In this document: positions 1 to 64,000 of the stretch, piece by piece
How positions within the stretch are numbered: the stretch's first letter is position 1
Layout of the letters: each line of letters begins with the position of its first letter
DNA from: an uncultured Clostridia bacterium
GTDB lineage: Bacteria; Bacillota; Clostridia; TANB77; CAG-508
Length of the DNA stretch: 64,000 nucleotides
Assembly (NCBI GenBank): GCA_944391755.1
Contig: CALXUT010000012.1
Location: 9,727-73,726 of the forward strand
Reading direction: 5' to 3'
Notes under the pieces: model-generated
What the model saw: the letters and a program-made list of their open reading frames with translations, nothing else
Databases searched by the model: none
What the model was told of the DNA's origin: nothing
Program-made: the position numbers and the translations under genes

Positions 1-292
1 CAAAACCTGTGATAGGAATTAATGAGCCTGCACCGGCATATTTGCCAATTTTATTAAACATATTTAAACCAGTAAGAAATGCACTAAGTCCGATTAAAAT
101 AATAGAAACAATTGTACCAGAAATTTCTTGCGAAATACCTCTATATTTGCAAAAATCCATAATAATTTGTCCAATAGAACAAATTAAACCTCCAACTAAA
201 AATGCATGGAAACAATTTTTAAAAATAGGAGAATTAGGCGATTTTTTATCAACATAATTTTGATATTCGTTTTTTGAGTCTAATGGTTTCAT
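1..292 (-). CDS. spoVAC: Stage V sporulation protein AC (SpoVAC/SpoVAEB family), N-terminal part. The gene runs off the window edge.
   Basis: The reverse-strand translation from the ATG at 292-290 reads MKPLDSKNEYQNYVDKKSPNSPIFKNCFHAFLVGGLICSIGQ...AGAGSLIPITGF, the typical SpoVAC signature. An SD (GGAGGT) lies upstream at 298-303. The + strand ORF 9..257 is its shadow. Confidence 0.8.
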   Translation of the reverse strand, partial: MKPLDSKNEYQNYVDKKSPNSPIFKNCFHAFLVGGLICSIGQIIMDFCKYRGISQEISGTIVSIILIGLSAFLTGLNMFNKIGKYAGAGSLIPITGF

Positions 293-369
293 AAATAACC
301 TCCTATGAAATTTATTACAAATAGCATTACCAATAAAATGAATATTATACAAGATTTAGTGAAATTTAA

Positions 370-414
370 ATTACAAAAATATTACAAAAATATTACAAAA
401 ACATTACAAAAAAT
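370..414 (+). repeat. Four tandem copies of an 11-bp unit ATTACAAAAAT, located upstream of the pilus operon promoter
   Basis: Direct reading gives attacaaaaat attacaaaaat attacaaaaac attacaaaaaat. The period is about one helical turn, and the repeats end about 30 bp upstream of a -35 box. Confidence 0.8.
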
Positions 415-443
415 ACAATTAGATTACATTTTATATAAACCTA

Positions 444-471
444 TTGACTTTTTGTCTAAAAAAGATAAAAT
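444..471 (+). promoter_or_regulatory. Putative sigma-A type promoter of the pil operon
   Basis: TTGACT (444-449), a 16-nt spacer, then TAAAAT (466-471), about 40 nt upstream of the pilM start. Confidence 0.5.
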
Positions 472-510
472 AAAAGTAAGTGTATTAATTTTATAGACGA
501 GGGGGACAAG

Positions 511-2130
511 ATGCCAAGTTATTTAGGATTATATGTTGAAGATAACTTAATTAAATATGCTAAAATCTCAAAAGAAAAAGAAAACATAAAAATCGACTCT
601 TTTGGTGTTAAATTTTATTCAAATATCTCTCAGGCAATTAAACAAATAGTAGAAGAAACATATAGTTATAAAACTCCAATAAGCGTAAACTTAACAGAAG
701 AAACATATCAATATTTTGACATGTTTGCTTTATTGAATAAAAAAGACTTGGAGAAAGCAATAAAATTAGAATTTGAATCATATTGCTCAGAAAAAGGTTA
801 TAATCCAAATTCACTAGAAACAAGATATGCAATAGTGAATAACACTGAAGACAAAGAAAAATTAAAAGTTATCAATATCAGTGACAATAAAATGGAATTG
901 AATAAGGTACAACAAAGATTTGAAGGCTACAGACTTGCAATGATTGCTCCAGTTTCGATGTCTATACCTAATATAGTAAATGTACAACCTAAAGAAAATG
1001 CGCTTATTGTAAATATAGAAGGAAAAACGACAATAACCACAATAATTAATGGGAATGTGCAAGAGGTAACAACTTTAGATGAGGGAAGTAAAGAAATATT
1101 AGAAAAGATAAATTTAAAGGAAAATTCTTATTCAAAAGCATATGAAATATGTCAAAATACTACAATTTATACAGCAGATGTACAAGATTTTGTGGAAGAA
1201 CAAAGCAGATACTTAGAAGATATAATGCCAACATTATATAATATAGTAGGAAAAGTACAAAAAATAATTAATGAAAGTACAACTGCAATAAATAAAGTGT
1301 ATATAACAGGAACATTATCTTGTGTAAATAATATAGATTTATATTTCCAAGAATACTTAGGAAAAGTAAAGTGTGAAATATTAAAACCATATTTTGTACA
1401 AAATATGACAAAAGAAGTAAACATAAAAGAATACATAGAAGTAAATTCAGCGATTTCTTTAGCATTACTTGGTTTGGGTGACGGAATAAAAGGAATTAAC
1501 TTTAAAAAGTCAGCATTTGGTGAAGGCTTCTTAAATATAACAATAGGAAAAGATAATAATGGAAAGAAGAATAAAAAATCTTCTAGTGTTAATTTTAATT
1601 TTAATGATTTTGGAGATAAATTGTCTAAAAGTGAAATGGGACTTGTTAGAAGTTTTTTTTCTCTAATCATATTTATTGTTATATATAGTGCTTTTTCAAT
1701 ATTATTGATTGATCAAATAGAAAAGAAAGAACAAGAAGTAGATAGTGTAACTACTAAAATAGCTGCACAAATAGATAGAGTAAAAAAAGATACAACGACC
1801 TTAGATACAAAGACGACGCAATATACTACATTAATTACAGATTTACAAGAAGTTAATGAAAAAATTAGTGATATGAATGCAAGTAAAAATTTAATACCTA
1901 ATTTGTTGAACCAGATAATGCAGGTTATTGATGAAACGGTGCAAATTACATCAATAGAAAACACAACTGGAAAACATATAGTAATAGTAGCACAAGCACC
2001 AAAATATCAAGGACTAGGATATTTTAAAACAAAATTAAAAACCAATAACATTCTTCAAGATGTTGTTTCAGGAAGTGGTATGAAACAAAATGGAGTAATA
2101 ACTGTAACGATAGAAGGTGATTTACCATGA
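511..2130 (+). CDS. pilM: Type IV pilus assembly protein, a PilM (actin-like ATPase fold) fused to a PilN-like TM and coiled-coil C-terminal part
   Basis: 539 aa. The N-terminal ~330 aa look PilM-like (YLGLYVEDNLIKYAKI...). A single TM follows (LVRSFFSLIIFIVIYSAFSILLI), then a coiled-coil/PilN-like tail. SD GAGGGGGA precedes it, and it is the first gene of the pilus cluster. Confidence 0.75.
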   Translation: MPSYLGLYVEDNLIKYAKISKEKENIKIDSFGVKFYSNISQAIKQIVEETYSYKTPISVNLTEETYQYFDMFALLNKKDLEKAIKLEFESYCSEKGYNPNSLETRYAIVNNTEDKEKLKVINISDNKMELNKVQQRFEGYRLAMIAPVSMSIPNIVNVQPKENALIVNIEGKTTITTIINGNVQEVTTLDEGSKEILEKINLKENSYSKAYEICQNTTIYTADVQDFVEEQSRYLEDIMPTLYNIVGKVQKIINESTTAINKVYITGTLSCVNNIDLYFQEYLGKVKCEILKPYFVQNMTKEVNIKEYIEVNSAISLALLGLGDGIKGINFKKSAFGEGFLNITIGKDNNGKKNKKSSSVNFNFNDFGDKLSKSEMGLVRSFFSLIIFIVIYSAFSILLIDQIEKKEQEVDSVTTKIAAQIDRVKKDTTTLDTKTTQYTTLITDLQEVNEKISDMNASKNLIPNLLNQIMQVIDETVQITSIENTTGKHIVIVAQAPKYQGLGYFKTKLKTNNILQDVVSGSGMKQNGVITVTIEGDLP

Positions 2131-2879
2131 GAAAATTATTAATAGGTTTAATAACAGTTTTATTATTTGCACTAGCAGTATATATTGTTATTTGCGGACT
2201 TTCATTTGCAGGAATAGAAATAAGTAGTGTTTCCGCAATACAAGAAGAAAATGCTAGACTAGAAAATAAGATAGAAGAAGCAAATGATTTGAAAAATATA
2301 GATTATCCACAAAATGTAACAGTATTGGAATCATCATATAAAAAATTAATGACAGAAAAAGAAAATTACGAACAAATACTTGCATTAGGTGTTGATGAAA
2401 ATGGACAGCCATTGAATAAAATACAAGAATATGAAATTGAAAAAATTTGGATTACTATGGGAAATTATGCTACAAAGCAAGGTGTTGACTTAAAACTAGA
2501 CGTTACTTCAAATAATTCAATAAGTGGCACTTATGATTTAACCTTTACTGCAACAGGAGGATATATTCAAATAATAGATTTCTTGTATGATGTTGAAAGA
2601 GATAGTACATTAGTATTTAAATTAGAAAATTTCAAAATGGTACCAGGTACAAGTACAGAAGAATTAGTTGCTACATTTGTATGTAAAGATGTAAAATTAA
2701 ATATAACAGACACATCATCTTCTACAAATGATACTACAACAACAGGAGAAAATACAAATGCAAATACAAATTCAAATAATAGCAACACAACGAATAGTAC
2801 AAACACCAATAGTACAACAACAAATACGAACAGTACAGGAAATACATCAACAACAAGCAATACAACGAATAATACATAG
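2127..2879 (+). CDS. PilO-like pilus assembly membrane protein with a Ser/Thr/Asn-rich C-terminal tail
   Basis: 250 aa with an N-terminal TM and a coiled coil. An ATGA overlap with pilM indicates translational coupling. The C-terminal ~55 aa are almost only T/S/N (TNDTTTTGENTNANTNSNNSNTTNSTNTNS...). Confidence 0.6.
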   Translation: MRKLLIGLITVLLFALAVYIVICGLSFAGIEISSVSAIQEENARLENKIEEANDLKNIDYPQNVTVLESSYKKLMTEKENYEQILALGVDENGQPLNKIQEYEIEKIWITMGNYATKQGVDLKLDVTSNNSISGTYDLTFTATGGYIQIIDFLYDVERDSTLVFKLENFKMVPGTSTEELVATFVCKDVKLNITDTSSSTNDTTTTGENTNANTNSNNSNTTNSTNTNSTTTNTNSTGNTSTTSNTTNNT

Positions 2880-2897
2880 TGTTAGAAAGGAGAAAAT

Positions 2898-3320
2898 ATG
2901 ACAAAAGTAATTATTAGAGAAACAATCATAGCACTTTTAGTATGTTTAGCAGTATTAATCATTTTGAGTGTAGTTTTATATAATTATATTCCATCTAACA
3001 AAGTAGTTCCAGAAACTGTAGAATATACGCCTAGTAGAGAAATACAAACACAACTAAATGCATCTGTAGAGGATAATTCAGATGAAATTATCATGACATA
3101 TGAAATAACAGCAACTGATTTGGATAATTTTGAAAGAACAAATGAATATAATCCAGGAAAAGTAAATCCTTTTGCAGCATATTCAGAGACACCTGATGAA
3201 GGTGATGGCAGTGGTTCTACAGGTGGTAGTGGTGGAAGTACGACTACTGGACAAGGTAATCAAACTACGGGAGGAAGCAACTCAGGAGGATCATTATGGG
3301 AGAATGGAAGTAGTAAATAA
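2898..3320 (+). CDS. Small membrane-anchored pilus-locus protein with a Gly/Ser-rich tail (function unknown)
   Basis: 140 aa with an SD (AAAGGAGAAAA), an N-terminal TM, and a C-terminal GDGSGSTGGSGGSTTTGQGNQTTGGSNSGGS stretch. Confidence 0.55.
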   Translation: MTKVIIRETIIALLVCLAVLIILSVVLYNYIPSNKVVPETVEYTPSREIQTQLNASVEDNSDEIIMTYEITATDLDNFERTNEYNPGKVNPFAAYSETPDEGDGSGSTGGSGGSTTTGQGNQTTGGSNSGGSLWENGSSK

Positions 3321-3495
3321 GGTTATATTTAATTTTTAAATATATACAAAAAATTCAAAAGAAGAAGGAGGGGTGTATGACACTTTTCAATAGACATATG
3401 ATAAATGATATATTTATCTAAATTAATTTTGTTATTAAAATTTTAAATAAAAATATCTGTTAAAAAACAGAAGAAAGAAAAGGAGAGATTTTATT

Positions 3496-4071
3496 ATGAG
3501 AAACCAAAAAGGTATCACATTAGTAGCTTTAGTAGTTACAATCGTAGTTTTATTAATTTTAGCTGGAACATCAATTGCAATGCTATCAGGAGATAATGGA
3601 ATTATCACAAATGCACAAAAATCAACTGCTGCAAATACAGAAGGACAAGTTACAGAAAACATAAAAAATGCTTATAACACAATAAAAACAGAAATTGTTA
3701 CAAAAGCATCAACAGACAACACGTATAATGCATTAGATGATGAAGACAGTTATGCTGTAGCTCAAGAAATTGCAAATACAGTAGCAAGAGAAATAACAGG
3801 AAAAAGTTCAGCTTCTTATACAGAAAATGTTTGCACGGATGGTGGATACACAATTACATACACAGCACCTACTTCAACAACTACACCTGCAACAATTTCA
3901 ATAGTATATACTGATGCATCATTTGCTGAAGGCAAAACAGTAGCTGGAGTTGAATGTAATACAATACAAGCATTATTTACAATAGGTTCAAGTGATGTAT
4001 CACTTTCATGGGATACTGACAAAACAGATCCAGGTGATGTAAAAGGACCATTCTTTATACCAAGCAGATAA
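3496..4071 (+). CDS. Major pilin candidate with a non-canonical class III leader (no Glu5)
   Basis: 191 aa. The N-terminus MRNQKG|ITLVALVVTIVVLLILAGTSIAMLSGDNGII has a basic leader, then Gly, then a ~20-aa hydrophobic helix. Position +5 is Ala, not Glu. It has a strong SD (AAAAGGAGAG), is followed by a strong hairpin, and lies inside the T4P locus. Confidence 0.75.
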   Translation: MRNQKGITLVALVVTIVVLLILAGTSIAMLSGDNGIITNAQKSTAANTEGQVTENIKNAYNTIKTEIVTKASTDNTYNALDDEDSYAVAQEIANTVAREITGKSSASYTENVCTDGGYTITYTAPTSTTTPATISIVYTDASFAEGKTVAGVECNTIQALFTIGSSDVSLSWDTDKTDPGDVKGPFFIPSR

Positions 4072-4088
4072 TTAATAATAACTACACA

Positions 4089-4116
4089 ACAGGCATATAC
4101 CAAAGTATATGCCTGT
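4089..4116 (+). terminator. Stem-loop immediately after the pilin gene (attenuator or partial terminator)
   Basis: acaggcatata-ccaaag-tatatgcctgt forms an 11-bp perfect stem. No clear T-tract follows, so read-through into pilD is likely. Confidence 0.5.
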
Positions 4117-4154
4117 AATACTATAAAACAAAAGCAAAAAAGAGAGGCAAGGAA

Positions 4155-4961
4155 ATGAACATATTTTTATATGTAATAATATTTATAACAGGAACAGTAT
4201 TTGGAAGTTTTTATACACTAGCTGTATATAGAATACCAAAAAATATAGATATCGTAAAAAAACATTCATATTGTCCTAATTGTAATCATAAATTAGGATT
4301 TTTCGAGTTGATTCCCGTTTGGAGTTATATATTCTTAGGTGGAAAATGTAAACATTGTAAACAAAAAATAAGAATAAGATATTTATTACTAGAATTGCTA
4401 GGAGGAATATCTTTTGTAGTGTTAGCATTAGCACTAAAAATTGATGCTTTTCATTTAAATACATCAACTCTAATTTTATATGGATTTGTCATATTATATC
4501 TAACAGCAATTATACTAATTTCTGGAATTGATAAAGAATATAGAAAAATAGATAAAAGAGTACTTGCATATGGAATAATCATATCCATTATATATATGAT
4601 ATATCTATATACAATAGATTCAACTAGTATATATAGATATGCTATATATCTAGCAGTATACATTATATTGTTGTCGGTAGATACCTTTGTTTTGCGTAAA
4701 TATGCAACAGATAGCTATATAATGGACATTTTGATGTTGTTGAATATGATATTAATCGTTTCAGAGGCACAAATATTTATTATGACAGTAGTGATGGCTT
4801 TACTAGCGATATTGATATATATTTTATTAAGGAAGACTTTACAAAAGAATGTAGGAAATAAAAAAATAAAATTTCAAGAAATACCTATAGGATTTTATAT
4901 AGGGGCAAGCAATATTATAGTACTTTTTATGATGACATTCATAACGAATTACTGTATTTAG
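4155..4961 (+). CDS. pilD: Prepilin peptidase (A24 family), divergent
   Basis: 268 aa and polytopic. The N-terminal Cys motif is CPNCNHKL...CKHCKQKI. The first Asp context is SGIDKEY. The second Asp sits in SYIMDILMLL where GxGD(F/V)KL is usual. The C-terminal IPIGFYIGAS resembles IPFGPFL. Confidence 0.8.
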   Translation: MNIFLYVIIFITGTVFGSFYTLAVYRIPKNIDIVKKHSYCPNCNHKLGFFELIPVWSYIFLGGKCKHCKQKIRIRYLLLELLGGISFVVLALALKIDAFHLNTSTLILYGFVILYLTAIILISGIDKEYRKIDKRVLAYGIIISIIYMIYLYTIDSTSIYRYAIYLAVYIILLSVDTFVLRKYATDSYIMDILMLLNMILIVSEAQIFIMTVVMALLAILIYILLRKTLQKNVGNKKIKFQEIPIGFYIGASNIIVLFMMTFITNYCI

Positions 4962-4976
4962 CAGAAAGGATACGAT

Positions 4977-5411
4977 ATGAAATTAAAAAATAATAAAGGT
5001 TTTACAGGAGTAGATGTAGCAGTATCTTTAGTAATTTTATTAATATTTATATCTTTTGTAGCAGCATTATTTTATAATGTGAGCAATACTTCAAAAAGGA
5101 TGGAAAGAAAGACGCAAGCCACGAATATAGCGATAGAATTTATAGAGGCAATGAAAGCTACTCCATTTGAAACATTGGCGGCTAATACACAATCACAAGT
5201 TACAATGGATAAAGATACATTTAAAAGTTTAACAGGAAAAACAGTTGAGATACCAAATGGATATACTGTAAAAATATCAATAGAAGATCCAAATAATGAT
5301 AGTAATATGGGGCAAGTAATGAAAATAATAACTGCAGAAGTAACTTATCAATTGGGAAATGCAGATACAGAGGAAAATGTGATGATACAAACATTAGTAA
5401 AAAATATTTAA
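4977..5411 (+). CDS. Minor pilin / pseudopilin-like protein
   Basis: 144 aa. The leader MKLKNNKG|FTGVDVAVSLVILLIFISFVAALF is prepilin-like, with Asp at +5. Confidence 0.6.
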   Translation: MKLKNNKGFTGVDVAVSLVILLIFISFVAALFYNVSNTSKRMERKTQATNIAIEFIEAMKATPFETLAANTQSQVTMDKDTFKSLTGKTVEIPNGYTVKISIEDPNNDSNMGQVMKIITAEVTYQLGNADTEENVMIQTLVKNI

Positions 5412-5427
5412 TAGACTGGAGGCTAAT

Positions 5428-5850
5428 ATGAAATCTGAAAGAGGTGTTACAATAACATCTGTATTAATATATATAATAGCATTAACAGCTGTAGTAATTA
5501 TTATTGGAAGAATTACAACATATTTTTACAGAAATATGAATTCTGTAACAGGGAATACTGCAGCGAATGCAGAATATACGAAATTTAATAGCTATTTTAC
5601 CGGCGAAATTAATATTGAAGGAAATGAGGTTACTGATTGTGGTATTTCAGATGGAAATTATTATATTATATTTTCAGTATCAGGTAACCAATATATATTC
5701 CAAAATGATAGTATATACATGAATAAAACCAAAATAAGTGATGATATAGAAGACTGCAGATTTGAATATGACACTAGCACAAAAGTTATATCTGTGTATT
5801 TAAAAATACAAGAAAATGAATTTTATAATACATATACTGTAGCAAAATAA
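5428..5850 (+). CDS. Minor pilin / pseudopilin-like protein
   Basis: 140 aa. MKSERG|VTITSVLIYIIALTAVVIIIG has a basic leader plus Gly followed by a hydrophobic helix. Confidence 0.5.
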   Translation: MKSERGVTITSVLIYIIALTAVVIIIGRITTYFYRNMNSVTGNTAANAEYTKFNSYFTGEINIEGNEVTDCGISDGNYYIIFSVSGNQYIFQNDSIYMNKTKISDDIEDCRFEYDTSTKVISVYLKIQENEFYNTYTVAK

Positions 5851-5868
5851 AAGATGGGAGGAATAAAT

Positions 5869-7506
5869 ATGGATGTTAGAAAACGTCAACCAATAGGGAT
5901 TGAGCTAGTAAAAAGAGGTATTGTAACTGAAGATGATATAAATTCAGCTTTACAAGAACAAAGAATGAATCCTAATAAAAAAATAGGTGAAATTTTAAAT
6001 GATTTACATGTTTGTGATTCTCAAATGTTAATAGAAGCAATAGGAGAGATTATTGGTGTAAAAGGAATTGTATTAAAACCATCATTAATAAAAATAGATG
6101 TTTTAAATTATATATCATTAGAAATTGCAAGAAGAAATAAAGCCGTTCCTTTTGACATAGAAAATGGTAAAATAAAAGTATGTTTTGCAGACACTACGAA
6201 TACAAGAAATATAGATGCAGTAAGACTTTTAATGTTAAACAAAGGATTAGTAATAGATCCATATATTACATTTGGAAATATATTAGATGATATTTTAAAG
6301 AACTTAGGTGGAACTGCAGATAGAGATATGAGCAAAATAGGACAAGATGATAATATAACAGAGATTATAGATTCTGTTATAAAAACAGCTATGGAAAAAA
6401 GAGCAAGTGATATACATATTGAACCAGAAAGAGATGAAGTAAGAGTTAGATATAGAATAGATGGTGAATTATTTACAGCAACATCCATTCCAAAAGAAAA
6501 ACAACCACAAATCATAGGAAGACTAAAAGCAATATCTAATATGCATCAAGAAAAGCAAGAATCACAAGACGGTAGAATTTTGTTATATGATGATTATAAT
6601 ATACGTGTTTCTTCACAAAAAAATGTATATGGAGAAAAATTCGTATTAAGATTATTAAAGAAAAATTCAAATATTAAAAGCATATTTGAATTAGGATATC
6701 CAGGAACAGAAAAAGAATTAAATAGAAGTATCAATAAAAGAAACAGTATAACAATTATAGCAGCACCTACAGGAGAAGGTAAAACAACAACACTATATAG
6801 TTTTATGGATTATTTAAATAAACCAGAAATCAATATTACAACAATTGAAGACCCTGTAGAAATTCGTATTGATGGATTAAACCAAATAGAAGTAGATGCA
6901 AAATCTACATTTTCAGGATCATTAAGAACAGTATTAAGACAAGACCCTGACATCATATTAGTAGGAGAAATAAGAGATAAAGAAACAGCAGAAATTGCTA
7001 TACAATCTGGACAAACAGGACATTATGTATTATCAACAATACATACAATAGATGCTGTAGAGGTAATCACAAGATTAAGAAAAATGGGAGTACCTGATTA
7101 TGATATTGCAAGTACATTAGCAACAGCTATATCTCAGAGGTTAGTAAGAAAATTATGTACACACTGTAGAAAAGAAAGAGAATTTACTCCAGAAGAAAAA
7201 GAAGTAATAGAAAGAATAGGAAAAAGATATAATGTAGAATTCAATCTAAAAGGTGCAAAAACTTATGAAGCAATTGGATGTGATAAATGTAATAATACAG
7301 GGTATTACGATAGAATAGGAGTCTTTGAGATACTAAATGTAACTGATGAAATAAAAGAACTTATTATGAATGGTGCATCTAGTATAGAAATAAAGAAATA
7401 TGCCTTACAAGAAGATTATAGACCACTATGTATAGATGGTATCAATAAAGTTCTTGAAGGTATTACGAACCTAGATGAAATAAATAGAAAAATATTAATA
7501 TTTTAA
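5869..7506 (+). CDS. pilB: Type IV pilus assembly ATPase PilB (GspE family)
   Basis: GspE N-terminal domain, Walker A APTGEGKTTT, His box TGHYVLSTIHT, and a C-terminal CTHC...CDKC tetracysteine motif. The start is chosen at the ATG after GGGAGGA; the ORF is open from 5854. Confidence 0.9.
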   Translation: MDVRKRQPIGIELVKRGIVTEDDINSALQEQRMNPNKKIGEILNDLHVCDSQMLIEAIGEIIGVKGIVLKPSLIKIDVLNYISLEIARRNKAVPFDIENGKIKVCFADTTNTRNIDAVRLLMLNKGLVIDPYITFGNILDDILKNLGGTADRDMSKIGQDDNITEIIDSVIKTAMEKRASDIHIEPERDEVRVRYRIDGELFTATSIPKEKQPQIIGRLKAISNMHQEKQESQDGRILLYDDYNIRVSSQKNVYGEKFVLRLLKKNSNIKSIFELGYPGTEKELNRSINKRNSITIIAAPTGEGKTTTLYSFMDYLNKPEINITTIEDPVEIRIDGLNQIEVDAKSTFSGSLRTVLRQDPDIILVGEIRDKETAEIAIQSGQTGHYVLSTIHTIDAVEVITRLRKMGVPDYDIASTLATAISQRLVRKLCTHCRKEREFTPEEKEVIERIGKRYNVEFNLKGAKTYEAIGCDKCNNTGYYDRIGVFEILNVTDEIKELIMNGASSIEIKKYALQEDYRPLCIDGINKVLEGITNLDEINRKILIF

Positions 7507-7530
7507 CTTATAGCAAGGGGGAATTTTTAA

Positions 7531-8652
7531 ATGGTTAATATGGATAAAGTTATAGAACAAGCTATTCAAAAAGATGCATCAGATATTCACTTAATGTCAA
7601 GTTTGAAACCTATGTATAGAATAGCTAGATCTCTAGTAGAAATGGAAGGAGCCTCTGTACTTAAAGATGAAGATATGTATGAAATATATGATTACATAAT
7701 AAGAGGAAATATAGACAAAGATCATGTATTCACAACAACCAAAAAGTTAGATACTTCCTATGAATTTAAAGGAATTCGTTTAAGGGTTAATTTATCATAT
7801 GCAAACGAAGTGCCAGTATGTACGATGAGACTTATAAAAAACGAATTACCTAAATATGAAGATTTAGGAGTACCAGATATCGTAAGAAGAATGACATATC
7901 AGCCTCAGGGATTAATACTAGTAACAGGAAAAACTAACTCTGGTAAATCTACAACTTTAAATGCTTTAGTAAATCATATAAATGAGACTCAAAACAAAAA
8001 GATATTATCACTCGAAAGCCCAATAGAATATAAACATACATCAAAGAACTCAATGATTGTACAAAAAGAAGTTGGAGAAGGTAGAGATTGTTTAACTTAT
8101 CATGATGGTGTAAAAAATGCTTTAAGAGAAGACTGTGACATATTAGTAATAGGAGAGATAAGAGATAAAATTACAATGGAAGCAGCTATAGAGATGGCAG
8201 AATCTGGACATTTAGTAATAGGTACATTACATACAAAATCATGTGCTGAAACAATAGATAGAATGATAAACTTCTATGAAGTAAGAGATCAAGCACAAAT
8301 AAAATATTTATTATCTGCATTATTAAAACTAGTAATATCACAAAGATTGTTAGTAGGAACAGATGGAAAATTAGTATTAGTACCAGAAGTTATGGTTGTA
8401 GATAATATCGTTGCAGGAGTTATAAGAAAAGAAAAAATAAGTGTATCTGAAATTGAAGATGCTATACAAAGTGCTCAAGATAAAGGAAGTGTTAGTTTAA
8501 TAAACTCAATTGCAACATTATTTGTAGAGAATAAATTAACACTTGAACAAGCAAAAGCACAAGTAGAAGAAAAGAATATAGAAACATTAAATAGAACAAT
8601 TATGCAATTAAGAATAAAAATGGGAAATAGCAGAAATGAAAATCAAGAATAA
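7531..8652 (+). CDS. pilT: Twitching-motility retraction ATPase PilT
   Basis: 373 aa with Walker A GKTNSGKSTT, the Asp box region ILVIGEIRD, and the His box GHLVIGTLHT. Confidence 0.88.
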   Translation: MVNMDKVIEQAIQKDASDIHLMSSLKPMYRIARSLVEMEGASVLKDEDMYEIYDYIIRGNIDKDHVFTTTKKLDTSYEFKGIRLRVNLSYANEVPVCTMRLIKNELPKYEDLGVPDIVRRMTYQPQGLILVTGKTNSGKSTTLNALVNHINETQNKKILSLESPIEYKHTSKNSMIVQKEVGEGRDCLTYHDGVKNALREDCDILVIGEIRDKITMEAAIEMAESGHLVIGTLHTKSCAETIDRMINFYEVRDQAQIKYLLSALLKLVISQRLLVGTDGKLVLVPEVMVVDNIVAGVIRKEKISVSEIEDAIQSAQDKGSVSLINSIATLFVENKLTLEQAKAQVEEKNIETLNRTIMQLRIKMGNSRNENQE

Positions 8653-8670
8653 TGGAGAAAGGAGAAAAAC

Positions 8671-10020
8671 ATGCCAGTATATGTTTATAGAGCAGTAACA
8701 GATAAAGGTTTAGTTGTAAAAAACAAAGTCGAAGAATCTAGTAAACAAGCATTAGTAAAAAGATTAAAAAATAATGGTATTACTCCGATAGAAATCATAC
8801 AAGTTGCATATAAAGGGAGAGGTCAGACAAAAAAGAAAAAAAATGTTACAGATATACAAGAAATCATAAAAAATGTAAATACGACACAAGTTGGAAGAAA
8901 TTCAAACATTAAACAATTGTCAGCAGTGGAAAAAGTAAATTTATATTTAGCATCAACAGAAAAAGTAACTGTTAGAGATATTATCATATTTACAGAAAAC
9001 TTTTATCTATTAAAAAAGGCTAATTTTAATAATATACATGCATTAAGTACAATCATACAAAGTACGGAAAATATAACATTAAAAGGTATATTAGAAGATA
9101 TACTAGCAGGAGTTGAGGCTGGTGATTATATGTATACAACGATGGAATATTATTCTGATATATTTCCTTTTATATATATAAATATGGTAAAAGTAGGAGA
9201 ATTATCAGGCTCATTAACCAATTCATTAGGTCAAGCTGTAAAGTATTTGGAAGACAACGAGAGAATCACCAAAAAGATAAGAGGAATTATCATACCAAAT
9301 GTAGTACAATTTGTAGTAATAATTGTTTTATTAATAGGAGGAACTCTATTCGCAATACCACAAATCCAAAATTTATTTGATGAAATTCAAACAGAAGCTA
9401 CATTGCCAGCAATTACATTATGGTTCCAAGACTTTATATACTTTATGGGAAGAATTTGGTATATACCAACCTTAATTATTATTGGTATAGTAGCAGCAAT
9501 ATTATTTTATATTAATACACCAAAAGGAAAATACAATTTTCATTACTTTAAATACACAATGCCTATATTTGGAAAATTAATATTTTCATTAGATTTTTCT
9601 AGAGTAATGAAAGCAATGCATTTAAATCTAGAAAATGGTATGAGAATACAGGATTCACTTGAAGTAAGTAAAAACATCGTAAATAATTATGTAATGTTAT
9701 CAATCATAGAAACAGCAATAAATAACATGTTGACAGGCTATTCATGGATAGATCCATTTGAAAAATCTGGACTTTGTTCACCTATGACAACAGAGATGTT
9801 AAAAATAGGAATGCAAACAGATTTAACAGAAATGTTAGACAAATTATTGGAATATATGGATATGGATATAAACAATACTATTGACAAAGTAGTAAAAGTA
9901 ATGCCAGAAATCGCATACTCAATGGTTGGTGTTGTATTAATATTCTTCGTATGTGTCGTATTAGTACCAGTAATACAAGTATATATGGGAAGTTTCTTAT
10001 TATCAGCATATGGAGTATAA
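8671..10020 (+). CDS. pilC: Type IV pilus platform protein PilC (GspF family)
   Basis: 449 aa with two GspF-like repeats and several TM segments. It directly follows pilB/pilT. Confidence 0.85.
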   Translation: MPVYVYRAVTDKGLVVKNKVEESSKQALVKRLKNNGITPIEIIQVAYKGRGQTKKKKNVTDIQEIIKNVNTTQVGRNSNIKQLSAVEKVNLYLASTEKVTVRDIIIFTENFYLLKKANFNNIHALSTIIQSTENITLKGILEDILAGVEAGDYMYTTMEYYSDIFPFIYINMVKVGELSGSLTNSLGQAVKYLEDNERITKKIRGIIIPNVVQFVVIIVLLIGGTLFAIPQIQNLFDEIQTEATLPAITLWFQDFIYFMGRIWYIPTLIIIGIVAAILFYINTPKGKYNFHYFKYTMPIFGKLIFSLDFSRVMKAMHLNLENGMRIQDSLEVSKNIVNNYVMLSIIETAINNMLTGYSWIDPFEKSGLCSPMTTEMLKIGMQTDLTEMLDKLLEYMDMDINNTIDKVVKVMPEIAYSMVGVVLIFFVCVVLVPVIQVYMGSFLLSAYGV

Positions 10021-10033
10021 AATTAATTTTTAG

Positions 10034-10074
10034 GGACAGACCTTTTTGTAAAAAGTTGATTTTTAGGTCTGTCC
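10034..10074 (+). terminator. Rho-independent terminator after pilC, built from a REP-like unit
   Basis: ggacagacct ... aggtctgtcc forms a 10-bp stem followed by ttttatt. The stem sequence (TTTAGGGACAGACC) is related to the ACTTTRGGGACGTTCC palindromes. Confidence 0.7.
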
Positions 10075-10087
10075 TTTTATTTAAAAC

Positions 10088-10149
10088 TTTACTTTGGGGA
10101 CGTTCCTTTTTGTTAAATTTTAACTAAAAGGACCGTCCTAAAAGTAAAA
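10088..10149. repeat. REP-like GC-rich imperfect palindrome (ACTTTGGGGACGTTCC family)
   Basis: tttactttggggacgttcctttt ... aaaaggaccgtcctaaaagtaaa. The same motif recurs at 49521-49605. Confidence 0.75.
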
Positions 10150-10161
10150 AAGGAGCAACAA

Positions 10162-11052
10162 ATGAAAATTGGAATTGATTTAGGTGGAAGCCATATAGGA
10201 ATAGGTTTAGTAGATGAAAATGGAAATATATTAGAAAAAAAAGAAAAATATTTTGATAATTATAATATATCAGAAATAGAAAAGACCATTGAAGAATTTA
10301 TTTCTGAACAAGTTATTCAAATGTCATTAGCATATCGTATTGAATTTATAGGTATTGCAATTCCAGGGACAGTTTCAGAAAACAAAATTATAAAAGCTGT
10401 AAACCTTGGAATTGAAAATTATGACTTGGCTACACAATTAAAAGAAGTATTACATATAGATGTAAAATTAAAAAACGATGCAAAATGTGCGGCATTAGCT
10501 GAACAAAAATATGGTGAATTATCTCAATATGATAATAGTGTATTTTTATGTATAGGAACAGGCGTTGGAAGCGCGGTATTCATGGATGGAAAATTATTAG
10601 AACCAAAAGGATTACCTGGATTTGAAATTAGTCATACGATTATACAAAAAAATGGACTGTTATGTAATTGTGGAAAAAGAGGTTGTTTTGAAACCTATGC
10701 TAGTATAAAACGATTTAAAGAAAAGCTTTCAAAAGAATTTAATATACATTCTATAGATGGAGAAGTCATAAGAGATTTCATTAGAAAAAATGAAAATAAC
10801 CCAAGACTAAAATATTTATTAAATAATTATATTGAGGACTTGAGCATAGGAATATCCAATATTATAAATATCTTTGAACCCGAGGCAATATGTATAGGGG
10901 GAAGTTTTGCAGAATATGAAGATATTTTATATGAACCATTAAAACAAGCATTATTAAAGGGAAACTTGCTATTTAACAAAAGAAATGATATAATAATAAA
11001 ATATGCAAAATTAAAAAATGATGCAGGAATCATAGGAGCAACATTAATTTAG
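10162..11052 (+). CDS. glcK: ROK-family glucokinase
   Basis: MKIGIDLGGSHIGIGLVD (ATP-binding N-terminus) and the ROK zinc motif CNCGKRGCFETYAS. Confidence 0.85.
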   Translation: MKIGIDLGGSHIGIGLVDENGNILEKKEKYFDNYNISEIEKTIEEFISEQVIQMSLAYRIEFIGIAIPGTVSENKIIKAVNLGIENYDLATQLKEVLHIDVKLKNDAKCAALAEQKYGELSQYDNSVFLCIGTGVGSAVFMDGKLLEPKGLPGFEISHTIIQKNGLLCNCGKRGCFETYASIKRFKEKLSKEFNIHSIDGEVIRDFIRKNENNPRLKYLLNNYIEDLSIGISNIINIFEPEAICIGGSFAEYEDILYEPLKQALLKGNLLFNKRNDIIIKYAKLKNDAGIIGATLI

Positions 11053-11063
11053 AAAGGACCAAA

Positions 11064-12359
11064 ATGAAAAGAGTAAGTTTTTATACTTTAGGATGCAAAG
11101 TAAATCAATACGAAACAAATGGAATGATGCAAAAATTTCAAGAAGCTGGATATGAAATTGTAGATATGGATAAAGATATATCAGACATATGTATTGTAAA
11201 TACTTGTACTGTAACGAATATGTCAGATAGAAAATCAAGACATGCTTTAAGAAAAATAAAAGAGAAAAATCCTAAGTCAGTCATTGTAGCAACAGGATGT
11301 TATGCACAAGTTGCTAAAGACGAACTAGAAAAAATGCCAGAAATAGATATTGTTATAGGAAATGATGAAAAGAAAGAAATCATAAAATATGTGGAAAAAT
11401 TCATACAAGAAGAAACAAAAATAATTGAAATAGATGATATATCAAAGCAAAAAGAATTTATAGATATGGGACAAATTACTTATACAGAAAAAACAAGAGC
11501 GGTTGTAAAAATTCAAGATGGATGTAATCAATTTTGTTCTTATTGTATCATTCCATATGCAAGAGGAAGAGTTAGAAGCAGAAATGCTGAAAGCATTGTA
11601 CAGGAAATCACAGAAATTGCAAAAAAAGGAATAAAAGAAGTTGTTATTACAGGAATTCATATAGCATCATATGGTAAAGATTTTCATAAAGAAAATGGAT
11701 TAATAGAATTATTAGAAAAAATAAATCAGATAAATGGTATTGAAAGAATCAGATTAGGATCATTAGAACCTAAAATTATGACAGAAGAATTTGTGCAAAG
11801 ACTTATGAAATTAGAAAAAGTATGTCATCATTTTCACTTATCTTTACAAAGTGGATGTGATGAAGTTTTAAAACGAATGAATAGAAAATATACAACGGAA
11901 GAATTTAAAATCATAGTCCAAAGATTACGAAAAGCATATAAAGATGTAATGTTAACAACAGATATTATTGTTGGTTTTCCAGGTGAAACTGATGAAGAAT
12001 TTAATAAAACTTATGAATTTTTAAGAGAAATAAAATTTTATAAAATGCATGTATTTCCATATTCTCCAAGAAAGGGAACTATTGCAGCAAATATGCCGAA
12101 TCAAGTAGATGGAAAAGTAAAAGAACAAAGAAGCAAAACATTAATAGAATTATCAAATAGTAATCAAAAACAATATAATGAACAATATATTGGAAAAGAA
12201 GTAGAAGTTTTATATGAAGATAGAGAAAATGAATTTTATAAAGGACATATACAAAATTATATTTTAGTAAAATATAAAACTAATGAAGAACTAGAAAATA
12301 CTATAAAAAAAGTAAAAATATCAACAGCAGATGTAGAATATGTGGAAAGTTTACAATAG
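11064..12359 (+). CDS. mtaB: tRNA (N6-threonylcarbamoyladenosine37) methylthiotransferase MtaB (radical SAM)
   Basis: UPF0004 N-terminal domain (YTLGCKVNQYE), radical-SAM motif CNQFCSYCIIP, and a TRAM-like C-terminus. Confidence 0.8.
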   Translation: MKRVSFYTLGCKVNQYETNGMMQKFQEAGYEIVDMDKDISDICIVNTCTVTNMSDRKSRHALRKIKEKNPKSVIVATGCYAQVAKDELEKMPEIDIVIGNDEKKEIIKYVEKFIQEETKIIEIDDISKQKEFIDMGQITYTEKTRAVVKIQDGCNQFCSYCIIPYARGRVRSRNAESIVQEITEIAKKGIKEVVITGIHIASYGKDFHKENGLIELLEKINQINGIERIRLGSLEPKIMTEEFVQRLMKLEKVCHHFHLSLQSGCDEVLKRMNRKYTTEEFKIIVQRLRKAYKDVMLTTDIIVGFPGETDEEFNKTYEFLREIKFYKMHVFPYSPRKGTIAANMPNQVDGKVKEQRSKTLIELSNSNQKQYNEQYIGKEVEVLYEDRENEFYKGHIQNYILVKYKTNEELENTIKKVKISTADVEYVESLQ

Positions 12360-12492
12360 AATTATTACATAATGTAATAATTTTGTAACATAAATTTAAT
12401 ATTAATTTTTATAAAAATACTTGATAAATTTGAAAAAGTAGGATATAAATAGTATAGAAAAATAAGATTATTACTACAAAGGAGGAATAAAT

Positions 12493-12798
12493 ATGGCAAA
12501 TATAGAAGAAGTTCCAGGAGTTTATGGAGGAGTAAAAACAGAAGAGGTAGGAGTTGCAGAAGAAAATATTGCAAATGCATCTGCTGTGGAAAATGTTGGA
12601 GCAAATTTACCAGCAAAAACAGGATTTTGGAATAAAGTAAAATCAATATTATTTTACGATATAAAAGTTGAACTTACACCATATCAACAAAAAGTAGAAG
12701 ATGAAATAAATGAATTCTTATATCAAGAAATTACTTGGGCAAAAGTAAAAGACTTTTTATTCCAAGAAGTTACTTTTGGTAAGAAAAAAGATAAATAG
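12493..12798 (+). CDS. Hypothetical small protein
   Basis: 101-aa ORF with a good SD (AAAGGAGGAATAAATATG). No family was recognised. Confidence 0.45.
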   Translation: MANIEEVPGVYGGVKTEEVGVAEENIANASAVENVGANLPAKTGFWNKVKSILFYDIKVELTPYQQKVEDEINEFLYQEITWAKVKDFLFQEVTFGKKKDK

Positions 12799-12882
12799 TT
12801 GTTATTATATGAAAAAGAAAAGGAGAATACTCTTTTTCTTTTTATTTTTAATATAAAATCTTAAAAAAATTTGAAAAAGGTA

Positions 12883-12911
12883 TTGACATTTATTCAAAAA
12901 TGAATTATACT
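12883..12911 (+). promoter_or_regulatory. Putative promoter of the tRNA pair
   Basis: TTGACA (12883-12888), a 17-nt spacer, then TATACT (12906-12911), about 30 nt upstream of the first tRNA. Confidence 0.6.
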
Positions 12912-12939
12912 TAGACTTGCGTTAAGCATTAAATCAAAT

Positions 12940-13016
12940 GCTCCCGTAGCTCAGTTGGTCAGAGCAACCGGCTCATAACCGGTGGGTCCTAGGTTCAAGT
13001 CCTAGCGGGAGCACCA
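12940..13016 (+). tRNA. tRNA with a CAU anticodon, either elongator Met or, more likely, lysidine-type Ile2
   Basis: A 77-nt cloverleaf with acceptor gctcccg/cgggagc, anticodon arm accgg-CTCATAA-ccggt, T arm ctagg-ttcaagt-cctag, and an encoded CCA. The anticodon stem lacks the three G-C pairs of initiator tRNA. The GGCTCATAACC context resembles Bacillus tRNA-Ile2. Confidence 0.85.
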
Positions 13017-13047
13017 TTTTTTATTATAGAAATATAATAAAAAATTT

Positions 13048-13368
13048 GGACAGGTGGCCGAGTGGCTAAAGGCGGCAGACTGTATGCTTTGCTTTAAGCA
13101 GAAGTTGCAGCCTATACAAGAAATTGTATAGTGAAAACTAGGCTAATTCGGGGAAGTCTTAACAGATATAACATGATATGCTGATGATAATCCCGAGCTA
13201 GAAAGAAATTTCGAGTGTAGAGACTTTATACCTGGCATCTGAAAATGATGAAGAGAAAGTCCAGACTACAAACATTTTTATATTAATATAAAATGGTAGT
13301 GAAAACTATAGTGGTAAGAAATCTGTTCTCATATGAGTACGATGGTTCGAATCCATCCCTGTCCACCA
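13048..13368 (+). tRNA. tRNA-Tyr(GUA) interrupted by a group I intron (exons 13048-13083 and 13319-13368)
   Basis: Joining the exons gives GGACAGGUGGCCGAGUGGCUAAAGGCGGCAGACUGU|AAAUCUGUUCUCAUAUGAGUACGAUGGUUCGAAUCCAUCCCUGUCCACCA. This is a class II tRNA with a long variable arm. Its anticodon arm is almost identical to E. coli tRNA-Tyr (GCAGACUGUAAAUCUGC). Confidence 0.9.
13084..13318 (+). ncRNA. Group I intron (small, ORF-less, IC3-like) inserted between anticodon positions U35 and A36
   Basis: The 5' exon ends in U and the intron ends in G. An internal GCAG (~13099-13102) can pair with exon CUGU to give the U.G wobble of P1. Other candidate elements are AAUUCGGGG...CCCGA (P4), GAAA-GAAA-UUUC (P6 with a GAAA loop), and GUGUAGAGACU...AGUCCAGACUAC (J6/7-P7-like). 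These resemble the Azoarcus tRNA-Ile intron core strings CAAAUUCGGCGAAAC and GGUGUAGAGACUAGACGG. Confidence 0.8.
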
Positions 13369-13369
13369 T

Positions 13370-13403
13370 AAAGCCAAAAGAAAAAATCTTTTGGCTTTTA
13401 TTT
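13370..13403 (+). terminator. Rho-independent terminator after tRNA-Tyr
   Basis: aagccaaaaga-aaaaa-tcttttggctt followed by ttatttt. Confidence 0.7.
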
Positions 13404-13422
13404 TATTTAAAAGGAGATAATA

Positions 13423-13803
13423 ATGATAGACTATACGAATAAGCAAAAGGGAAATTGTGGACTTGGAATTGCAATTGGATATTTTTGCACAAATGGATAT
13501 ATTGTATCAGTACCTCTAAATGATACTCAAGATTATGATTTAATAGTAGATAAATATCAAAAAATCAGTAAAATCCAAGTAAAATATACATCATGTAAAA
13601 CAAAATATGATGTTTATCAAGTTGCATTAAAAAGTTGCGGAGGAACAAAAGGAGCAACATATAAAACTGTAAAAGACACTGAAATTGATTATTTGTTTAT
13701 AGCAACTGATAACCTAGATACGTATTTAATTCCTAAAAATGAGATTTCTAATAAAAGCACATTAAATTTATGCAATAAATATTTGAAATATAAAATTAAT
13801 TGA
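13423..13803 (+). CDS. Free-standing PD-(D/E)XK endonuclease of the I-Ssp6803I / 'group I intron endonuclease' type (PDDEXK_5-like)
   Basis: 126 aa. GNCGLGIAIGYFCTNGYIVSVPLNDTQDYDLIVDKYQKISKIQVKYTS fits the family pattern G..GE......G..V..P.gD...yDLi.d.....rvQVK (D...D-x12-QVK catalytic core). It has its own SD (AAAGGAGATAATAATG) and lies 55 nt downstream of the intron-containing tRNA. Confidence 0.65.
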   Translation: MIDYTNKQKGNCGLGIAIGYFCTNGYIVSVPLNDTQDYDLIVDKYQKISKIQVKYTSCKTKYDVYQVALKSCGGTKGATYKTVKDTEIDYLFIATDNLDTYLIPKNEISNKSTLNLCNKYLKYKIN

Positions 13804-13871
13804 CTTTATTTCATAATTTTTTAAATATTATTATTTGTCAATTGGACTAAATCTTAAACAAACACGATTTC

Positions 13872-13900
13872 TTGACAAAACTCCCAATATATGCTATAAT
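13872..13900 (+). promoter_or_regulatory. Consensus sigma-A promoter feeding a ~275-nt leader of rnj
   Basis: TTGACA (13872-13877), a 17-nt spacer, then TATAAT (13895-13900). The next start codon with an SD is at 14181. Confidence 0.7.
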
Positions 13901-14180
13901 TTCAAACAGATTGCCAAAGGGCAAAAAATGAGATTTTATTTTAATGTATTAAAGAGAGAAAAAAAGCGAATAATGAAAATGAACGGTAAAAATTAAATAA
14001 TATAAGTTTAGAATAACATGATAGGGCGGTATTTTCATGCTTATTAAACTTATTTATATTTTGTTATGTATTTGTACGTAAAATGAAATTAAAATATAGC
14101 CATTTGAGCGAAACGAGTAATAAAATGTAATTAAGAAAGTTACATTAAAAAACAATTATAAGAGAGGAGTAATAAGAAAG

Positions 14181-15995
14181 ATGACAGATGAAAACAATGT
14201 TCCAAAAGAGATAAATGGAACAGGAGAGGAAAAAAGAAAAAATCAAAGAGAAAGAAAAAACTTTAAAAAAGAAGGAGAAAAAACAAAAAGACCAAGAAAA
14301 GCAAAAAATTCACAGAATTCACAAAGTATATTCAAAAAATCAAATTTAAAAATTATTCCATTAGGTGGATTACATGAGATTGGAAAAAATATAACTGTAT
14401 TTGAATATGAAGATGAAATAATTGTTGTAGATTGTGGATTATCATTTCCAGAAGATGATATGTTAGGGATAGACTTAGTCATACCAGACATAACATATTT
14501 AGTAAAAAATCAAGAAAAGGTAAAAGGATTGGTTATCACACATGGTCATGAAGATCATATTGGAGGAGTTCCATATTTCTTAAAACAACTAAATGTGCCT
14601 ATATATGCAACAAGATTAACAGCAGGATTAATTAACAACAAATTAGAAGAACATAAATTATTAAGAAGTACAGACATGCATATAATCAATCAAGGCGAAA
14701 CAATAAAATTAGGAAATAACTTTAAAATAGAATTTATAAGAAGTTCGCATAGTATACCAGATTCAGTAATGCTAGCAATCACAACACCAGCCGGAACAAT
14801 ACTACACACAGGTGACTTTAAAGTAGACTATACACCAATTGATGGACAAATAATGGACTTAAGTAGAATAGCAGAATTAGGTAGCCAAGGCATATTAGCA
14901 TTAATGTCAGATAGTACAAACTCAGAGAGAAAAGGATTTACTATGTCTGAAAGTTCTGTTGGAGAAGTATTTGACAAATTATTTTTAAATTGTACAAAAA
15001 GAATTGTAGTAGCAACATTTGCTTCAAATGTACACAGAATACAGCAAATTGTAAATTCAGCTGTAAAATATGGCAGAAAAATAGCAGTATGTGGTAGAAG
15101 CATGATAAATATGATAACAACATCTATGGAACTAGGATATATAAAGTGTCCAGATAATATATTTATAGATATAGATATGATAGGAAACTATACGGATGAG
15201 CAATTAGTTATTATAACAACAGGAAGCCAAGGTGAAACAATGTCCGCATTAACGAGAATGGCTGCAGGAGATCATAAAAAAGTAAAAATAACACCAAATG
15301 ATTTAATTATCATATCTGCAACACCAATACCTGGAAATGAAAAATATGTATCAAAAGTAATTGATGATTTAATGCAATTAGGAGCAGAAGTCGTATATAG
15401 TGCATTAGCAGATATACATGTATCAGGACATGCTTGTCAAGAAGAACAAAAATTAATATTAGCATTAGCAAAGCCAAAATTCTTTATACCAGTACATGGA
15501 GAATATAGACAATTAATGGCTCATAGTGAAACTGCACAATCAATGGGCATGGATAAAGATAATATTATTATGATGACAAATGGAAGAATTTTAGAGATAA
15601 ATGAAAATGAAGCTAAATTTAATGGTTCTGTACCAAGTGGAAGAGTATTGGTAGATGGTCTTGGTGTAGGTGATGTTGGAAATATTGTATTAAGAGATAG
15701 ACAACATTTAGCACAAGATGGTTTAATCATAATTGTATTAACAATGGATTCAGAAACAGGAGAAGTTGTAGCTGGACCAGATGTCATATCAAGAGGATTT
15801 GTATATGTAAGAGAATCAGAAAACTTAATGGATGATGTAAAAAGTGTTGTAAGGCATGAAATATCAAAATGTGAAGAAAGAGGAGTACGTGATTGGGCAA
15901 CAATTAAATCAACTGTAAAAGAAAACTTACGTGATTATTTATTTATAAAAACGAAAAGAAACCCAATGATTATACCTATAATAATGGAAGTATAG
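14181..15995 (+). CDS. rnj: Ribonuclease J (metallo-beta-lactamase/beta-CASP) with a ~55-aa Lys/Glu-rich N-terminal extension
   Basis: KIIPLGGLHEIGKNITVFEY, ITHGHEDHIGG, and beta-CASP motifs. The extension reads EEKRKNQRERKNFKKEGEKTKRPRKAKNSQNSQ. Confidence 0.9.
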   Translation: MTDENNVPKEINGTGEEKRKNQRERKNFKKEGEKTKRPRKAKNSQNSQSIFKKSNLKIIPLGGLHEIGKNITVFEYEDEIIVVDCGLSFPEDDMLGIDLVIPDITYLVKNQEKVKGLVITHGHEDHIGGVPYFLKQLNVPIYATRLTAGLINNKLEEHKLLRSTDMHIINQGETIKLGNNFKIEFIRSSHSIPDSVMLAITTPAGTILHTGDFKVDYTPIDGQIMDLSRIAELGSQGILALMSDSTNSERKGFTMSESSVGEVFDKLFLNCTKRIVVATFASNVHRIQQIVNSAVKYGRKIAVCGRSMINMITTSMELGYIKCPDNIFIDIDMIGNYTDEQLVIITTGSQGETMSALTRMAAGDHKKVKITPNDLIIISATPIPGNEKYVSKVIDDLMQLGAEVVYSALADIHVSGHACQEEQKLILALAKPKFFIPVHGEYRQLMAHSETAQSMGMDKDNIIMMTNGRILEINENEAKFNGSVPSGRVLVDGLGVGDVGNIVLRDRQHLAQDGLIIIVLTMDSETGEVVAGPDVISRGFVYVRESENLMDDVKSVVRHEISKCEERGVRDWATIKSTVKENLRDYLFIKTKRNPMIIPIIMEV

Positions 15996-16010
15996 AAAGG
16001 AAGAAGAAAT

Positions 16011-17669
16011 ATGGATTATAAAGATTTAGCAAATTTAATCTTTCCAAATGTGAAAGATATATCATACTATGAGGAGAAATATCCTGAAAGAGATTTACCA
16101 GAAGGAGCTATTGTAACAAGATTTGCACCAAGTCCAACAGGCTTTGTGCATATAGGAGGACTATATCAAGCATTAGTTGCAATAGAAGTATCAAAGAAAA
16201 CCAAGGGTGTATTTTTCTTAAGAGTCGAAGACACTGATCAAAAAAGAGAAGTAGAAAATGGTGTAACAGATATTGTAAATTCATTAAAAGACTTTGGAAT
16301 GGCACCAGATGAAGGAATGATATCAGATACAGAAGAAATAGGAAATTATGGACCATATAAACAAAGTTTGAGAAAAGATATCTATCAAGCATATGCTAAA
16401 TATTTAATATCACAAGGAAAAGCATATCCATGTTTCTGTACTCCAGAAGAAGGAGAAGAAATCAGAAAAAAACAAGAAGCTGCAAAAATAAGACCAGGAT
16501 ATTATGGAATATGGGCAAAATGTAGAAATATAACTGTAGAAGAAGCAGCCGAAAAGATAAAAAATGGTGAACATTATATTATAAGATTTAAATCACCAGG
16601 TAGAGAAGACAGAAAAATAAAACATAAAGATATCATAAAAGGAAATGTGGATTTTCCAGAAAATGATTTAGATATCGTCATCATAAAAGCAGATGGTTTA
16701 CCAACATATCATTTTGCTCATGCAGTAGATGATCATTTAATGAGAACAACACATGTTATCAGAAGTGATGAATGGTTATCATCAGTGCCATTACATTTAC
16801 AACTATTCCATGAATTAGGATTTAAAACTCCAAAATATGCACATATATCACCAATCATGAAAAATGATAATGGAAATAAACGTAAATTGAGTAAAAGAAA
16901 AGATCCAGAAGCGGCAGTATCTTATTATAAAGAACAAGGAATTCCAGTTAATGCCGTAAAAGAATATTTATTAAATATTGCAAACTCTACATTTGAAAAT
17001 TGGAGAAGAGCAAATCCAGACAAACCAATGGAGGAATTTGACTTCCAATTAAATAAAATGAGTGTTAGTGGAGCGTTATTTGATATGGTAAAATTGCTAG
17101 ATATAGGAAAGACCGTTATATCAAAAATGTCTGCAGAAGAGGTATATGAAAATTCTTTAGAATGGGCAAAACAATTTGATAATGAGCTTGCAGATATGTT
17201 AAAAGATAAAGAATATGCTTTAAAAGTATTGGGAATAGAAAGAGGCAATAAAAAGCCAAGAAAAGATATTGCAAAATGGTCAGATGTAAAAGAAAATATA
17301 GAATATATGTATGATGAAATATTCTATAATAAAAAACAAGAATATCCATATCAAGTGATTTCTGATAAAGAAAGCATAGAAAAAATATTAACATTATATA
17401 TGGAAAAATATTATGATGAAAATGATGACAAACAAACATGGTTTGATAAAATAAAAGCTTTAACTGGGGAAATGGGATATGCAACAGAAGTAAAAGAATT
17501 TAAGGCTAATCCAGGTAAATATACAGCACATGTAGGAGATGTAAGTACAGTAATTAGAGTTGCTTTAACTTCAAGAACAAATACTCCTGATATGTATGAA
17601 ATTATGCAAGTATTAGGCAAATCATGTGTAGAAAAAAGACTAAAAAAAGCAATAGAAAATTTAAAATAA
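16011..17669 (+). CDS. gltX: Glutamate--tRNA ligase (long form)
   Basis: HIGH region RFAPSPTGFVHIGG and KMSKS region KLSKRK. 552 aa. Confidence 0.85.
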   Translation: MDYKDLANLIFPNVKDISYYEEKYPERDLPEGAIVTRFAPSPTGFVHIGGLYQALVAIEVSKKTKGVFFLRVEDTDQKREVENGVTDIVNSLKDFGMAPDEGMISDTEEIGNYGPYKQSLRKDIYQAYAKYLISQGKAYPCFCTPEEGEEIRKKQEAAKIRPGYYGIWAKCRNITVEEAAEKIKNGEHYIIRFKSPGREDRKIKHKDIIKGNVDFPENDLDIVIIKADGLPTYHFAHAVDDHLMRTTHVIRSDEWLSSVPLHLQLFHELGFKTPKYAHISPIMKNDNGNKRKLSKRKDPEAAVSYYKEQGIPVNAVKEYLLNIANSTFENWRRANPDKPMEEFDFQLNKMSVSGALFDMVKLLDIGKTVISKMSAEEVYENSLEWAKQFDNELADMLKDKEYALKVLGIERGNKKPRKDIAKWSDVKENIEYMYDEIFYNKKQEYPYQVISDKESIEKILTLYMEKYYDENDDKQTWFDKIKALTGEMGYATEVKEFKANPGKYTAHVGDVSTVIRVALTSRTNTPDMYEIMQVLGKSCVEKRLKKAIENLK

Positions 17670-17714
17670 GACCTTTGGGTTATCAGCCCAACGAGTAAAA
17701 AGGAGGTCTGCAAT

Positions 17715-17915
17715 ATGGAATACCAAATAGGAGATATTGTAAAAACGAAAAAAGCACATCCTTGTGGAAGTAAATTATGGGAAATTACAAGAGTGGGAGT
17801 AGACTTTAAACTAAAATGCCAAGGGTGCGGACATACAGTTGTTTTAGAAAGACCAAAAGCATTAAAAGCCATCACTAAAAAAATAAATAAAAATAACGAC
17901 ACAGATACTATATAA
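17715..17915 (+). CDS. DUF951 family small protein
   Basis: 66 aa. IGDIVKTKKAHPCGSKLWEITRVGVDFKLKCQGCGHTV is the typical DUF951 pattern. Confidence 0.7.
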   Translation: MEYQIGDIVKTKKAHPCGSKLWEITRVGVDFKLKCQGCGHTVVLERPKALKAITKKINKNNDTDTI

Positions 17916-17967
17916 AAATAAATGAAAACATTTTGTGTATCTAAGTTTGAGTTAGAAAATATTAATA

Positions 17968-18018
17968 AAAACGATGAGGGATGTTCAATTTCACTTTGAA
18001 AGAGGCTCATCGTTTTTA
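17968..18018. terminator. Bidirectional terminator between convergent genes
   Basis: aaaacgatgag ... ctcatcgttttt forms an 11-bp stem with A and T tracts on either side. Confidence 0.6.
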
Positions 18019-18068
18019 TTTATAATTTCTTCGAAAATCTTAGCTTATCCAAAATGTTGTAATGTTTT

Positions 18069-18671
18069 TTATATAGTATCTGTGTCTAAATTTATATATT
18101 TGTTTATTACATTCCATACTTCTTCACTATAAATTTTTCTTTCAGAAGAAAAGGGAAGAGTGATAATATCCCCAATAGAATTTAATTGTTTTTGAATATT
18201 TTTAGCAGAATCATCCACTTTTGTTTTAGCAATTTTATCTGCTTTATTTGTGATTATCATACAAGGTAAACCACTTCTAATCACATAATCATACATTAGA
18301 AAATCATTTGCAGTTGGGGCATGCCTAATATCTACTAAAAATAGGATAAGACAAATTTCTTTTCTTGTAGATAAATAATGTTCGATAAATTTTCCCACAT
18401 TAATTTGTTCTTGTTTAGACATTTTACTATATCCATATCCAGGTAAATCAACAAAATAAAATATATCATCTATATTATAAAAATTAAGTTGACGAGTTTT
18501 ACCAGGTTCACTACTGGTACGAGCCAATTTTTTTCGATTAATCATTGTATTAATAAAACTTGATTTTCCGACATTAGATTTTCCCACCAAAACAACTTCT
18601 GGTAATCCTGATGTAGGATACTGACTTTCTTTTACTGCTGAAATTTCAAATTTGGGATTTTTTACAATCAT
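18069..18671 (-). CDS. engB: Ribosome biogenesis GTPase EngB/YsxC
   Basis: G1 GKSNVGKSS, G3 DLPGYG, G4 TNKADK. 200 aa. Confidence 0.9.
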   Translation of the reverse strand: MIVKNPKFEISAVKESQYPTSGLPEVVLVGKSNVGKSSFINTMINRKKLARTSSEPGKTRQLNFYNIDDIFYFVDLPGYGYSKMSKQEQINVGKFIEHYLSTRKEICLILFLVDIRHAPTANDFLMYDYVIRSGLPCMIITNKADKIAKTKVDDSAKNIQKQLNSIGDIITLPFSSERKIYSEEVWNVINKYINLDTDTI

Positions 18672-18760
18672 AAGATAACCTCCTAATCATATGTATTATT
18701 ATAACATATAAATTTGTAAAACACAATAAAAGAAGGTTCTAATGAACCTCCTCAAAATCA

Positions 18761-20047
18761 TTATTTTATAGGTGTTAATTTTTCTTTTCCACCCATATAA
18801 GGTTGTAAAACCTTTGGAATATTAACACTTCCATCTTCATTATAATTACATTCTAATAATGCGATTAATGCTCTAGGAGTAGCAATAACAGTATTATTTA
18901 ATGTATGAACAAATTTGTTACCATCTTTTGTTTTATAACGAATTCCAAGTCTTCTTGCTTGAGCATCACCTAATGTAGAGCAAGAGCAAACTTCAAAATA
19001 TTTTTGTTGTCTTGGACTCCAAGCTTCAATATCACATGATTTTACTTTTAAATCAGCCATATCTCCACTGCAACAATCTAATTGTCTAACAGGGATATCT
19101 AAACTTCTAAATAAATCAACAGACATTTGCCACATTTTATTATACCAATCCATTGATTCTTCTGGTTTACAAAGAACAATCATTTCTTGTTTTTCAAATT
19201 GATGAACTCTATATAGTCCTCTTTCTTCAAGACCATGAGAACCAATTTCTTTTCTAAAACAAGGAGAATAAGATGTTAATGTGATAGGTAATTGACTTTC
19301 ATCTACAATTTGGTCTTTAAATCTACCAATCATACTATGTTCTGATGTACCAATTAAATATAAATCTTCACCTTCAATTTTATACATCATGGCTTCCATT
19401 TCATCAAAAGACATAACACCTGTTACAACATTACTTCTAATCATAAATGGTGGAATACAATAGGTAAAACCATGGTTTATCATAAAATCACGAGCATAGG
19501 CAAGCATTGCTTCATGTAATCTTGCGATATCGCCAACTAAATAATAAAAACCGACACCACTTGTTCTTCCAGCACTTTCTTTATCTAAACCATTAAATTT
19601 ATCGATAATATCAGCATGGTATGGAATTTCGTAATTTGGAACAAAAGGCTCTCCAAATTTTTGAACTTCCACATTTTCACTATCATCTTTTCCAATAGGA
19701 ACAGATGCATCTATTATATTTGGTATTTTCATCATTCTTGTTTTGATTTCTTCTGTATATTCTTCTTCTAATGCTTCATTTTCTTTTAAAGCTTCATTAA
19801 TTTTTTGAACTTCTTCTTTAATTTTATTAGCTTCATCTTTTAGACCAGATTTCATCAAATTTCCAACTTGTTCACTTAATTTTTTTCTTTCTGCTCTTAA
19901 ATTATCTCCATTTAATTTGGCTTGTCTACTCTTTTTATCTAAATCTAAAACTTCATCAACTAAGACCAATTTTTGGTCTTGAAATTTTTTCTTAATATTT
20001 TCCTTTACTAATTCTGGATTTTCGCGTAGTAACTTTATATCTATCAT
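18761..20047 (-). CDS. serS: Serine--tRNA ligase
   Basis: 428 aa with an N-terminal coiled-coil arm and class II motifs (LIGTSEHS, CFRKEIGSHG, NNTVIATPRALIALLE). Confidence 0.92.
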   Translation of the reverse strand: MIDIKLLRENPELVKENIKKKFQDQKLVLVDEVLDLDKKSRQAKLNGDNLRAERKKLSEQVGNLMKSGLKDEANKIKEEVQKINEALKENEALEEEYTEEIKTRMMKIPNIIDASVPIGKDDSENVEVQKFGEPFVPNYEIPYHADIIDKFNGLDKESAGRTSGVGFYYLVGDIARLHEAMLAYARDFMINHGFTYCIPPFMIRSNVVTGVMSFDEMEAMMYKIEGEDLYLIGTSEHSMIGRFKDQIVDESQLPITLTSYSPCFRKEIGSHGLEERGLYRVHQFEKQEMIVLCKPEESMDWYNKMWQMSVDLFRSLDIPVRQLDCCSGDMADLKVKSCDIEAWSPRQQKYFEVCSCSTLGDAQARRLGIRYKTKDGNKFVHTLNNTVIATPRALIALLECNYNEDGSVNIPKVLQPYMGGKEKLTPIK

Positions 20048-20061
20048 TTACATTTTCCTTT

Positions 20062-20304
20062 CTAATATTGAATTAATTCAAATCTATGTGTTTGTTTTGT
20101 TACATTATCAGGTCTATCTAATGGGATTTCTGATAAGAACATCGATTCAGGACGAACCCAAATGGATTTACCATCTTCTCTTTCATATAAAGGTTTATAA
20201 ATTACCATTCTTTCTTGTGTTTCGGAGTCATATCCAACATTCTCAACAAAACAATAATTTCCTTTAAAATGTCTGTAAACTCTTCCAATTTGTACTTGTT
20301 CCAT
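20062..20304 (-). CDS. DUF1653 family protein
   Basis: 80 aa with YRHFKGNYCFV...SETQERMVIYKPLY...IWVRPESMF. It lies 14 nt upstream of serS. Confidence 0.7.
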   Translation of the reverse strand: MEQVQIGRVYRHFKGNYCFVENVGYDSETQERMVIYKPLYEREDGKSIWVRPESMFLSEIPLDRPDNVTKQTHRFELIQY

Positions 20305-20501
20305 AAAAATTCCTCCTTTAATTTGATGATGTTATTATATACTAAAATTCAAGAAATATCAATAAAAATAAATAATTATGGATAAATCTTCTTGAATTAG
20401 CATAAAATAATAACAAAATCGTATATAAAACCTCTATCATTCATACAAATAAGGGGTTTGAAAAATATAGTAGGAGTAAAGGTTAGAATGGAGGTTTAGA
20501 T

Positions 20502-20789
20502 ATGCAAGAAGAATATATATTAGAAAAAATGCTAAAAGGAAAAACGGAGGAAGAGAAACGACTAGAATTAATGCAAACCATTATAGAAACAAAGGAGAAA
20601 CTAAAACTAGCAATTTGCAATTTTGAATATGCAGAAGAAGATATGATAGATTATTATACTTATCAAATAAAAGCACATCAAGCAAAATTAGACTATCTAA
20701 TAAAAATAGCAAAAAGAAATGGATTTGTATTAAATAGAGTAAATGAATTAAAAACGAGAATATTTAGAAAAAATAATATGGCAGTATAG
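20502..20789 (+). CDS. YaaL (DUF2508) family protein
   Basis: 95 aa. The NFEYAEEDMIDYYTYQIKAHQAKLDYLIKIAKRNG pattern is typical of YaaL. It precedes bofA, as in Bacillus. Confidence 0.65.
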   Translation: MQEEYILEKMLKGKTEEEKRLELMQTIIETKEKLKLAICNFEYAEEDMIDYYTYQIKAHQAKLDYLIKIAKRNGFVLNRVNELKTRIFRKNNMAV

Positions 20790-20858
20790 AATATTTGTCC
20801 AAAATGGAACATAGAAATAGTAGTAATAATACTACTATTTTTTTGTGGAGGGATTGTC

Positions 20859-21120
20859 TTGGACTTAAATATTCTTATATTCATATCTTGTATTTGTTTA
20901 TTATTCATAATAGGAAGAATTTTTATTGTGCCAATAAAATGGATTTTAAAATTGGTTTTTAATTCTATTTTAGGTGGAGTTCTTATCTGGATAATCAATT
21001 TAATAGGAGCAACTTGGGGATTTCATATAGGATTAAATATATATACATCCATATTAGTACGGTTTATTGGGAATACCAGGAGCGATATGTTTGGTAGTTA
21101 TAAAATTACTTTTAATATAA
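20859..21120 (+). pseudogene. bofA: bofA (inhibitor of pro-sigma-K processing) carrying an apparent 1-nt insertion/frameshift at ~21060
   Basis: TTG start after GGAGGG. Frame 1 gives ...LGGVLIWIINLIGATWGFHIGLNIYTSILV. The expected BofA C-terminus, GLLGIPGAICLVVIKLLLI*, is then read only from 21061 in the next frame (compare B. subtilis GILGIPGIAALVVIKQFII). The annotated ORF instead runs into a nonsense tail ending at 21176. Confidence 0.75.
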
Positions 21121-21178
21121 AAAAATCCACATATATATGCTATGTGGACTTTTATCTAGTTTATATAAAACTATAAAA

Positions 21179-23563
21179 TTAAACTTCTCTATTAAAATTA
21201 CCATTTGTATAATCAGGGCCTTCGAACTTATTACCAGATTTAACAGTGTCAATGATTTTATTGATTTCAGAAATTGTTTCATCCAAAACATCAATTCTTA
21301 AACTATCTACATGCAAATCCATAGGGGAGATGGAAGTAGTTTTACTATTATATATTGTAGTAACCGTTTCCATATTATCTGGTAAAATTCTAAAGTAAAA
21401 TCCAAGTCTATCTTTTAAATAATATTTTTTAGAAGATAGACATTTTTTATCACAGTAAGAATAACATTTATTTGCTTTTCCTAATAAACAGTAATTTGCA
21501 TTCATTAATGGTGTTTTACCATAAACAATGAATTCTTTTTTTATATTAGATTTAAATTGTTGTAGATCTTGTTTATTCAATTCTGGTGATAAAGTTACCA
21601 TATCTGTATGTAATTCCTTAATTGTTAAATCATTATAAACATTAAAGGTATAATTGCAAATACATTCATAGTCACTTATATAAGTTTTCAATAATTCAAA
21701 AGTTCCAATATTAGAAATGACAAAACCTTTGATATTGTATTGATTTAATATCATATCTAACTTTGTTTTTACCATATTTGTATAATTATTGCGCATGATA
21801 ACAGGCATATAAATATACATATTAAACTTTTGGCAAAGTTCTTCTAAAATAGAAGCATAGTCTTTTGATAAAAAATATTTAAAAGGTATATACAATCTAT
21901 CAATATCTTGTAAAGTGGTATAATCAAAATTTGTATGCAAAATATTTAATAATAATGAAATGGATTTTGAGTTTATACCAGAATTCTCAGAAATTTTATT
22001 ATCAGTATAATTTGGAATAGCATCTGTATTTCTTTTAAAACTTTGAATTAGCATAGTTTCATATTGATTTAGTAATTGTCTTCTTAGTTCATTCAAAAAA
22101 CTGATACTTGGTATATACAAATTATCATCTAAATCTATTTCTATATTTTTAAACCTATATGGTGTATTGTTCGTTTTAGAAAATTGACGAATAATACGAT
22201 CTTTAGTAGTGGGAGCATTAATAGCTTCAATTGGAACAATATTTGAAGTTACATTAAATTTTATCTGAAGACTGTCATATAATTCTACAGTAATAGGAAT
22301 ATCTTTTTTGATATTTATCTTACAGTATAAATCTATTTTTTTATTCTCAAGGTTTAGCTGATTTTGTACAGAAGAAGATAGGGCTTTATCTGAAATTTTA
22401 AAAATTTTATTACCAGAGTATATATTGCCTTTCATTCTTCCGATTGTAATTTTATCACCATGGTTTCCTTCTTTTATATTATTTTTTCCAATCATTAATT
22501 CTGAAATCGTATAAGTAGAAGATTCATGTTTTTTATTCTCTATGTTAATTTTATCTCCAACTTTTAAAGTATCATTTGTTACAAAAGTGATATGTCCTTG
22601 GTTGGCATTAAAATGAGAAACAGTACCAAGATAAATTCCCATATTATCTGGTTTGTCTTTATAGATTAAGTTTTTATTACTATCCGTATTTAAATGTCCG
22701 TTTGAAAAACCACCACGATTAAATACTTGTAATAAATCTTTTTTGTCTTGCTCATCAATAACAAAATCTTGATTTTGATTTGCTAAATCAATGTATTTTC
22801 TATAAATCCTCGTAACGGTTGCAACATATTCAGGAGTTTTCATTCTACCTTCAATTTTTAAGCTAGAAACACCAGATTTTATTAGCTGAGGCAAAAATTC
22901 TAATCCACATAAGTCACGAGGACTTAATAAATATCCTTTATCAATAGAAATATCATCTTCTAATAATTCATAGGAAAGTCTACAAGGTTGAGCACATTTA
23001 CCACGATTGCCAGACCTTCCACCAATCATGCTAGAAAATAGGCATTGTCCTGAATAAGAGATACATAAAGCACCATGTATGAAAGTCTCAATTTCTATAT
23101 TCGCATTTTTACAGATGTTTTCGATTTCTTTTATATTCAATTCTCTTGAAAGTACAACACGAGAAAATCCTAATTTTTGCAATTGAAGAACACCTTCTAA
23201 ATTATGTACGGACATTTGTGTACTTCCGTGGACTTGTAATCCTGGAAAATTATCTATTAAAAATTTTGCTAAACCTAAATCTTGTACAATAATAGCATCT
23301 ATTCCTAAGTGATAAGCTTTTTTTGCAAGATTAATGGCATCTGCCAATTCATGATTTTTAATCAATGTATTTAGAGTAAGATGTGTTTTGACACCTCTAA
23401 TTTTTGCATAATTAATGGCTTGTTCTAAAGCATTATCATCAAAATTAGAAGCAAACGCTCTTGCACTAAATAAATTAGCACCAAAATAAACTGCATCAGC
23501 ACCATTCTGAACAGCAGCTTTTAAACATTCAAAATCACCAACGGGTGAAAGTAATTCTATCAT
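21179..23563 (-). CDS. Large peptidase U32 family protein (~794 aa)
   Basis: MIELLSPVGDFECLKAAVQNGADAVYFG, FIHGALCISYSGQCLFSS, and SLKIEGRMK. The start is chosen at the ATG after AAAGGAA; the ORF is open to 23608. Confidence 0.85.
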   Translation of the reverse strand: MIELLSPVGDFECLKAAVQNGADAVYFGANLFSARAFASNFDDNALEQAINYAKIRGVKTHLTLNTLIKNHELADAINLAKKAYHLGIDAIIVQDLGLAKFLIDNFPGLQVHGSTQMSVHNLEGVLQLQKLGFSRVVLSRELNIKEIENICKNANIEIETFIHGALCISYSGQCLFSSMIGGRSGNRGKCAQPCRLSYELLEDDISIDKGYLLSPRDLCGLEFLPQLIKSGVSSLKIEGRMKTPEYVATVTRIYRKYIDLANQNQDFVIDEQDKKDLLQVFNRGGFSNGHLNTDSNKNLIYKDKPDNMGIYLGTVSHFNANQGHITFVTNDTLKVGDKINIENKKHESSTYTISELMIGKNNIKEGNHGDKITIGRMKGNIYSGNKIFKISDKALSSSVQNQLNLENKKIDLYCKINIKKDIPITVELYDSLQIKFNVTSNIVPIEAINAPTTKDRIIRQFSKTNNTPYRFKNIEIDLDDNLYIPSISFLNELRRQLLNQYETMLIQSFKRNTDAIPNYTDNKISENSGINSKSISLLLNILHTNFDYTTLQDIDRLYIPFKYFLSKDYASILEELCQKFNMYIYMPVIMRNNYTNMVKTKLDMILNQYNIKGFVISNIGTFELLKTYISDYECICNYTFNVYNDLTIKELHTDMVTLSPELNKQDLQQFKSNIKKEFIVYGKTPLMNANYCLLGKANKCYSYCDKKCLSSKKYYLKDRLGFYFRILPDNMETVTTIYNSKTTSISPMDLHVDSLRIDVLDETISEINKIIDTVKSGNKFEGPDYTNGNFNREV

Positions 23564-23660
23564 AATTTTATTCCTTTCGACAGTATTATAGCATAAAAGA
23601 CAAAGCATTGCAATTATGTTGAGTTTCTAGGTTGATACATTGACATAAATTTATTTTAAA

Positions 23661-23746
23661 AGTTGATATATGAATATTTTTTGTCAAAAACATAGCTGGG
23701 GCGTAACAATCTGGGTCTTTGACTGCAAAATATTCATATATCAACT
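23661..23746 (+). repeat. Conserved-apex hairpin element, copy 1
   Basis: Arms agttgatatatgaatatttt / aaaatattcatatatcaact (20 bp) enclose GTCAAAAACATAGCTGGGGCGTAACAATCTGGGTCTTTGAC. Confidence 0.8.
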
Positions 23747-23900
23747 TAAAAAAACAAATAATAAATTGTAATATTGTAACAAAAATGTAATAAAAAAATG
23801 TCAACTAAGGTTGACTTAATTTGGTAAAAAATGATATACTAATGTCGAAGAAATGTCAGAAAAAATGAAAAATGTAAGAAGAACAAAAGAGGTGTTAATT

Positions 23901-25637
23901 ATGAAAATAAATATGAAAAAAATATTAGTCATTTTTATATTAATTTTATCATATATACTATTAAATCTTATATTTGGTAATACAGCTTTTGCGATTAATC
24001 AAACAACAACAACAGATATCAATTCTATAGATTCTAACCAATATCCAGGTATAAAAGAAATGATACAACAACTAAAGAATGAACATCCAAATTGGAATTT
24101 TAAAATTTTATATACAGATATAGACTGGAATGAAGCAATTGCAAATGAATATGTCGGACATGGTGATAAACCAAGAAATTTAGTACCTGCTAATAATAGC
24201 AAATATGCAGGAGATTGGATTTGTCCAATTTGTGGAAATGCATTATATGATACTGGAAAATGGCATTGTGCATCAGAAGCAGCAATTAAGTATATGATGG
24301 ATGCAAGAAATTCACTAAATAATTCAGATATTTTTCAATTCATGGAATTGACTTATACAGAATGTAATGCTAATGATATTAGAACAATGGTATCAGGAAC
24401 ATTTTTAAATAATGATTCATACATAAATGCCATTTTAGATGCAGCTAGAAAAAATAATGTAAGTGCTTATTATATAGTAGCAAGAATATTACAAGAACAA
24501 AAACCAGAAGGTACAGCTTTAACTTCAGGAGCAGGATATAATGGACAATATGTAGGATATTATAATGTATTTAATATAGGAGCTAGTGGTAAAGGAGAAA
24601 GTGAAGTCATATTAAATGGACTAAAAAAAGCACAATCTTATGGATGGACAACATTAGAAAGCTCTATATATGGTGGTGTTGAAATCATTGCAGAAAGTTA
24701 TGTTTCAAAAGGACAAAACACACTATATTTCCAAAAGTTTGATGTTGAAAATACAGATGGAGTATTTTGGCATCAATATATGCAAAATATCTTAGCAGCA
24801 CAAAATGAAGGAACAACATTAAGAAAAACATTTGAAGATATGGGAGCAATTAATAGTGGATATACTTTTATCATTCCTGTATATAAAAATATGCCAACAT
24901 CAGCATGTCCTAGACCATCAACTACAAGCACGACAACTCCAACAACTAATTTAGTAAGAGTAAATGTAAATAATGGTTTACGATTAAGAAATGAGCCTAA
25001 TGGTTCAAAAACAGTTGGATGGGTTTATAGTGGAGATATTATTACAAGATTAGAAAAAGCAACAGAAAAGATTGCTGGTACATATTGGGATTATGTTATG
25101 AAACCAGATGGAACAAAAGGATATGCAGCAAGAGAAACATATGATTATGAATCCACATATAAATTGTATTTAGTTCCTGTTGAGCAAGAACAACCGGAAG
25201 TACCAGATGTTCCAGAGGAGCCTGAAGTAGAAGATCCAAGTACAATTATCAAAAATGATAAAGTCAAAGTAAATACAGAAACAAATGAAGTTCGTGCAAT
25301 TCCAAATGCTACTGTAAAGGATATTAAAGATTTATTGGGAGCAGAAACGGTTATAAAAAATGCAAATGGAGAAGTGCTTTCAGATGAAGCAAAACTTGCT
25401 ACAGGTTGCACAGTAAATGATACCTATTCTTTAGCAGTACTTGGAGATGTGAATGGAGATGGAGAAGTAGTAGCTTTAGATGCAGCGATTATCTTAAGAT
25501 ATACAGTTGGACAATATACTTTGTCAGATATACAAGAAAATGCAGGAGCATTAGGAGGTTCAGGATTTCCAACAGCTCTAGACTCTGCAAAAATATTAAG
25601 ATATACAGTAGGGCAATACAATATAAATATACAATAG
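23901..25637 (+). CDS. Secreted cell-wall hydrolase: glucosaminidase-type domain, then SH3b-like domain, then C-terminal dockerin-like module
   Basis: Signal peptide MKINMKKILVIFILILSY. The glucosaminidase-like core is YYIVARILQEQ...YNVFNIGASG. The SH3b-like segment is VRVNVNNGLRLRNEPNGSKTVGWV. The dockerin-like repeat is GDVNGDGEVVALDAAIILRYTVGQ, plus a degenerate second repeat GGSGFPTALDSAKILRYTVGQ. Confidence 0.7.
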   Translation: MKINMKKILVIFILILSYILLNLIFGNTAFAINQTTTTDINSIDSNQYPGIKEMIQQLKNEHPNWNFKILYTDIDWNEAIANEYVGHGDKPRNLVPANNSKYAGDWICPICGNALYDTGKWHCASEAAIKYMMDARNSLNNSDIFQFMELTYTECNANDIRTMVSGTFLNNDSYINAILDAARKNNVSAYYIVARILQEQKPEGTALTSGAGYNGQYVGYYNVFNIGASGKGESEVILNGLKKAQSYGWTTLESSIYGGVEIIAESYVSKGQNTLYFQKFDVENTDGVFWHQYMQNILAAQNEGTTLRKTFEDMGAINSGYTFIIPVYKNMPTSACPRPSTTSTTTPTTNLVRVNVNNGLRLRNEPNGSKTVGWVYSGDIITRLEKATEKIAGTYWDYVMKPDGTKGYAARETYDYESTYKLYLVPVEQEQPEVPDVPEEPEVEDPSTIIKNDKVKVNTETNEVRAIPNATVKDIKDLLGAETVIKNANGEVLSDEAKLATGCTVNDTYSLAVLGDVNGDGEVVALDAAIILRYTVGQYTLSDIQENAGALGGSGFPTALDSAKILRYTVGQYNINIQ

Positions 25638-25655
25638 AATAGGAAGGAGAAAATC

Positions 25656-27341
25656 GTGAGAAAAAAAATAATCATTGGAAGTATACTATTTTTTATACTA
25701 TTATTTACACAATATATTACAGCAAATGCACAAATAGCATCACAATCTACACAAGTAAATTCGGGAGAACAATTTTCGATAGCAGTGACATCCGATATTT
25801 CACTTTCAGCATATACAATACAGGCGAATTATCCAGGTTTAGAATTAGTTAATAGCTCTGGTGGAACTGGAGCAGGAACAGCAACGATTTCTAATGCATT
25901 AGCATCAGGAGGTACAACCAGTTTAGCAACTTTTACATTTAGAGCGCCAACAGTAAGCAAAGATACGCAATATACAATCACATTTTCAGGAAGTGGTATG
26001 GGAGATGAAAATCTCAATCCAGTTGCCAATTCACAATCTACATCAACAATTACTGTTAAAGCACCATCTAATCCTGGAAATGGAGGAGAAACAAACTCCA
26101 AGTCAACTGAAGCAAGACTAAGTAATTTAGGAATAACACCAAATGACTTTTCAGGATTCAGAAGAGATACAACAACATATACTGTAGAAGTTCCTAATGA
26201 TGTCAGTAAAGTAAAAATTTATGCAACACCATTAGACTCAAAAGCGACAGTAAGTGGAACAGGAACAGTGACATTAAAAGAAGGAGCAAATTCTTTTAAA
26301 ATAACAGTAACTGCTGAAGCAGGAAATACAAAAACATATACATTAAATATCACAAGAGTTTCAGCAACAGACGATACAGATGATTCTGAAAACGAAGAAT
26401 CAGAAGCAAGATTAAAAAATTTGGGAATTAAACCAGAAGAATATGATTTTTCAGGATTTAAAAGAGATACGACATCTTATAGTGTAGAAGTTCCAAATGA
26501 AGTTACAGAAATAGAAGTATATGCAGAGCCAGTAAGTTCAAAAGCACAAATAACAGGAACCGGAACAATAACATTAAATGAGGGAGTAAACAAAGTCGAA
26601 GTCAAAGTAACAGCAGAAGATGGAACAGAAATGGTGTATACTCTAGAAATAACAAGAGTAGCTTCAACAACAAATGAAGAAGAGCCAGAAACTAATAAAG
26701 AATTAGGATTATCTTCATTAAATATAAAAAACTTTAGTTTAAGTCCAAAATTTGATCCTGAAACATATGAATATACATTAGGAATCAGAAATGATATTGA
26801 TTCATTGGAGATTGAAGCAAAAGCGAATAATTCAAATGCGACAGTAGAGATAGTTGGTAATGAAAACTTAAAAGATGGTGAGAATATTATCACAATCTTA
26901 GTAAGTAATGCAGAAACAGAAGAATATGCTACCTATCAAATCATTGTAAATAAAAATGCAGAATCAGAAGTGGCTGGAACAGTAGATTGGACAAAGCCAT
27001 CAACATGGGGATTAAAAGAAAAGATTATAGTGGGAGTTGCAGTTTTATTAGTAATTATTATCATTGTAGCAATTATCATAAAAATAAAATTAGCTAAAAA
27101 AGAGGATGAAGATTTAGATTTACCAGGAGCTGAAGAACTGGATAGAGCTTTAGCAGAACATCAAGAACTTGAAGATGAAACAAAAGGTCAGGATGAGGAA
27201 TTTATAGAAACAAGTGAAAACGATAATCAATATAATGATTATTATACAAATAGTGTAGAACAAGAAAAGCCAAAATCTGATATTGAAAGAGCTCAAGAAT
27301 ATTTTGAATCCTATACAAAAAGGAAAGGAAAACATTTTTAG
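25656..27341 (+). CDS. Membrane-anchored surface protein: N-terminal cohesin-like beta-sandwich (tentative), 3 cadherin-like beta-sandwich repeats, a TM segment, and an acidic cytoplasmic tail
   Basis: GTG start after GGAAGGAG, with a signal peptide. Three repeats of the type ARLSNLGITPNDFSGFRRDTTTYTVEVPNDVSKVKIYATP...YTLNITR are PF12733-like. The TM is IIVGVAVLLVIIIIVAIIIKI. Confidence 0.65.
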   Translation: MRKKIIIGSILFFILLFTQYITANAQIASQSTQVNSGEQFSIAVTSDISLSAYTIQANYPGLELVNSSGGTGAGTATISNALASGGTTSLATFTFRAPTVSKDTQYTITFSGSGMGDENLNPVANSQSTSTITVKAPSNPGNGGETNSKSTEARLSNLGITPNDFSGFRRDTTTYTVEVPNDVSKVKIYATPLDSKATVSGTGTVTLKEGANSFKITVTAEAGNTKTYTLNITRVSATDDTDDSENEESEARLKNLGIKPEEYDFSGFKRDTTSYSVEVPNEVTEIEVYAEPVSSKAQITGTGTITLNEGVNKVEVKVTAEDGTEMVYTLEITRVASTTNEEEPETNKELGLSSLNIKNFSLSPKFDPETYEYTLGIRNDIDSLEIEAKANNSNATVEIVGNENLKDGENIITILVSNAETEEYATYQIIVNKNAESEVAGTVDWTKPSTWGLKEKIIVGVAVLLVIIIIVAIIIKIKLAKKEDEDLDLPGAEELDRALAEHQELEDETKGQDEEFIETSENDNQYNDYYTNSVEQEKPKSDIERAQEYFESYTKRKGKHF

Positions 27342-27350
27342 GATAATAAA

Positions 27351-27381
27351 ATAGGTATATACTATAATAGTATATACCTAT
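27351..27381. terminator. Bidirectional terminator between convergent genes
   Basis: ataggtatatacta-taa-tagtatatacctat is a perfect 14-bp stem flanked by an A-run and a T-run. Confidence 0.75.
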
Positions 27382-27384
27382 TTT

Positions 27385-28419
27385 TTAAAAAACGATATTA
27401 CTAATGATTAATGCAATAATGGCAATGGCATTCCATGAGGCATGTAGAAAAACATTACTTGCTATATTTCTAGTTTTTACATAATTTAATGAAAATGCAA
27501 ATCCTAAAATAGAATAAGGGATGATAAATAATAATTGAGGAATACTACTTGCAACTGTAACATGTAATCCGCCAAAAATTAGAGAGCTTAGTATTAGAAA
27601 TACAATATCATTTTTGATGAATTTTTTCATAAATCCTCTAAACATCAATTCTTCTGTAAGTGGAGCAATAATAATGGCAATAGGTGCTGAAACATATAAA
27701 GGCCAACTGTTGATAATAGACTGATTTGTAGATATATTACCAATAAGTGAAACTAATGATAAATTTGCAAACAAGTAGGCAAGAAAAATAATTCCAAATC
27801 GAGGTAACATATTAGAAATATATATTTTAAAGTTTTTTATAAATAGGATAGTATCTCTTTTTAGTTCATTCCACATAGGAACAATTAAAAATGTAATTTG
27901 TATGATATACAATAATGCAATATAAAGTAAAGCGGTAAATCTACTTGTTGGACTTGGTAATAAATTTGTAAAAGGTGTATAACAAATAATAAACAAAAAG
28001 ACAAATATTGAAAAATATACATACCATTTATGTTTCGTGATATTTTCTATTTCAGGCAAAGGTTTCTTTTCTTTTACAGGAATTTCTACATCTTTTGTTT
28101 TATTACATACTAATATAATACATAGTATTCCTACAACAATATTAAAAATATTTCCTAATAAAATTTGTAGAATACTCAGAAGAATGATTCTTTTTTTATT
28201 TTCTATTGGATTTTTATAAATAAAAAATAATAAAATAAAATTCGTTATAGCACAAATACTAAGAAATATTGCTTGTGAAGTATTAGAAATAGAAATATCT
28301 GTATTAAAGCTTTCTAAATCTATATTCCCTGAAAATATATTAAATGCATAGGATAAGTCTAAAAGTAAGACCAAAATACAAGATACTAACATGATTATTT
28401 TTTTGGTTTTAAGTTTCAT
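27385..28419 (-). CDS. CPBP (CAAX) family intramembrane metalloprotease
   Basis: 344 aa and polytopic. Motifs are TEELMFRGF, FGGLH and FLHASWN. Confidence 0.8.
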   Translation of the reverse strand: MKLKTKKIIMLVSCILVLLLDLSYAFNIFSGNIDLESFNTDISISNTSQAIFLSICAITNFILLFFIYKNPIENKKRIILLSILQILLGNIFNIVVGILCIILVCNKTKDVEIPVKEKKPLPEIENITKHKWYVYFSIFVFLFIICYTPFTNLLPSPTSRFTALLYIALLYIIQITFLIVPMWNELKRDTILFIKNFKIYISNMLPRFGIIFLAYLFANLSLVSLIGNISTNQSIINSWPLYVSAPIAIIIAPLTEELMFRGFMKKFIKNDIVFLILSSLIFGGLHVTVASSIPQLLFIIPYSILGFAFSLNYVKTRNIASNVFLHASWNAIAIIALIISNIVF

Positions 28420-28589
28420 GGTTCAAATCTCCTTATAAAAAGTATTATACTATGAATATATTTTTTATTCAAGATAAGATGACTAATTTATTTTACATAT
28501 GAAAAGATGGTATAGATATTGCTTTTTGGAATGAAATATATTATAATGTGTAAGGTAACTTTTTTGATATAAAAATAAAAAATATAAAC

Positions 28590-28665
28590 GCCACTATAGC
28601 TCAGTTGGTAGAGCGACGGATTCGTAACCCGTAGGTCAGCAGTTCGATTCTGCTTAGTGGCTCCA
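28590..28665 (+). tRNA. tRNA-Thr(CGU)
   Basis: Acceptor gccacta/tagtggc, anticodon arm acgga-TTCGTAA-cccgt, T arm cagca-gttcgat-tctgc region, and an encoded CCA. A TTGCTT-17-TATAAT promoter lies upstream and a terminator hairpin (tagcaag...cttgcta + T7) downstream. Confidence 0.9.
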
Positions 28666-28826
28666 GATATAGCAAGGCATTAAATCTTTGCTATTTTTTT
28701 ATAATTCTGAAAAAAGTGACAAAAATTTAAAACAGGATTGTGAAACAAATAACAGAGTGATATAATTTATCAAAATATAAAAAATAAATATAGATTGCTA
28801 CATAAAAATTATAGAAGGAGGTAACC

Positions 28827-29759
28827 ATGGAAAACAGATATATAGATATGCATATACATACAAACAATTCTGATGGTTCATTAACAGTAGGAACAGTATT
28901 AAAAAAAGCTGAGGAACTACAATTAGATATTATTTCTATAACAGACCATAACACCGTATCTGCTTATGATGAAATGGAAGATAAAAAAATTAGAAATTTC
29001 TATAAAGGTAAGATAATACCAGGAATAGAAATTACAACAACCTATAATGGAGAAATCATTGAGATATTAGGATATGGAATAAATACATCTAAAATGAAAG
29101 CATTGCTAAAAGAAAATTTATGCCATATAGAAAATAGAAAAGCAGTAGAAACACAATTAACACTAAATACTTTAAAAAATTATGGAGTATATTTTAGTCC
29201 AGAATTTGAAAAAAACATAATAGAAAATCCAGAAATATTATTCAATACAAAAAAAGGACCAAGCAAAACATCATTTATAGAAGAATTAAAAAAATATCCA
29301 CAAAATGCCAAATTTTTTGAGAGTCAAGAACAGATGGAGCGAATGACCTATAGAGATTTTTCAAGACAATTTATGTATAACCCAAAAAGTAAGTTATATG
29401 TAAATCAAAGTCAATTCTATATATCTTTAGAAAAAACAATAGATATGATACATGAAGCAGGAGCATTTGCATTTCTTGCGCATCTATATGAATATTCACC
29501 AACAATAGCAGAAAATCTAGAAAATATAACAAACAATTATACATTAGATGGAATAGAATGTTATTATACAACCTTTACAAAAGAGCAATCTCAATTTTTA
29601 GAAAAATACTGTAAGGAACATCAATTATATAAATCTTGTGGTAGTGATTTTCATGGATATGAAATAAAACCCAATAATCCTATGGGACTAGCAACTGAAA
29701 AAGAAAAAATGAATGAGTCAATCATAAGTGAATGGATAGAGAAAGTAAATAAAATATAG
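28827..29759 (+). CDS. PHP-domain phosphoesterase (TrpH/YciV-like)
   Basis: DMHIHTNNSDGS, ISITDHNT, and a C-terminal GSDFHG. Confidence 0.75.
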   Translation: MENRYIDMHIHTNNSDGSLTVGTVLKKAEELQLDIISITDHNTVSAYDEMEDKKIRNFYKGKIIPGIEITTTYNGEIIEILGYGINTSKMKALLKENLCHIENRKAVETQLTLNTLKNYGVYFSPEFEKNIIENPEILFNTKKGPSKTSFIEELKKYPQNAKFFESQEQMERMTYRDFSRQFMYNPKSKLYVNQSQFYISLEKTIDMIHEAGAFAFLAHLYEYSPTIAENLENITNNYTLDGIECYYTTFTKEQSQFLEKYCKEHQLYKSCGSDFHGYEIKPNNPMGLATEKEKMNESIISEWIEKVNKI

Positions 29760-29809
29760 AGAATGAATAAAAAACAAGTCTAACTTTAAAGAAAAAGTTA
29801 GACTTTATT

Positions 29810-31189
29810 TTATTCCACAATCATTGGACCAATTTCAGTAACAGTTCCTGCTCCTAAAGTTAAAACCAAATCATCTGGTTTTACATTCTCTTTTAAATAA
29901 GAAGCGCAATCTTTAAGAGAAGGAATGTATTTAGCATTTTTTCCTAATCTAATAATTTCATCGACTAAATCTTTAGAAGTAATATTGTAAGTATTGGTTT
30001 CTCTTGCAGCATATATATCTGTTACTATAATATGGTCAAAATTTAATAATGCTTGTGCAAATGCATGTAAATGATTATATGTTCTACTATATGTATGAGG
30101 TTGAAAAACCACCCAAGACTGATGGTAGTGTTTGTTTTTTAATGCTTTGGCTGTTGCCAAAACTTCTGTAGGATGATGACCATAATCATCATAAACTTTA
30201 GCACCATTAACCATTCCCTTAAATTCAAATCGTCTGTCAGCACCTGTGAATTTTTCCAAAGCGACTTTCATATCATTTTTGGAAATGTTATAAGCATCAC
30301 ATAAAGCAATACAAGATAAAGCATTTAACACATTATGCTTACCAGGAATAGAAAGTTTAAAATATTCATAAAACACATTAGATTTATAAACATCAAATTC
30401 AGGAAATCCGTTTTCATCAAATTCAATGTTTTTGGCTAAAAAATCAACATCTTCGTTTTCAATACCATATTTAATGCAAGGTGCTTTCGAATAAATAGGC
30501 AAATCTAGGCAATGATTATCATCGGCATTGATAATTAAGTGACCATCTTCTGGTAATAATTGAACATATTTTATGAAGGCTTTTTTTACATTTTCTATAT
30601 TTTTATAATAATCTAAATGATCATTATCAATATTTAAAATAATTTCAGATCTAGGACTAAATTTTAAAAAGCTCTCTACATATTCACAGGCCTCTATAAT
30701 AAAATTTTCACTATTTCCAATTCTATAATTTCCATCAAGTTCTTTAATAATGGCACCAACTTGAATGCTCGGATCTTTTTGTGCTTCTAAAAAACACAAA
30801 GATACAAGAGAGGTAGTTGTCGTTTTTCCATGAGTGCCAGAAATCGCAATTGTATTTTGATAACATCTAGTCAGTTCACCAAGGAAATCAGATCTCTCAA
30901 TAACAGGAATCCCAAGCTCTTTGGCATGTACTAATTCGGGATTATCGTCATGAATGGCAGCAGTATAGACTACACAATCAGCTCCTTCAACATGTTTGGC
31001 ATCATGACCTACAAAAGTCTTAATTCCAGCTTTTGCTAGAGTATGTAATAATTCAGAATCTATTCTATCACTACCTGAGACAACAAAACCCCAATTAAGA
31101 AGAATTTCTGCTATTCCGCTCATACTGACTCCGCCAATTCCAATCATATGTATTTTTTTATATTTTTTTATATTATCAATGTTAGGCAT
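29810..31189 (-). CDS. murC: UDP-N-acetylmuramate--L-alanine ligase
   Basis: HMIGIGGVSMSG, ISGTHGKTTTTS and DDYGHHP. The start is the ATG after GAGGAG. Confidence 0.92.
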   Translation of the reverse strand: MPNIDNIKKYKKIHMIGIGGVSMSGIAEILLNWGFVVSGSDRIDSELLHTLAKAGIKTFVGHDAKHVEGADCVVYTAAIHDDNPELVHAKELGIPVIERSDFLGELTRCYQNTIAISGTHGKTTTTSLVSLCFLEAQKDPSIQVGAIIKELDGNYRIGNSENFIIEACEYVESFLKFSPRSEIILNIDNDHLDYYKNIENVKKAFIKYVQLLPEDGHLIINADDNHCLDLPIYSKAPCIKYGIENEDVDFLAKNIEFDENGFPEFDVYKSNVFYEYFKLSIPGKHNVLNALSCIALCDAYNISKNDMKVALEKFTGADRRFEFKGMVNGAKVYDDYGHHPTEVLATAKALKNKHYHQSWVVFQPHTYSRTYNHLHAFAQALLNFDHIIVTDIYAARETNTYNITSKDLVDEIIRLGKNAKYIPSLKDCASYLKENVKPDDLVLTLGAGTVTEIGPMIVE

Positions 31190-31415
31190 AGTAAACACTC
31201 CTCATAATTTTATAAAACAAATTATATACTTATATAATGTAAATTTCAAGATTTTTGTTCCAAATAATTTAAAAAACAATGTTATTTTTTATTGTAATTT
31301 AAACGTGAAATGCTGTTTTTTATTAATTGTAAAATTATTGACAATTAATATATATAAATGATATATAATATTAAAAATAGATTGTCTCAATCAAAATATG
31401 AGAGGAGAAAAACAA

Positions 31416-33038
31416 ATGAAAAAACAAAATGGAATAACATTAATTGCGTTAGTTGTAACAATTATAGTGTTATTAATATTGGCAACAATAAGTGTATCAG
31501 TACTAATGGGAAATGATGGAATCATTAATTCTTCAAAAGATGCTAAGGATGATACAGAGATAGCAGAAGAAAAAGAAATTCTATCAACAGCAACTGCACA
31601 AGCCATTGCACAAGACGTGTATGGAAATATTATAAAAGATGTTTTACAAAATGAATTAGATAAAGAAACTGGAAACGGAAAAACAGAAGTATTTGATGTA
31701 GGAGAAACACTAGAAGTCTTATTTACAGAAACAAATAGATATTATAGTATAGATAAAGATGGAAAGATAATTGATTCTAATAATATAATAATAGATAAAA
31801 ATCCAGGAGATATTACAAAAGATGAAAATGGAAATGCTTTAGATGGAAGTAAAAATCATCCATTTGAAATATGGTGTATAGAAGATTTAGTATCATTTTC
31901 AAATATGGTAAATGGAAGTGGTAAAAAATTTGTTAATGGGCAAGTCATTTCAATTGAAGAAGGTGAAGAATTTAAACAAAAATACATATCTTTGAAAGTT
32001 GACTTGAATTTTTCTTCTATATTTTCATACATAGATAGTGAGAGAACTGATTTTGGAGATTTGAATGGAAATATAAATGATGGTAACCAATTAATGACAG
32101 AAATGACTACAGGAACAGGTTTTTCTCCAATTGGGTATAGAAATTGGAAATTTAATGGGACATTTAATGGTGAAAATCATACAATAACAAATCTTTATGA
32201 GAAAAATCGAACAGATAGTGATGTATTAGGATTATTTGGAATAATAAAAAATTCTACAGTTCAAGATGTAACTGTTAAAGGGAGAATTGTTACAGAAGGA
32301 TATTTAACAGATAGATTTACTAGTGTAGGGGGAATTGTAGGATATGGAAGTGGAAAAATAATAAATTGCATTAGTGATGTTGAAATAGATATAACTGGAT
32401 ATGGAGCTGCTGGAATTCTAGGAAGAGAATTTGAGAATGCAGAGATAATCAATTGCGTTAATTTGGGAACAATAAATAATACAACAGAAAGTACAGGAGG
32501 AATCGTAGGCAGAAGTGAAGATGATGTCAAAATTTATAATTGTTATAATCTAGGAGATATAAATTCAAATGGTTACCAAGTAGGAGGAATACTTGGATAT
32601 AGTATAGGAAAAGTAACAATTACAAATGTTTACAATATTGGAAATATCCCATTAAACGGACCACAAGGAAGAGGGGGAATAATAGGGAGTTTAGGACAAT
32701 CTTCTTTAGGAGCGGATATAAAAAATGCATATAATTTTGGAAACATAATAGAAAATAATGTGAATTGGATGTATGGAGCTGGAGGAATATGTGGAAGGCT
32801 GTATAACAGTTCAACAAAATTAAATATAGAAAATTCATATTATCTAAGATCTTCTTGTAGTAAAGCAGTAGGTGCAAGAGAGGATAGTGAATATGATGTA
32901 GAAAAACGAGAAGAAATAAATGCTACAGAAATGCAAGAAGTATTTAATACGTATATACAAAATAGTTCAGATGGAACAGATACTTCAGAATGGAAGATAT
33001 GGAAAATAGAAGAGGGACAACAATATCCAATATTTTAA
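31416..33038 (+). CDS. Large pilin-leader protein with GLUG-motif repeats (putative pilus-associated adhesin)
   Basis: The N-terminus MKKQNG|ITLIALVVTIIVLLILATISVSVLMGNDGII is a paralog of the 3496 pilin leader. The C-terminal half has at least 6 GLUG-type repeats (GGIVGYGSGKIINC, AGILGREF..IINCVNLG, GGIVGRSEDDVKIYNCYNLG, VGGILGYSIGKVTITNVYNIG...). It has its own promoter, TTGACA-18-TATATA. Confidence 0.7.
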   Translation: MKKQNGITLIALVVTIIVLLILATISVSVLMGNDGIINSSKDAKDDTEIAEEKEILSTATAQAIAQDVYGNIIKDVLQNELDKETGNGKTEVFDVGETLEVLFTETNRYYSIDKDGKIIDSNNIIIDKNPGDITKDENGNALDGSKNHPFEIWCIEDLVSFSNMVNGSGKKFVNGQVISIEEGEEFKQKYISLKVDLNFSSIFSYIDSERTDFGDLNGNINDGNQLMTEMTTGTGFSPIGYRNWKFNGTFNGENHTITNLYEKNRTDSDVLGLFGIIKNSTVQDVTVKGRIVTEGYLTDRFTSVGGIVGYGSGKIINCISDVEIDITGYGAAGILGREFENAEIINCVNLGTINNTTESTGGIVGRSEDDVKIYNCYNLGDINSNGYQVGGILGYSIGKVTITNVYNIGNIPLNGPQGRGGIIGSLGQSSLGADIKNAYNFGNIIENNVNWMYGAGGICGRLYNSSTKLNIENSYYLRSSCSKAVGAREDSEYDVEKREEINATEMQEVFNTYIQNSSDGTDTSEWKIWKIEEGQQYPIF

Positions 33039-33161
33039 AATAAAAAAACAAAAAAATGTAAAAAAAAGAGGGAAAAAGAATTTTTGTGAAGAATAATAAT
33101 ATTAGTACATAAGAAACACGTCATATGTACAAATTTTTTAGAAACAGTGGAGGTGCACACA

Positions 33162-33434
33162 ATGCAAATAACAGACGTACGTTTAAGAAAAGTAAATTCA
33201 GAGAACAGAATGAAAGCTGTTGCTTCTGTAACATTCGATAATGAATTTGTTATTCATGACATAAAAGTTATCGAAAGTCAAAATGGATTATTCATCGCTA
33301 TGCCAAGCAGAAAAACTCCAAACGGAGAATTCAAAGACATAGCTCATCCAATCAATGCTGAAACAAGAGAGAAGATTCAAAAAGCTATATTAGAAGCTTA
33401 TGAAGCTCCTGAAACAGAAGAATCAGCAGAATAA
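33162..33434 (+). CDS. spoVG: Septation/sporulation regulator SpoVG
   Basis: [38 protein letters not shown]... An accccag-tttt-ggggt + T7 terminator follows. Confidence 0.92.
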
Positions 33435-33627
33435 TAAATTTTACCCCAGTTTTGGGGTTTTTTTATTGAATAGAAAAAGTTGTTTTTTCCTATTTCATGA
33501 AAACATCTTCATATTAAAAGTTGATATATAAATAATACTCATATAGAGTATTATTTTTTCAAAATACTTGAAAAAACACCAAAAACAATGTAAAATAAAT
33601 AGGAATATAAAAGAAAGAGGAACAAAA

Positions 33628-34185
33628 ATGTATTTAATAGTAGGACTTGGAAATCCAGAAGAAGAATATAACAGAACAAGACATAATATGGGATTTCATG
33701 CAATCAATAAAATAGCAGAAAAATACAATTTAGAAATAAAGAAAAATAAATTTCAAGGCTTGTATGAAAATGCTTTAATAGAAAATCAAAAAGTTATATT
33801 CGTAAAACCACAAACATATATGAACTTAAGTGGAAAATGTGTGAAAGAGTTTGTTGAATTTTATAAAATAGAAAGTGACAAAATATTAATTATATATGAC
33901 GATATGGATATCGAACCAGGAAAAATAAAAATAAGAAAAAAAGGTAGTAGTGGTGGGCATAATGGAATAAAGTCAATAATAGAAGAGTTAGGAACAGAAG
34001 AATTTTCAAGAATAAGAATTGGAATAGGAAAGCCACAATATAAAAATGATAAAATAAATTATGTAATAGGAGAAATACAAGAGGAAGATATTGAGAAACT
34101 AGAAGAAGGGGGAGATAAAGCTAAGGATGCTGTTATAGAAATTTTAAAAAATGGGATAGATACAGCGATGAACAAATTTAATTAG
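33628..34185 (+). CDS. pth: Peptidyl-tRNA hydrolase
   Basis: MYLIVGLGNPEEEYNRTRHNMGF and GGHNGIKSI. The start is the ATG after AAGAGGAA. Confidence 0.9.
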   Translation: MYLIVGLGNPEEEYNRTRHNMGFHAINKIAEKYNLEIKKNKFQGLYENALIENQKVIFVKPQTYMNLSGKCVKEFVEFYKIESDKILIIYDDMDIEPGKIKIRKKGSSGGHNGIKSIIEELGTEEFSRIRIGIGKPQYKNDKINYVIGEIQEEDIEKLEEGGDKAKDAVIEILKNGIDTAMNKFN

Positions 34186-34197
34186 AAAGGCAAGAAA

Positions 34198-35382
34198 ATG
34201 ATAGAAATAATAGTTAATAGAGATAAAGAGCAAAAGATAATTGCGGCAATCGAAAATGGAAAATTGATAGAGGTTTATGAAGAAAATAAAGAAAATCAAA
34301 AGGCAAGGAATGAAGGAAACATATATGTAGGTATTGTAAAAGATATCGTGCCAGGAATGCAAGCAGCATTTATCAATATTGGAACAGAAAAGAATAGTTT
34401 TATACATGTAAAAGATGTAGTTCCACAAGTAGACGAAAAAGTCGAAAAAAGAATAGAAACGAACATAAAAGATGTTATAAAACCAAAACAAAAATTATTG
34501 GTACAAATTCAAAAGGATAGTAATGATAAAAAAGGAGCAAGAACATCAACACATATAAAGATAACAGGAAAATATGTAATTTTAATGCCAAATACAAATA
34601 TTGTAACCATATCACAAAAAATTGAAAATGAAAAAGAAAGAGAAAGATTAATAAAAATATTAAAAGAAAAATTGCCAGAAAATATGGGAGGAATCATAAG
34701 AACAGCAGCAGAAAACCAAAAAGAGGAAAATATATTAAAAGATTTACAATATTTAGAGAATAAATGGAACCATATAAAAGAAAGATTTAGTAAATGCAAA
34801 GACAAACCAGAATTACTATATAAAAGTCCAAGCATTGTTGAAAAAATCATAATAGATATGCCAGAAAATAAAATAAGTAGAATAGAAGTAAATAATAAAC
34901 TAGACTATGAAGAAATAGAAAAATATCTTAAAGAAATAAAACAAGAAAAAATAAAATTAGACTTAGCAGAAAAAGAGAATTTACTAGAAAAATATGAAAT
35001 TGAAAAACAAATAGAAAAATCAAAACAAAGAAAAATATGGTTAAATTGTGGAGGATTTATTACAATAGATCCTACAGAAGCATTAGTGGCAATAGATGTT
35101 AACTCAGGAAAGTTTACAGGAAAAAGTAATTTAGAAGATACCGTATATAAAGTAAATTATGAAGCAACAATAGAAATTGTAAAGCAATTAAGATTAAGAG
35201 ATATAGGTGGAATCATCATTATTGATTATATAGATATGCAAAAACAAGAAAATAAAGACAAAATAGAAAAATTATTAAAAGAACAATTAAAAGAAGATAG
35301 AGCCAAAACACAAGTAGAAGGATTTACAAAATTAAATTTAATGGAAATGACAAGAAAACATATATGTAGTCACAATAGCTAA
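34198..35382 (+). CDS. Rne/Rng (RNase E/G) family ribonuclease, short form
   Basis: S1-like N-terminus (GNIYVGIVKDIVPGMQAAFINIG), the DNase-I-like/5'-sensor region, and ALVAIDVNSGKF. Confidence 0.8.
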   Translation: MIEIIVNRDKEQKIIAAIENGKLIEVYEENKENQKARNEGNIYVGIVKDIVPGMQAAFINIGTEKNSFIHVKDVVPQVDEKVEKRIETNIKDVIKPKQKLLVQIQKDSNDKKGARTSTHIKITGKYVILMPNTNIVTISQKIENEKERERLIKILKEKLPENMGGIIRTAAENQKEENILKDLQYLENKWNHIKERFSKCKDKPELLYKSPSIVEKIIIDMPENKISRIEVNNKLDYEEIEKYLKEIKQEKIKLDLAEKENLLEKYEIEKQIEKSKQRKIWLNCGGFITIDPTEALVAIDVNSGKFTGKSNLEDTVYKVNYEATIEIVKQLRLRDIGGIIIIDYIDMQKQENKDKIEKLLKEQLKEDRAKTQVEGFTKLNLMEMTRKHICSHNS

Positions 35383-35425
35383 GAAATTGCAATCAAAATC
35401 AAAAATAATAAATTAAGGAGCAAAC

Positions 35426-36784
35426 ATGAAAGTAGGATTTGTATCACTTGGGTGTAGTAAAAACTTAATAGACACTGAAATTGCCATTGGACATTTTAAA
35501 AACAATCAGTATGAAATTGTAAGTAATCCAGAAGAAGCAGAAATCATTGTTATCAATACATGTGGATTTATAGAATCTGCAAAAGAAGAAGCAATAAATA
35601 CAATACTAGAAATGGCAGAATATAAAAACAATAAATGTAAATATTTAATTGTTATGGGATGTTTAGTACAAAGATATTATGAGGAATTATTAAAAGAATT
35701 ACCAGAAGTAGATTTATTTATCAAAATAGATGAATATGATGTGCTATGGGATAAAATAGAAAAATTAATAAAAGAAAATACAGTAGAGCCAAGTGCAACT
35801 CATACAACCAATAAAATTTCAGAAATGAAACCATTACCAATGCCTACATCAAAAGAATTCTACGAAAGAATCATTACAACAGGAGAAAATTTTGCCTATT
35901 TGAAAATTGGAGAAGGATGTAGTAATCGATGCACCTATTGTGCAATTCCTTATATAAGAGGACCATTTGTCAGCAGAAAAATGGAAGAAATAATAGAAGA
36001 AGCAAAGATACTTGCCCAAAAAGGAATAAAAGAAATTATCATCATAGCACAAGATACAACAAAATATGGTATAGATATATATGGAGAGTCAAAATTAGCA
36101 GAATTACTAGAAGAAATAGCAAAAATACCAGAAATCAAATGGATAAGATTTTTATATTCCTATCCAGAAGGAATTACAGAGAAATTAATTCAAACTGTCA
36201 AAAATAACGAAAAAATTTGTAAATATTTTGATATTCCAATACAACATATATCTGATAGCATTTTAAAAAAGATGAATCGAAGAACAAACAAAAAACAAAT
36301 AGAAGAACTAATAGACAAAATTAGAAAAGAAATACCTAATGTTGTATTAAGGACAAGTTTAATTGTTGGTTTCCCAGGTGAAAACACAGAAGATTTTGAA
36401 GAATTAAAACAATTTGTAGAAAAAGCAAAATTTGATAAATTAGGGACATTTATGTATTCAAAAGAAGATGGAACACCAGCAGCAAAATTGCCGGAACAAA
36501 TCCATACAAACACTAAAAAATCAAGATATCATCAAATTATGAAAATACAGCAAAAAATATCAAATGAAAATCTTCAAAAAAAGATAGGACAACAATATGA
36601 AGCTATCGTTGAAGAGATATCATTTGATGGTAATTATTTAATAGGAAGAACCAAACAAGATGTTCCAGATATAGATGGAATCATCTATATAAAAAATAAA
36701 AATGCAGAAAATACAATCAATAAGATCATAAAGGTAAAAATAATAGATGTGGAAGATTATGACTTGATAGGGGAAACCATATAG
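35426..36784 (+). CDS. rimO: Ribosomal protein S12 methylthiotransferase RimO
   Basis: SLGCSKNLIDTE, radical SAM motif CSNRCTYCAIP, and a TRAM C-terminus. Confidence 0.85.
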   Translation: MKVGFVSLGCSKNLIDTEIAIGHFKNNQYEIVSNPEEAEIIVINTCGFIESAKEEAINTILEMAEYKNNKCKYLIVMGCLVQRYYEELLKELPEVDLFIKIDEYDVLWDKIEKLIKENTVEPSATHTTNKISEMKPLPMPTSKEFYERIITTGENFAYLKIGEGCSNRCTYCAIPYIRGPFVSRKMEEIIEEAKILAQKGIKEIIIIAQDTTKYGIDIYGESKLAELLEEIAKIPEIKWIRFLYSYPEGITEKLIQTVKNNEKICKYFDIPIQHISDSILKKMNRRTNKKQIEELIDKIRKEIPNVVLRTSLIVGFPGENTEDFEELKQFVEKAKFDKLGTFMYSKEDGTPAAKLPEQIHTNTKKSRYHQIMKIQQKISNENLQKKIGQQYEAIVEEISFDGNYLIGRTKQDVPDIDGIIYIKNKNAENTINKIIKVKIIDVEDYDLIGETI

Positions 36785-36814
36785 TTAAATTAAGTTAAGA
36801 GAAAAGGAAGTGGG

Positions 36815-38077
36815 ATGAATATGGAAGAAAATGATTCAAGACAATTTACATTTACAGCTGATGAAAAAGAAACTTTAGAAAAACTCGATACTGTAGAGGC
36901 GAGTGTAAGTGCCTATATTAAAGAATCACAAAGAGAATTATTAGCAACAAGATATTATTCAGAATTTGTCATCAATACAAAAAATGGACCTTTAACGTTA
37001 AATAATGTATTTATAACAGCAGAAAGTGATCAAGAAGGAAAGATAAGTTATCATTTTAGATGGATAGTGGAAAATGAAAATGGAGAACAAACAATAGAAG
37101 AAAACATAGTAGTAGATGCAGAAGGAAAAGTTTTTGCAATAGATGAACTTGGAGATTATTTAAAAGATCTTGAAATTGATATTGAAGAACTTATGGCAGA
37201 AAATGATAAAGAACAAGGAAGATTAAAAGGAATTTCTGAAAGAGGAGATGCAGAAGAAATAAAAAAAGCATTAAAGAGTCGTGCTCAAGGAGATAAAGAA
37301 GAGGAAGAAAAAGATGATGGAGAAAAGGCAGAAGATGTTGAACAAGATTTAGAGGCACAGGGAGAAGATCTAGAGATTTCTAGTTACAGGAAAATAAAAG
37401 ATCCAACTGTAGCAGAAAGAATGCCAGAAGTATTTGGAAATGGTGAAGAAGATGGAATTGCATTTTCAAATAAATTAAATCGATTTGTCATGATAACAAA
37501 AAAAGATGGTATGTATAAAATAAATGATAGTTTAGAAACAGCTGAAACTGCTTGGAAATCGGTTATTAGTATTGATGAAAATGGAGATAAAATAGAAAGA
37601 AAAGTACCACATTCCTTAATGCAAGTAAAGAACAATGATGATAAAGAAATTGCCGTAACAATTGGACAATATGGAGAAGTGGATATAGAAACAGTAGATG
37701 TTTTACCTTGTGATGAAAGAATTGCAAGAGGAGTAAGAACACAAGGAGAGGGACGCGATAAAGAAGAAAGTTATGATGTAAGATATGCTTTTGAAAATGC
37801 AGGAATAGAATATAAACATGATTTAGCACATCAAGTAAATGAAATAGAAGAACAAAATAGAGAGGCTGGAGTAAGAGACATAGATATAACAGAAAAAGAT
37901 TATATACCAAATACACAAATGACTTGGGGACAGTTAATGCAAGAAACAGGAGAGTCATTACCAGTTTTAGTAGAAAGATATAATAGAGAAATGGCTAAAG
38001 CAGGTGCAGAACCAAAAAAAGTAGTAGAAACAATAGAGGCAGATTATCAAAATATTTCGCATGAACGAAAAAGATAA
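36815..38077 (+). CDS. Hypothetical highly acidic protein
   Basis: 420-aa ORF with an SD (AAAGGAAGTGGG), D/E-rich with a central EEEEKDDGEKAEDVEQDLE stretch. No family was recognised. Confidence 0.5.
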   Translation: MNMEENDSRQFTFTADEKETLEKLDTVEASVSAYIKESQRELLATRYYSEFVINTKNGPLTLNNVFITAESDQEGKISYHFRWIVENENGEQTIEENIVVDAEGKVFAIDELGDYLKDLEIDIEELMAENDKEQGRLKGISERGDAEEIKKALKSRAQGDKEEEEKDDGEKAEDVEQDLEAQGEDLEISSYRKIKDPTVAERMPEVFGNGEEDGIAFSNKLNRFVMITKKDGMYKINDSLETAETAWKSVISIDENGDKIERKVPHSLMQVKNNDDKEIAVTIGQYGEVDIETVDVLPCDERIARGVRTQGEGRDKEESYDVRYAFENAGIEYKHDLAHQVNEIEEQNREAGVRDIDITEKDYIPNTQMTWGQLMQETGESLPVLVERYNREMAKAGAEPKKVVETIEADYQNISHERKR

Positions 38078-38093
38078 TAGAAAGAGGTAAAAT

Positions 38094-39329
38094 ATGTTAG
38101 TAGAACAACTGATTTTTATAGTGATAGCATTTGCGTTATTTGTATATATGTTTTATCAATTAATTAAGAAAAATGATACAAAATATGTACCAATACTTGC
38201 AATACAAGCATTAGGAATTGCAATCGATTTTGTACAACTATATTTTACAAAAGAAGATTTTAGTATTTTAGTAAAAGTGATTATATATATATTATCAATT
38301 GGAATACCAATTATCATATTGCTTTTAGAAAAATTGAATGCAGATATATCGGAAACAATAGATGTAACAATCGCAAAAATATTTTTAGTGTTTGGCAATT
38401 CTAAAAGTGCTAAAAATACATTAATAAAACTTGTTACAAAGAATCCTAGAAGCTATTTAGGGCATAAATTGTTAGCGCAAATCTATGAAAAAGAAGGTGG
38501 ACAAAGAAAAGCGGTAGATGAATATGCACAAGCTATAGATATTAATAAAAAAGATTATGATTCCTATTACAAAGTAGCTACATTGTTAACAGATTTAGAT
38601 AAAAAAGACGAAGCCGAACATATGCTAGTAACTTTACTTAGTAAGAAACCAGATTATATAGAAGCCACAATTGCATTAGGAGATTTATTAATTGAAAAAG
38701 AAGATTTTAAAGAAGCGGTTAATGTTTATTCAGAAGCAATAAAATTAAACCCAACAAGTTTTGATTTAAATTATAATTTAGGAATCGTTTATACAATGCT
38801 AAATGATTTTCAAAATGCAAAAATGTATTATGAAAAAGCAGCTGAACTAAACTCCATTATATATAATACAAAATATAGTTTAGCAGAAATTGCCTTAATG
38901 TATAAAGAACTAGAAGAAGCAGAAAAATACTTTTTACAGGCAACAGAAGATGAAGAATTGTGTGCAGATGCCTATTTAGAATTGGCAAAAATATATCTTA
39001 TAAAAGGAGATAAAGAAAAAGCAATAAAATATGCAAATGTTGCTATACAAGAAGAACCAAAAAGAATTGTTGAAAAAATTCAAAAAGATGTATCATTTGC
39101 CATCATTATCGCAAAATTATCCATACCATTTAATTTAGAAAATGAAGAAGATGAAAGACCGAGAAAACTTACGAAAAAAGAAAAAATGGCGAAAAAACAT
39201 TTGGAAGAAATGGTTGAAATAACAAAAAAGATAGGATACAATGATGTGAAATTTGAAAATAAATCTCAAATAGAAAATGAAAAAGAAACTGAAAAACAAA
39301 TGCAAGAGCAAAAAGAAAGAGGTCAATAA
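38094..39329 (+). CDS. Membrane-anchored TPR-repeat protein
   Basis: 411 aa with 3 N-terminal TM segments followed by multiple TPR-like repeats (AQIYEKEGGQRKAVDEYAQAIDINKKDYDSYYKVA...). Confidence 0.6.
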   Translation: MLVEQLIFIVIAFALFVYMFYQLIKKNDTKYVPILAIQALGIAIDFVQLYFTKEDFSILVKVIIYILSIGIPIIILLLEKLNADISETIDVTIAKIFLVFGNSKSAKNTLIKLVTKNPRSYLGHKLLAQIYEKEGGQRKAVDEYAQAIDINKKDYDSYYKVATLLTDLDKKDEAEHMLVTLLSKKPDYIEATIALGDLLIEKEDFKEAVNVYSEAIKLNPTSFDLNYNLGIVYTMLNDFQNAKMYYEKAAELNSIIYNTKYSLAEIALMYKELEEAEKYFLQATEDEELCADAYLELAKIYLIKGDKEKAIKYANVAIQEEPKRIVEKIQKDVSFAIIIAKLSIPFNLENEEDERPRKLTKKEKMAKKHLEEMVEITKKIGYNDVKFENKSQIENEKETEKQMQEQKERGQ

Positions 39330-39397
39330 TAAAATTTTAGAATAATTCATAAAAATCTTCAAAAAATATATACTAAGAATATGAAGTGGAGGTTTTT

Positions 39398-40273
39398 ATG
39401 AATTATCATATATCCATAATAGGTGGAGATTTAAGAATTGTAAAATTAGCAGAAATGCTTGCAAAAGAAGGAAACAAAATATATGTATATGGATTAGAAA
39501 AATCAGAAGATTTAAGAAATATAGAAAATATCATGATATGTGATTCTATAAAAAAAGCAATAGCAAATACAGAAATTGTAATAGGTCCCATACCATTTTC
39601 AAGTAATGGAACCACAATAAATGCTCCATTTAGTGAAAATGAAATATCTATTAGGGAAATGATGCATGTGATAAGTGCAAAAATCTTAATAGCAGGCGGA
39701 ATTTTGCCAGAAGTTTATGAACTCGCAAATGATGAATATATAGAAATTATTGATATCATGAAAAGAGAAGAGTTGGCTGTATTAAATACAATTGCAACAG
39801 CGGAAGGTACGATTCAAGTTGCTATTGAGAATACAAACAAAATATTACATGGAAGTGAAGTATTAATATTAGGATTTGGAAGAACAGGAAAAGTTCTAGC
39901 AAGAAAATTGGCAGGACTATCTGTTAAAGTAACATGTGCAGCTAGAAAAGATGAAGATTTAGCTTGGATACAAGCATATGGACATAAGGCAACGAATATT
40001 AATAATTTAGGAGAAAATTTAAAATATTTTGATGTAATAATAAACACAGTTCCTCATATGATATTATCAGAAGAAAAAATAAAATATGTAAAATCAGATT
40101 GTTTATTAATCGATTTAGCATCCAATCCAGGTGGAATTGATAAAAAAGCAGTAAAAACACATCATTTAAAATTTGTATGGGCATTATCATTACCTGGAAA
40201 AGTAGCTCCTATAACATCTGCAGAATTTATAAAAGAGACCATATATAATATATTAAAAGAAATCTATAAATAA
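39398..40273 (+). CDS. dpaA: Dipicolinate synthase subunit A
   Basis: MNYHISIIGGDLRIVKLAEMLAKEGN and the Rossmann motif VLILGFGRTGKVLARKL. No dpaB follows. Confidence 0.75.
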   Translation: MNYHISIIGGDLRIVKLAEMLAKEGNKIYVYGLEKSEDLRNIENIMICDSIKKAIANTEIVIGPIPFSSNGTTINAPFSENEISIREMMHVISAKILIAGGILPEVYELANDEYIEIIDIMKREELAVLNTIATAEGTIQVAIENTNKILHGSEVLILGFGRTGKVLARKLAGLSVKVTCAARKDEDLAWIQAYGHKATNINNLGENLKYFDVIINTVPHMILSEEKIKYVKSDCLLIDLASNPGGIDKKAVKTHHLKFVWALSLPGKVAPITSAEFIKETIYNILKEIYK

Positions 40274-40293
40274 ACGAAAGAGAGGAAATAAAA

Positions 40294-41103
40294 ATGGAAA
40301 TATATCAAGCAATTATTTTAGGAATTGTTCAAGGACTTACAGAACTTTTACCAATATCGAGTTCAGCACATTTAACATTAATACCACAAATATTTCATTG
40401 GAATGCAGTACCAGACAGTTTTGATGTTGCATTACATTTTGGAACTTTATTAGCAATCGGAATATTTTTCTTTAAGGATTGGATCAATTTAATCATAGGT
40501 GGAGCAAAAAAAGTATTTAAGAAAGAAGATTCTGTTGATGGCAGAATGTTCTGGTACATAGTAGCAGCTACAATTCCAGGAGGTATCATTGGATTTATAC
40601 TAGACAAATATGCAGAAGACATATTATCAAAACCACTTATTATAGCAATAGCTCTAATTGTGATGGGAATTATTTTATACATAGTTGATAAAAAAGCTCC
40701 AACAAAAACAGAATATAAAGATATGACATTTAAACAAACATTTTTAATAGGTTTATCACAAGCATTAGCTTTTATACCAGGAGTTTCTCGTTCAGGAGTT
40801 ACAATGACAACAGGTAGAATGATGGGAGTATCAAGGGAATCAGCAGCAAAATATTCATTTATGTTGTCTGCACCAATCGTTTTAGCAGCAACTGTATTTA
40901 AAATAGGAGATTTTATAGATTACTTAACAGTTGCAACTTCTACAGGAATTATTGCTTTCATATTAGGGGTTTTAACAAGTTTTATAGTAGGAATATTGGT
41001 CATAAAATTCTTATTAGAATACTTAAAAAAAGGAAGTTTCAAAATATTTGCAGTTTATAGAGTAATCGTTGGATTATTGGTAATTGCATGGATTTTCTTT
41101 TAA
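40294..41103 (+). CDS. uppP: Undecaprenyl-diphosphate phosphatase
   Basis: ELLPISSSAHL and PGVSRSG. 269 aa, polytopic. Confidence 0.92.
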   Translation: MEIYQAIILGIVQGLTELLPISSSAHLTLIPQIFHWNAVPDSFDVALHFGTLLAIGIFFFKDWINLIIGGAKKVFKKEDSVDGRMFWYIVAATIPGGIIGFILDKYAEDILSKPLIIAIALIVMGIILYIVDKKAPTKTEYKDMTFKQTFLIGLSQALAFIPGVSRSGVTMTTGRMMGVSRESAAKYSFMLSAPIVLAATVFKIGDFIDYLTVATSTGIIAFILGVLTSFIVGILVIKFLLEYLKKGSFKIFAVYRVIVGLLVIAWIFF

Positions 41104-41181
41104 ACTAGAAAAGTGAATTTCGAATCCGTTTTATTTAGAAAGAAAAAAGAGTTTCATTTTGTAAAATGGAACTCTTTCATT

Positions 41182-41637
41182 TTAGTTAAAAATGTGGTCA
41201 TATTTATTTCCAAAAGTCTCTATATTTAGATGTCTGGTGTTTTCATCAGAATCGTCTTTTTCAAAAGAGATTTTTATATAATCAGATGGTAAAGATTCTT
41301 TTATCAAATCTCCCCATTCAATGATACATATTCCTGAATGAAAATATTCTTCTCCTCCAATTGCATAAAATTCATCTATATCTTCTAAACGATATACATC
41401 AAAGTGATATATTGTTATATCTTTATTTTTATATTCATTCACAATTGTAAAAGTAGGGCTTGAAATTTCATTATCTAAATGAAAATATTTTAAAAAACCT
41501 TCTGTAAATTTTGTTTTTCCAGCACCTAAATTTCCTGATAAAATGATAATATCTCCAATTTGTAATTTACCTGCTAAATTGTAGGCAAAGTCCATTGTTT
41601 CCGTTTCACTATGTGAAGTATATTGAAAAGTTTTCAT
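41182..41637 (-). CDS. tsaE: tRNA t6A37 biosynthesis ATPase TsaE
   Basis: LSGNLGAGKTKFTEG, SPTFTIVNEY and HFDVYRL. Confidence 0.88.
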   Translation of the reverse strand: MKTFQYTSHSETETMDFAYNLAGKLQIGDIIILSGNLGAGKTKFTEGFLKYFHLDNEISSPTFTIVNEYKNKDITIYHFDVYRLEDIDEFYAIGGEEYFHSGICIIEWGDLIKESLPSDYIKISFEKDDSDENTRHLNIETFGNKYDHIFN

Positions 41638-41688
41638 AATTCATCCTCCACATAGTATTTTAACCGAAAAATAAGGATTTGTAAAGTA

Positions 41689-41889
41689 TTACTTATTATC
41701 AGCACACATTTTTTCATATTCTTTACATTTTATTTTATAATCCATTTGCATACATAAATATTTGTAATAAGAATATGCTTGTTCATATTGCATAATCGGA
41801 TTAAACATTGGATCTTTATACATATCATTTAGACCATTGTCCATTCCATCAAATTGTGAAAATGGTGAAAAATCTGAATTTCTTTCCAT
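41689..41889 (-). CDS. Hypothetical small protein
   Basis: 66 aa, starting from the ATG after TAGGAGGTATAGGATA. No family was recognised. Confidence 0.4.
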   Translation of the reverse strand: MERNSDFSPFSQFDGMDNGLNDMYKDPMFNPIMQYEQAYSYYKYLCMQMDYKIKCKEYEKMCADNK

Positions 41890-42018
41890 TATCCTATACC
41901 TCCTATACAATATATATTTTAAAATTAAGAATATATGAAAAATAAATGATAATTCTTGCTTTTTTATATGTAAAATGGTATCATAAAAGTATAAGATAAA
42001 AACAAAGGAGAAATAGAG

Positions 42019-43143
42019 ATGATAAGAGAAAATAAAGGTATTACACTAATTGCATTAACTATTACAATAATTGTATTAATTATATTAGCAAGTGTAGCAA
42101 CTTATTCAGGAATTAGTACAATAAAATCAAGTAAATTAAACAAATTTAAACAAGAATTGGAAATCATGCAATCAGAAGTACAAGTTTTATATGAAAAATA
42201 TAAAGATGAAGAAACAATTGATGTGGGAAAAGAAATCAGTGGATCTGGAAAAGAAGAACAAGCGGAAATTGCATTTGATGGAGCAGAAGAAACAAATACG
42301 TCTGGGTATAGATTGTTTGATGCAGAAGAGATAGAAAAATTAGGTATAGAAGGAATAGAAAGAGAATATCTTTTAGATATTATGAATAGAAAAGTAATCA
42401 GTCTAGAACCATTTGAGCAAGATGGAATGGCTTATTATACGTTAAATCAAATTTCGGAAAAGAATACAATCGACGAAGGGATAGCAAGAGATAGTGTAAA
42501 TTTTTCTGTAAGTACTACAGAAGCAAGTAATGGATGGGAAATAACGGTATCCAATATAGAATATTCAAAATATGTAGGAAAAGGAAAAATTTTATATCAA
42601 AAAGTAGGTAATGATAATTGGACAACTGTAGTAGATGATTTTAAAGGAGAAGAATATACTTTTACTGTAAATAGTGAAGGAGAGTATAATATAAAAATTA
42701 TAGATGCAGCAGGAATAGAAAGCGAAGTATATTATGTTGAATGTGCAGAAACTATTAAACCTGAGGCTATAGTTGATTTATTAGAAACATCTAGTCCTGC
42801 TTCATCAAGTGGAAGGTATGATATTGGAGAGAATCTTACATGTGAAATAAAAATCAGTAATGTGGGAAATGTAGAATTAAAAAATATAAAAATTACACCT
42901 CTAATAACTAGAGCTGATGGAAGCATAATAATTCCAGGCGATCTTGATGATGAAGATTTACAAATTAGTGAAATTGGAGTAGGAGAATTTTATAAATTGG
43001 ATTTTTCACATACGATTTCTCAAACTGATGTGCTAGGAGGAGATTTTATACTAAGTCTTGTCGTTGATTGTACAACCGAAGATGGTATGAATTTAACATA
43101 TAAAAGCACAGAGTTACTGATAGAAATAACTCTTCCCCAATAA
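42019..43143 (+). CDS. Pilin-leader protein with Ig-like/CARDB-like C-terminal domains
   Basis: MIRENKG|ITLIALTITIIVLIILASVATYSG is the third copy of the GITL(I/V)AL leader. The C-terminal GENLTCEIKISNVGNVELKNIKITP is CARDB/DUF11-like (tentative). The gene is monocistronic, with the terminator atagcaagaa/ttcttgctat + T8 at ~43170-43200. Confidence 0.65.
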   Translation: MIRENKGITLIALTITIIVLIILASVATYSGISTIKSSKLNKFKQELEIMQSEVQVLYEKYKDEETIDVGKEISGSGKEEQAEIAFDGAEETNTSGYRLFDAEEIEKLGIEGIEREYLLDIMNRKVISLEPFEQDGMAYYTLNQISEKNTIDEGIARDSVNFSVSTTEASNGWEITVSNIEYSKYVGKGKILYQKVGNDNWTTVVDDFKGEEYTFTVNSEGEYNIKIIDAAGIESEVYYVECAETIKPEAIVDLLETSSPASSSGRYDIGENLTCEIKISNVGNVELKNIKITPLITRADGSIIIPGDLDDEDLQISEIGVGEFYKLDFSHTISQTDVLGGDFILSLVVDCTTEDGMNLTYKSTELLIEITLPQ

Positions 43144-43247
43144 ACAACTGAATACACAGTCAATAAAAATAGAAATAGCAAGAAATTCTTGCTATTTTTT
43201 TTATTATTTAGTAAAATAAAAAAATCAAAAACAAAAGGAGAAAGAAT

Positions 43248-44168
43248 ATGAGAATAGTAGCAAGTAGTAGTTATTTACCAAAAAATAAAGTAACCAATAA
43301 AGAATTGGCTGAAAAGTTAGGAATAGAAGAAAGTTTTATAGAAAAAAGAACAGGAATCAAACAAAGATATTTTATAGAAGAGGAAACAATAGAACAAATA
43401 GCCAAAAAGGCAGTAGAAAAATTAATAGTAAAAACAAATATAGATATACAAGAAATCGATTTAATCATTGTAGCAACAACAAGTACCAATAAACTAATGC
43501 CAGGAATATCTAATTATATACAAAAAGAACTAGGAATCAAAAAATGTATATGTTTTGATATATTAGCAGGATGTAGTGGATATGTAAATGCAATGGATAT
43601 TGCACATATGTATATCAATAGTGGAAAAGTAAAAAAAGCGATAGTTGTGGGAGTAGATGTATTATCAAAATATACAAATAAAGAAGATATAGGTACAGCA
43701 ATCATATTATCAGATGGTGCTGGAGCAACTCTATTTGAAAAAACAGAAGAAGATTTTTATTGTTCACGAATAGAAGCAATAGAAGACAAAAATAACATTT
43801 TGACATGTCATACAAATGGACAAATAGCAATGGATGGATTAGCTGTTTATAAATATGCAGTAACAGAAACAGTGAATAATATAAAAAAATTATTAGAAGA
43901 TGCAGGAGAAAGATTAGAAGATATAAGATATATCATACCACATCAATCTAATTTAAAAATTATGAATGCAATAGCAAGTAGATTAAATATCGAAACAGAA
44001 AAAATGTATACCAATATAGAAAATACTGGAAATACGTTTTGTGCAAGTATACCAATTGTTTTAGAAGAAATACAAGAAAAAAAATTGTTGCAAAAAAATG
44101 ATAAGATTGTTATAATTGGTTATGGAGCAGGGTTGAATACAGGAAGTATACTTTTAAAATGGGAATAA
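43248..44168 (+). CDS. fabH: 3-oxoacyl-ACP synthase III
   Basis: Active-site context LAGCSGY, plus HQSNLKI and GNTFCASIP. Confidence 0.9.
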   Translation: MRIVASSSYLPKNKVTNKELAEKLGIEESFIEKRTGIKQRYFIEEETIEQIAKKAVEKLIVKTNIDIQEIDLIIVATTSTNKLMPGISNYIQKELGIKKCICFDILAGCSGYVNAMDIAHMYINSGKVKKAIVVGVDVLSKYTNKEDIGTAIILSDGAGATLFEKTEEDFYCSRIEAIEDKNNILTCHTNGQIAMDGLAVYKYAVTETVNNIKKLLEDAGERLEDIRYIIPHQSNLKIMNAIASRLNIETEKMYTNIENTGNTFCASIPIVLEEIQEKKLLQKNDKIVIIGYGAGLNTGSILLKWE

Positions 44169-44196
44169 AATTTTAAATGATACTTAGGAGGAAAAA

Positions 44197-45255
44197 ATGA
44201 AGAAAAAGAAATCTGTAGAATTTAATTTTGGAACTTTTCTAATTATATTGATAATCTTATTAGGAGCAGTATTTTTTATAGCACGAAATACAGGAAAAGC
44301 AGGAGAAAATGTAGGAAATTTGGAACAAAATACAGTAACACAGAATGAACAAAAAGATTATGAAGAAAATTTATTTTCAAAAGATGTAGTAACTATAGAT
44401 ATAGGAATGTTAAATCAAAACTGGGAAGTTAAAGATGAAGCATATGGAAGTATTATATTTTATATACAAGGACCAAAAACAGAAAATGAAGATGGAACGG
44501 TAAATGATGTAAGAATCAATATATATATTGAAGAAAGTTCAATGACAAATGAAGAATTAAAAACACAAATGTTAGAAAATTCAATATATCAAGAAATAGA
44601 ATATACAAAAATGCAACAAATCAATTCTATTCAATGGATGGAATTTGAGGCAAAAAATAAAGGAGTAAAAGCGAAAATATTAACAGTTATGATAGATGGA
44701 TATATGTATGCAGCTGAAATAAGTGGAGAAGAAAATACATATGATGAAAATTATAATGATGCAATGAAAGCAGTCATGACACTAAAAATTGCTGATAGAA
44801 TTCCAGAAGATACAGCATCAACGGTTATCTATAATTATGATAATTTGGCAAATATCAAACTTGGAGGAACACAATATTTATTAACAAGCTTAAATCTTCC
44901 TCAAACCATGGAACAAACAGAAGAGAATACCACATTGCCAGAAGAATACAAAGATTATATATGGACAGGTATAAATTATAATGATTTTGCTAATAAAATG
45001 AAAGAATATATGACAGAAGAGGTATTAAATACCCAATTTAGTGAATTTATAAATTATAAAGATTGCTTATATGTAAAAGATGTTACTGGAGAACAAATAG
45101 ATTATATGATTGATGAAATAAATCCTGTAGAAACAAAAGGAAATGAAACAACATATGAAGTATCAAAAGTAATAACAAGTACTTTTATAACAGAAGTACA
45201 GAAAATAACGTTGAAATATGAGAATGGAAATTGTGTAGTATCTAATGTCGAATAA
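44197..45255 (+). CDS. Hypothetical membrane-anchored protein embedded in the fab cluster
   Basis: 352 aa with an SD (TTAGGAGGAAAAAATG) and an N-terminal TM (FGTFLIILIILLGAVFFIA). No family was recognised. Confidence 0.5.
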   Translation: MKKKKSVEFNFGTFLIILIILLGAVFFIARNTGKAGENVGNLEQNTVTQNEQKDYEENLFSKDVVTIDIGMLNQNWEVKDEAYGSIIFYIQGPKTENEDGTVNDVRINIYIEESSMTNEELKTQMLENSIYQEIEYTKMQQINSIQWMEFEAKNKGVKAKILTVMIDGYMYAAEISGEENTYDENYNDAMKAVMTLKIADRIPEDTASTVIYNYDNLANIKLGGTQYLLTSLNLPQTMEQTEENTTLPEEYKDYIWTGINYNDFANKMKEYMTEEVLNTQFSEFINYKDCLYVKDVTGEQIDYMIDEINPVETKGNETTYEVSKVITSTFITEVQKITLKYENGNCVVSNVE

Positions 45256-45406
45256 ACAAAAAATAGGGGGAACTTAATTATATTTTATATAATAATTTAG
45301 TTCTTCTTTTTTTATAAAATTATTAATCTGACCATTCATTCTAATAGAAAAAAATGAAAATTAAGTATATAAATATAAAGTGATATTAAACGAAAGGAAG
45401 AAGTAT

Positions 45407-46339
45407 ATGAAAACAGCATTTTTATTTCCAGGTCAAGGAGCACAGACAGTAGGAATGGGAAAAGACATATATGAAAAATACGAAGAAGCAAGAGAAATTT
45501 ATAACAAAGCAGAAGAAATAACAGGAGTAAAAGTAAAAGAAATATGTTTTAATGGACCAGAAGAAGAATTAATGAAAACAGAAAATACGCAAATCGCTAT
45601 ATTAACAACAAGTTTAGCAATATTAAAAGTCTTAGAGAATAAAGGAATTAAAGCAGACATAGCAGTAGGATTAAGCCTTGGAGAATATGCAGCATTAATA
45701 TATGGAGGATATATTACTCTTGAAGATGGATTAAGATTAATCCAAAAAAGAGGATATTATATGGGGAACTTCTTACCAAAAGAAGAATATGCCATGGCAG
45801 CTGTTATCGGATTAGATTGTAAAAAAATAGAAGAAGTATGTAATGCAATAAAAGCACAAGGAAAATTTATTGTACCAGCAAATTATAATTGCAATGTGCA
45901 AACTGCAGTATCAGGAACAAGTGATGCAATTGATATGGCAATAGAAAAATTAAAAGAAGCAGGAGCGAGAAAAGTCGTAAAATTAAAGACAAGTGGACCA
46001 TTCCACACAGAAAAATTAGAGAAAGCAAAAGAATTATATAAAAAAGAGCTTGAAAAAGTGGAATTCCAAAAAGGAAATGGTGTAAAAGTTATTAAAAATC
46101 TAGATGGAGAATTTTATACAGAAAACGAAGATTTAAAAGAAATATTAGCAAACCATATTGTAAGTCCCGTAAGATTTGATAAAGCAATTGAACTTATGAA
46201 ACAAGAGAAAGTGGAAAGATTTATAGAAATAGGACCAGGAAAAACATTAACAGGGTTTATAAAAAAAGATTATCCAGAAGCAGAACTTTATAATATCAAT
46301 AATTTAGAAAATCTAGAAAATTTAATAAAAAATAATTAA
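45407..46339 (+). CDS. fabD: Malonyl-CoA:ACP transacylase
   Basis: FLFPGQGAQ and GLSLGEYAAL. Confidence 0.9.
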   Translation: MKTAFLFPGQGAQTVGMGKDIYEKYEEAREIYNKAEEITGVKVKEICFNGPEEELMKTENTQIAILTTSLAILKVLENKGIKADIAVGLSLGEYAALIYGGYITLEDGLRLIQKRGYYMGNFLPKEEYAMAAVIGLDCKKIEEVCNAIKAQGKFIVPANYNCNVQTAVSGTSDAIDMAIEKLKEAGARKVVKLKTSGPFHTEKLEKAKELYKKELEKVEFQKGNGVKVIKNLDGEFYTENEDLKEILANHIVSPVRFDKAIELMKQEKVERFIEIGPGKTLTGFIKKDYPEAELYNINNLENLENLIKNN

Positions 46340-46380
46340 ATTGCTGCAATTCACCACTAAGCATAATACTAGTTTATTAT

Positions 46381-46462
46381 GTTCATATATTCCTATTTTT
46401 TGTCAAAAACATAGCTTGGGTCTTCCTATAGGTCTTTGACTGTAAAATAGGAATATATGAAC
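46381..46462 (+). repeat. Conserved-apex hairpin element, copy 2 (between fabD and fabG)
   Basis: Arms gttcatatattcctatttt / aaaataggaatatatgaac (19 bp, perfect) enclose GTCAAAAACATAGCTTGGGTCTTCCTATAGGTCTTTGAC. Confidence 0.85.
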
Positions 46463-46532
46463 ATTTAAATAATATATTTTCAAAAGTCGTGAATTGTAAA
46501 CAAAAATAAAATATAGAAAGGATTTAGAGAAA

Positions 46533-47273
46533 ATGGAAGAAAAACAAGTTGTATTTGTAACAGGTGCAGCAAGAGGAATCGGAAAGGCAATTGCATTAAA
46601 ATATGCAGAAAATGGCTATAATGTTGTTATTAATTATGTATCAGACAAAACAGATGTAAAAGCTTTAGAAAAAGAATTCAAAGAAAAAGGAGCAGAATCA
46701 TTAATAGTAAAAGCAGATGTCTCAAAATCAGAAGAAGTTGAGGAAGTTGTAAAAAAAGCAATTGAGAAATTTGGAAAAATAGATGTATTAGTAAACAATG
46801 CAGGAATTACAAGAGATATGTTGTTAATGAGAATGAAAGAAGAAGATTTTGATAAAGTAATAGAAATTAATTTAAAAGGAACATTTTTAGTAACAAAAGC
46901 AGTCGTACCATATATGATGAAAAAAAGAAATGGAAGAATTATCAGCTTATCATCAGTAGTAGGTGTTACAGGAAATGCAGGACAATGTAATTATTCTGCA
47001 TCAAAAGCAGGAATCATTGGATTTACAAAAAGTATTGCAAAAGAATTAGCATCAAGAAATATAAGAGCAAACGCAGTAGCTCCAGGATTTATTGATACAG
47101 ACATGACAAGTGTATTGTCAGATGAAGTAAAAACAAATATCAATGCACAAATTCCAATGAAAAGAATGGGAACTGCACAAGAAATAGCAAATGTCGTATA
47201 CTTCTTAGGAAGTGAAGAAAGTTCATACATAACAGGGCAAGTCATCAATATAGATGGTGGAATGGTCATGTAA
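46533..47273 (+). CDS. fabG: 3-oxoacyl-ACP reductase
   Basis: VTGAARGIGKAIA, NNAGIT and YSASKAG. Confidence 0.92.
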   Translation: MEEKQVVFVTGAARGIGKAIALKYAENGYNVVINYVSDKTDVKALEKEFKEKGAESLIVKADVSKSEEVEEVVKKAIEKFGKIDVLVNNAGITRDMLLMRMKEEDFDKVIEINLKGTFLVTKAVVPYMMKKRNGRIISLSSVVGVTGNAGQCNYSASKAGIIGFTKSIAKELASRNIRANAVAPGFIDTDMTSVLSDEVKTNINAQIPMKRMGTAQEIANVVYFLGSEESSYITGQVINIDGGMVM

Positions 47274-47312
47274 AATAAAAAACGGTAACAAATGTTAGAA
47301 AGGAAAATAAAA

Positions 47313-48551
47313 ATGGAAAGAAGAGTTGTTATAACAGGTTTAGGAGCAATCACTCCTATCGGAAATAATGTTGAAGAATTTTGGAAAAGTATAAGAGAGA
47401 GTAAATGTGGAATTGATCAAATTACAGAATTTGATGCAAGCAATTTTAAAGTACAATTAGCAGGAGAAGTAAAAGGATATAATCCAGAAGAGCATTTTGA
47501 TAGAAGAGAAGCAAAAAGAATCGATAAATTTTCACAATTTGCTGTTGTTGCTGCAAGAGAAGCATGGAAAGATAGTGGATTAGATAAAGAAAAAGAAAAC
47601 ATGGAAAGAGTAGGAGCAATTATTGGTTCAGGAATCGGTGGACTTGGAACAATCGAAAAAGAAAATAGAAACTTAGTAGAAAAAGGTCCAGATAGAGTAT
47701 CACCTATGTATATTCCAATGGCAATAGGAAACATGGCAGCAGGAAATGTAGCAATCGACTTAGGAATAAAAGGAGAATCTATATCAATGGTAACAGCTTG
47801 TGCAAGTGGAACACATTGTATAGGAGAAAGTTTTAGGATGATAAAACATGGATACCAAGACATTGTTCTTGCAGGAGGAACAGAAGCTTCTATTACACCA
47901 TCAGGAATAGCAGGATTTTCTAATATAAAAGCATTAACACAAGCAACAGATAAAAATAGAGCAAGTATTCCATTTGACAAAGAAAGAAGTGGATTTGTCA
48001 TGGGAGAAGGCGCAGGCGTTATCGTTTTAGAAGAATTAGAACATGCAAAAAAAAGAGGAGCTAAAATATATGCAGAAATCGTAGGATATGGAGCAACATC
48101 AGATGCTTATCATATCACTTCACCAGCACCAGGAGGAGAAGGTGGAGCAAGAGCAATGAAACTTGCTATGCAAGAGGCTGGAGCTGAACCAGGAGAGATT
48201 ACTTATATCAATGCACATGGAACATCAACACATCTAAATGACTCATGCGAAACATCTGCTATAAAATCAGTATTTGGAGAAGCTGCTAAAAAGGTTATGG
48301 TAAGTTCAACAAAAAGTAATACAGGTCATTTATTAGGAGCTGCTGGAGGAGTAGAAGCAGTAGCATGTGCAAAAGCAATACAAGACAGTTTTGTGCCACC
48401 AACAATCAATTATCAAGTACCAGATGAAGAATGTGACTTAGATGTAGTGCCAAATAAAGGAAGAGAAATAGAAGTAAAATACGCAATGTCAAATTCACTT
48501 GGCTTTGGTGGACATAATAGTTCTATATTATTAAAAAAATACGAATCATAA
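47313..48551 (+). CDS. fabF: 3-oxoacyl-ACP synthase II
   Basis: [19 protein letters not shown] and SLGFGGHN. Confidence 0.92.
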
Positions 48552-48604
48552 AAATATATTATTTTTACGATTTTAAAGAACGGATAAAGAAAGGATATAA
48601 AGAA

Positions 48605-49078
48605 ATGAATTATAATGAAATCCAAGAAGATATCAATAAAATGATAAACGATGTAGAAAAATCAAGTTTAAATTCCTTAGAAATAGAATTTCCTAATGGA
48701 TTAAAAATCAAAATGAGTAAAGGAAGTAAAGCAACTATTTCTAACGCTAATGTAGAGCCAGCTCAAGTTTCAGAATTGGTTCCTACAGTTACAAACAAAG
48801 TAGTAAACAATATGCAAGCAGAAACTGTAAAAGTAGAAGAAAACTACAAAGAAATAAAATCACCAATGGTAGGAACATTTTATGCAAGTTCATCTCCAAA
48901 AGCAGAACCATTTGTAAAAGTAGGAGACAAAGTAAAAAAAGGTCAAGTAGTTTGCATAGTAGAAGCTATGAAATTGATGAACGAAATAGAATCAGAATTT
49001 GATGGAGAAGTCGTAGAAGTATGCAAAAACAACGAAGACATGGTAGAATATGGAACGACATTATTTAAAATAAAATAG
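48605..49078 (+). CDS. accB: Biotin carboxyl carrier protein
   Basis: Biotinylation motif [10 protein letters not shown]. 157 aa. Confidence 0.9.
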
Positions 49079-49096
49079 AAAGGATATAAAATAAAA

Positions 49097-49519
49097 ATGT
49101 TAGACATAAAAGAAATTGAAGAAATTATACCTCAAAGACCACCATTTTTAATGATAGACAAAGTAGAAGAATATGTTCCAGGAGAAAGTGCAATTGCTTA
49201 TAAAAATGTAAATATCAATGAATGGTATTTTCAAGGACACTTTCCAGGAAATCCAATCATGCCAGGTGTATTAATAACAGAAGCACTAGCGCAAACAGGA
49301 GCAGTAGCTATTTTATCAATGGAAGAAAATAAAGGGAAAAATGCATTATTTGGTGGAATTGATAAAATGAAATTTAAGAAAATGGTAGTTCCAGGAGATA
49401 CACTAAAATTGGAAGTTAAAATTATAAAGAAAAAAGGACCAGTGGGAGTTGGAGAAGCAATCGCTACAGTTGATGGCAAAGTTGCTGCAAAAGGAGAACT
49501 TACTTTCGCTATCGTTTAA
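49097..49519 (+). CDS. fabZ: 3-hydroxyacyl-ACP dehydratase
   Basis: [11 protein letters not shown] and [20 protein letters not shown]. Confidence 0.92.
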
Positions 49520-49520
49520 G

Positions 49521-49605
49521 CTCGGACTTTAGGGACGTTCCTTGTCGCGGACTTTGGGGACGTTCCTTATCGCGGAAAAAAAGGAACGTCCCTAAAGTCC
49601 GCGAT
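49521..49605. repeat. REP-like GC-rich palindrome cluster (two direct left units plus one inverted right unit)
   Basis: cggactttagggacgttcctt / cgcggactttggggacgttcctt / (loop atcgcggaaaaaa) / aaggaacgtccctaaagtccgcgat. This is the same motif as 10088-10149. Confidence 0.8.
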
Positions 49606-49606
49606 A

Positions 49607-49643
49607 TAAAAAAACAAGGAGTAAAGCTACTCCCTGTTTTGTT
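49607..49643. terminator. Bidirectional terminator hairpin
   Basis: A7-caaggagta-aagc-tactccctg-tttt, a 9-bp stem with one mismatch. Confidence 0.6.
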
Positions 49644-49652
49644 GTACGATTT

Positions 49653-50021
49653 TTACATGGGAAAAACATAAAACTGCATACACACGGGTTTGTTTTGAAC
49701 GCGATAACCAAGTTCAATAAAAACTTTTTTGAGCAGTCTATGACTGTAATGACTGGTAGATACTGTAATTCTACCTTTCGGAAAGTGCGTTTCGCGAAGT
49801 AACTCATATATTTCGTTTAAAAGCTTTAAACGAATAGGGTTATCTGCAAAAGCAATTTGTGCTCTTCCCATTCGATAAAAGAATAAATTTTTCCTTGAGA
49901 AAGCATCTTCCTCAAAGTCAAAGTATGCTTTTATCCTTGCGTAAGGTACATTTTGCCGAGCATCTGACCGACCTTTTGTCAACCAATAATCGTACATTTC
50001 CATTTGTATATCATCTCCCAT
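49653..50021 (-). CDS. Hypothetical protein with atypical (higher) GC, antisense inside the fab/acc operon
   Basis: 122-aa ORF (MGDDIQMEMYDYWLTKGRSDARQNVPYARIKAYFDFEED...). It uses CG-containing and G/C-ending codons (cgc, gcg, ccg, ctc) that are rare in the neighbouring genes. No family was recognised. The C-terminus (VQNKPVCMQFYVFPM) looks like a possible truncation. Confidence 0.45.
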   Translation of the reverse strand: MGDDIQMEMYDYWLTKGRSDARQNVPYARIKAYFDFEEDAFSRKNLFFYRMGRAQIAFADNPIRLKLLNEIYELLRETHFPKGRITVSTSHYSHRLLKKVFIELGYRVQNKPVCMQFYVFPM

Positions 50022-50079
50022 TTAGGAATCTGTAGTATAAGTATATCATAAAATTACCAAAAATACAAGGAGTGGAGTT

Positions 50080-51423
50080 ATGTTAAAAAAAGTATTAATC
50101 GCCAATAGAGGTGAAATTGCTGTTCGTATTATCAGAGCATGTAGAGAAATGGGCATACGAACAGTAGCAATTTATTCTGAAGCAGATAAAAATGCATTAC
50201 ATAAAACATTAGCAGATGAAGCAGTTTGTGTAGGACCAGCTCCATCTAATAAAAGTTATTTAAATATAAAAGCTATACTAGAAGCAGCTTGTTTAACTGG
50301 AGCTGATAGTATTCATCCAGGATTTGGATTCCTTTCTGAAAATCCTAATTTTGCTAAACTATGTGAAGAAATTGGAATCAAATTTATTGGACCAAAACAT
50401 GAATTAATCGAATTATTAGGTAATAAATCTAAAGCAAAAGAAACGATGAAAAGAGCGGGAGTACCAGTAGTACCAGGTTCAGATGGTTTAGTACAATCAA
50501 AAAAGCAAGCAATCGAAATTGCTAATCAAATAAAATATCCAGTTATATTAAAAGCTTCAGCTGGAGGTGGAGGAAGAGGAATCAGAATCGCCTACACAGA
50601 AGAAGAATTGAAAAAAGAATATGATATTGTAAAACAAGAGGCAAAAGTTGCTTTTAATGATGATAGTATATATATTGAAAAATTTATTGAAAATCCAAGA
50701 CATATTGAAATACAAATACTAGCAGATGAACATGGAAATTGTATTCATTTAGGAGAAAGAGATTGTTCTGTACAAAGAAGAAATCAAAAAGTATTAGAAG
50801 AAACACCAAGCAGTGTGATTTCAGAAGAAACAAGAGCAAAAATGGGAGAAGTGGCTGTAAAGGCAGTTAAAGAAATAGGGTATAGCAATGCTGGAACAAT
50901 TGAATTTTTAGTGGATAAACATCAAGATTTTTATTTTATGGAAATGAATACAAGAGTACAAGTAGAACATCCTGTAACAGAGATGGTAACTGGTATAGAT
51001 ATCATAAAAGAACAAATCAAAATAGCAAGTGGAGAAAAATTGGCATATACACAAAAAGATATTAAAGTAGATGGACATAGTATGGAAGTCAGAATCAATG
51101 CAGAAAATCCAGATAAAAACTTTATGCCATGCCCAGGAAAAATAACAGAGTTACATTTACCAGGTGGTAATGGAATTAGGATAGATACTGCCATATATCA
51201 AGGATATACAGTACCACAAAATTATGATTCTATGTTAGCCAAAATTATTGTACATGGAAAAACAAGAGAAGAATCCATTGCGAAAATGAAAAGTGCGATT
51301 GCTGAGTTAGTAATAGAAGGAATAGACACAAACAGAGACTTTTTATATAAAATTTTAGAAAATAAAAACTTTATAACCAATCAGTATGACACATCATTTA
51401 TTAAAAAAGAATTTAATTTTTAG
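50080..51423 (+). CDS. accC: Biotin carboxylase
   Basis: IANRGEIAVRIIRACREMGI and the ATP-grasp motifs. 447 aa. Confidence 0.93.
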   Translation: MLKKVLIANRGEIAVRIIRACREMGIRTVAIYSEADKNALHKTLADEAVCVGPAPSNKSYLNIKAILEAACLTGADSIHPGFGFLSENPNFAKLCEEIGIKFIGPKHELIELLGNKSKAKETMKRAGVPVVPGSDGLVQSKKQAIEIANQIKYPVILKASAGGGGRGIRIAYTEEELKKEYDIVKQEAKVAFNDDSIYIEKFIENPRHIEIQILADEHGNCIHLGERDCSVQRRNQKVLEETPSSVISEETRAKMGEVAVKAVKEIGYSNAGTIEFLVDKHQDFYFMEMNTRVQVEHPVTEMVTGIDIIKEQIKIASGEKLAYTQKDIKVDGHSMEVRINAENPDKNFMPCPGKITELHLPGGNGIRIDTAIYQGYTVPQNYDSMLAKIIVHGKTREESIAKMKSAIAELVIEGIDTNRDFLYKILENKNFITNQYDTSFIKKEFNF

Positions 51424-51436
51424 AAAGGATTTACAT

Positions 51437-52522
51437 ATGAAATTAAAAGGAATAAAGATAGGAGAACTTATCTCAAAATACCCCATTATTCAAGGAGGAA
51501 TGGGTGTTGGTGTATCATTGCATAATTTAGCAGGAAATGTTGCAAAAGAAGGCGGAATTGGTATTATTTCAACAGCAGATATCGGTTATCAAGATCCAGA
51601 ATTTGAAAAAAATCCAATGGAAGCGAATTTAAAAGCGATAAAAACAGAAATTGAAGAAGCACGCAAAATAGCCCCTAAAGGAATTATTGGAGTAAATGTA
51701 ATGGTAGCCCTAACAAATTATGCGGAAATCGTAAAAGAATGTGTAAAAAATAAAATAGACTTAATTATATCAGGAGCAGGCTTACCAAAAGATTTGCCAA
51801 CTTTTATAAAAGGAACCAAAACGAAGATTGCTCCAATTGTTTCATCAGGGAGAGCTGCAAAATTAATTTCCAAAATGTGGATTAGCAAATATAATTATGC
51901 ACCAGATATGATTGTCATAGAAGGACCAGAAGCTGGAGGGCACTTAGGATTTAAACCAGATGAATTACTTCCAGAAAATAAACCAAAATTAGAAGAGATT
52001 ACAAAAGATGTTTTAAAAGAAGTAAAAGAAATTGAAAAAGAAACTGGAAAAGAAATACCTGTTGTAGTAGCAGGAGGTGTATTTGACGGAAAAGATATTG
52101 CAAAATATTTAAAATTAGGAGCAGATGGCGTTCAAATGGCGACAAGATTTGTTGCAACAAAAGAATGTGATGCCTCTGATGCATTTAAGCAAGCCTATGT
52201 CAGTGCCAAAAAAGAAGATATAAAAATTATTAAAAGTCCTGTTGGAATGCCAGGAAGAGCTATAAGAAATGAATTTATCAAAAAAGTAGAATCTAGTAAA
52301 AGTAAAATTACAAGATGTTATAATTGCATTAAGACATGTAATCCTGCAAATACACCATACTGCATCACAAAAGCTTTAATAAATTCAGTAAAAGGAAATT
52401 TAGAGGAAGGACTAATCTTTTGTGGAAGTAATGTAGATAAAATAGATAAAATTGTAACTGTAAAAGAATTAATGCAAGAATTAGTAAATGGTGCAGAAGC
52501 AGAACTTTGTTTAGAAAATTAG
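51437..52522 (+). CDS. fabK: Enoyl-ACP reductase II-like flavoprotein (FabK / nitronate monooxygenase family)
   Basis: [24 protein letters not shown] and VVAGGVFDG. It lies between accC and accD. Confidence 0.7.
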
Positions 52523-52541
52523 GATAAAGGAGGAAAAACTC

Positions 52542-53387
52542 TTGGTCATAGATAAGATAAAAAAAGTAAATAAACAAGAAAAAATCGTAAAAAACGAAAA
52601 AGCATCAGATAGAATGATTGGAAAATGGGTAAAGTGTGACAATTGTAAAGAAATTTTATATAAAGAAGAAGTTCATAATAATTTAAGTGTATGCCCTATT
52701 TGTGGAAAACATTTTCGATTATCTGCAAGAAGAAGAATAAAACAAATTGCAGACGAGGGGACATTTCAAGAAATAGGTTCAGAAATTTTAACAAAAGATC
52801 CATTACATTTTGAAGGATATTTGAAAAAAGTAGAAGCCTTAAAAGAAAAAACAAAAATAGAAGAAGCAGTCAAATGTGGAATATGTAAAATAAATGGAGA
52901 AGATGCTATACTTGCTGTTATGGACGGGAACTTTATGATGGGAAGTATGGGAAGTGCCGTAGGAGAAAGAATAACCCTTGCGATAGAAACTTCCATAGAA
53001 AAAAGATTGCCATTAATCATATTTTGTGTATCTGGTGGAGCTAGAATGCAAGAAGGAATTGTTTCTTTAATGCAAATGGCAAAAACTTCTGCTGCGTTAG
53101 CCAAACATAATGAGGCTGGATTACTATATATTTCTGTACTTACAGATCCAACAACAGGTGGGGTAACAGCAAGTTTTGCAAGTCTAGGGGATATTATTTT
53201 AGCAGAACCAGATAGTTTAATAGGATTTGCTGGACCAAGAGTCATTGAACAAACCATAAGGCAACAACTACCAGAAGGTTTTGAAAAATCAGAATTTTTA
53301 TTAGAACATGGATTTATAGATAAAATTGTTGAGAGAAAAGATATGAAAAATGTGTTATATCAATTAATAAAATTACATAAAAATTAA
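52542..53387 (+). CDS. accD: Acetyl-CoA carboxylase carboxyltransferase beta subunit
   Basis: Zn ribbon [26 protein letters not shown], and GGARMQEG. Confidence 0.9.
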
Positions 53388-53453
53388 TATCTAACAATTT
53401 AACAGCCAAAATATAGCTTAAAAAATAATGAAAGAAAAAGGAGTGAGTAAAAG

Positions 53454-54242
53454 GTGATAACCGCATGGGATAGAGTTACACTTGCAAGAGAAATAGAAAG
53501 ACCAAAAGCATTAGATTATATAGAAAACATATTTGATGATTTTATGGAATTACATGGTGATAGAAATTTTGGAGATGATAAATCTATTATTGGAGGAATT
53601 GCTTATTTAGATGCCATGCCTGTAACAATAATAGGGGAACAAAAAGGAAAAAATGCAAGAGAAAATATTGAAAGGAATTTTGGAATGCCTAATCCAGAAG
53701 GATATAGAAAAGCTTTAAGACTAATGAAACAAGCAGAAAAATTTGGCAGACCAATTATCACTTTTATAGATACCCCAGGTGCCTATCCAGGAATTGGTGC
53801 AGAAGAAAGAGGTCAAGGAGAAGCAATTGCTAGAAATATGTTAGAAATGTCACAATTAAAAGTTCCTATTATCTGTATTGTTATTGGTGAAGGTTCAAGC
53901 GGAGGAGCATTAGCAATTGCTGTTGGAGATAGAATTATTATGTTAGAAAACGCGGTATATTCTATACTTTCACCAGAAGGTTTTGCAAGTATTTTGTATA
54001 AAGATGCTTCAAAAGCCAAAGAAGCAGCGGAAAACATGAAAATTACAGCAAAAGACTTGAAAAATTTAAATATTATCGATAAGATTATTAAAGAACCAGA
54101 AAGTGGAGCGCAGAATGATTTTTCTGCAGTTATAGCAGAACTTAAACAATATATAATTACTTCTATAAATGATTTAGAAAAATTATCAAAAGAAGAATTA
54201 ATAGAAAATAGATATCAAAAATTTAGAATGATGGGAAAATAA
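53454..54242 (+). CDS. accA: Acetyl-CoA carboxylase carboxyltransferase alpha subunit (short N-terminus, GTG start)
   Basis: [23 protein letters not shown] and [12 protein letters not shown]. Confidence 0.88.
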
Positions 54243-54301
54243 GAATGCAAAAATGAAATGGAAAATGAAACAATTTTTTAGAAAAAAGAGAGGAGTTTAA
54301 A

Positions 54302-55072
54302 ATGATATTAACAGGAAAAAAAGTAGTAATAATGGGAATAAGAAATAAATGGAGTATTGCTTGGGGGGCTGCACAATCAGCACACGAGCAAGGAGCTGAA
54401 GTTATCTTTACTTGTAGCTCAATAGAAAAAATTGAAAAAATAAAAGAATTAACAGATGAAATACCAAATTCAACCGTATATGCTTGTAATATGTCATCAG
54501 ACGAAAGTATTCAAAAATGTTTAGAGCAAATAAAAGCAGAGCATGGAAAAGTAGATGGAATTTTACATGCCATTGCTCATGCAAATACAGAGGATTTAAG
54601 AAATGACTTTATTTTAACTTCTAGAGAGGGATATGCACATGCATGTGATGTAAGTGCTTACTCATTAGTTGCAGTAGCTAGAATTGCAAGAGAATTAGAA
54701 CTACTTAACACAGGAGCAAGTATTGTTTCCTATTCTTATTATGGTGCAGAAAAAGCAATTGAAGGATATAATGTAATGGGAGTTGCAAAAGCAGCATTAG
54801 AATCTGGTATTAGATATTTAGCAAAAGATTTAGGAAAAGATGGATATAGAATCAATGGTATTTCTGCTGGACCAATCAAAACACTTTCAGCAAAAGGAAT
54901 AAAAGATTTTAATACCATTTTAGATATTGTAGAAGAAAAAGCAGCATTACATCAAAATGTAACCCCAAAACAAGTAGGAGACGCAACAAGCTTTTTATTT
55001 AGTGATTTATCTTCAGGAATTACTGGAGAAATCATTCATGTAGACAATGGATTTTCTATTGTTGGTGTCTAG
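54302..55072 (+). CDS. fabI: Enoyl-ACP reductase FabI (SDR)
   Basis: LTGKKVVIMGIRNKWSIAWGAAQSAHEQGAEVIFT, YNVMGVAKAALE and ISAGPIKT. Confidence 0.85.
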   Translation: MILTGKKVVIMGIRNKWSIAWGAAQSAHEQGAEVIFTCSSIEKIEKIKELTDEIPNSTVYACNMSSDESIQKCLEQIKAEHGKVDGILHAIAHANTEDLRNDFILTSREGYAHACDVSAYSLVAVARIARELELLNTGASIVSYSYYGAEKAIEGYNVMGVAKAALESGIRYLAKDLGKDGYRINGISAGPIKTLSAKGIKDFNTILDIVEEKAALHQNVTPKQVGDATSFLFSDLSSGITGEIIHVDNGFSIVGV

Positions 55073-55245
55073 ATTTTTAATATTTTCTTAAATTTTACCA
55101 AAAATATTGCAAAAATTAACAAATGATAGTATAATATAAAAGGCAGAAAAATAAAATATACTAAAAGACCATTAAAACTTACGGAAATAACGAATACCCA
55201 AAATGAAAAATGGAAAGAATAAAAAGATAAAAGTGAGGTAAAAAA

Positions 55246-56496
55246 ATGGAATATTTATATATACTAAAACAAGCTTTAATGTATATATTAGTTGCGTTTT
55301 GGTGTTATCAAATGGTAGTTAGTTTATGCTCATTGGTAAAATTAAAAGACAAACCATTTATTATTAATAAAAAACACAAATTTATGGCAATCATACCGGC
55401 TCATAATGAAGAAATGGTAGTTGTAAATTTAATAGAAAGTTTAAAAAAGCAAAATTATGACAAAGAATTATATGATATTTATGTAATAGCAGACAATTGT
55501 ACAGACAGAACTGCAGAAGTTGCAAAAAAAGCAGGGGCAATTGTCTACAAAAGATTTGATGAAGCACATAAAACGAAAGGTCATGCATTACAATGGTTTT
55601 TAAAACAAAAAATAGAAGAAAATGCAGACTATGATGCTTTTTGTGTGTTTGATGCAGACAATATAGTAGATAAAAACTTTTTAATCAATATGAATAAAAA
55701 ATTATGCGAAGGTGAAGATGTTGTTCAAGGGTATAGAGACATAAAAAATCCAACAGATAACTGGATAACAGCAGGATATGCATTATTTTATTGGACAATG
55801 CATAGATTTTATCATTTAGCAAGATACAATGTAGGGCTATCACCATTACTAAATGGAACAGGATTTATGGTAAAATTTGATGTTGTAAAACCAAATGGAT
55901 GGGAAACAGAAACACTAACAGAAGACATTGAATTTTCGCTAAAAAGAATTATAAAAGGAAAGAAACTTGGATGGGCAACAGATGCAATTGTATATGATGA
56001 ACAACCAACATCCTTTAAACAATCTTGGTCACAGAGAAGCAGATGGACAGTTGGACATATGCAATGTATTAAAAGATATACAGGTGAATTATTTGAGGCT
56101 GTTAAAGAACATAAAACACTAATGAATTTTGATGGATTTTTATATATTGTTGGAACAACACCAATGTTTGTATTAACATTATTGTTATTATTTATCAATG
56201 GCGTGATGTATGCAGCAAGTGCTATGACAAATGCAGAATTAATTATAAATATATTAAATTATGTTTTTCCAACCTTATTATTACCAATTGTTACAGCAGT
56301 TATTGCAATGTTTCTAGATAAAAAGCCAATCAAACCTATGATAAAAGGATTATTACTATATCCTGCATTTATGGGAAGTTGGATTATTATCAATTTTAAA
56401 TGTTTGTTTAAGAGAGAAACAAAGTGGGAAAAGATAAATCATGTAAGAGATATCAAAATTACAGAAGTAAAAGAAGAAGTTGTAGAAAAAATTTAA
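55246..56496 (+). CDS. Family 2 glycosyltransferase, integral membrane (processive, IcaA/PgaC/CslA-like)
   Basis: IIPAHNEE, VFDADN, TEDIEFS and QRSRWTVGH (a QxxRW-type motif), with multiple TM segments. A TTGCAA-17-TATAAT promoter lies at ~55107-55135. Confidence 0.8.
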   Translation: MEYLYILKQALMYILVAFWCYQMVVSLCSLVKLKDKPFIINKKHKFMAIIPAHNEEMVVVNLIESLKKQNYDKELYDIYVIADNCTDRTAEVAKKAGAIVYKRFDEAHKTKGHALQWFLKQKIEENADYDAFCVFDADNIVDKNFLINMNKKLCEGEDVVQGYRDIKNPTDNWITAGYALFYWTMHRFYHLARYNVGLSPLLNGTGFMVKFDVVKPNGWETETLTEDIEFSLKRIIKGKKLGWATDAIVYDEQPTSFKQSWSQRSRWTVGHMQCIKRYTGELFEAVKEHKTLMNFDGFLYIVGTTPMFVLTLLLLFINGVMYAASAMTNAELIINILNYVFPTLLLPIVTAVIAMFLDKKPIKPMIKGLLLYPAFMGSWIIINFKCLFKRETKWEKINHVRDIKITEVKEEVVEKI

Positions 56497-56594
56497 AAGA
56501 AAGGCACGGAATCGTAAGATACGAATAATCGTGTCTTTCTAACTTAAAATAACATAGCGACAAACAGTCGCTTTGTTTTGTGAAGGAGAAAAAT

Positions 56595-57452
56595 ATGCCC
56601 TTAAATAAAATAAAAGTATATGCATTTGTTGGTCCATCTGGAACAGGAAAAAGTTATCGTGCACAAATGGTGGCAAGTGAAAAAAATATAAATTACATTA
56701 TTGATGATGGATTATTAATTAAAGAAAACGAAGTGGTTGCAGGAGAATCTGCAAAAAAAGCACCAACAAAGATTGAAACAGTAAAAAAAGCTTTATTCTT
56801 GAAAGAAGAAGAACGAAATATCATTATAAAAGCGTTAAAAAAATACCAACCTGATAAATTATTGATATTAGGAACTTCAGATGGTATGGTTGCAAAAATA
56901 GCAGAAAATTTAGGACTTCCTAAAATTATTGAAACAATCTATATAAAAGATGTTGCAACAGAAGAAGAAATGAAAACAGCAAGACATATAAGGGTAACAG
57001 AAGGAAAACATGTTATTCCTGTGCCAACATTTGAAATAAAAAAAGATTTTTCTGGATTTTTATTAGATCCTCTTCAAATATTTAAATCCAAAGGGGCAGG
57101 GCAAAAACCATACATATCAGAAAAAACCATTATAAGACCAACATTTAGTTATTTAGGAAAATTTACAATATCAGATGCAGTTTTCAGACAAATCATGGAA
57201 TATTTAGCAGAAAAGATGCCGGCCATTCATAAAGTCATTCGAACAAGAGCATCTAACACAGAAGCAGGACCAATCATTTATATGGAAGTAATGGTAACAT
57301 ACGGATATAATATTCAAGATGCATTAAGAGACTTTAAAGAAAAAGCACAAAAGGAAATAGAAAAATTAACTTCTATGAATGTTGTTACCATGGAAGTTGT
57401 AGCGAAAAGTGTATATATGCCAGAAAAAAAGGAAGAAGGAACTCAAAAATGA
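56595..57452 (+). CDS. Fusion protein: N-terminal P-loop NTPase domain plus C-terminal Asp23/Gls24-like domain
   Basis: Walker A FVGPSGTGKSYRAQ. The C-terminal ~110 aa (GKFTISDAVFRQIMEYLAEKMPAIHKV...MEVMVTYGYNIQDALRDFKEKAQKEIEKLTSMNVVTMEV) is Asp23-like. Its stop overlaps the plsC start (ATGA). Confidence 0.6.
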   Translation: MPLNKIKVYAFVGPSGTGKSYRAQMVASEKNINYIIDDGLLIKENEVVAGESAKKAPTKIETVKKALFLKEEERNIIIKALKKYQPDKLLILGTSDGMVAKIAENLGLPKIIETIYIKDVATEEEMKTARHIRVTEGKHVIPVPTFEIKKDFSGFLLDPLQIFKSKGAGQKPYISEKTIIRPTFSYLGKFTISDAVFRQIMEYLAEKMPAIHKVIRTRASNTEAGPIIYMEVMVTYGYNIQDALRDFKEKAQKEIEKLTSMNVVTMEVVAKSVYMPEKKEEGTQK

Positions 57453-58048
57453 AAACAATAAAAGAAATTATAAAAAAAATAATCAGAGTAATTGTAAGAA
57501 CAGCTATACGAATCTATTTTGCTATTGTATATCGTGTAAAAGTCATAGGAACAGAAAATATACCAAAAAATAAAAAAGAGCCATTAATTTATTGTGGAAA
57601 TCACAGAACATATGCAGATCCACCGCTAATAGTTGTTACAGCTAAAAGGCATGTACGATTTTTAGCAAAAGAAGAATTAAGAAAAAATCCATTCTTTGCT
57701 TTTTTAGGTGTTGTATTTGGAGGGATTTATGTAAAAAGAGATTCAAAAGATGTATCAGCTTTAAAAACAACATTAAAAGCTTTGAAAAATGGAGAAAGTA
57801 TAGCATTATTTCCAGAAGGAACAAGGCATGGAATGGATAAAGGAGAAAAAGCAAAAGATGGCGCTGCATTTTTTGCAGTGAGAACAGGAGCAAAAGTAAT
57901 ACCTGTTGGAATTAGTGGAGGAGAAAAGCCATTTCAAAAAATGACAATCCAATATGGTAAGCCAATGGATTTTAGTAATAGATCAAAAGACGAATTAGAT
58001 GAAATTACAGATGAAATCATGAATAAAATCATTGAATTATCTAAGTGA
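57449..58048 (+). CDS. plsC: 1-acyl-sn-glycerol-3-phosphate acyltransferase
   Basis: CGNHRTYADP (HX4D) and FPEGTRH. Confidence 0.88.
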   Translation: MKTIKEIIKKIIRVIVRTAIRIYFAIVYRVKVIGTENIPKNKKEPLIYCGNHRTYADPPLIVVTAKRHVRFLAKEELRKNPFFAFLGVVFGGIYVKRDSKDVSALKTTLKALKNGESIALFPEGTRHGMDKGEKAKDGAAFFAVRTGAKVIPVGISGGEKPFQKMTIQYGKPMDFSNRSKDELDEITDEIMNKIIELSK

Positions 58049-58120
58049 AATTCTAATATATTACTATTTCGTAGTCAAAACATAGCTGGGGTTTTCCTAC
58101 GGGTCTTGACTTACTCAATA
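58045..58120 (+). repeat. Conserved-apex hairpin element, copy 3 (first unit of a 76-nt tandem duplication)
   Basis: gtgaaattctaatatattactatttcgta-GTCAAAACATAGCTGGGGTTTTCCTACGGGTCTTGAC-ttactcaata. It begins within the plsC stop codon. Confidence 0.85.
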
Positions 58121-58213
58121 GTGAAATTCTAATATATTACTATTTCGTAGTCAAAACATAGCTAGGGTCTTCCTACAGGTCTTGACTTACTCAATAGTAA
58201 TATATTAGAATTT
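58121..58213 (+). repeat. Conserved-apex hairpin element, copy 4 (second tandem unit plus the complete right arm)
   Basis: It has the same 76-nt unit with 3 substitutions, all in the apex (GCTAGGGTCTTCCTACAGG). The right arm aatagtaatatattagaattt pairs with the left arm aaattctaatatattactatt. Confidence 0.85.
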
Positions 58214-58242
58214 AATATTAAAAAGTAGAAGGAGAAGAGAAA

Positions 58243-60066
58243 ATGAATAACCAAAAAATAAGAAATATAGCAATAATCGCACACGTAGATCATGGAAAAA
58301 CAACATTAGTAGATGCTTTGTTAAAACAAAGTCATGTTTTTAGAGATAATGAACAAGTACAAGAAAGAGTAATGGATTCCAATGATCAAGAAAAAGAAAG
58401 AGGAATTACCATTTTAGCAAAAAATACAGCAGTTATGTATAATGATGTAAAAATAAATATAGTAGATACACCTGGACATGCTGATTTTGGTGGAGAAGTA
58501 GAAAGAGTATTAAAAACTGTAGATGGTGTATTATTATTGGTAGATGCTTTTGAAGGTGCAATGCCACAAACAAGAGAAGTTTTGAAAAAATCATTAGCAT
58601 TAAATTTAAAACCGATTGTTGTTATTAATAAAATTGATAGACCAGGAGCAGAACCACAAAAAGTTGTAGACCAAGTAATGGAATTATTTATCGAATTAGA
58701 TGCAAATGATGATCAACTAGATTTTCCAGTATTATATGCATCTGCTAAAAATGGAACTTGTAAAATGAATTTAAACGATCCAGATGGAGATTTTACCTGT
58801 TTATTTGAAACCATAATTAATACCATAAAAGCTCCAGATTGTGATGAAGAAGGACCAGCACAAATGCTAGTGTCTAATATAGATTATGATGATTATGTTG
58901 GAAGAATTGCTGTTGGAAGAATAGAAAGAGGAACTATTAAACTTGGAATGCCTGTAAGTATATGTGAGAGTGATAACAAAATTTCACAAGGGAAAGTTGC
59001 AAAAGTATATACACATATGGGATTAAAAAAAGTAGAAGTTGAAGAAGCGAAAGCAGGAGATATCATAGAAATAGCAGGTATACCAAATATTCATATTGGA
59101 GATACCATATGTGATTTTAACCATCCAGAAAAAATACCATTTGTGGATATAGATGAACCAACAGTATCTATGACATTTAGTGTCAATAATGGACCATTTG
59201 CTGGAAGAGAAGGGCAATTTATTACATCAAGACATTTAAGAGATAGATTATTTAAAGAATTAGATAGAAATGTAAGTTTAAGAGTAAAAGAAACAGATTC
59301 TCCAGATGCATTTGAAGTATCTGGAAGAGGAGAGCTACATTTATCAGTTTTAATAGAAACAATGAGAAGAGAAGGGTATGAACTATTGGTATCAAGACCA
59401 AAAGTAATTATAAAAGAAATAGATGGTGTAAAATGCGAACCAATTGAGAGACTTGTTGTCAATGTACCAGATGATTGTGTTGGAAATGTTATAGAAAAAT
59501 TAGGAAAAAGAAAAGCTGAAATGGTAAATATGGAACCAGCAGAACAAGGACATACAAAAATAGAATTTAAAATACCAGCAAGAGGATTAATTGGATATAG
59601 AACAGAATTTCTTACAGATACAAAAGGAGAAGGGGTTATGAATCATATATTTGATTCATATGAACCATATAAAGGAGATGTTGTTTCAAGAGTAAGGGGA
59701 ACAATTGTCGCTTTTGAATCTGGAACATCTATTACATATGGCCTATATAATGCACAAGATAAAGGCGAACTATTTATAGGACCTGGGGTAGAAGTGTATG
59801 AAGGAATGATTGTTGGATTAAATTCAAGAGGAGAAGATTTAGCCATCAATGTATGTAAAGAAAAACATTTAACAAATACAAGAGCTTCAGGTTCAGATGA
59901 TGCATTGCGTTTAGTTCCACCAATTCAAATGTCATTGGAAAAAGCGATAGAATTTATCCAAGATGACGAATTAGTTGAAGTAACTCCTAAATCAATAAGG
60001 CTAAGAAAAAAAATACTAGATAATAAGGAAAGAGAAAGAGCGGCTAGAAATGCAATGAAACAATAA
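58243..60066 (+). CDS. typA: Translational GTPase TypA/BipA
   Basis: AIIAHVDHGKTTL, DTPGHADFGGEVER and NKIDRP. 607 aa. Confidence 0.93.
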   Translation: MNNQKIRNIAIIAHVDHGKTTLVDALLKQSHVFRDNEQVQERVMDSNDQEKERGITILAKNTAVMYNDVKINIVDTPGHADFGGEVERVLKTVDGVLLLVDAFEGAMPQTREVLKKSLALNLKPIVVINKIDRPGAEPQKVVDQVMELFIELDANDDQLDFPVLYASAKNGTCKMNLNDPDGDFTCLFETIINTIKAPDCDEEGPAQMLVSNIDYDDYVGRIAVGRIERGTIKLGMPVSICESDNKISQGKVAKVYTHMGLKKVEVEEAKAGDIIEIAGIPNIHIGDTICDFNHPEKIPFVDIDEPTVSMTFSVNNGPFAGREGQFITSRHLRDRLFKELDRNVSLRVKETDSPDAFEVSGRGELHLSVLIETMRREGYELLVSRPKVIIKEIDGVKCEPIERLVVNVPDDCVGNVIEKLGKRKAEMVNMEPAEQGHTKIEFKIPARGLIGYRTEFLTDTKGEGVMNHIFDSYEPYKGDVVSRVRGTIVAFESGTSITYGLYNAQDKGELFIGPGVEVYEGMIVGLNSRGEDLAINVCKEKHLTNTRASGSDDALRLVPPIQMSLEKAIEFIQDDELVEVTPKSIRLRKKILDNKERERAARNAMKQ

Positions 60067-60077
60067 AGGAGAAAAAT

Positions 60078-60368
60078 ATGTATAAGGATTTTTATCAAAG
60101 TAATAGAAATTATAAAAAGAATTTTGCAAAATTAATTGATATAGAATATCAACAAAGAAAAAGACAAGAAGAAAAGGTCGAATCAGAAGATACAACTCTT
60201 AGAAAAGAAATCCATGTATTTATTGCCAAAAATGCAACAAGGACAAAAAGTAAAGAACAATTATTAAGTTTATTAGAAGAACAATTTTCAGATCCTAAGT
60301 ATGAAAAATATCATCAATATTTTGAACGATGGGTTTCTGATGCTGTTAGAGGGGATGAAGAAAGATAA
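60078..60368 (+). CDS. Hypothetical small protein
   Basis: 96-aa ORF with an SD (AAAGGAGAAAAATATG). No family was recognised. Confidence 0.45.
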   Translation: MYKDFYQSNRNYKKNFAKLIDIEYQQRKRQEEKVESEDTTLRKEIHVFIAKNATRTKSKEQLLSLLEEQFSDPKYEKYHQYFERWVSDAVRGDEER

Positions 60369-60374
60369 CAAAAA

Positions 60375-60962
60375 ATGAATAAAAAAGAATTAGAAAAAAT
60401 AAAACAAAAAGCATTAGAAGAACATATACCAATCATCATGGATGACACCTTAGAAGTTGTAGATAAAGTATTAACAGAGGTAAAACCAAAAAGAATATTA
60501 GAAATAGGGACAGCAGTAGGATATTCTGCAATTTGCTTTTCAGAATACCTACAAGAAGGTGGAAAAATCGATACAATAGAAAGAGAGAAAGACAGAATAG
60601 AAGAAGCAAAAAGAAATATAGAAAAAGTCGGAGTTGCAGATAAAATAACTATATATGAAGGAGATGCAGTAGAGATATTACCAACTTTAAATAATCAATA
60701 TGATGTTGTATTTATTGATGCTGCAAAAGGAAAGTATCCATTTTTCTTAAAAGAGGCATTAAGAATGATTAATAAAAATGGAATGATATTAGCAGATAAT
60801 ATCTTATATAAAGGCTATGTTATGAGTGATTATAATAAGCATAAACAAAGAACAGCAGTCAGAAATTTAAGAGAATATGTGAAAGAAGTAACCGAAAATC
60901 CGAATATTGAAACAGAAATTTTAGAAGTAGGAGATGGACTAGCCATTAGTAAAATTTTATAA
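60375..60962 (+). CDS. SAM-dependent O-methyltransferase, class I family 3 (YrrM/TrmR-like)
   Basis: ILEIGTAVGYSA, VFIDAAKGKY and ILADNILYKG. It precedes a U32 peptidase gene, as yrrM-yrrN-yrrO do in Bacillus. Confidence 0.8.
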   Translation: MNKKELEKIKQKALEEHIPIIMDDTLEVVDKVLTEVKPKRILEIGTAVGYSAICFSEYLQEGGKIDTIEREKDRIEEAKRNIEKVGVADKITIYEGDAVEILPTLNNQYDVVFIDAAKGKYPFFLKEALRMINKNGMILADNILYKGYVMSDYNKHKQRTAVRNLREYVKEVTENPNIETEILEVGDGLAISKIL

Positions 60963-60965
60963 AAA

Positions 60966-61011
60966 CTAAAACACGCACTTAGAAATTATTCTTAGTGCGT
61001 GTTTTAGTTAT
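60966..61011. terminator. Bidirectional terminator shared by the methyltransferase and the RSH gene
   Basis: aaaactaaaacacgcactaag-aaattattc-ttagtgcgtgttttagtt. Confidence 0.7.
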
Positions 61012-61023
61012 GTTGCGAAAAGG

Positions 61024-61875
61024 TTAGAAGGTTTTGACTCTGTGAGTCAGAACCAGCGGTTCTTCTAAACCGATAAAGTCATAGACTTTACCATTAGAAA
61101 GGCCATACCCGGGAATGTGAACCCGAGTCTTATCGAATGTTATTTTTGGATATTTCAGGTCCTTATACCTACCATGCTCTGCAGTACCATCAACGGCTTC
61201 TAGATGCATTCCAAAAGTCCGAAGCTGGATTTCAAAGCAATACCCCTTTGTAGGAGAACGAAAAGTGATATGCAAAGACTGATATCCGTTTTTCTTGGGT
61301 GAAAAGACATAATCTTTAACACCATAAAGGTACGAACTGGAAATCTCACTTTTCTCCGGAATAAATAGTTTTGAGCGCTCAGGAGCATCTTCTGCCATTG
61401 TGTTTGATGGCTCATCTGCCTCACAAAGGATTAATCCTTTATCGACAAAGAACTGAATGATTGCATTCGCCGTGTGGTAAAGTTTTGATACTAACTCAGG
61501 AGAAGAGTTGGTATCTTCTCCGAAGACCAAAATCCGATAAGCAAATGCGTCTCTGAACAAATCAAGAGACTGCTTATCATTCAACAGCTTACACAACTTC
61601 CTTTCGGTAGAAATCAAAGATTTCCGGCGCCCATCTATGCAGTAATGCAAATCAGGTAATGTTTCATCAAGAACCTTATAAAGGTTCTCAAAAGTTCTTC
61701 TGACGATTCTGAGAAATTGCCTGTCTGAAATCAGATCATTATAACTTCTCAAAGCTGTTGCATGTGCGATGCTTTCGAAATCCTCTCCTTTCCGCAATTC
61801 AGCCTCATAGAGGCTTAGGATGTCTGGAATACTTTTTCCCTGATAAATGAATTCAGGGAGTCTGCTTTCAATCAT
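61024..61875 (-). CDS. Stand-alone RelA/SpoT-homolog synthetase-domain protein (small alarmone synthetase-like nucleotide pyrophosphokinase), atypical GC
   Basis: 283 aa. The motifs occur in order: GRRKSLISTERKL, DAFAYRILV, KNGYQSLHITF, and FEIQLRTFGMHLEAVDGTAEHGRYK. GC is visibly about 40%, against about 28-30% in the neighbours, and it uses codons such as ctc, ccc, cgg and gcc. It has its own promoter. Confidence 0.8.
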   Translation of the reverse strand: MIESRLPEFIYQGKSIPDILSLYEAELRKGEDFESIAHATALRSYNDLISDRQFLRIVRRTFENLYKVLDETLPDLHYCIDGRRKSLISTERKLCKLLNDKQSLDLFRDAFAYRILVFGEDTNSSPELVSKLYHTANAIIQFFVDKGLILCEADEPSNTMAEDAPERSKLFIPEKSEISSSYLYGVKDYVFSPKKNGYQSLHITFRSPTKGYCFEIQLRTFGMHLEAVDGTAEHGRYKDLKYPKITFDKTRVHIPGYGLSNGKVYDFIGLEEPLVLTHRVKTF

Positions 61876-61910
61876 AAGATGTTCGCATCCTTTCTATATA
61901 GTATACATAA

Positions 61911-61939
61911 ATTATATCACATTATATAAGAATAGTCAA
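61911..61939 (-). promoter_or_regulatory. Consensus promoter of the RSH gene
   Basis: On the minus strand: TTGACT (61939-61934), a 17-nt spacer, then TATAAT (61916-61911). Confidence 0.65.
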
Positions 61940-61967
61940 AATTATGTAATCATATGTCCTTAAAGAA

Positions 61968-61995
61968 TTGACAAATTCGAGATTTCTGGTAAAAT
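61968..61995 (+). promoter_or_regulatory. Promoter of the U32 peptidase/rlmN unit, divergent from the RSH promoter
   Basis: TTGACA (61968-61973), a 16-nt spacer ending in TGG (extended -10), then TAAAAT (61990-61995). Confidence 0.6.
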
Positions 61996-62065
61996 ATAAA
62001 ATAGATGTTTAAAAAATGAAGAAAAAATTTTAAGAGACATTAACATAATTGAAAGGAAATAAAAT

Positions 62066-63295
62066 ATGAAAGAAGTAGAATTATTAGCACCAGCAGGTTC
62101 ATTTGAAAATGCAAAAATAGAATTTGTGAATGGAGCGGATGCAGTATAGAGTGGAACCTCATCATTATCATTAAGAACAAGAGCAGACATGGGAGATAAT
62201 GATTTAATCGATACCATAAAATATGCACATAGTATAGGAAAAAAAGTATATGTAACATTAAACATATTTGCATGGGATGAAAAATATGAAGAAATCATAG
62301 AAATGGCAAAAAAATTAGAAGAATTAAAACCTGATGGAATCATTGCAGCAGATGGAGGCGTTATTGATGTATTAAAACAATATGCACCAAGTATTCCTAT
62401 TAATGTAAGTACACAAGCCAATATTGTAAGTTTGCATGCATGCAATTTTTGGCACAGAAATGGTGCCAAAAGAATGATAATGGCAAGAGAAATGAATAAG
62501 GAACAATTAAAATACATCATGGAAAATAAACCAGAAGATATGGAAATCGAAATCTTTATCCATGGTGCTATATGTTTTGCTTATTCTGGAAGATGTTTTT
62601 TAAGTGATTTTCTAGCATGTAGAAGTGCCAATTTAGGAGATTGTGCACAAAGTTGTAGATGGTCCTATAATTTATATGCAGAAGAGAGAAACAATCCAGG
62701 ACAATTGATGCCAATTGAAACAAATGAATATGGAACAAGTATATTTTCATCAAAAGATTTATGTTTAATAAAAGAAATACCAGAAATCATAGAAATGGGT
62801 GTGGATAGCTTAAAAATAGAGGGAAGATTAAAAACAGAATATTATGTTGCAAGTATTGTAAATGTTTATAGAAATGCAATTGATGATTATAAAAAAGACC
62901 CAGAACATTATGAATATACAAAATACTTAAAAGAAATTGAAAAAATAAAAACAAGAGAATTAACAACTTTTTATTTTAATGACAGGAAAAATACAGATAT
63001 CCAAGAATATGATGGACATCAATATAATGAAAAATATCAATTTGGAGGAAAAGTGGTAGAATATGATGGAGATAAAGCCATTATCAATATACGAAACAGA
63101 TTACAAGTGGGAGATACAATGGAAATCATCGTACCACATAGGTTGGAACCAGTAGAATTTAAAATTGATAAAATGTGGGATATAGAAACAAATCAAGAAA
63201 TTGATGTTGTAAACCCAGGAGTAAAAGACCAAAAAGTAAAAATGATATTACCAATAAAGTGTGAAAAAGATTGGATAATTAGGAGAAAAAAATGA
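62066..63295 (+). pseudogene. Peptidase U32 (YrrN/YrrO-like) interrupted by an in-frame TAG at 62147-62149
   Basis: ATG at 62066 after GAAAGGAAATAAAAT. MKEVELLAPAGSFENAKIEFVNGADAV*SGTSSLSLRTRADMGDNDLIDTIKYAHSIGKKVYVTLNIF is continuous and in frame with ORF 62189..63295. Homologs have an aromatic residue at the stop position (GADAV[YF]xGG). Confidence 0.75.
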
Positions 63296-64000
63296 AAAAT
63301 ATAAAAGACTATGACTTAGATGCATTAAAAGAAGAATTTATAAACATGGGAGAAAAAGCATTTAGAGCAGAGCAAGTATTTAAATGGATATATGAATCAA
63401 AAGTAAGTTCATTTGATGAAATGACAAATTTATCATTAGAATTAAGAGGAAAATTAAAGCAAAACTACACAATGTGTAATTTTAATATAATAAAAAAACA
63501 AGAATCATCAGATGGAACCAAAAAATATTTATTTGATGTATTAGATGAAAATGCGATTGAAACTGTATTAATGAGCTATCATCATGGATATAGTATATGT
63601 GTATCATCACAAATAGGATGTAAAATGGGATGTAAATTTTGTGCATCAACAGGAATAAATTTCATTCGAGACTTAACATCAGGAGAAATTGTAGAACAAA
63701 TTCTAGCAGTAGAAAGAGATAATCAAATTAGAATATCTAATGTTGTATTTATGGGAATAGGAGAACCATTAGACAATTATGATAATGTAGTAAATGCTAT
63801 TCGAATTATTAATAATCCAAAAGGAATTAATATAGGAGCAAGACATATCAGTATATCAACAAGTGGATTAGTTCCTAAAATCTATCAGTTAGCAGAAGAA
63901 AATATTCAATGTACATTATCCATATCCTTACATGCAACTACAGATGAAAAAAGAAGTAGTATGATGCCAGTCAATAATCGATACAATATAGAAGAACTAT
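63292..64000 (+). CDS. rlmN: 23S rRNA/tRNA m2A methyltransferase RlmN (radical SAM), 5' part. The gene runs off the window.
   Basis: MKNIKDYDLDALKEEFINMGEKAFRAEQVFKWIY, CKMGCKFCAST and FMGIGEPLDN. Its start overlaps the U32 stop (ATGA). Confidence 0.9.
   Translation, partial: MKNIKDYDLDALKEEFINMGEKAFRAEQVFKWIYESKVSSFDEMTNLSLELRGKLKQNYTMCNFNIIKKQESSDGTKKYLFDVLDENAIETVLMSYHHGYSICVSSQIGCKMGCKFCASTGINFIRDLTSGEIVEQILAVERDNQIRISNVVFMGIGEPLDNYDNVVNAIRIINNPKGINIGARHISISTSGLVPKIYQLAEENIQCTLSISLHATTDEKRSSMMPVNNRYNIEEL

Follow-up and report, generated by a model that had tools for sequence, protein, structure and literature searches.

The window, by which we mean the whole 64-kb stretch of DNA analysed here, holds three tRNA genes in total (tRNA-Met, tRNA-Tyr and tRNA-Thr), and the tRNA-Tyr gene is split by a 235-nt insert in its anticodon loop. 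When the 64-kb window is scanned with ARAGORN at default settings or with Rfam at gathering scores, tRNA-Met (12940-13016) and tRNA-Thr (28590-28665) are the sole tRNAs detected, and the split tRNA-Tyr is missed. A small endonuclease gene follows on the same strand. In order along the sequence, the features of the locus are:

12883..12911, + strand: promoter-like site TTGACA-17-TATACT, 5′ of the tRNA-Met/tRNA-Tyr pair (11/12 consensus matches, from a consensus scan alone)
12940..13016, + strand: tRNA-Met(CAT) (ARAGORN; Rfam RF00005, 73.4 bits)
13048..13083, + strand: tRNA-Tyr exon 1, with the acceptor 5′ strand, D arm, anticodon stem 5′ strand and C32-U35
13084..13318, + strand: group I intron of 235 nt (RF00028 full-length match; covariation; without an ORF of at least 50 aa)
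13319..13368, + strand: tRNA-Tyr exon 2, with A36, anticodon stem 3′ strand, long variable arm, T arm, acceptor 3′ strand and CCA
13370..13408, + strand: terminator-like hairpin (13370-13398) and T run, between tRNA-Tyr and the endonuclease gene (consensus scan; 12-bp stem, then TATTTTATTT)
13423..13803, + strand: free-standing PD-(D/E)XK endonuclease gene, 126 aa (Pfam PF11645, PDDEXK_5), with its own ribosome-binding site AAGGAG

When joined, exons 13048-13083 and 13319-13368 form a canonical 86-nt class II tRNA-Tyr(GTA) with CCA according to ARAGORN, which, when run with its intron option, places a 235-nt intron after sequence position 36, that is, between U35 and A36. The original prediction had placed the two halves of a class II tRNA-Tyr 235 nt apart, at either side of 13084-13318, and these coordinates are exact. 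It had also described a 5′ exon ending in U and an intron ending in G: exon 1 indeed ends in U13083 and the insert in G13318, the latter invariant in all 52 intron sequences collected below. The splice boundary is fixed, because homologous introns that start with G instead of A (L002, L015) permit no sliding. In most related loci, tRNA-Met lies immediately 5′ of the split tRNA-Tyr.

The GC content of the window is 28.7%, and the closest MtaB-like genes (59-77% identity) come from MAGs of uncultured gut Clostridia of human (Hadza, Brazil), rabbit and mouse origin, both in keeping with the low-GC Firmicute host that had been guessed from the sequence. One of these MtaB-relative genomes is a complete 1.55-Mb chromosome. 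Three genomes, closely related to each other, carry the tRNA-Met/tRNA-Tyr pair without an intron (L033-L035). The intronless tRNA-Tyr of two of them (L034, L035) is identical in sequence to the joined exons of 12 intron-containing loci, so that the intron was gained or lost precisely and constitutes a presence/absence polymorphism of a gene that is otherwise unchanged.

Identity and fold of the insert

The original prediction described the insert as a compact, ORF-less group I intron that splits tRNA-Tyr(GUA) at U35/A36, and on this point the Rfam model, the covariation and the tRNA formed by the joined exons all agree. It had also named RF00028 as the model that such an insert should match. 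A permissive search of 13000-13420 (421 nt) gave a match at 13085-13283 to the whole model (positions 1-253; 39.5 bits, E 9.3e-9), although the score falls below the curated gathering score of 50, as does that of the divergent homologue L002 (44.8 bits, E 2.4e-10). The match is lost in E-value searches of 19-45-kb batches and is seen only with searches of about 400 nt, and split tRNA genes of this kind therefore stay unannotated. According to a preprint by Williams (2020), the Rfam seed is without any bacterial intron (bioRxiv 10.1101/2020.01.27.920355). The description as ORF-less holds for the insert itself, which contains no ORF of at least 50 aa, only frames of 20-49 aa overlapping 13084-13318, but a gene for an endonuclease of the I-Ssp6803I family begins 55 nt past the tRNA, beyond the terminator-like hairpin.

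Unless intron-aware tools are applied, gut Clostridia genomes of this abundant uncultured group will seem to be without tRNA-Tyr, an apparent lack that arises because neither tRNA finders in default mode nor Rfam with its curated thresholds can see the gene. If this is the sole tRNA-Tyr gene, translation in the cell would hang on a ribozyme.

We collected homologues by three routes: the genomic contexts of homologues of the downstream ORF, a scan of a genome collection with the upstream MtaB-like gene, and a metagenome scan with an exon/guide-sequence pattern. Together they yielded 76 split tRNA-Tyr loci with 52 distinct intron sequences of 211-238 nt, locus counts that are no measure of host breadth because the metagenome pattern holds the exon sequence fixed. 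About 48 of the 120 loci found with this pattern were chance matches in GC-rich coding DNA and were discarded.

A P1-P9 structure with a P3/P7 pseudoknot was written from the window sequence and scored on a MAFFT alignment of the 52 introns (A3). Standard pairs occupy 99.5% of the 2918 cells, and changes on both sides of a pair occur in 25 of 57 pairs, compared with 15.7 ± 1.6 in shuffled alignments (matched by 0 of 500 shuffles) and only 1-7 pairs in slid controls. P2, P3, P5, P5a, P6a, P8 and both P9 hairpins covary, while P1, P4 and P7 never vary and are uninformative either way. A P3-P9 core, on which the original prediction depended, can thus be folded across the 52 sequences, P3/P7 pseudoknot included, and compensatory changes have preserved the group I architecture in a family of uncultured gut Clostridia introns that numbers at least 52 distinct members. 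The fold energy of the unspliced RNA (z = -3.7 against shuffles, MFE) points the same way, and a homology-free MFE fold recovers P2, P4, P5, P6a, P8 and P9. The elements of the intron are:

13090..13100, + strand: optional P1-loop hairpin (UGC/GCA), with compensatory changes from GC/GC to GG/CC to GA/UC, seen by eye in alignments A1-A3
13105..13110, + strand: internal guide sequence; GCAG (13107-13110) forms P1 with exon CUGU, and UU (13105-13106) could form P10
13112..13131, + strand: P2, 8 bp, with a GNRA loop (GAAA, 13120-13123); two-sided changes in 7/8 pairs, loop always GNRA
13138..13142, + strand: P3 5′ strand CUAGG, paired with CCUGG at 13231-13235; two-sided changes in 3/5 pairs, 99.6% paired
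13148..13196, + strand: P4-P5 domain, with P4 13148-13153/13191-13196, P5 13157-13158/13186-13187 and P5a 13163-13165/13181-13183
13197..13216, + strand: P6 13197-13199/13214-13216 and P6a 13201-13204/13209-13212, with a GAAA loop; two-sided changes in 4/4 pairs of P6a
13220..13226, + strand: P7 5′ strand (G, bulged A13221, GACUU), paired with AAGUCC at 13257-13262; 6 pairs invariant, 100% paired
13236..13250, + strand: P8, CAUC/GAUG, 4 bp with a 7-nt loop; two-sided changes in 2/4 pairs, C-G/U-A in 21 sequences
13266..13318, + strand: P9 three-way region, with the outer stem 13266-13269/13311-13314, P9a 13273-13276/13292-13295, P9b 13297-13300/13305-13308, and UAAG leading to omega-G 13318

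The final four bases of exon 1, CUGU (13080-13083), form the 5′ strand of P1, with U13083 as the splice-site U of the U.G wobble. All four pairs, U.G included, are present in 52/52 sequences and, being invariant, show no covariation; UUGCAGC (13105-13111) is likewise invariant across the 52. An internal GCAG pairing with CUGU had been predicted, which is right for P1 and its U.G pair, but the insert contains two such motifs and the guide is the one at 13107-13110. The first GCAG (13098-13101) was rejected as guide, as it is not conserved (ACCU in L002) and is part of the optional P1-loop hairpin. This hairpin is wholly deleted in L227 and L308, and was excluded from the pair count because it is out of register in the MAFFT alignment. 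As P1 takes the anticodon-loop bases C32-U35, the anticodon stem is able to stay paired, and a P10 of 2-3 bp may form between UU 13105-13106 and AA 13319-13320 of exon 2.

Further inside the intron, the helices proposed from the single sequence for P4 (UCGGG/CCCGA) and P6 (GAAA-GAAA-UUUC) both occur in the fold: the former is invariant in 52 sequences, and the latter is P6a with its GAAA loop, where every pair covaries (4/7 pairs two-sided for P6 and P6a combined). One of the two P5 pairs shows two-sided changes, a U-A/C-G/A-U pair that differs on both sides in 12/52 sequences, and 2/3 pairs covary in P5a. P7, presumably the guanosine-binding helix and pseudoknotted with P3, carries GUAGAGACU and AAGUCC motifs that are common to the seed alignment of bacterial tRNA introns. 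In the P9 region, P9a and P9b contribute three covarying pairs each, the outer stem is 98.6% paired, and the GAAA loop of P9b is as invariant across the 52 sequences as omega-G13318.

With a U.G wobble P1 and its internal guide, an omega-G and a covarying P3-P7/P4-P6/P8 core, the insert is a genuine group I intron. It is highly likely that 13084-13318 is also functional, and the tRNA-Tyr intron is probably self-splicing.

The neighbouring endonuclease gene

The ORF downstream of tRNA-Tyr matches the PF11645 profile with 61.8 bits (cutoff 26.1; E 8.9e-17), and its D37-Y-D39-L and Q52-V-K54 align with the YDL...QVK of I-Ssp6803I. All 34 homologues share D37, Y38, D39, L40, Q52 and K54, and V53 hardly varies among them. 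The best PDB fold match of its AlphaFold model, which is of moderate confidence (pLDDT 68.5), is I-Ssp6803I itself (2OST, probability 1.0, TM 0.51) with 17% identity in the fold alignment, and a phmmer search of the ORF against PDB sequences finds the same entry weakly (E 0.3). Intact copies have a dN/dS of about 0.2. The downstream ORF is an I-Ssp6803I-family PD-(D/E)XK nuclease under purifying selection. I-Ssp6803I, the sole characterised member of the family, binds as a tetramer to a 23-bp pseudo-palindromic target in the anticodon region of a tRNA gene (PMC3384342).

The endonuclease gene occupies the downstream position in 40/76 intron loci. For a count of its status we took the 65 metagenome loci that had been recovered by way of the intron and nothing else:

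Endonuclease intact: 31/65 loci
Endonuclease cut off by the contig end: 3/65 loci
Endonuclease remnant (N- or C-terminal) or frameshifted: up to 9/65 loci
Endonuclease absent where 600 nt or more were available: 17/65 loci (17-18 intron loci overall)
Locus too short to judge: 5/65 loci

The 65 loci thus have the patchy distribution of intact, degenerate and lost copies that marks homing endonucleases, and identical introns can have the gene beside them or lack it. Such a mixture, linked as it is to the intron-containing allele, is what the life cycle of a homing endonuclease predicts. When look-ups were started from the endonuclease instead, five of six led to a position directly downstream of an intron-containing tRNA-Tyr. 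In the sixth (P0085; L326-L328), the gene adjoins the last ~35 nt of a tRNA-Tyr, among Bro-N, TnpV and HEPN genes. We rejected it as a case of an endonuclease without an intron, given that the tRNA-Tyr 3′ end is retained; by its context, this seems to be the distal end of an element that inserted into tRNA-Tyr. At the intronless loci the endonuclease gene was not found (0/3, L033-L035).

Homologues of the endonuclease with 40-53% identity also occur in cultured phages (T5-like SelmaRatti, Bacillus BCP12/BCP78) and on IMG/VR contigs, as free-standing genes within tRNA arrays that mostly abut tRNA-Ser(GCU) or an intronless tRNA-Tyr (the latter in L339, L343 and L347); in L172, a phage tRNA-Ser intron contains a homologue. 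On L111, a contig predicted to be viral, the same intron family and a homologue of the endonuclease occur together in a tRNA-Tyr whose exons differ. A blastn search against GenBank phages returned only matches to the tRNA-Tyr exons and to the 3′ portion of a dnaB intron from a crAss-like phage. The phage placements tie the endonuclease family to tRNA genes with the intron not always needed, which keeps alive the possibility that the endonuclease homes independently.

Possible mobility of the intron and the endonuclease

In the explanation that we favour, the tRNA-Met/tRNA-Tyr operon would give rise to a precursor in which a group I ribozyme of 235 nt separates U35 from A36 of tRNA-Tyr. Exogenous guanosine would attack after U13083, and omega-G13318 would then enter the P7 site, leading to ligation of the exons. 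Alignment of the splice sites may rely on the 4-bp P1, a P10 of 2-3 bp and the intact anticodon stem, as in the pre-tRNAs of Anabaena and Azoarcus. The endonuclease, in turn, would cleave tRNA-Tyr DNA that lacks the intron, within the anticodon region or close to it; an intron in place would interrupt the endonuclease site and so protect its carrier, and repair of a cut allele would copy intron and endonuclease gene together, as in collaborative or trans homing.

Taken as a whole, and with the endonuclease aiding mobility in some way, we judge this explanation to be likely. The neighbouring endonuclease probably helps the intron to spread, and the ORF-less intron and the free-standing endonuclease are likely to constitute a two-part mobile unit, to judge indirectly from their co-occurrence, the decay pattern of the gene and the lack of copies next to intronless alleles. 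For collaborative homing on intronless tRNA-Tyr specifically, our expectation is close to even, and we are slightly more tentative still about a two-part homing unit that would operate in both bacterial chromosomes and phage tRNA arrays, in which the intron would act as the immunity element, splitting the target while the tRNA is kept functional.

The intron may also be real yet an older resident, with the endonuclease an independent selfish gene that moves by 'intronless homing' into the 3′ spacer of tRNA-Tyr or to some other feature of tRNA genes. We consider this possible, if doubtful. It would account for the phage homologues that stand free beside an intact tRNA-Ser(GCU) or an intronless tRNA-Tyr, for the 17-18 intron loci without the gene and the identical introns with and without it, and for the terminator-like hairpin that separates it from tRNA-Tyr. 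However, all bacterial copies whose context was read adjoin an intron-containing tRNA-Tyr or its fragment, and no copy occurs at intronless alleles (only three, closely related, serving as control). L111, moreover, has intron and endonuclease together in a foreign tRNA-Tyr backbone, and the sole characterised family member cuts the tRNA anticodon region (PMC3384342), all of which speaks against an independent endonuclease.

The remaining alternatives concern the intron itself. A dependence on a host protein, such as a chaperone or a maturase-like cofactor, with inefficient self-splicing of the RNA alone, would fit an AT-rich RNA (35% GC over the Rfam match) with very short P1 and P10 and a sub-threshold Rfam score. 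We regard it as unlikely, as there is no maturase-like ORF inside or beside the intron, and its compact architecture with GNRA loops L2 and L9 is that of the Azoarcus and Anabaena tRNA introns, which self-splice. That the tRNA-Tyr is dead, its intron decayed and non-splicing while another tRNA-Tyr gene does the work, would draw on the remaining genome that lies outside the 64-kb window, but this is highly improbable in view of the pairs kept over the 52 variants (99.5%), the many compensatory changes, and the invariance of the catalytic core, omega-G and U.G wobble. Exon conservation also equals that of the intronless functional alleles, and promoter-like and terminator-like sites flank the operon. 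Finally, an AT-rich spacer between tRNA fragments could resemble a group I intron by chance, as the missing Rfam match at the gathering score might suggest; the covariation and the recurrence in 76 loci refute this, the RF00028 E values for the window and L002 and the joining of the exons into a tRNA-Tyr also speak against it, and we give it next to no weight.

Collaborative homing is the model for how ORF-less introns and free-standing endonucleases unite, and its support so far comes from a few phage protein-coding cases. If the intron and endonuclease described here do spread in this way, collaborative homing would be seen for the first time in the tRNA gene of a cell, and the pair would stand as a living intermediate toward intron-encoded enzymes such as I-Ssp6803I. 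The 52 variants of the intron and 34 of the enzyme, along with empty sites to match, offer a natural system in which collaborative homing can be tested, and the endonuclease could be a new rare cutter specific to tRNA genes.

Comparison with known systems

The classical bacterial tRNA introns are of four types, in tRNA-Leu(UAA), tRNA-fMet, tRNA-Ile(CAU) and tRNA-Arg(CCU). As the original prediction stated, an insertion in tRNA-Tyr is not among them, but the type has already been catalogued: the Williams 2020 preprint presents a computational catalogue that takes the tRNA intron types from 4 to 21, and its seed alignment contains the type Tyr.4Ug, with the member Mba143.Tyr.4Ug (bioRxiv 10.1101/2020.01.27.920355). 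The window intron has the arrangement of this type, CUGU/intron...G/AAA: it follows the fourth base of the anticodon loop, the preceding exon ends in U (-1), and its own last base is G (omega). Mba143.Tyr.4Ug is alike in host gene, insertion point, guide UUGCAG and overall helices, whereas its P4 reads ACGGUG (UCGGGG in the window) and its P6 and P9 are laid out differently. The identity of the window intron over aligned positions is 75% to Mba143.Tyr.4Ug, 80% to Wba81.Asp.4Ug and 81% to Tpc1.fMet.2Ug; compared by eye, it resembles the tRNA intron seed alignment in layout and motifs, at 72-81% identity over aligned positions. On these comparisons, the window intron is of the catalogued Tyr.4Ug type and represents a different sequence subfamily, non-classical and not a new type. 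The text of the same preprint contains no splicing tests and mentions no neighbouring endonuclease (bioRxiv 10.1101/2020.01.27.920355). Our searches of the searchable literature found neither a splicing test of any tRNA-Tyr group I intron nor a free-standing PD-(D/E)XK endonuclease paired with a tRNA intron, and found collaborative or trans homing only for phage protein-coding genes (PMC3984707, PMC2790892).

The resemblance to the classical IC3 introns (Azoarcus tRNA-Ile, Anabaena/cyanobacterial tRNA-Leu(UAA), Agrobacterium tRNA-Arg) extends to a length of about 200-250 nt, the absence of an ORF, the location in the anticodon loop, the P2 GNRA loop, the P9 GAAA hairpin and the AAUUCGGGGAA, GUGUAGAGACU and AAG-AGUCC cores. 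The tRNA and the position are different, however, at U35/A36 here and at 34/35 or 36/37 in the classical introns, and P7 closes with U-A (GACUU/AAGUC) instead of A-U (GACUA/UAGUC). Furthermore, the helices are AT-rich and the host belongs to uncultured gut Clostridia, whereas the classical introns reside in cyanobacteria and proteobacteria.

For mobility, the closest parallels in arrangement are the trans-homing cases of F-CphI with the psbA intron of cyanophage S-PM2 (PMC3984707) and of T4 mobE with the I-TevIII intron (PMC2790892). There, too, an ORF-less intron or one with a defunct ORF is accompanied by a free-standing endonuclease gene beside the interrupted gene, and the proposed logic, in which the intron disrupts the target of the enzyme, is common to both and to our locus (PMC3984707, PMC2790892). 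Those systems involve phage protein-coding genes and HNH-type enzymes; the present candidate involves a bacterial chromosomal tRNA gene and a PD-(D/E)XK enzyme.

The tRNA-fMet intron of Synechocystis PCC 6803 and its I-Ssp6803I likewise pair an anticodon-loop group I intron with a PF11645 endonuclease, although the two proteins are distantly related, as the phmmer and fold-alignment values above indicate. The endonuclease gene of Synechocystis lies inside the intron, while in the window it lies outside, behind the terminator-like hairpin downstream of the tRNA. Phage T4, in turn, has in its tRNA cluster SegB, a free-standing GIY-YIG homing endonuclease with no intron. SegB and the endonuclease described here are both encoded by small nuclease genes amid tRNA genes, as are the PDDEXK_5 homologues in T5-like and Bacillus phages.

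Intron core and split tRNA genes in predicted viral contigs

The core string shared with the window's intron, spanning P4-P5-P4' (TCGGGGAA...AATCCCGAGCTA), is also present in 115 predicted viral contigs from IMG/VR (L088-L202), among them the following examples.

L091, 3221-3983: locus with the core string, IMG/VR contig
L092, 14212-14526: locus with the core string, IMG/VR contig
L104, 7958-8250: locus with the core string, IMG/VR contig
L129, 1063-1380: locus with the core string, IMG/VR contig
L111, about 2540-3290, minus strand: tRNA array (Ile, split Tyr, Gln, others), IMG/VR_UViG_3300031993_004889

ARAGORN -i identified 30 tRNA genes split by an insert with this core, in 29 of the 115 contigs. 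Leu(UAA) is the commonest, accompanied by Asn, Lys, Arg, Ser, Thr, Phe and Tyr and by the suppressor-type anticodons UCA and CUA. According to a review from 2014, group I introns were not known in any phage tRNA gene.

The split tRNA-Tyr of the L111 array was not called by ARAGORN. Its exons differ from those of the window, and its 205-nt intron belongs to the same family and carries the guide sequence UUGCAGC; a homologous endonuclease gene lies about 85 nt downstream.

The endonuclease family in phage tRNA arrays and introns

Homologues of the PDDEXK_5 endonuclease encoded downstream of the window's split tRNA-Tyr occur in phages (L332, L333 and L334-L349) as free-standing genes within tRNA arrays, where they are annotated as hypothetical proteins. 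Most are directly followed by tRNA-Ser(GCU), and in three loci (L339, L343 and L347) an intronless tRNA-Tyr adjoins the homologue.

L332, 70652-71023: PDDEXK_5 homologue, E. coli phage SelmaRatti MZ501103.1
L333, 127200-127595: PDDEXK_5 homologue, Bacillus phage BCP12 KX987999.1
L334, 1341-1932: valid tRNA-Tyr(GTA) in two halves, IMG/VR_UViG_3300020201_000012

The tRNA-Tyr halves of L334 are 507 nt apart and break after CTGT, an insertion point identical to that of the window's intron. One part of this insert resembles a tRNA and has a CUGUAAA anticodon arm of its own; another encodes an endonuclease homologue (49% identity), the stop codon of which falls in the downstream CTGTAAATC. The non-coding part of the insert, at only about 125 nt, is insufficient for a ribozyme.

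In L172 (8003-8263, minus strand), a phage tRNA-Ser(UGA) has a 613-nt intron that contains an ORF of the endonuclease family. In L143 (6288-7070), 5 nt separate the end of a weakly similar ORF (E 8e-6) from the split tRNA-Lys(CUU) that follows it. The family is thus found inside, before and after tRNA introns.

Possible mobile-element contexts and other relatives of the locus

In L326-L328, only the last ~35 nt of tRNA-Tyr (or just CACCA) and the terminator precede the endonuclease homologue P0085. Bro-N, TnpV and HEPN genes are its neighbours. The arrangement resembles the boundary of a mobile element that has inserted into tRNA-Tyr.

L326, 2380-2500: tRNA-Tyr 3' remnant and terminator before P0085
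L327 and L328, about 2270-2360: tRNA-Tyr 3' remnant and terminator before P0085
L015, 5990-7568 and 8000-9282: split tRNA-Tyr locus of one MAG

At L015, tRNA-Met and the split tRNA-Tyr are separated by genes for thymidylate synthase and dihydrofolate reductase. Farther downstream there are integrase-like fragments, and the endonuclease gene is absent from the locus.

In the window, tRNA-Tyr exon 2 and the terminator hairpin (13310-13420) gave weak, sub-threshold Rfam matches to rli38, SpF41 and tmRNA, which we rejected as separate RNAs because the tRNA T arm and terminator account for them.

The 3' part of the window's intron (P8 to P9; 13247-13324) is 78% identical to that of an intron, harbouring a GIY endonuclease gene, that interrupts the helicase gene dnaB in a crAss-like phage of Bacteroides (L331, Kolpuevirus OQ198718.1, about 76471-76541).

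Follow-up and report, generated by a model that had tools for sequence, protein, structure and literature searches.

A free-standing I-Ssp6803I-family nuclease gene beside an ORF-less tRNA-Tyr intron: a candidate collaborative homing module in gut Clostridia

Introduction

I-Ssp6803I of Synechocystis PCC 6803 (PDB 2OST), the founding PD-(D/E)XK homing endonuclease, is a tetramer that is encoded within the group I intron of tRNA-fMet and acts at the anticodon loop. To our knowledge, it has so far remained a lone cyanobacterial example. Collaborative homing was proposed to explain how ORF-less introns and free-standing nucleases come together as mobile introns. Reviews describe it for just two phage systems: in cyanophages, free-standing F-CphI is paired with an ORF-less intron of psbA, and in T-even phages, mobE is paired with the nrdB intron, whose I-TevIII is defunct (PMC3984707, PMC2988022, PMC2790892). 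A further point of reference is T4 SegB, a free-standing endonuclease whose gene lies among tRNA genes and whose target is in the tRNA region (PMC2988022; PMC13096335); it drives amplification of a phage tRNA-Tyr segment and shows no tRNA isotype preference (PMC13096335).

Here we follow up a locus in a 64,000-nucleotide stretch of DNA from an uncultured Clostridia bacterium; the whole of this stretch is referred to as the window. The initial annotation had proposed that a small nuclease encoded directly downstream of an intron-bearing tRNA cooperates with that intron in homing. Hundreds of related genomes and phages were compared, and the pattern among them suggests a selfish partnership between nuclease gene and intron.

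The tRNA-Tyr locus and its group I intron

The locus comprises a two-gene tRNA operon followed by the nuclease ORF:

12883..12911, + strand: sigma-70-like promoter TTGACA-17-TATACT of the tRNA-Met/tRNA-Tyr operon (promoter scan)
12940..13016, + strand: tRNA-Met(CAT), first gene of the operon (Rfam tRNA, 73.4 bits)
13048-13368, + strand: whole tRNA-Tyr(GTA) gene with a 235-nt insert (ARAGORN, introns allowed)
13048..13083, + strand: tRNA-Tyr(GTA) exon 1, ending ...GCAGACTGT with the terminal U-1 at 13083 (ARAGORN, introns allowed)
13084..13318, + strand: ORF-less group I intron, 235 nt (Rfam Intron_gpI), omega-G at 13318
13319..13368, + strand: tRNA-Tyr exon 2, AAATCTG...CCACCA (ARAGORN, introns allowed)
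13370..13408, + strand: terminator-like hairpin (12 bp, 13370-13398) and T-rich tail, between tRNA-Tyr and the ORF
13411..13416, + strand: Shine-Dalgarno AAGGAG, 6 nt 5' of the nuclease ATG
13423..13803, + strand: nuclease ORF, ATG start, TGA stop, 126 aa; free-standing PDDEXK_5 (I-Ssp6803I-family) gene

The layout is largely as first annotated. The intron (13084-13318) holds no ORF, the nuclease gene lies outside the tRNA and downstream of it, and both a terminator hairpin (13370-13398) and a Shine-Dalgarno sequence of its own (AAGGAG, 13411-13416) precede it; only the distance from the tRNA-Tyr 3' end to the nuclease ATG needed correction, from 55 to 54 nt. In most related loci, tRNA-Met likewise adjoins tRNA-Tyr and an equivalent hairpin separates tRNA-Tyr from the ORF. 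The operon promoter is the only site with more than 10/12 matches upstream of the ORF. Since no promoter comparable to 12883..12911 was found between tRNA-Tyr and the ORF, the latter is presumably expressed by read-through.

The split tRNA-Tyr is missed by default ARAGORN. The intron interrupts the anticodon between positions 35 and 36 (CUGU/AAA), with U13083 at -1 and G13318 at omega, and the joined exons correspond to natural intronless genes: the spliced tRNA-Tyr agrees with its intronless counterparts in L303 and L305 at 86/86 positions. Precise excision is thus predicted to restore a tRNA-Tyr identical to those encoded without an intron. Against Rfam Intron_gpI (RF00028) the window intron scores 39.5 bits (gathering score 50; E=8.7e-9) in a 391-nt search, and a 3-kb Rfam search at E<=0.1 did not report it. 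It is conserved across 62 aligned loci, including the segment TTGCAGC (13105-13111), within which a putative internal guide, GCAG, read by eye, would pair with exon CUGU.

An intact nuclease gene of the I-Ssp6803I family

Profile and structure comparisons confirm, at the level of sequence, that the ORF is an intact I-Ssp6803I-family (PDDEXK_5) nuclease gene, the membership that had been read from the translation. It matches Pfam PF11645 PDDEXK_5 over residues 6-109 with 61.8 bits (cut-off 26.1; E=8.9e-17) and PHROG 5018 with E=2.7e-21, while an NCBIfam search added nothing. A profile built from 24 homologues recovered I-Ssp6803I (2OST) as the sole match in the PDB (E=5e-4, residues 6-116). With an AlphaFold model of modest quality (pLDDT 64.9), Foldseek returned 2OST_A as the top PDB match (E=2.9e-4, probability 1.00, TM 0.57/0.49), which places this moderately confident model in the PD-(D/E)XK restriction-like fold. 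PF11645 is also matched by the relatives L184, L233, L208, L251, L257 and L267.

The motif quoted in the initial annotation is real, and its family-wide part is Y38-D39-L40 ... Q52-V53-K54, which aligns with YDL...QVK of 2OST. Across 12 diverse PDDEXK_5 members D39, Q52, V53 and K54 are invariant, and D39, Q52 and K54 are the predicted catalytic residues. At the 48 columns conserved in at least 95% of sequences, the window ORF shows just two deviations, both conservative (A19G and I30V).

A proposed homing cycle

We lean, if only slightly, towards reading the ORF as a free-standing homing endonuclease that works with the ORF-less tRNA-Tyr intron in collaborative (trans) homing. In such a cycle, transcription begun at the tRNA-Met/tRNA-Tyr promoter would run on through the hairpin at 13370-13398 and supply low-level transcripts of the ORF, which would be translated from its own Shine-Dalgarno sequence. 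The nuclease, probably a multimer like I-Ssp6803I, would recognise the DNA that encodes the anticodon stem-loop of tRNA-Tyr, a pseudo-palindrome (CAGA-CTGTAAA-TCTG), and cut intronless tRNA-Tyr alleles there; this cleavage site is deduced from relatives only. Repair from an intron-bearing donor would always copy the intron, and the nuclease gene would be co-copied when the conversion tract extends about 0.1-0.5 kb downstream. By splitting the recognition site the intron would render carriers immune, so that it presumably protects its own allele, and by splicing out of the tRNA it would cost the host little. After fixation the nuclease gene would decay, with the intron persisting or being lost. 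The proposal made at first annotation gains support from the co-occurrence and co-absence of intron and ORF, from decay states (L297/L299), from intron-encoded relatives (L251) and from L208, all detailed below.

Linkage of the ORF and the intron across gut Clostridia

Searching 185,579 species-representative genomes recovered at least 132 relatives of the ORF, and the best 80 were taken further, all of them gut Clostridia/Bacillota MAGs. Among these best 80, an intron-bearing tRNA-Tyr lies upstream of the ORF in 64, as a rule at a distance of 54-130 nt, and an intronless one in 4; inserted DNA separates ORF from tRNA in 10, and contig ends truncate the other 2. The window layout of a free-standing nuclease gene beside an intron-bearing tRNA-Tyr is therefore found in 64 species-level genomes, plus L184 and L233. 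Where the ORF stands beside an intact tRNA-Tyr, 64/68 species-level genomes carry the intron (a raw count in which kinship is ignored), so the co-occurrence anticipated in the initial annotation is found; the opposite pattern, an ORF widely beside uninterrupted tRNA-Tyr genes with no correlation to the intron, is not what we see (4/68 intronless).

Flanking protein genes vary among loci and no conserved partner genes surround the ORF across the loci compared, while the tRNA-Tyr/ORF pair is kept together; judged from these gene neighborhoods, the linkage to tRNA-Tyr is tight and survives rearrangement of the flanks. Two divergent ORFs appear in independent arrangements in which a PDDEXK_5 ORF once more accompanies an intron-bearing tRNA-Tyr: in L184 the order is ORF, tRNA-Ala, intron-bearing tRNA-Tyr, and in L233 the intron-bearing tRNA-Tyr precedes the ORF in a different tRNA array. 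Of 100 informative tRNA-Tyr introns, 53 are accompanied by the ORF, 9 by remnants and 38 by neither, as against 4/68 ORFs that lack an intron. This excess of introns without the ORF is expected if the break falls at the intron site, although some 'intron only' loci stem from islands at the tRNA 3' end or from ORF deletion rather than from short conversion tracts.

The four ORFs beside an intronless tRNA-Tyr (L013, L053, L057 and L073) represent four independent lineages and constitute the main counter-evidence to a homing module. We had expected degenerate ORFs at such loci, an expectation ruled out by their intact motifs and 0-2 deviations at the 48 conserved columns; in L073 the exons are identical to those of its intron-bearing sister L188. 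Two features might accommodate them. Shine-Dalgarno strength falls in the lowest 8-15% for three of the four, all but L057, and L057, alone among about 177 alleles, departs from the 15-bp core CAGACTGTAAATCTG, through a symmetric C..G to T..A exchange in the anticodon stem that gives GGTAGACTGTAAATCTATT. Both accounts fit the homing model, as post hoc explanations of four cases.

These exceptions also favour an alternative that we regard as unlikely yet the strongest of those considered, namely 'intronless homing' in the manner of T4 Seg/Mob. Here the enzyme would cut in or near tRNA-Tyr, away from the intron insertion site, for instance at the 3' end of the tRNA or downstream of the ORF, and would spread by co-conversion, while the intron would be an independent resident of tRNA-Tyr that merely hitch-hikes. 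It has a precedent in T4 SegB (PMC2988022; PMC13096335). On the other side stand the intron's presence in 64/68 ORF loci, though empty alleles are common among close relatives, the renewed pairing in L184 and L233, and the fact that the sole anticodon-arm variant, L057, belongs to an intronless-plus-ORF locus.

States of the locus among close relatives

To sample loci without bias for intron or ORF, we anchored a synteny set on homologues of the upstream 101-aa gene. The mature tRNA-Tyr is identical or near-identical throughout this set, and the loci differ in what accompanies it. The window species has intron and ORF; L297 has the intron and an ORF that lacks codons ~12-87; L299/L300 retain the intron with no ORF; and L303/L304, L305 and L307 are empty sites with neither. 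Close relatives therefore show, as read from their genomes, every state of a homing cycle. The last group supplies both the co-absence of intron and ORF and the intronless tRNA-Tyr alleles that the initial annotation had suggested seeking in related genomes, since L303, L305 and L307 share the synteny and an identical mature tRNA-Tyr. Elsewhere, a precise 219-nt intron indel at GACTGT/AAATCTG distinguishes L188 from L073, a pair whose flanks are near-identical. Across contigs of the window's own species, no polymorphism of intron or ORF was seen.

Two further observations would suit intronless homing as well as any transfer of the module. In several strain pairs homology ends exactly at the ORF 3' end, and between L055 and L061 a ~900-nt block from tRNA to ORF is ~100% identical while the flanks are 92-94% identical. 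A module more conserved than its flanks is suggestive of horizontal transfer; this reading stays suggestive only, because both tRNA and intron are under constraint and these genomes often show mosaic recombination.

The loci in which no tRNA-Tyr adjoins the ORF raised the idea that the ORF is a mobile cassette that settles at tRNA-like 3' ends, after a small RNA ending in CCA. We rejected it: the CCA-ending elements matched neither Rfam nor the tRNA-Tyr/intron profile, only 2/4 fold better than shuffled sequences, and pairwise alignments, together with the loci L041 and L298, revealed islands inserted at the tRNA-Tyr 3' end, with the ORF left on the far side.

Homologues in phage tRNA arrays

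All phage homologues examined lie in tRNA arrays (6/6 GenBank phages and 80/80 IMG/VR loci, 86/86 together), and 75/80 of the IMG/VR homologues are at most 250 nt from a tRNA. Their neighbor tRNAs are mostly Tyr and Ser, and the clades of the phage ORFs correspond to which tRNA adjoins them. Gut phages commonly carry intronless tRNA-Tyr genes, and their tRNA arrays very often include tRNA-Tyr.

Most phage homologues are free-standing beside uninterrupted tRNA-Tyr/Ser genes, a further point for intronless homing. The enzyme can thus coexist with an uninterrupted cognate tRNA, and on this genomic evidence the intron appears not to be the only way to live with a PDDEXK_5 enzyme. Members that interrupt a tRNA, by contrast, sit in the anticodon loop, where I-Ssp6803I also acts, which argues against a cut elsewhere. 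L257 and L283 are tRNA-Ser(UGA) genes whose group I introns (61.1 and 46 bits to Intron_gpI) encode the ORF, and the L257 intron is related to that of the window, whose profile it matches with E=5e-17. In L251, a tRNA-Asn(GUU) intron akin to the window intron and at the same loop position encodes a PDDEXK_5 protein (Pfam 1e-30). In L208, the ORF that stands nearest the Clostridial clade directly splits the anticodon loop of a canonical tRNA-Tyr. The intron core pattern found no match in viral contigs, the related viral introns being reached only via the protein.

Selection and long-term residence

A further point against collaborative homing is that the ORF looks like a long-term resident, fixed in the window species; its fixation and host-like character count against a selfish reading because a gene that is selfish and nothing more would be expected to decay once fixed. 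Both would follow if the ORF were a domesticated homing-endonuclease descendant, vertically inherited and with a host function such as cutting incoming intronless tRNA-Tyr DNA or SegB-like recombination/amplification at the tRNA locus. We hold this to be somewhat less probable again than intronless homing. The median dN/dS of the ORF family is 0.22, consistent with purifying selection on the family as a whole; the GC and GC3 of the window ORF are host-like; ORF divergence among relatives is similar to that of neighboring housekeeping genes; and the ORF is present in more than 130 species-level genomes. SegB amplifies the phage tRNA-Tyr segment (PMC13096335), and gut phages often carry tRNA-Tyr beside homologous ORFs. 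Against a host function speak the repeated deletion or truncation of the ORF with no visible replacement (L297, L162, L092, L100, L109 and C-terminal remnants), the lack of conserved partner genes across the loci compared, and a PADLOC defence library search whose sole match was the generic 'HEase' (homing endonuclease) model, a weak one (E=0.0024).

A more specific proposal, which we consider a long shot, is that nuclease and intron form a restriction-like self/non-self system against incoming intronless tRNA-Tyr genes, in which the host's single tRNA-Tyr would be immune via its intron and the enzyme would cut phage tRNA-Tyr. If true, it would account for purifying selection on a chromosomal 'selfish' nuclease in more than 100 species, and the self-splicing intron would be the functional equivalent of a protective methylase. 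Least credible of all is that the ORF is an inactive relic, open by chance or newly released from selection, beside an old, vertically inherited intron: ORF decay in many relatives and raised dN/dS in close pairs (0.70 for L188/L073, where the D37N change of the L188 ORF hits a position that is not family-invariant, and 0.49 for L164/L038) are outweighed by a full-length window ORF with all family-invariant residues, a Shine-Dalgarno/anti-SD duplex of average strength (-9.3 kcal/mol; family median -9.1) and the purifying selection on the family.

Comparison with known systems

The window nuclease resembles I-Ssp6803I in its PF11645 membership, its YDL...QVK signature, its similarly small size and its tie to a group I intron in a bacterial tRNA anticodon loop. 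The two share about 17-18% identity in structural alignment, and the activity and target of the window nuclease are predicted only. They differ in placement, the I-Ssp6803I gene lying inside the tRNA-fMet intron of a cyanobacterium and the window gene outside tRNA-Tyr, 54 nt downstream of it, beside an ORF-less intron in gut Clostridia. The comparison also places I-Ssp6803I in a large guild of tRNA-gene-associated nucleases, Tyr/Ser-biased in phage tRNA arrays. On the practical side, the enzymes of this guild are compact, at about 125 aa, and their tRNA-gene targets are probably long and predictable.

With SegB the locus shares a free-standing endonuclease gene among tRNA genes, as do the phage homologues (86/86 in tRNA arrays), and a hairpin upstream of the ORF, likewise found in several T4 endonuclease genes. 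SegB, however, is a GIY-YIG enzyme that cuts an intergenic tRNA region and homes without an intron; PDDEXK_5 ORFs, unlike SegB, are strongly biased to tRNA-Tyr and tRNA-Ser, with clades that follow the adjoining tRNA.

The closest counterparts in arrangement are F-CphI/psbA and mobE/nrdB, in which a free-standing endonuclease gene also adjoins a gene with an ORF-less or ORF-defective group I intron, and the same logic is predicted here: a cut at the intronless insertion site, with the intron protecting and being co-converted. Those systems concern phage protein-coding genes, and mobE is an HNH-family enzyme, whereas the candidate module described here combines a bacterial chromosome, a tRNA gene and a PD-(D/E)XK enzyme in more than 100 species. 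The natural series of empty sites, intron with nuclease, intron with dead nuclease and intron only, together with a nuclease inside a related intron and one splitting a tRNA, makes the model directly testable. If it holds, the window locus would add to the two phage examples of collaborative homing a case that is on a bacterial chromosome, resides in a tRNA gene and employs a homing enzyme of the rare PD-(D/E)XK class.

Locus organization and family assignment of the nuclease

The nuclease gene assigned by the initial annotation downstream of an intron-split tRNA-Tyr is a genuine ORF, and it lies in the following arrangement:

12883-12911, sigma-70-like promoter upstream of tRNA-Met
12940-13016, tRNA-Met, upstream of tRNA-Tyr
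13048-13368, tRNA-Tyr(GTA) with a 235-nt interruption (ARAGORN, introns allowed)
13084-13318, probable group I intron, with U at -1 and G as its last nucleotide
13370-13398, 12-bp hairpin with a T-rich tail
13423-13803 (+), nuclease ORF, 126 aa, ATG start and TGA stop

The split tRNA-Tyr was seen neither by ARAGORN under default settings nor by an Rfam search of 3 kb; in a focused Rfam search, its insert scored 39.5 bits against Intron_gpI (gathering score 50; E=8.7e-9). As had been claimed, the insert contains no ORF, the hairpin upstream of the nuclease gene has the form of a terminator, and the gene has its own Shine-Dalgarno sequence (AAGGAG, 6 nt before the start). A promoter scan of the locus detected no promoter-like site between tRNA-Tyr and the ORF. 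Downstream of the ORF and ahead of RNase J lies a perfect extended -10 promoter (13872-13900; TTGACA-17-TGcTATAAT), followed by a leader of ~280 nt before the RNase J gene (start 14181); since this leader is kept in L297 (L-numbers denote related loci from genomes, metagenome contigs and viral contigs), it may be a regulatory 5' UTR (promoter and leader together, 13872-14180).

The proposed membership of the protein in the PDDEXK_5 (I-Ssp6803I) family held (Pfam PF11645, E=8.9e-17), and PHROGs placed it in an uncharacterised phage family (2.7e-21). With a 24-homologue profile, the sole PDB sequence match was I-Ssp6803I (2OST; E=5e-4, nearly full length), which was also the best structural match (probability 1.00, TM 0.57) of a moderately confident AlphaFold model (pLDDT 64.9), and the YDL...QVK core aligned to the same 2OST residues. 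Residues G10, A17, G25, V28, Y38, D39, L40, Q52, V53, K54, Y65 and D89 are invariant among 12 diverse members, including phage proteins. Because of these profile, structure and conserved-residue matches, we assign the protein to the I-Ssp6803I family, with a predicted active site that is intact. A 5.8-billion-protein collection holds 1723 relatives; the best 120 share 68-98% identity with the protein and have lengths of about 126 aa.

Linkage of the nuclease gene to the tRNA-Tyr intron

With each of 185,579 species represented by a single genome, a scan recovered 132 relatives, the best 80 of which all derive from gut Clostridia/Bacillota MAGs (humans, ruminants, rabbits, chickens). Among these 80 loci, an intron-bearing tRNA-Tyr lies upstream of the ORF in 64 (introns of 201-247 nt; tRNA-to-ORF gap usually 54-130 nt) and, equally far away, a tRNA-Tyr without an intron in four (L013, L053, L057, L073); other DNA is immediately upstream in 10, and contig ends cut the remaining 2. 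The co-occurrence anticipated by the initial annotation is thus borne out, with the intron present at 64 of the 68 loci where the ORF adjoins tRNA-Tyr, a raw count that ignores kinship. The tRNA/ORF pair remains joined while the flanking protein-coding genes vary between loci; only L001 and L008, and in part a few others, retain the window's MiaB-like and RNase J synteny.

We also compiled a feature-blind sample, anchored on the 101-aa gene that precedes tRNA-Met: contigs with its homologues were taken regardless of intron or ORF, and the compared loci share the synteny ROK / MiaB-like / orf101 / tRNA-Met / tRNA-Tyr. Both intron and ORF occur in all four contigs of the window's species that extend that far. 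In L297, a relative at 91% identity, the intron is kept, but codons ~12-87 of the ORF, which include the catalytic core, are missing; in L299/L300, at 82%, the intron stands without the ORF; and joint absence, the other pattern anticipated, was found in the 72-80% relatives L303/L304, L305 and L307, whose tRNA-Tyr is uninterrupted and which lack the ORF as well. The window, L297, L299, L303 and L305 agree at 86/86 positions of the mature tRNA-Tyr. Since relatives with an intronless tRNA-Tyr exist, the intron is far from universal in the clade, and the 64/68 association, although uncorrected for phylogeny, is informative.

A metagenome sample anchored on the intron through a 20-nt core pattern comprised at least 120 contigs; among the matches listed, 100 informative tRNA-Tyr introns were accompanied by 47 intact ORFs, 6 ORFs cut by contig ends and 9 remnants, with 38 ORF-less. 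Set against intronless ORF loci at only 4/68, this makes the intron without ORF common and the ORF without intron rare, the asymmetry expected if the break falls at the intron site, with the ORF 0.1-0.5 kb off. The intron-only class stems partly from ORF deletion (L092, L100, L109, L162) or island insertion. L188 and L073 are near-identical in tRNA-Met, the two exons, the spacer and the 900 nt that follow the ORF (3 differences); they differ at GACTGT|AAATCTG, where a precise indel leaves L073 without the 219-nt intron that L188 has. The 20-nt core GAGTGTAGAGACTTTATACC of the tRNA-Tyr intron also occurs in group I introns of tRNA-Leu (L085, L107, L146) and tRNA-Thr (L142), metagenome contigs in which no PDDEXK_5 ORF was detected.

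The four independent lineages that retain the ORF next to an intronless tRNA-Tyr constitute the main objection to collaborative homing, in which the nuclease cuts intronless alleles and the intron shields its own. Their ORFs keep the catalytic motif and deviate at 0-2 of 48 highly conserved columns. In L013, L053 and L073 the Shine-Dalgarno strength falls in the family's lowest 8-15%. In L057 the ORF is perfect and its Shine-Dalgarno sequence strong; of about 177 tRNA-Tyr alleles, this one alone is altered in the 15-bp core CAGACTGTAAATCTG, through a symmetric replacement of the outer stem pair C..G by T..A. These weak ribosome-binding sites and the L057 core variant hint at a softer objection, post hoc and with n=4.

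Islands at the tRNA-Tyr 3' end and flanks of the ORF

Movement of the ORF cassette behind other CCA-ending small RNAs, considered for ten odd loci, was rejected by sister-locus alignments, in which homology starts exactly at the tRNA 3' end (CACCA or CCTGCCCACCA); these loci are no argument against the tRNA-Tyr/ORF linkage. In L041, a tRNA-Tyr 3' fragment precedes a ~1.9-kb island (2058-3945) whose right end touches the ORF; in L005, a 2046-nt insert (1943-3988) separates an intact intron-bearing tRNA-Tyr from the ORF; and in L298 (3519-3545), the tRNA 3' end forms a 12-nt direct repeat, CCCTGTCCACCA|CCCTGTCCACCA (window equivalent 13357-13368), beyond which the island encodes a Phage_int_SAM_3 integrase and a Phage_CRI protein. 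From these islands we conclude that the tRNA-Tyr 3' end is an integration hot spot, insertion there leaving the ORF beyond the island.

Integrase genes also lie downstream of tRNA-Tyr in L131 and L158. The ~2-kb islands of L041 and L005 end in related inverted-repeat hairpins (TTGATAC..ATCAATC), with a right end, GGCACCA, that imitates the tRNA 3' end; they have no integrase and carry a 321-aa unknown protein (L041) or a 330-aa HExxH protein (L005), and their left end recurs downstream of tRNA-Tyr in L104, L120, L177, L194, L196 and L307. L095, L115 and L148 have a G+C-rich structured element of ~130 nt, ~60-200 nt past the tRNA-Tyr 3' end, which in L115 finishes with the T-arm and acceptor 3' end of tRNA-Tyr, present there for a second time (GAATCCATCTCTGCCCACCA). 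In the strain pairs L056/L059, L087/L144, L026/L027 and L059/L110, homology stops exactly at the ORF 3' end and returns 1.3-2.9 kb on; a variable region therefore begins directly after the nuclease gene. Of 131 related loci, 58 conserve a palindromic motif, (A/C)GAACAAAAGTTC(T), between terminator and Shine-Dalgarno sequence, 15-40 nt before the start of the ORF (for instance L073:3955-3970; chance expectation 0.016 per 60 nt). The window is without this motif, which could be an operator or RNA hairpin controlling the nuclease.

Relatives in phage tRNA arrays and within tRNA genes

The ORF-intron partnership recurs in altered order in a metagenome locus (L184: divergent PDDEXK_5 ORF, tRNA-Ala, tRNA-Tyr with a 181-nt related intron) and a viral contig (L233: tRNA-Met, tRNA-Ile, tRNA-Tyr with a 182-nt related intron, PDDEXK_5 ORF, tRNA-Gln). 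In all six GenBank phages inspected, the homologue is free-standing within a tRNA array, directly before tRNA-Tyr (3/6), before tRNA-Ser(GCU) (2/6) or between tRNA-Gly and tRNA-Lys (1/6). Among 80 of the 173 IMG/VR relatives, a tRNA lies within 1.5 kb in 80/80 and within 250 nt in 75/80, the commonest neighbours being tRNA-Tyr, tRNA-Ser and a suppressor-like tRNA(CUA). In a neighbour-joining tree that has no support values and is indicative only, ORF clades track the identity of the adjacent tRNA, and the viral ORFs closest to the clostridial clade are those associated with tRNA-Tyr. Suppressor-like tRNA(CUA) genes flank the ORF on both sides in the viral loci L238, L260 and L262. The viral contig L207, with its PDDEXK_5 ORF in a tRNA array, has RNA matches at 49-131 and 772-1036: a skipping-rope RNA, which at 63.7 bits passes the gathering score, and a tmRNA-like match, which at 41.9 bits stays under it.

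Other members lie inside tRNA genes. The ORF is encoded in a group I intron of tRNA-Ser(UGA) in L257 and L283 (61.1 and 46 bits); L272 is built alike per the ARAGORN exon call, its intron having no Rfam match. In L251, a 614-nt intron whose core fits the profile of the window's intron interrupts tRNA-Asn(GUU) at the same loop position, CUGU|UAA, and contains the gene for a PDDEXK_5 protein (Pfam 1e-30). The anticodon loop is split by 507 nt holding the ORF in a canonical tRNA-Tyr (L208, 1341-1932), and likewise in a tRNA-Ser(UGA) (L267, 1432-1905); both inserts consist almost solely of the ORF, and neither contains a recognisable ribozyme. Since homing endonuclease genes usually lie at or beside their own cleavage site, these placements suggest that the family targets the tRNA anticodon loop. 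L208 also has an anticodon stem-loop mimic in its 125-nt leader, and its ORF stop codon is the loop TAA. The intron-encoded nucleases of L257, L272 and L283 (ORFs from 1501) have in-frame TAG at conserved Gln positions, which suggests an origin from stop-codon-recoded phages.

Interpretation and relation to known systems

On balance, we consider it probable that the free-standing nuclease and the intron form a collaborative-homing pair: the nuclease would target the anticodon region of intronless tRNA-Tyr, and the intron would confer immunity and be co-converted. A free-standing endonuclease that cuts elsewhere nearby, the intron being a hitch-hiker, would accommodate the coexistence of the ORF with intronless tRNA-Tyr in four lineages, but is rather unlikely, as the ORFs inside tRNA genes suggest the anticodon loop as the family target. 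Domestication for a host function, to which we give little credence, would fit an ORF under a median dN/dS of 0.22 with host-like composition (GC 25%, GC3 13.5%, matching its neighbours); its divergence is about that of adjacent housekeeping genes. That the ORF is a relic is highly improbable in view of the same dN/dS and the intact predicted active site.

As to precedents for a collaborative-homing pair, two phage systems have been described (PMC3984707), and a catalogue of many new tRNA group I intron types leaves linked nucleases unmentioned (bioRxiv 10.1101/2020.01.27.920355). In literature of incomplete coverage, we found neither the pairing of a free-standing PD-(D/E)XK nuclease with a chromosomal tRNA intron nor the wider PDDEXK_5-tRNA array association described, so the missing descriptions amount to absence of evidence. 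The founder I-Ssp6803I is intron-encoded, whereas the window nuclease is not; and SegB, a free-standing endonuclease of phage tRNA clusters, shows no isotype preference (PMC2988022; PMC13096335), in contrast to PDDEXK_5 ORF clades, which track the adjacent tRNA.

Follow-up and report, generated by a model that had tools for sequence, protein, structure and literature searches.

Palindromic hairpin repeats of uncultured gut Clostridia as probable miniature transposon derivatives with IS66/ISBst12-like ends

Palindromic MITEs are well known in bacteria, the described families including the Correia elements of Neisseria, ERIC/IRU, RUP of S. pneumoniae, and bcr1 of the B. cereus group. All of them are small, non-coding, multi-copy, and intergenic; they carry terminal inverted repeats (TIRs) together with a target duplication, and a long hairpin can form over their entire length. 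These families include subfamilies and hybrid copies, and the elements are often found just past genes, where they are able to act on transcripts. Another type of dispersed hairpin is represented by the REPINs, which Bertels and Rainey reportedly described in 2011 as multi-copy intergenic hairpins with compensatory changes in their arms. To our knowledge, the spread of REPs and REPINs leaves no target-site duplication (TSD) and involves no TIRs of the DDE type.

Among full-size insertion sequences, the IS66 family, with its single-ORF ISBst12 group, is the one most relevant here. The inverted repeats of IS66 begin with GTAAGCG, and insertions are accompanied by an 8-bp direct repeat (PMC11946415). 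ISDge4, a member of the ISBst12 group, has the TIRs GTGACTACTCAGCA and GTAACTGCTCAGCA and likewise an 8-bp direct repeat (PMC12898284). The ends of two further elements were read directly from their sequences: an ISGka4-family element on the Geobacillus plasmid pHTA426 bears the TIR GTAACTATTCAGCC.. at both ends and is bounded by the TSD AACTCGTC, and a B. thuringiensis element of the IS66 family, inserted in wecB on pBMB0231, bears the TIR GTAACTACTCAGCTT with the TSD AATTTATC.

The DNA analysed here is a 64-kb stretch, called the window below. A search for the core pattern GTCAAAA(A)CATAGCTnGGG..GGTCTT(T)GAC found four copies in it, all on the + strand, where 0.17 would be expected by chance; their sequences are exactly those on which the original prediction was based. 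The copies are all intergenic, as had been claimed, and their arms of 19-21 nt differ in sequence among the three loci, yet within each copy they are complementary almost without exception. The hairpins are the following:

23661-23746, + strand: copy 1, central hairpin, with arms at 23661-23680 and 23727-23746 and an asymmetric apex at 23692-23714
23683-23691 paired with 23715-23723: inner helix of copy 1, GTCAAAAAC with GTCTTTGAC
46381-46462, + strand: copy 2, central hairpin, with arms at 46381-46399 and 46444-46462 and an inner helix formed by 46402-46410 with 46432-46440
58048-58123, + strand: copy 3, first unit of a tandem, comprising the left arm and the core but no more than the initial 7 nt of the right arm, without outer TIRs
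58124-58213, + strand: copy 4, a complete central hairpin of the core-only type, with arms at 58124-58144 and 58193-58213

When a covariance model was run over the 64-kb window, it matched only the hairpin copies (copy 1 at 23654-23752 with 93.8 bits, copy 2 with 84.1 bits, copy 4 with 86.3 bits) and, in addition, a single weak site at 27345-27386 (E=0.015), which is a palindrome without a loop. Folded as single-stranded DNA, the window copies have energies between -19.6 and -21.6 kcal/mol, and their z-scores range from -8.3 to -9.8 (-20.7 kcal/mol and z -9.2 for copy 1, -21.6 and -9.2 for copy 2, -19.6 and -8.3 for copy 4). The opposite strand folds with equal stability; for copy 1, it gives -20.6 kcal/mol and z -9.8.

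From the outside inward, each hairpin consists of the arms, a small internal loop, the inner helix, and the asymmetric apex. In the inner helix, 3-4 base pairs that vary are stacked upon AAAAC/GTCTT. The arms follow a loose consensus, ..AAAAnnnTGATATAT-WRM-TATTT.., with the subfamilies tagcta, ttaata, taacta, and ttacta. When 129 copies were aligned with the help of the model, standard pairs filled 96.9% of the cells, and double-sided changes occur at 23 of the 29 pairs (612 cells); none of 500 shuffles reached any of these measures, and pairing fell to only 32-47% when the partners were slid by 1-3 columns. The earlier claim that structure is conserved while sequence varies is thus borne out. 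The same holds for the compensatory difference in the inner helix of the window copies (GTCAAAAAC/GTCTTTGAC vs GTCAAAAC/GTCTTGAC), which had been described as a double deletion: among 127 distinct family members, this position is a C-G pair in 72, an A-T pair in 52, and unpaired in only 3. Next to the conserved loop are three pairs of which 97-100% are Watson-Crick, and as many as four pair types occur at one position. Covariation of this kind does not by itself distinguish an RNA from a palindrome in DNA, for which the same pattern is expected.

Two smaller features of the hairpin were considered and set aside. Palindromic 8-mers within the arms (ATAGCTAT, TATTAATA) might have been old duplications of the inner module, but they are absent from that place in other subfamilies. 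On inspection, the TTGACT of the inner helix has no -10 box at a workable spacing and was rejected as a promoter.

The family extends well beyond the window. With one genome taken for each species, a scan for the exact pattern yielded at least 112 loci; the matches listed all come from metagenome-assembled genomes of uncultured gut “Clostridia” or “Clostridium sp.” (human, rabbit, sheep), and among these listed matches more than 30 loci fall in some single genomes. A profile search of the scan loci together with the window then gave 163 copies in about 0.96 Mb, which sets the size of the family at no fewer than 163 and includes copies with a diverged apex, truncated and tandem copies, and one hybrid (L025) with the arms of two subfamilies. 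Only 3 of the 163 lie inside a called ORF of at least 80 aa. No match was obtained when viral contigs (IMG/VR) were scanned with the core pattern or when phage and plasmid record collections were searched by BLAST with the intact 141-bp copy L003, and a literature search with the core sequence returned nothing relevant. A recurrent gene beside the copies was not found either, an all-against-all comparison of 870 ORFs from the loci giving only housekeeping clusters.

The identity of the family became apparent outside the hairpin. In many copies, the sequence on both sides continues into TIRs of the pattern GT(T/A)AC(A/T)(A/G)(T/C)TCAG.., so that a complete unit measures 139-162 bp from TIR to TIR, is non-coding, and falls into length classes of about 141, 150, 159, and 161 bp; the distribution of TIR-to-TIR distances peaks at 140-160 bp. 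The unit is almost palindromic from end to end, except for the asymmetric apex of about 33 nt. Both TIRs were detected in 64 of 140 copies as compared with 5 of 126 control windows. Among 53 TIR pairs, the flanking direct repeats are perfect (8/8) in 23 and match at 7/8 in 9 more, while 8-mers taken one step further out as a control reach 7/8 in none of the 53. The length of the duplication is sharply defined: 23 exact flanking matches have a length of 8, as against 2 with a length of 7 and 1 with a length of 9. In one subfamily, the conserved part of the aligned long flanks stops at GTTACAATTCAG on the left side and at CTGAATTGTAAC on the other, and the 8-mers directly beyond these ends are identical. 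Altogether, at least 30 apex-bearing copies have a TIR and an 8-bp TSD, and the same genomes contain MITEs with another centre that share the same TIR and the same TSD length. On this evidence it is highly probable that the family is a MITE, i.e., a small non-coding transposon derivative with TIRs and 8-bp TSDs.

The original prediction had regarded the variable arms as the opposite of a MITE with conserved termini. The conserved termini do exist: GT[TA]AC..TCAG.. ends and exact 8-bp TSDs are located roughly 30-45 nt outside the hairpins it delimited, and the element was taken not to be a MITE because the span examined was too narrow. It had also suggested a small element inserting into hairpin loops, which would account for the variable flanks. 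In copies bounded by a TSD, however, conserved sequence stands on either side of the variable arm bases, which therefore belong to the inserted unit rather than to target DNA. Evidence on insertion polymorphism between genomes consists of one conserved orthologous insertion (L004/L021) and of the window copies, which are fixed in strains. For the comparison with empty sites, most candidate pairs proved too diverged; the one filled/empty pair obtained, L066 vs L101, combines presence/absence with extra differences and is not a clean insertion.

For the window copies, the MITE assignment is based on homology to intact copies elsewhere, and the coordinates first given, 23661-23746 and 46381-46462, turn out to be right for the central part of about 90 nt but short of the full units. 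The latter can be delimited as follows:

23631-23780, + strand: copy 1, putative full MITE unit of 150 bp; target duplication eroded
left end of copy 1: GTTGATACATTGAC, degenerate; TIR not detected
23763-23780: right end of copy 1, ..AAATTGTAATATTGTAAC, in reverse complement GTTACAAT..; TIR detected
46343-46501, + strand: copy 2, putative full MITE unit of 159 bp; both TIRs detected, target duplication eroded
46343-46354: left TIR of copy 2, GCTGCAATTCAC
46488-46501: right TIR of copy 2, CGTGAATTGTAAAC; the end of the unit also reads ..GTGAATTGTAAAC

Copy 1 has core-to-end distances of 56 nt on the left and 61 nt on the right, which match the 150-bp class of TSD-bounded copies. It is fixed in another strain, whose contig was retrieved through a small neighbouring gene, with 1 SNP, in the apex. 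The gene downstream had been called a glucosaminidase gene; it matches only a dockerin domain and no glucosaminidase family. Copy 2 belongs to the same length class as the TSD-bounded copies L004 and L013; its unit starts 3 nt past the fabD stop codon, with fabG downstream, and the inverted repeat I2 reaches 46347/46496. It was found in 8 of 8 strain contigs. Copies 1 and 2 have lost their duplications and are fixed in other strains; they are old insertions.

The third locus is different. The left arm of copy 3 begins at the last base of the acyltransferase stop codon (58046-58048), and copy 4, with typA/bipA downstream, has no recognisable TIR on either side. At this place (58045-58213), 9 other strain contigs carry a single unit, and a tenth (L121) has an N gap; the tandem arrangement is therefore strain-specific or an assembly effect. 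Copies 3 and 4 are a core-only remnant that is tandemly duplicated in this assembly.

The ends of the family resemble those of the ISBst12 group. Examples are GTAACTATTCAGTA (L048), GTAACAGCTCAGCA (L106), and GTAACAACTCAGCA (L073), as well as GTTACTAGTCAGCC, and a comparison with the ends of ISDge4, ISGka4, and the element from B. thuringiensis shows identity at as many as 13 of 14 positions. The MITE copies mostly have GTTAC and in a minority GTAAC. Judged by the terminal sequences, the ends of the MITE probably derive from the IS66 family and its single-ORF ISBst12 group. The original prediction had held that a match between the core and the end of an annotated IS or transposon would speak against it; what was found is that the element carrying the core has IS66/ISBst12-type ends.

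Since GTAAC-type ends and the 8-bp duplication are like those of ISBst12-group insertion sequences, a transposase of the ISBst12 type acting in trans may be proposed. By this scheme, a DDE transposase from the single-ORF ISBst12 group of the IS66 family would recognise the GTAAC-type ends, and a staggered cut of 8 bp in AT-rich targets would give rise to the 8-bp direct duplications; the enzyme would be a DDE_Tnp_IS66 transposase. In about 1 Mb comprising the loci and the window, an IS66-type transposase gene was not found by a motif scan or by tblastn with the ISGka4 transposase, nor was an autonomous IS, there being no long TIR pairs with perfect duplications. Following the “solo” ends in the loci gave nothing but degenerate MITEs or an Rpn-like pseudogene.

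The original prediction had named a novel structured RNA as one possibility. A structured non-coding RNA family, either an sRNA or a cis-regulatory element whose RNA fold is selected and whose apex loop is the functional site, would be in line with the very strong covariation and with the Watson-Crick pairing of 97-100% in the inner 3 bp by the conserved loop. Moreover, the apex sequence is common to many species, which also counts against the MITE explanation. Among the copies situated between two called genes, 99 fall in tandem-gene spacers, 63 of them co-oriented with the genes and 36 antisense to both; another 27 have divergent and 17 convergent neighbours. The modest bias to co-orientation (63 vs 36) is in line with an RNA, but the 36 antisense copies and the 27 with divergent neighbours speak against one. 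Relative to GC skew, the copies show the same bias (91 vs 51), so the orientation bias may reflect replication or gene-strand bias.

The pairing itself gives no strand preference: G-U pairs in the outer helix (14) are not in excess over A-C (19), and folding is equally stable on either strand. Within genomes, the apex varies about as much as the arms, and the units have transposon ends and target duplications. Finally, as had been anticipated, a search of Rfam brought no family match. At gathering thresholds, only 2 tRNAs were found in the whole window, and at E-value thresholds, applied to the copy 1 region 23600-23800 only, generic miRNA-precursor hairpins appeared with at most 26 bits against cut-offs of 54-200. 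The RNA explanation is thus very improbable. As a part of a transcript, the MITE hairpin may nevertheless matter: being very stable and situated about 50 nt past stop codons, it may terminate or stabilise transcripts, and it may be cut by RNase III.

Likeness to REP/REPIN-type elements also has to be weighed, that is, a single-stranded DNA hairpin spread by RAYT, a Y1 transposase similar to that of IS200/IS605. An intergenic hairpin that measures about 90 nt, occurs in many copies, changes its arms in a compensatory manner, and is located near gene 3′ ends (median 52-57 nt) would be expected of such an element. Against it stand the exact 8-bp TSDs and the GTAAC-type TIRs, together with the lack of a recurrent gene beside the copies and a strand bias relative to GC skew of only 64%. 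We regard this origin as almost certainly wrong, and the MITE interpretation is retained in what follows.

Some forms of the family are explained only incompletely by a simple one-unit MITE model. L002 and L031, which come from the same genome, and L092 have outer arms of 37-38 bp that are perfectly complementary but only about 70% alike between copies. In the CAKOXV genome, the module is at the centre of an imperfect palindrome of about 330 bp, with constant differences between its left arm and its right arm; this palindrome is flanked in turn by copy-specific palindromic DNA of 12-75 nt. The elements of this genome measure 390-480 bp, and in two cases the flanking palindromic DNA has GTTAC-type TIRs and a 7/8 duplication at its ends. 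In L053, the module is centred in a different palindrome, of the GGGGACGGTTC type.

These forms suggest that the conserved apex and inner helix, with or without the AT-rich arms, could be a small mobile module that enters the tips or centres of pre-existing palindromes, hairpin loops or cruciform tips for example, in which case the outer complementary arms would be host palindromes of different origin. The module does occupy the exact centre of at least four palindromic contexts (the GTTAC-TIR MITEs of 141-162 bp, CAKOXV, L053, and the long-armed L002/L031/L092), and apex-less palindromes with similar arms exist (window 27348-27384; L109 1047-1096; L003 3170-3212). The latter, however, sit between convergent genes or past gene ends, as ordinary bidirectional terminators do. 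There are no direct repeats or any other junction signature at the inner boundaries, arm type and inner-helix type are linked as subfamilies within a genome, and in TSD-bounded copies the variable bases, flanked as they are by conserved sequence, belong to the unit that moved. A nested origin of this kind therefore seems improbable to us, and so does the outgrowth of a single palindrome from its middle.

It remains to explain how the arms of a MITE stay complementary while they diverge between copies; in one subfamily, they mismatch at 1.1 per 22 positions within a copy and at 2.4-2.8 between copies. The most instructive case is the insertion shared by L004 and L021, which is orthologous in two species, with the same TSD AATTAATT and flanks that are 87-93% identical. 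The left arm reads GATAT in one species and GCTCT in the other, and the right arm reads ATATC and AGAGC, respectively. Two clustered substitutions have been mirrored on the other arm after the species split; by a rough estimate, two mirrored hits among about 3 changes per arm would arise by chance with a frequency below 1%. In L022, the apex is flipped relative to the asymmetric outer arms, which points to exchange between the arms.

Intrastrand template switching is the classical way in which quasi-palindromes are corrected. At replication, it would correct a long quasi-palindrome of this kind arm against arm, and a single switch would copy both clustered changes at once. Selection for pairing would need four separate mutations for the same outcome, and arm-against-arm correction is favoured for this reason, although our judgement of it as the mechanism is evenly balanced. 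Hairpin selection may contribute, as it would help to bring both ends together, and possibly only well-paired elements founded new subfamilies. The covariation of the arms is attributed to hairpin-templated correction and/or selection on the DNA hairpin. The matched arms would accordingly represent concerted evolution at the DNA level and not an RNA under selection.

A further thought, which we hold to be unlikely, is that arm complementarity might be a product of the mode of propagation itself and not just something that the element tolerates, in either of two versions. In the first, one arm would be regenerated from the other via a fold-back (hairpin) intermediate or by very frequent intrastrand template switching, and a change in one arm would then be inherited as a paired change. 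In the second, the apex-bearing core would be a module in its own right, settling time and again in the middle of other palindromic repeats and giving rise to nested palindromes. Either version, if true, would explain why arms can be 100% complementary within a copy when those of different copies in one genome are only about 70% alike, as well as the presence of the module at the centre of four unrelated palindromic contexts.

Recognition of the family has practical consequences. Units of about 150 bp with cores of about 90 nt will recur as candidates for a “novel structured RNA” in the low-GC genomes of gut Clostridia, and their recognition as MITEs of the IS66/ISBst12 type removes a false RNA lead. 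Annotators gain a model that includes the TIR pattern, the 8-bp duplication, and a covariance model. The repeats also mark points where metagenome assemblies break or duplicate, the typA locus being an example. As a natural data set on arm matching in long quasi-palindromes, with the mirrored substitutions of L004/L021, the family is a clean one, and it carries the general caveat that covariation by itself is no proof of RNA. A brief and non-exhaustive literature search found neither the family nor any IS66/ISBst12-derived MITE described, and judging by this search it may be the first palindromic MITE derived from IS66/ISBst12.

Compared with the systems introduced at the beginning, the family is mostly an ordinary MITE, of a kind already known. 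Like the ISBst12-group insertion sequences, it has TSDs of exactly 8 bp and shares the TIR pattern GTAAC-NN-(C/T)TCAGC (GTAACTGCTCAGCA, GTAACTATTCAGCC, and GTAACTACTCAGCTT in the insertion sequences; GTAACAGCTCAGCA, GTAACTATTCAGTA, and GTAACAACTCAGCA in the MITE), and the hosts include Firmicutes. These insertion sequences are about 1.6-1.7 kb long and encode a transposase, whereas the MITE has 139-162 bp and no transposase gene; its body is palindromic almost throughout, and the IS ends examined contain nothing that corresponds to its conserved asymmetric apex.

With the REPINs, the family has in common hairpins of about 100 nt, many intergenic copies, and co-varying arms that keep pairing. 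However, REPINs need a Y1 (HUH) enzyme whose substrate is the single-stranded hairpin, while the MITE family has DDE-type TIRs and 8-bp TSDs; moreover, in REPINs, it is the arms (REPs) that are conserved, and in the MITE family, it is the apex that is shared across subfamilies.

The features listed for Correia elements, ERIC, RUP, and bcr1 are all shared by the MITE family. The differences concern the duplication, which is TA in Correia and RUP and 8 bp here, the ends, the presumed transposase family, and the hosts, which are uncultured low-GC gut Clostridia. The family also differs from these palindromic MITEs in that its arm-to-arm complementarity is unusually strict relative to the divergence between copies.

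The hairpin module, i.e., the central ~90 nt of the hairpin-type MITE, is also found at the centre of composite palindromes of 390-480 bp, with ~200 nt on each side of the core, in L041, L027, L046, L052, L062, L029, and L040 (CAKOXV genome), all loci from uncultured gut Clostridia. In the CAKOXV composites, the inner ~330 bp is kept among copies, with its self-complementarity limited to ~75-83%; outer stretches of 12-75 nt differ in each copy and are nearly perfectly self-complementary. A hybrid hairpin (L025 131-227) combines the left arm of one subfamily with the right arm of another, and in L022 354-503 the apex is flipped relative to the asymmetric outer arms of the same copy; both cases point to recombination, either between elements or within one.

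Upstream of typA, the hairpin core is duplicated in tandem (window 58045-58213); nine other strain contigs carry just one unit there, and in those strains the inner helix has a mismatch (GTC/GCC). Since a further locus, L121, has a scaffold gap at the same place, the tandem may be particular to this strain or may stem from the assembly.

At the first window copy, the original prediction placed a glucosaminidase gene downstream; this name is not borne out, as the only Pfam match of 23853-25637 is a C-terminal dockerin type I domain. Upstream of this gene lies a divergent U32 peptidase/collagenase gene (21179-23608).

Palindromes without an apex also occur:

window 27348-27384, perfect 18-bp palindrome, AAAATAGGTATATACTAT A ATAGTATATACCTATTTT, with convergent genes on either side
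L109 1047-1096, comparable loop-less palindrome
L003 3170-3212, comparable loop-less palindrome

The window palindrome resembles MITE arms lacking the apex (covariance model match, E=0.015) and is probably a bidirectional terminator. Elsewhere in the window, a 100-nt imperfect inverted repeat (17879-18105, 72% complementary) straddles the junction of the neighbouring - strand ORFs 17411-18010 and 18069-18671.

A second palindromic repeat family, (C)GGACTTTRGGGACGTTCCTT, is unrelated to the hairpin MITE. Its window copies, both direct and inverted, lie close 3' of genes, and its relatives additionally form the outer arms flanking the L053 hairpin copy:

window 10027-10148 and 49523-49604, family members
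L041 6267-6316, L014 462-561, and L027 6140-6171, relatives

A frameshifted Rpn/YhgA-like gene (PD-(D/E)XK "putative transposase") adjoins a solo GTTACAATTCAGG end (L050 ~550-1380, L006 1-74), the junction sequence being identical in two loci of one genome.

Finally, some MITEs match the hairpin type in having GTTAC-type ends and duplications of 8 bp, but differ from it in their centres:

L016 7695-7841 and L112 4210-4356, 147-bp MITE
L042 2163-2258, 96-bp MITE

The 147-bp MITE has inserted into a hairpin-type MITE, within its terminal repeat (duplications ACTAGTTA and ACTAGATA).

Follow-up and report, generated by a model that had tools for sequence, protein, structure and literature searches.

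Several kinds of single-domain RelA/SpoT-homologue (RSH) synthetase have been characterized and serve here as points of reference. In RelQ and RelP, a helical C-terminal bundle forms the tetramer, and in FaRel2 the residues R64, K66, S70, and K74 bind the triphosphate of the donor ATP; the partner ATfaRel2 is 73 aa in length (PMC11782079). For the SAS enzymes, a conserved TA-like arrangement was taken by Jimmy et al. as an indicator of toxicity (PMC7229694), and one report gives tRNA-Thr and tRNA-Gly as targets of FaRel2 (PMC11245113). Guanosine 3'-pyrophosphokinases carry the signatures AxR (syn2), SxH (syn3), and LR (syn4) as opposed to the adenosine-type RYT, GxN, and YH; swapping these signatures did not switch specificity, and the relationship is correlative (PMC12226406). 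A further SAS subgroup restricted to Firmicutes, cloRel, is named in Atkinson et al. 2011 (PMC3153485).

The gene described here occupies positions 61024..61875 on the minus strand of a 64-kb window, by which we mean the whole stretch of DNA that was analyzed. It is a real ORF with an ATG start that encodes 283 aa followed by a stop codon, and Pfam, motif alignment, and an AF2 model all identify the product as a stand-alone RSH synthetase. The protein matched RelA_SpoT (PF04607) with 56.8 bits (cut-off 27, E 3.2e-15); the C-terminal half of the Pfam model alone was aligned (aa 185-239) because an insertion of ~36 aa splits the synthetase domain. The same Pfam domain is precomputed on 93 of 93 full-length homologues, and family members are 270-360 aa long. 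When the 283 aa were compared with Pfam and NCBIfam, no HD hydrolase, TGS, or ACT domain was detected and the synthetase region alone was found; no second RSH gene lies within the 64-kb window. The AF2 model (pLDDT 92.7, pTM 0.89) places ~76 aa of helices before strand beta-1 and ~45 aa beyond the YK motif, in agreement with the initial annotation, which had described an N-terminal extension of ~80 aa, a long insertion between motifs 2 and 3, and a tail of ~45 aa. Judged from its sequence, the protein is a SAS with a stand-alone synthetase domain and an intact active site.

The synthetase motifs that had been recognized earlier form a complete RSH set (R83-x-K85...S89...K93, D109....R114, G197-Y-Q-S-x-H202, and E215-x-Q-x-R219-T...H234..Y237-K238), and all four are invariant among 31 aligned family sequences. 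The ATP-phosphate motif G82-R83-R84-K85-x3-S89-x3-K93 (61597..61632, minus strand) covers beta-1 and the next helix and includes the invariant residues R83, K85, and K93; R83, K85, S89, and K93 are the equivalents of the four triphosphate-binding residues of FaRel2. The Mg2+/adenine motif D109-A-F-A-Y-R114 (61534..61551, minus strand), with D109 and R114 invariant, contains the AxR of syn2. The acceptor-site loop K187-D-Y...P193-K-x-N-G-Y198-Q-S200-x-H202 (61270..61317, minus strand) was assigned from Rel alignments and its invariant residues and contains the SxH of syn3, and the catalytic motif E215-I-Q-L-R219-T...M223-H...A227...H234-x2-Y237-K238 (61162..61233, minus strand) was assigned from Rel alignments together with the family alignment. 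At the three signature sites the protein has A112-x-R114 (A-Y-R), S200-x-H202 (S-L-H), and L218-R219, all of the guanosine type; the adenosine-type RYT, GxN, and YH of Tas1/Apk2/FaRel are absent at syn2, syn3, and syn4. In the proposed mechanism, the donor ATP would be held by the R83/K85/S89/K93 helix and by D109 with Mg2+, GDP or GTP would be held by the K187/K194/N196/Y198/H202 loop, and E215 would help to move the beta,gamma-pyrophosphate from ATP onto the 3'-OH of the bound guanosine nucleotide. These features suggest that the product is most likely (p)ppGpp.

Three elements surround or interrupt this core. The N-terminal helical region (aa 1-75; 61651..61875, minus strand) comprises four helices in the AF2 secondary structure and is conserved family-wide; the end of this region aligns with the helices that lead into the synthetase sheet of long Rel, and the profile alignment with B. 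subtilis Rel begins near query position ~62-65. The family-specific insertion (aa 137-186; 61318..61467, minus strand), delimited by profile alignment and conservation, corresponds to Rel residues 282-295, is ~36 aa longer than in Rel, and contains the conserved motifs G147-x2-L-C-E152-A-D-P and P173-x2-S176. The C-terminal element (aa 252-283; 61027..61122, minus strand) consists of three beta strands in the AF2 model, with conserved I-P-G-Y-G and D266-F-x-G-L. The ~32-45 aa that follow the core gave no Pfam domain and no pseudo-zinc-finger of the CapRel type. Since hydrolase and ribosome-sensing domains are lacking, output would depend on expression or on ligands, for which the N-terminal helices, the 36-aa insertion, and the C-terminal beta element are candidate sites. 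These accessory elements probably bear undescribed regulatory logic.

Sequence profiles and fold comparison ranked the known RSH enzymes in the same manner. The family profile matched long Rel at 6e-24 (78-88 bits), RelP at 3.5e-14 (51-56 bits), and RelQ at 6e-11 (45 bits), with an E value for FaRel2 of 8e-3; a search with the single sequence gave an E value of 6e-9 for Rel versus ~3e-3 for RelP/RelQ. When the AF2 model was submitted to Foldseek, the top 38 PDB matches were all RSH enzymes, in the order of long-Rel N-terminal domains, RelQ, and then FaRel2 (E 7.6e-3) and Tas1 (E 1.6e-2), and CapRel was absent from the matches. The earlier suspicion that the protein would not cluster with RelQ/RelP is thus borne out, but clustering with toxSAS enzymes is likewise absent, the nearest solved structures being the synthetase domains of long Rel.

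The surroundings of the gene are simple. A near-consensus promoter of its own, as had been proposed, is present at 61939..61911 on the minus strand (feature 61911..61939), with a TTGACT -35 box, a 17-nt spacer, and TATAAT preceded by an upstream TG (TG-n-TATAAT). The -35 and extended -10 boxes are kept in relatives of three lineages (L021, L018, and L023) and partly in two more (L007 and L108). Downstream, a hairpin terminator with 21-nt arms that are 95% complementary (60964..61009) lies between the stop codons of the RSH gene and of a convergent Methyltransf_3 O-methyltransferase gene (YrrM/TrmR-like by Pfam; 60375..60962, plus strand), which adjoins the RSH gene in all examined lineages except one. 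On the other side is the divergent U32 peptidase-family gene (TrhP-like; 62066..63295, plus strand), a conserved neighbor; the window copy of this gene is broken by an in-frame TAG at 62147-62149. A gene for RlmN is found near the locus, beside the conserved tRNA-modification neighbors. The RSH gene is on the strand opposite to both of its neighbors and therefore is not in an operon with the U32 or methyltransferase gene. An Rfam search of the locus returned no RNA family. Neither intergenic gap flanking the RSH gene holds a plausible antitoxin-sized ORF, as had been stated earlier, and the syntenic loci have gaps of 146-212 bp upstream and 48-90 bp downstream that lack a conserved ORF; a co-directional partner gene was found at none of more than 15 such loci.

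This chromosomal slot, in which the RSH gene diverges from the U32/TrhP-like gene, converges with the YrrM/TrmR-like gene, or both, recurs in more than 15 independent metagenome or MAG lineages. An identical RSH protein was present on 18 contigs with unchanged context, and homologues with 88%, 62%, 58%, 48-49%, 42-48%, and 39% identity were located in this slot in each of the lineages examined. The metagenome scan used a family-specific N-terminal alignment of seven sequences as the query. The scan of GTDB genomes was keyed on the universal motif PKxNGYQSL from the whole-family alignment and was dominated by long RSH genes, among which it yielded one true family locus (L025). The family comprises 222 clusters at 50% identity, with members found only in uncultured metagenome or MAG sources; when 15 representatives were looked up by cluster, one source name was obtained, a 'hypothetical protein' of a Clostridia MAG. 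Ranking by identity to the window agreed for the RSH, methyltransferase, U32, and BipA proteins, and neighbor-joining trees of RSH, methyltransferase, and BipA had their main clades in common (Spearman 0.43 for RSH versus methyltransferase and 0.77 versus BipA). The initial annotation had called the gene an orphan that was horizontally acquired and inserted, breaking a gene order that is contiguous in Bacillus. Homologues down to 39% identity in a shared slot and broadly congruent trees do not support those terms, and a recent insertion was not confirmed, the slot being occupied clade-wide. The results broadly indicate mainly vertical inheritance of the gene, at one chromosomal slot, in a clade of low-GC gut Clostridia that are uncultured. 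The ancestor of this clade may itself have received the gene by an ancient transfer.

The base composition of the gene required separate consideration. The reported GC anomaly is real, with a value of 0.40 over 61000-61800 against 0.26-0.33 in the flanks. The GC3 of the RSH ORF was 0.39 compared with 0.10-0.18 in all 40 other window ORFs of at least 200 aa, its GC1 and GC2 were ordinary, and it contains the codons CGG, CTG, and CTC, which the host almost never uses. In all eight syntenic lineages tested, GC3 exceeded that of the flanks (Fisher p 1e-5 to 1e-39), CGN arginine codons were enriched in the RSH genes of all eight, and in each of these the invariant Arg84 is specified by a CGN codon. 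Relatives do occupy the same site, at 88-39% identity, but they share the GC3 excess in the 8 of 8 lineages tested rather than having native GC. GC3 is native in lineages L108 (0.14) and L016 (0.19), so the codon trait is not family-wide. Within the RSH ORF the excess is uniform and it ends at the ORF boundaries; the first 60 codons of the U32 gene, the last 60 of the methyltransferase gene, and the promoter gap are of native composition. Between lineages, the identity of RSH at four-fold sites equaled the composition-only expectation, from which it follows that the synonymous sites have turned over (saturated). Because the GC3 excess is inherited and ORF-limited despite saturated sites, it is not a signature of recent transfer, and because it outlasted complete synonymous turnover, a selection-based or locus-specific explanation is needed. 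Recent acquisition of a foreign gene that still carries the GC of its donor, the view taken in the initial annotation, would account for a GC3 of 0.39 versus 0.10-0.18 and for CGG, CTG, and CTC codons almost unused by the host, but the same slot and the same excess accompany RSH identities of 39-62% with saturated four-fold sites, the RSH tree largely agrees with the trees of its neighbors, and the recovered family members all reside in a 26-34% GC context with no higher-GC donor lineage seen among them. We regard recent transfer as highly improbable. The codon usage pattern instead points to selection rather than un-ameliorated horizontal transfer.

Other sources of the high GC3 were evaluated. 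Regional mutational bias or a GC-biased conversion tract was weakened as a cause by confinement of the excess exactly to the ORF. An overlapping gene or dual coding was rejected, as synonymous sites are unconserved and no conserved alternative-frame ORF is present, and strand orientation was rejected because GC3 is normal in five further window ORFs that lie on the lagging strand. A sensor of tRNA modification (xo5U34 boxes, TrhP/TrmR) was also rejected: A-ending codons are avoided in every codon class, and those boxes show no enrichment of G-ending codons. We envision that a strong, conserved promoter of the sigma-A type drives the gene and that its ORF is written in codons scarcely used by the host; selection may maintain this usage, which could throttle translation. 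An alternative role for such codons would be to allow translation to continue while the abundant tRNA isoacceptors are uncharged. The more specific proposal that the ORF is kept in scarce-tRNA codons (CGG, CTG, CTC, and C- or G-ending codons) as a regulatory device, with tRNA supply or charging setting how much enzyme a strong constitutive promoter yields, is speculative and fairly unlikely to be correct. If it were true, the RSH gene would be a translational sensor, with no ribosome-binding domain, through which (p)ppGpp synthesis is coupled to tRNA status, and ongoing turnover among many acceptable rare codons would help to explain the high synonymous rate. Regulatory codon usage would represent a new wiring of stringent-type signaling to translation capacity.

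The tRNA-related neighborhood also raised the possibility of an acceptor other than GDP or GTP, with the enzyme acting either as a regulated tRNA 3'-CCA pyrophosphokinase linked to the adjacent tRNA-modification genes or as a (pp)pApp synthetase. The neighbors are a TrhP-like tRNA U34 hydroxylase and a TrmR-like methyltransferase with RlmN close by; a distant branch of the family lies directly downstream of ThrRS, and tRNA-Thr is, along with tRNA-Gly, a FaRel2 target according to the report on that enzyme (PMC11245113). The ordered N-terminal helices could in principle act like the tRNA-anchoring N-terminus of FaRel2 (PMC11782079). These associations are opposed by the P-K-x-N-G-Y-Q-S-x-H loop and the syn2 and syn4 signatures, which are of the long-Rel/guanosine type, and by the rank of FaRel2 and Tas1, which match more weakly than the other RSH enzymes by sequence as well as by fold. 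Moreover, the gene is opposite in strand to both neighbors and does not share an operon with either, the enrichment of rare codons is not focused in xo5U34-read boxes, and small genomes commonly have translation genes as neighbors. On balance, a different acceptor seems unlikely, and synthesis of (p)ppGpp is the preferred assignment.

The rate at which the gene evolves bears on whether the enzyme is instead a toxic SAS, or an anti-phage effector, that fires on infection and stops growth, being held in check by its own N- or C-terminal element (the CapRel-like fused type) or controlled in trans. The RSH protein evolves ~3x faster than the methyltransferase, and its synonymous divergence between sister lineages is ~3-8x that of the neighbors, with a four-fold-site divergence of 0.57 versus 0.13-0.25. 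Rapid evolution at synonymous and non-synonymous sites relative to the neighbors is more usual in conflict genes than in housekeeping genes and is compatible with such an effector, as are the atypical codon usage and the family-specific elements on both sides of the catalytic core. A single PADLOC-DB match (candidate PDC-S33, E 4e-7) and a full-length relative with 26% identity (H1), found on a contig from human faeces labeled 'Bacteriophage sp.', could be read in the same way. The PADLOC match is weak, however, and is confined to the universal RSH core, here aa 183-224; the PHROG matches are restricted to that core as well. Close relatives were absent from 50,697 phage records, 72,556 plasmid records, and the IMG/VR contigs, and the scan of viral contigs with the family-specific N-terminal alignment gave no match. 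More than 15 loci lack a conserved partner gene and have no space for one, and the slot is fixed amid genes for translation and housekeeping, not in a defense island or prophage. CapRel was unretrieved by Foldseek, with FaRel2 and Tas1 ranking far below Rel and RelQ, and the C-terminal element of ~32-45 aa is below the size of a pseudo-zinc-finger (compare the 73 aa of ATfaRel2). Substitutions among close alleles are evenly distributed, affecting 31-44% of positions per region, with no hypervariable sensor-like segment among them, and the dN/dS between sister alleles is low (dN 0.08, dS saturated). A toxic or anti-phage role is accordingly judged decidedly unlikely. The toxSAS-like designation given earlier is not supported, in that a conserved partner and close phage, plasmid, or IMG/VR relatives are lacking and FaRel2 and Tas1 are far weaker matches; among the three options that had been offered, a non-toxic alarmone synthetase is favored over a self-inhibited or a trans-controlled toxin.

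The best reading of these predictions is that the protein is a non-toxic, monofunctional (p)ppGpp synthetase. We consider it reasonably probable that it represents a monofunctional SAS of an uncharacterized RSH subfamily in gut Clostridia of ~28% GC, inherited mainly vertically in one slot and written in selected codons. The family would add an uncharacterized SAS branch that is common among uncultured low-GC gut Clostridia. The locus also provides a caution for genome scans because a three-fold GC3 excess in a single gene mimics horizontal transfer and here is inherited and ORF-limited.

Comparison with the known systems places the family as follows. Its likeness to cloRel, compared by name and distribution, is that of a SAS subgroup limited to Firmicutes/Clostridia; a literature search on cloRel gave nothing relevant beyond the name in Atkinson 2011. 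With the toxSAS enzymes (FaRel2, CapRel, PhRel/PhRel2, FaRel, and Tas1/Apk2) the protein shares the RSH fold, small size, accessory elements, and fast evolution. Unlike them, the family has no antitoxin or immunity gene, no fused pseudo-zinc-finger, and no mobile-element location, and its signatures are of the guanosine type. Like RelQ and RelP (5ded, 6ewz, and 6fgk), it is single-domain, chromosomal, without an antitoxin, and presumed to make (p)ppGpp without toxicity; unlike those enzymes, which end in a helical C-terminal bundle, the model ends in three short strands past residue 252, and the protein has a longer, ordered N-terminal region and an insertion of its own. The best sequence and fold matches are the SYNTH domains of Rel from B. 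subtilis (8acu/6yxa), T. thermophilus (6s2t), and S. equisimilis (1vj7). In contrast to long Rel (>700 aa), the protein has 283 aa, lacks the HD hydrolase and TGS/ACT regulatory region, and possesses the ~36-aa insertion between motif 2 and the acceptor loop together with a short C-terminal beta element. Sajish et al. reportedly distinguished an RXKD form in bifunctional Rel from an EXDD form in RelA, and the x-x-K-D tetrad found here (G-V-K-D) resembles the RXKD of bifunctional Rel, not the EXDD of RelA. Long Rel and the window protein have in common K-D-Y...P-K-x-N-G-Y-Q-S-L-H and E-I-Q-x-R-T..M-H..A-E.G.A.H..Y-K, and the family appears to be derived from the synthetase domain of long Rel rather than from RelQ/RelP.

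The RelA/SpoT-homologue (RSH) gene (61024..61875, - strand) starts with ATG and encodes 283 amino acids, and its translation contains the complete synthetase motif set, as the initial annotation had claimed: the ATP-side motif G-R83-R-K85-SLI-S89-TER-K93, the second motif D109-AFAY-R114, the acceptor-side motif P-K194-K-N-G-Y198-Q-S200-L-H202, and the catalytic motif E215-I-Q-L-R219-T...H234-GR-Y237-K238. The Pfam RelA_SpoT model (PF04607) matched at 56.8 bits (cut-off, 27), with only its C-terminal half aligned (aa 185-239). The same annotation was also right that the gene has its own promoter (near-consensus TTGACT, 17 nt, TATAAT, with TG upstream; 61939..61911, - strand) and that neither flanking intergenic gap holds an antitoxin-sized ORF. 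Between the stop codons of the RSH gene and the convergent YrrM/TrmR-like methyltransferase gene (60375..60962, + strand) lies a hairpin with 21-nt arms (60964-61009). The promoter of the divergent TrhP-like U32 gene (61968-61995, + strand; gene, 62066..63295) stands back-to-back with the RSH promoter (61911-61939, - strand); each has 11 of 12 consensus matches and an extended -10 TG, and the -35 boxes are ~29 bp apart. Because related lineages keep this layout, common regulation of the two genes is conceivable.

The gene had initially been described as an orphan and as a foreign insertion, and neither description held. Among 5.8 billion clustered proteins searched, 93 full-length homologues (~280-320 aa) were recovered, all from metagenomes or metagenome-assembled genomes (MAGs), with 'hypothetical protein [Clostridia bacterium]' as the sole source name. 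An exhaustive family-profile HMM search of 1.84 billion representatives at 50% identity yielded 222 proteins at E <= 1e-30, almost all of them 270-360 aa long and matched from end to end, which indicates a sizeable, distinct family. Eighteen metagenome contigs carry the identical protein with an unchanged gene context, and homologues with 88% (the sister lineage L120), 62% (L020/L021), 58% (L018), 49% (L007), 48% (L010 and the NCBI Clostridia MAG L023), 42% (L013), and 41% identity (the GTDB representative MAG L025) are divergent from U32, convergent with a Methyltransf_3 gene, or both; in the syntenic loci the latter gene comes after BipA. A scan with a family-specific pattern added 11 human-gut loci (42-48% identity), and the RSH gene was convergent with the methyltransferase in nine of these, that is, in all with an identifiable neighbour. 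Locus L108 (39% identity) has lost the methyltransferase and kept the divergent U32 pairing. Other locations were seen only for the most distant branches (28-29% identity), one downstream of ThrRS and another by acylphosphatase and metallophosphatase genes, a few kb from polyphosphate kinase and Ppx-GppA genes. The RSH, methyltransferase, U32, and BipA proteins showed the same rank order of identity to the window, and the neighbour-joining trees of RSH, methyltransferase, and BipA had their main clades in common (distance-matrix Spearman coefficients versus RSH of 0.43 for methyltransferase and 0.77 for BipA), with L116 as the single local recombinant. Thus, the same slot is occupied across lineages of 88% to 39% identity with broadly matching trees, and relatives at the same site were what the initial annotation had itself named as counting against an insertion. 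No close relatives were present in the phage collection, the plasmid collection, or IMG/VR.

The GC content of the gene (0.40, compared to 0.26-0.33 on both sides) is elevated as first noted, and the anomaly is almost wholly synonymous, with GC3 at 0.39 and ordinary GC1 and GC2; the GC3 values of all 40 other window ORFs of at least 200 aa are 0.10-0.18. In each of the eight syntenic lineages tested, GC3 was higher in the RSH gene than in its flanking genes (0.17-0.45 versus 0.07-0.13; Fisher p 7e-6 to 9e-40). CGN arginine codons were enriched in all eight RSH genes, in hosts that use AGA at ~85%, and the invariant Arg84 is encoded by CGG, CGC, CGG, CGT, CGA, CGT, CGG, and CGT, never by AGA. 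In all codon classes, the window gene shuns the A-ending codons that the host prefers (TTA, AGA, ATA, and CAA fractions of 0.12, 0.39, 0.10, and 0.17 versus 0.67, 0.85, 0.49, and 0.93 for the host, respectively) and contains five CGG, five CTG, and three CTC codons, all nearly absent from the 40 other genes. At shared four-fold codons, third-position agreement between lineages was no higher than composition predicts, except for a small residue within the closest lineage trio; the synonymous sites have therefore fully turned over with the bias nonetheless retained. The excess is even along the ORF and stops at its borders, with native values in every lineage for the first 60 codons of U32 (GC3, 0.08-0.15), the last 60 codons of the methyltransferase (GC3, 0.07-0.17), and the promoter gap (GC, 0.18-0.24). 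It is not universal, as RSH GC3 is native in L108 (0.14) and L016 (0.19). A bias that is at equilibrium and confined to the ORF speaks for selection acting on the mRNA or the coding sequence, and against un-ameliorated transfer or a regional mutational process as the cause. Work on selective charging of tRNA isoacceptors, reportedly by Elf and colleagues in 2003, is said to predict that rare codons are translatable during amino-acid starvation; we hypothesize that such codons would suit a starvation-signalling enzyme such as the RSH protein. That the gene is a recently transferred foreign one is extremely improbable given the fixed slot, the shared tree clades, the lack of close mobile-element relatives, and a GC3 excess that is inherited, confined to the ORF, and persistent despite synonymous turnover. 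An ancient transfer into the clade ancestor would be compatible with mainly vertical inheritance in this slot.

The gene also evolves rapidly, at synonymous and non-synonymous sites alike. Compared to L120, window DNA is 99-100% identical left of ~59.9 kb and 92-98% identical in U32, RlmN, and PP2C, and the RSH ORF is 64-84% identical. Four-fold-site differences for RSH, methyltransferase, U32, RlmN, PP2C, and BipA were 0.567, 0.226, 0.128, 0.253, 0.151, and 0.045, and amino-acid differences were 12.4%, 5.6%, 1.9%, 1.8%, 0.8%, and 0.2%, respectively. RSH dN was 0.08 and dS was saturated, which indicates purifying selection on the protein. Over 78 lineage pairs, RSH proteins were ~3 times as distant from one another as the methyltransferases. 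Close alleles (78-91% identical) differed by evenly spread substitutions (31-44% of positions per region) with no hypervariable segment, and the window-type allele was nucleotide-identical in four other assemblies. The rate may reflect steady turnover among many acceptable rare codons combined with high G/C-site mutability in an AT-biased genome, old alleles that balancing selection maintains and recombination moves, or a locally raised mutation rate, the last favored by the head-on orientation to replication and the strong conserved promoter.

Several features of the neighboring DNA were also recorded. A sharp mosaic boundary at ~59900-60400 separates sequence 99-100% identical to L120 (54.7-59.9 kb) from a stretch with just 85-97% identity that extends right from the methyltransferase to at least 64 kb, which places a recombination break-point at the BipA 3' end or at a small ORF. 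This 96-aa ORF (60078-60368), between BipA and the methyltransferase, has no Pfam family; it measures 80-105 aa in several lineages (L001, L007, L013, and L020) and is missing from the sister lineage L120/L121, where the gap is 45 bp, indicating that near-identical genomes differ here by an indel of ~300 bp. In L116, the RSH allele is of the L110/L112 type and the methyltransferase groups with L111 in the tree, which indicates a recombination break-point between the two convergent genes. The U32 gene (ATG at 62066) has an in-frame TAG (62147-62149) where four same-species assemblies encode Tyr-Cys (GADAVYCG); seven substitutions from these assemblies fall within 41 bp (62110, 62121, 62126, 62129, 62143, 62149, and 62150), with no other difference across 5.6 kb from the fully compared copy, L001. 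They could be an artefact of assembly or consensus building or, alternatively, a pseudogenising cluster specific to the strain. Just past the right end of the window, a PrkC-like Ser/Thr kinase gene (L001 4755-6746 versus L120 669-2657) has a segment near its 3' end (L001 4800-5200), presumably the extracellular PASTA part, with 61-74% nucleotide identity compared to ~92-96% for neighboring genes; its four-fold-site difference is 0.36, making it a second rapidly diverging stretch close to the RSH gene. In the distant branch directly downstream of ThrRS (L014 637-8000 and L105 786-8643), RSH GC3 is 0.36-0.38 (neighbors, 0.14-0.19), and the gene is followed by genes for a 772-778-aa protein without a Pfam match, an SMC_N/AAA_23 ATPase, and a class-II aaRS, with a HipA_C kinase gene close to the L105 locus. 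The native-GC3 branch at L016 (414-9733; 318 aa), between acylphosphatase and metallophosphatase, has polyphosphate kinase and Ppx-GppA family genes ~5-7 kb away, a setting with loose ties to (p)ppGpp and polyphosphate metabolism.

In an alignment of 31 family members, the catalytic residues were all invariant, and the N-terminal helices, an insertion motif (G-x2-L-C-E-A-D-P), and a C-terminal element (I-P-G-Y-G...D-F-x-G-L) were also conserved. The confident AlphaFold2 model from this alignment (pLDDT 92.7, pTM 0.89) predicts the RSH sheet preceded by four N-terminal helices and followed by three short strands at the C-terminus. Sequence (family profile) and fold (Foldseek) searches of the PDB ranked solved relatives identically: long, bifunctional Rel enzymes (profile 6e-24 to 7.6e-19, the latter for 8fr8, M. 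smegmatis RelA; Foldseek 1e-6 to 7e-5), RelP (3.5e-14; not among the top Foldseek matches listed), RelQ (6e-11; 2e-4), an exported Streptomyces small alarmone synthetase (SAS) (8vx3; no sequence match; 1e-3), FaRel2 (8e-3; 7.6e-3), Tas1 (no sequence match; 1.6e-2), and CapRel (no sequence match; absent from Foldseek). Residues 65-136 and 187-251 aligned with 219-281 and 296-360 of B. subtilis Rel, so residues 137-186 face only 14 Rel residues and represent an insertion of ~36 aa. The viral structure library held nothing close, and PADLOC and PHROGs matches were weak and limited to the universal core. The sole near-full-length match in the phage collection was a 26%-identical protein (MT835872.1, 12143-12883) covering residues 6-238, on a 16-kb unannotated human-faeces contig labelled 'Bacteriophage sp.'

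The intact synthetase active site is under purifying selection, the acceptor loop follows the long-Rel pattern, and all three signature positions carry guanosine-type residues (A-x-R, S-x-H, and (I/L)-R); adenosine 3'-pyrophosphokinases have RYT, GxN, and YH at these positions (PMC12226406). Judged from its sequence, the protein probably works like an SAS: it would take the beta,gamma-pyrophosphate from ATP and attach it to the 3'-OH of GDP or GTP, yielding (p)ppGpp, would be monofunctional and act without ribosome sensing, and would be controlled by expression and/or family-specific accessory elements. Use of another acceptor, tRNA CCA or adenosine nucleotides, might be suggested by the tRNA-related neighbor genes but is rather unlikely, as the active-site signatures contradict it and similarity to FaRel2 and Tas1 is weak. 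Rapid evolution, odd codons, weak core-only database matches, and the 26%-identical relative on a phage-labelled contig could point to a toxic SAS (toxSAS) or defence effector, and a toxSAS-like identity had been suggested initially; we consider it quite unlikely, with neither a partner gene nor a fused pseudo-zinc-finger domain present. A toxin-antitoxin-like arrangement marks toxic SASs, and RelP and RelQ are not toxic (Jimmy et al., PMC7229694); by this marker, the lack of a conserved partner gene fits a non-toxic (p)ppGpp synthetase. What is unusual at the locus is a heritable anomaly of codon usage and rate. The protein belongs to the RSH superfamily and, by architecture, to the SAS class, an ordinary class with an uncharacterised architecture; it may or may not coincide with the 'cloRel' subgroup named by Atkinson et al. 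(2011). It differs from RelQ and RelP in its nearest relatives and in lacking their C-terminal bundle, from toxSAS modules in lacking a partner gene and a fused pseudo-zinc-finger domain, and from adenosine pyrophosphokinases in its signatures.
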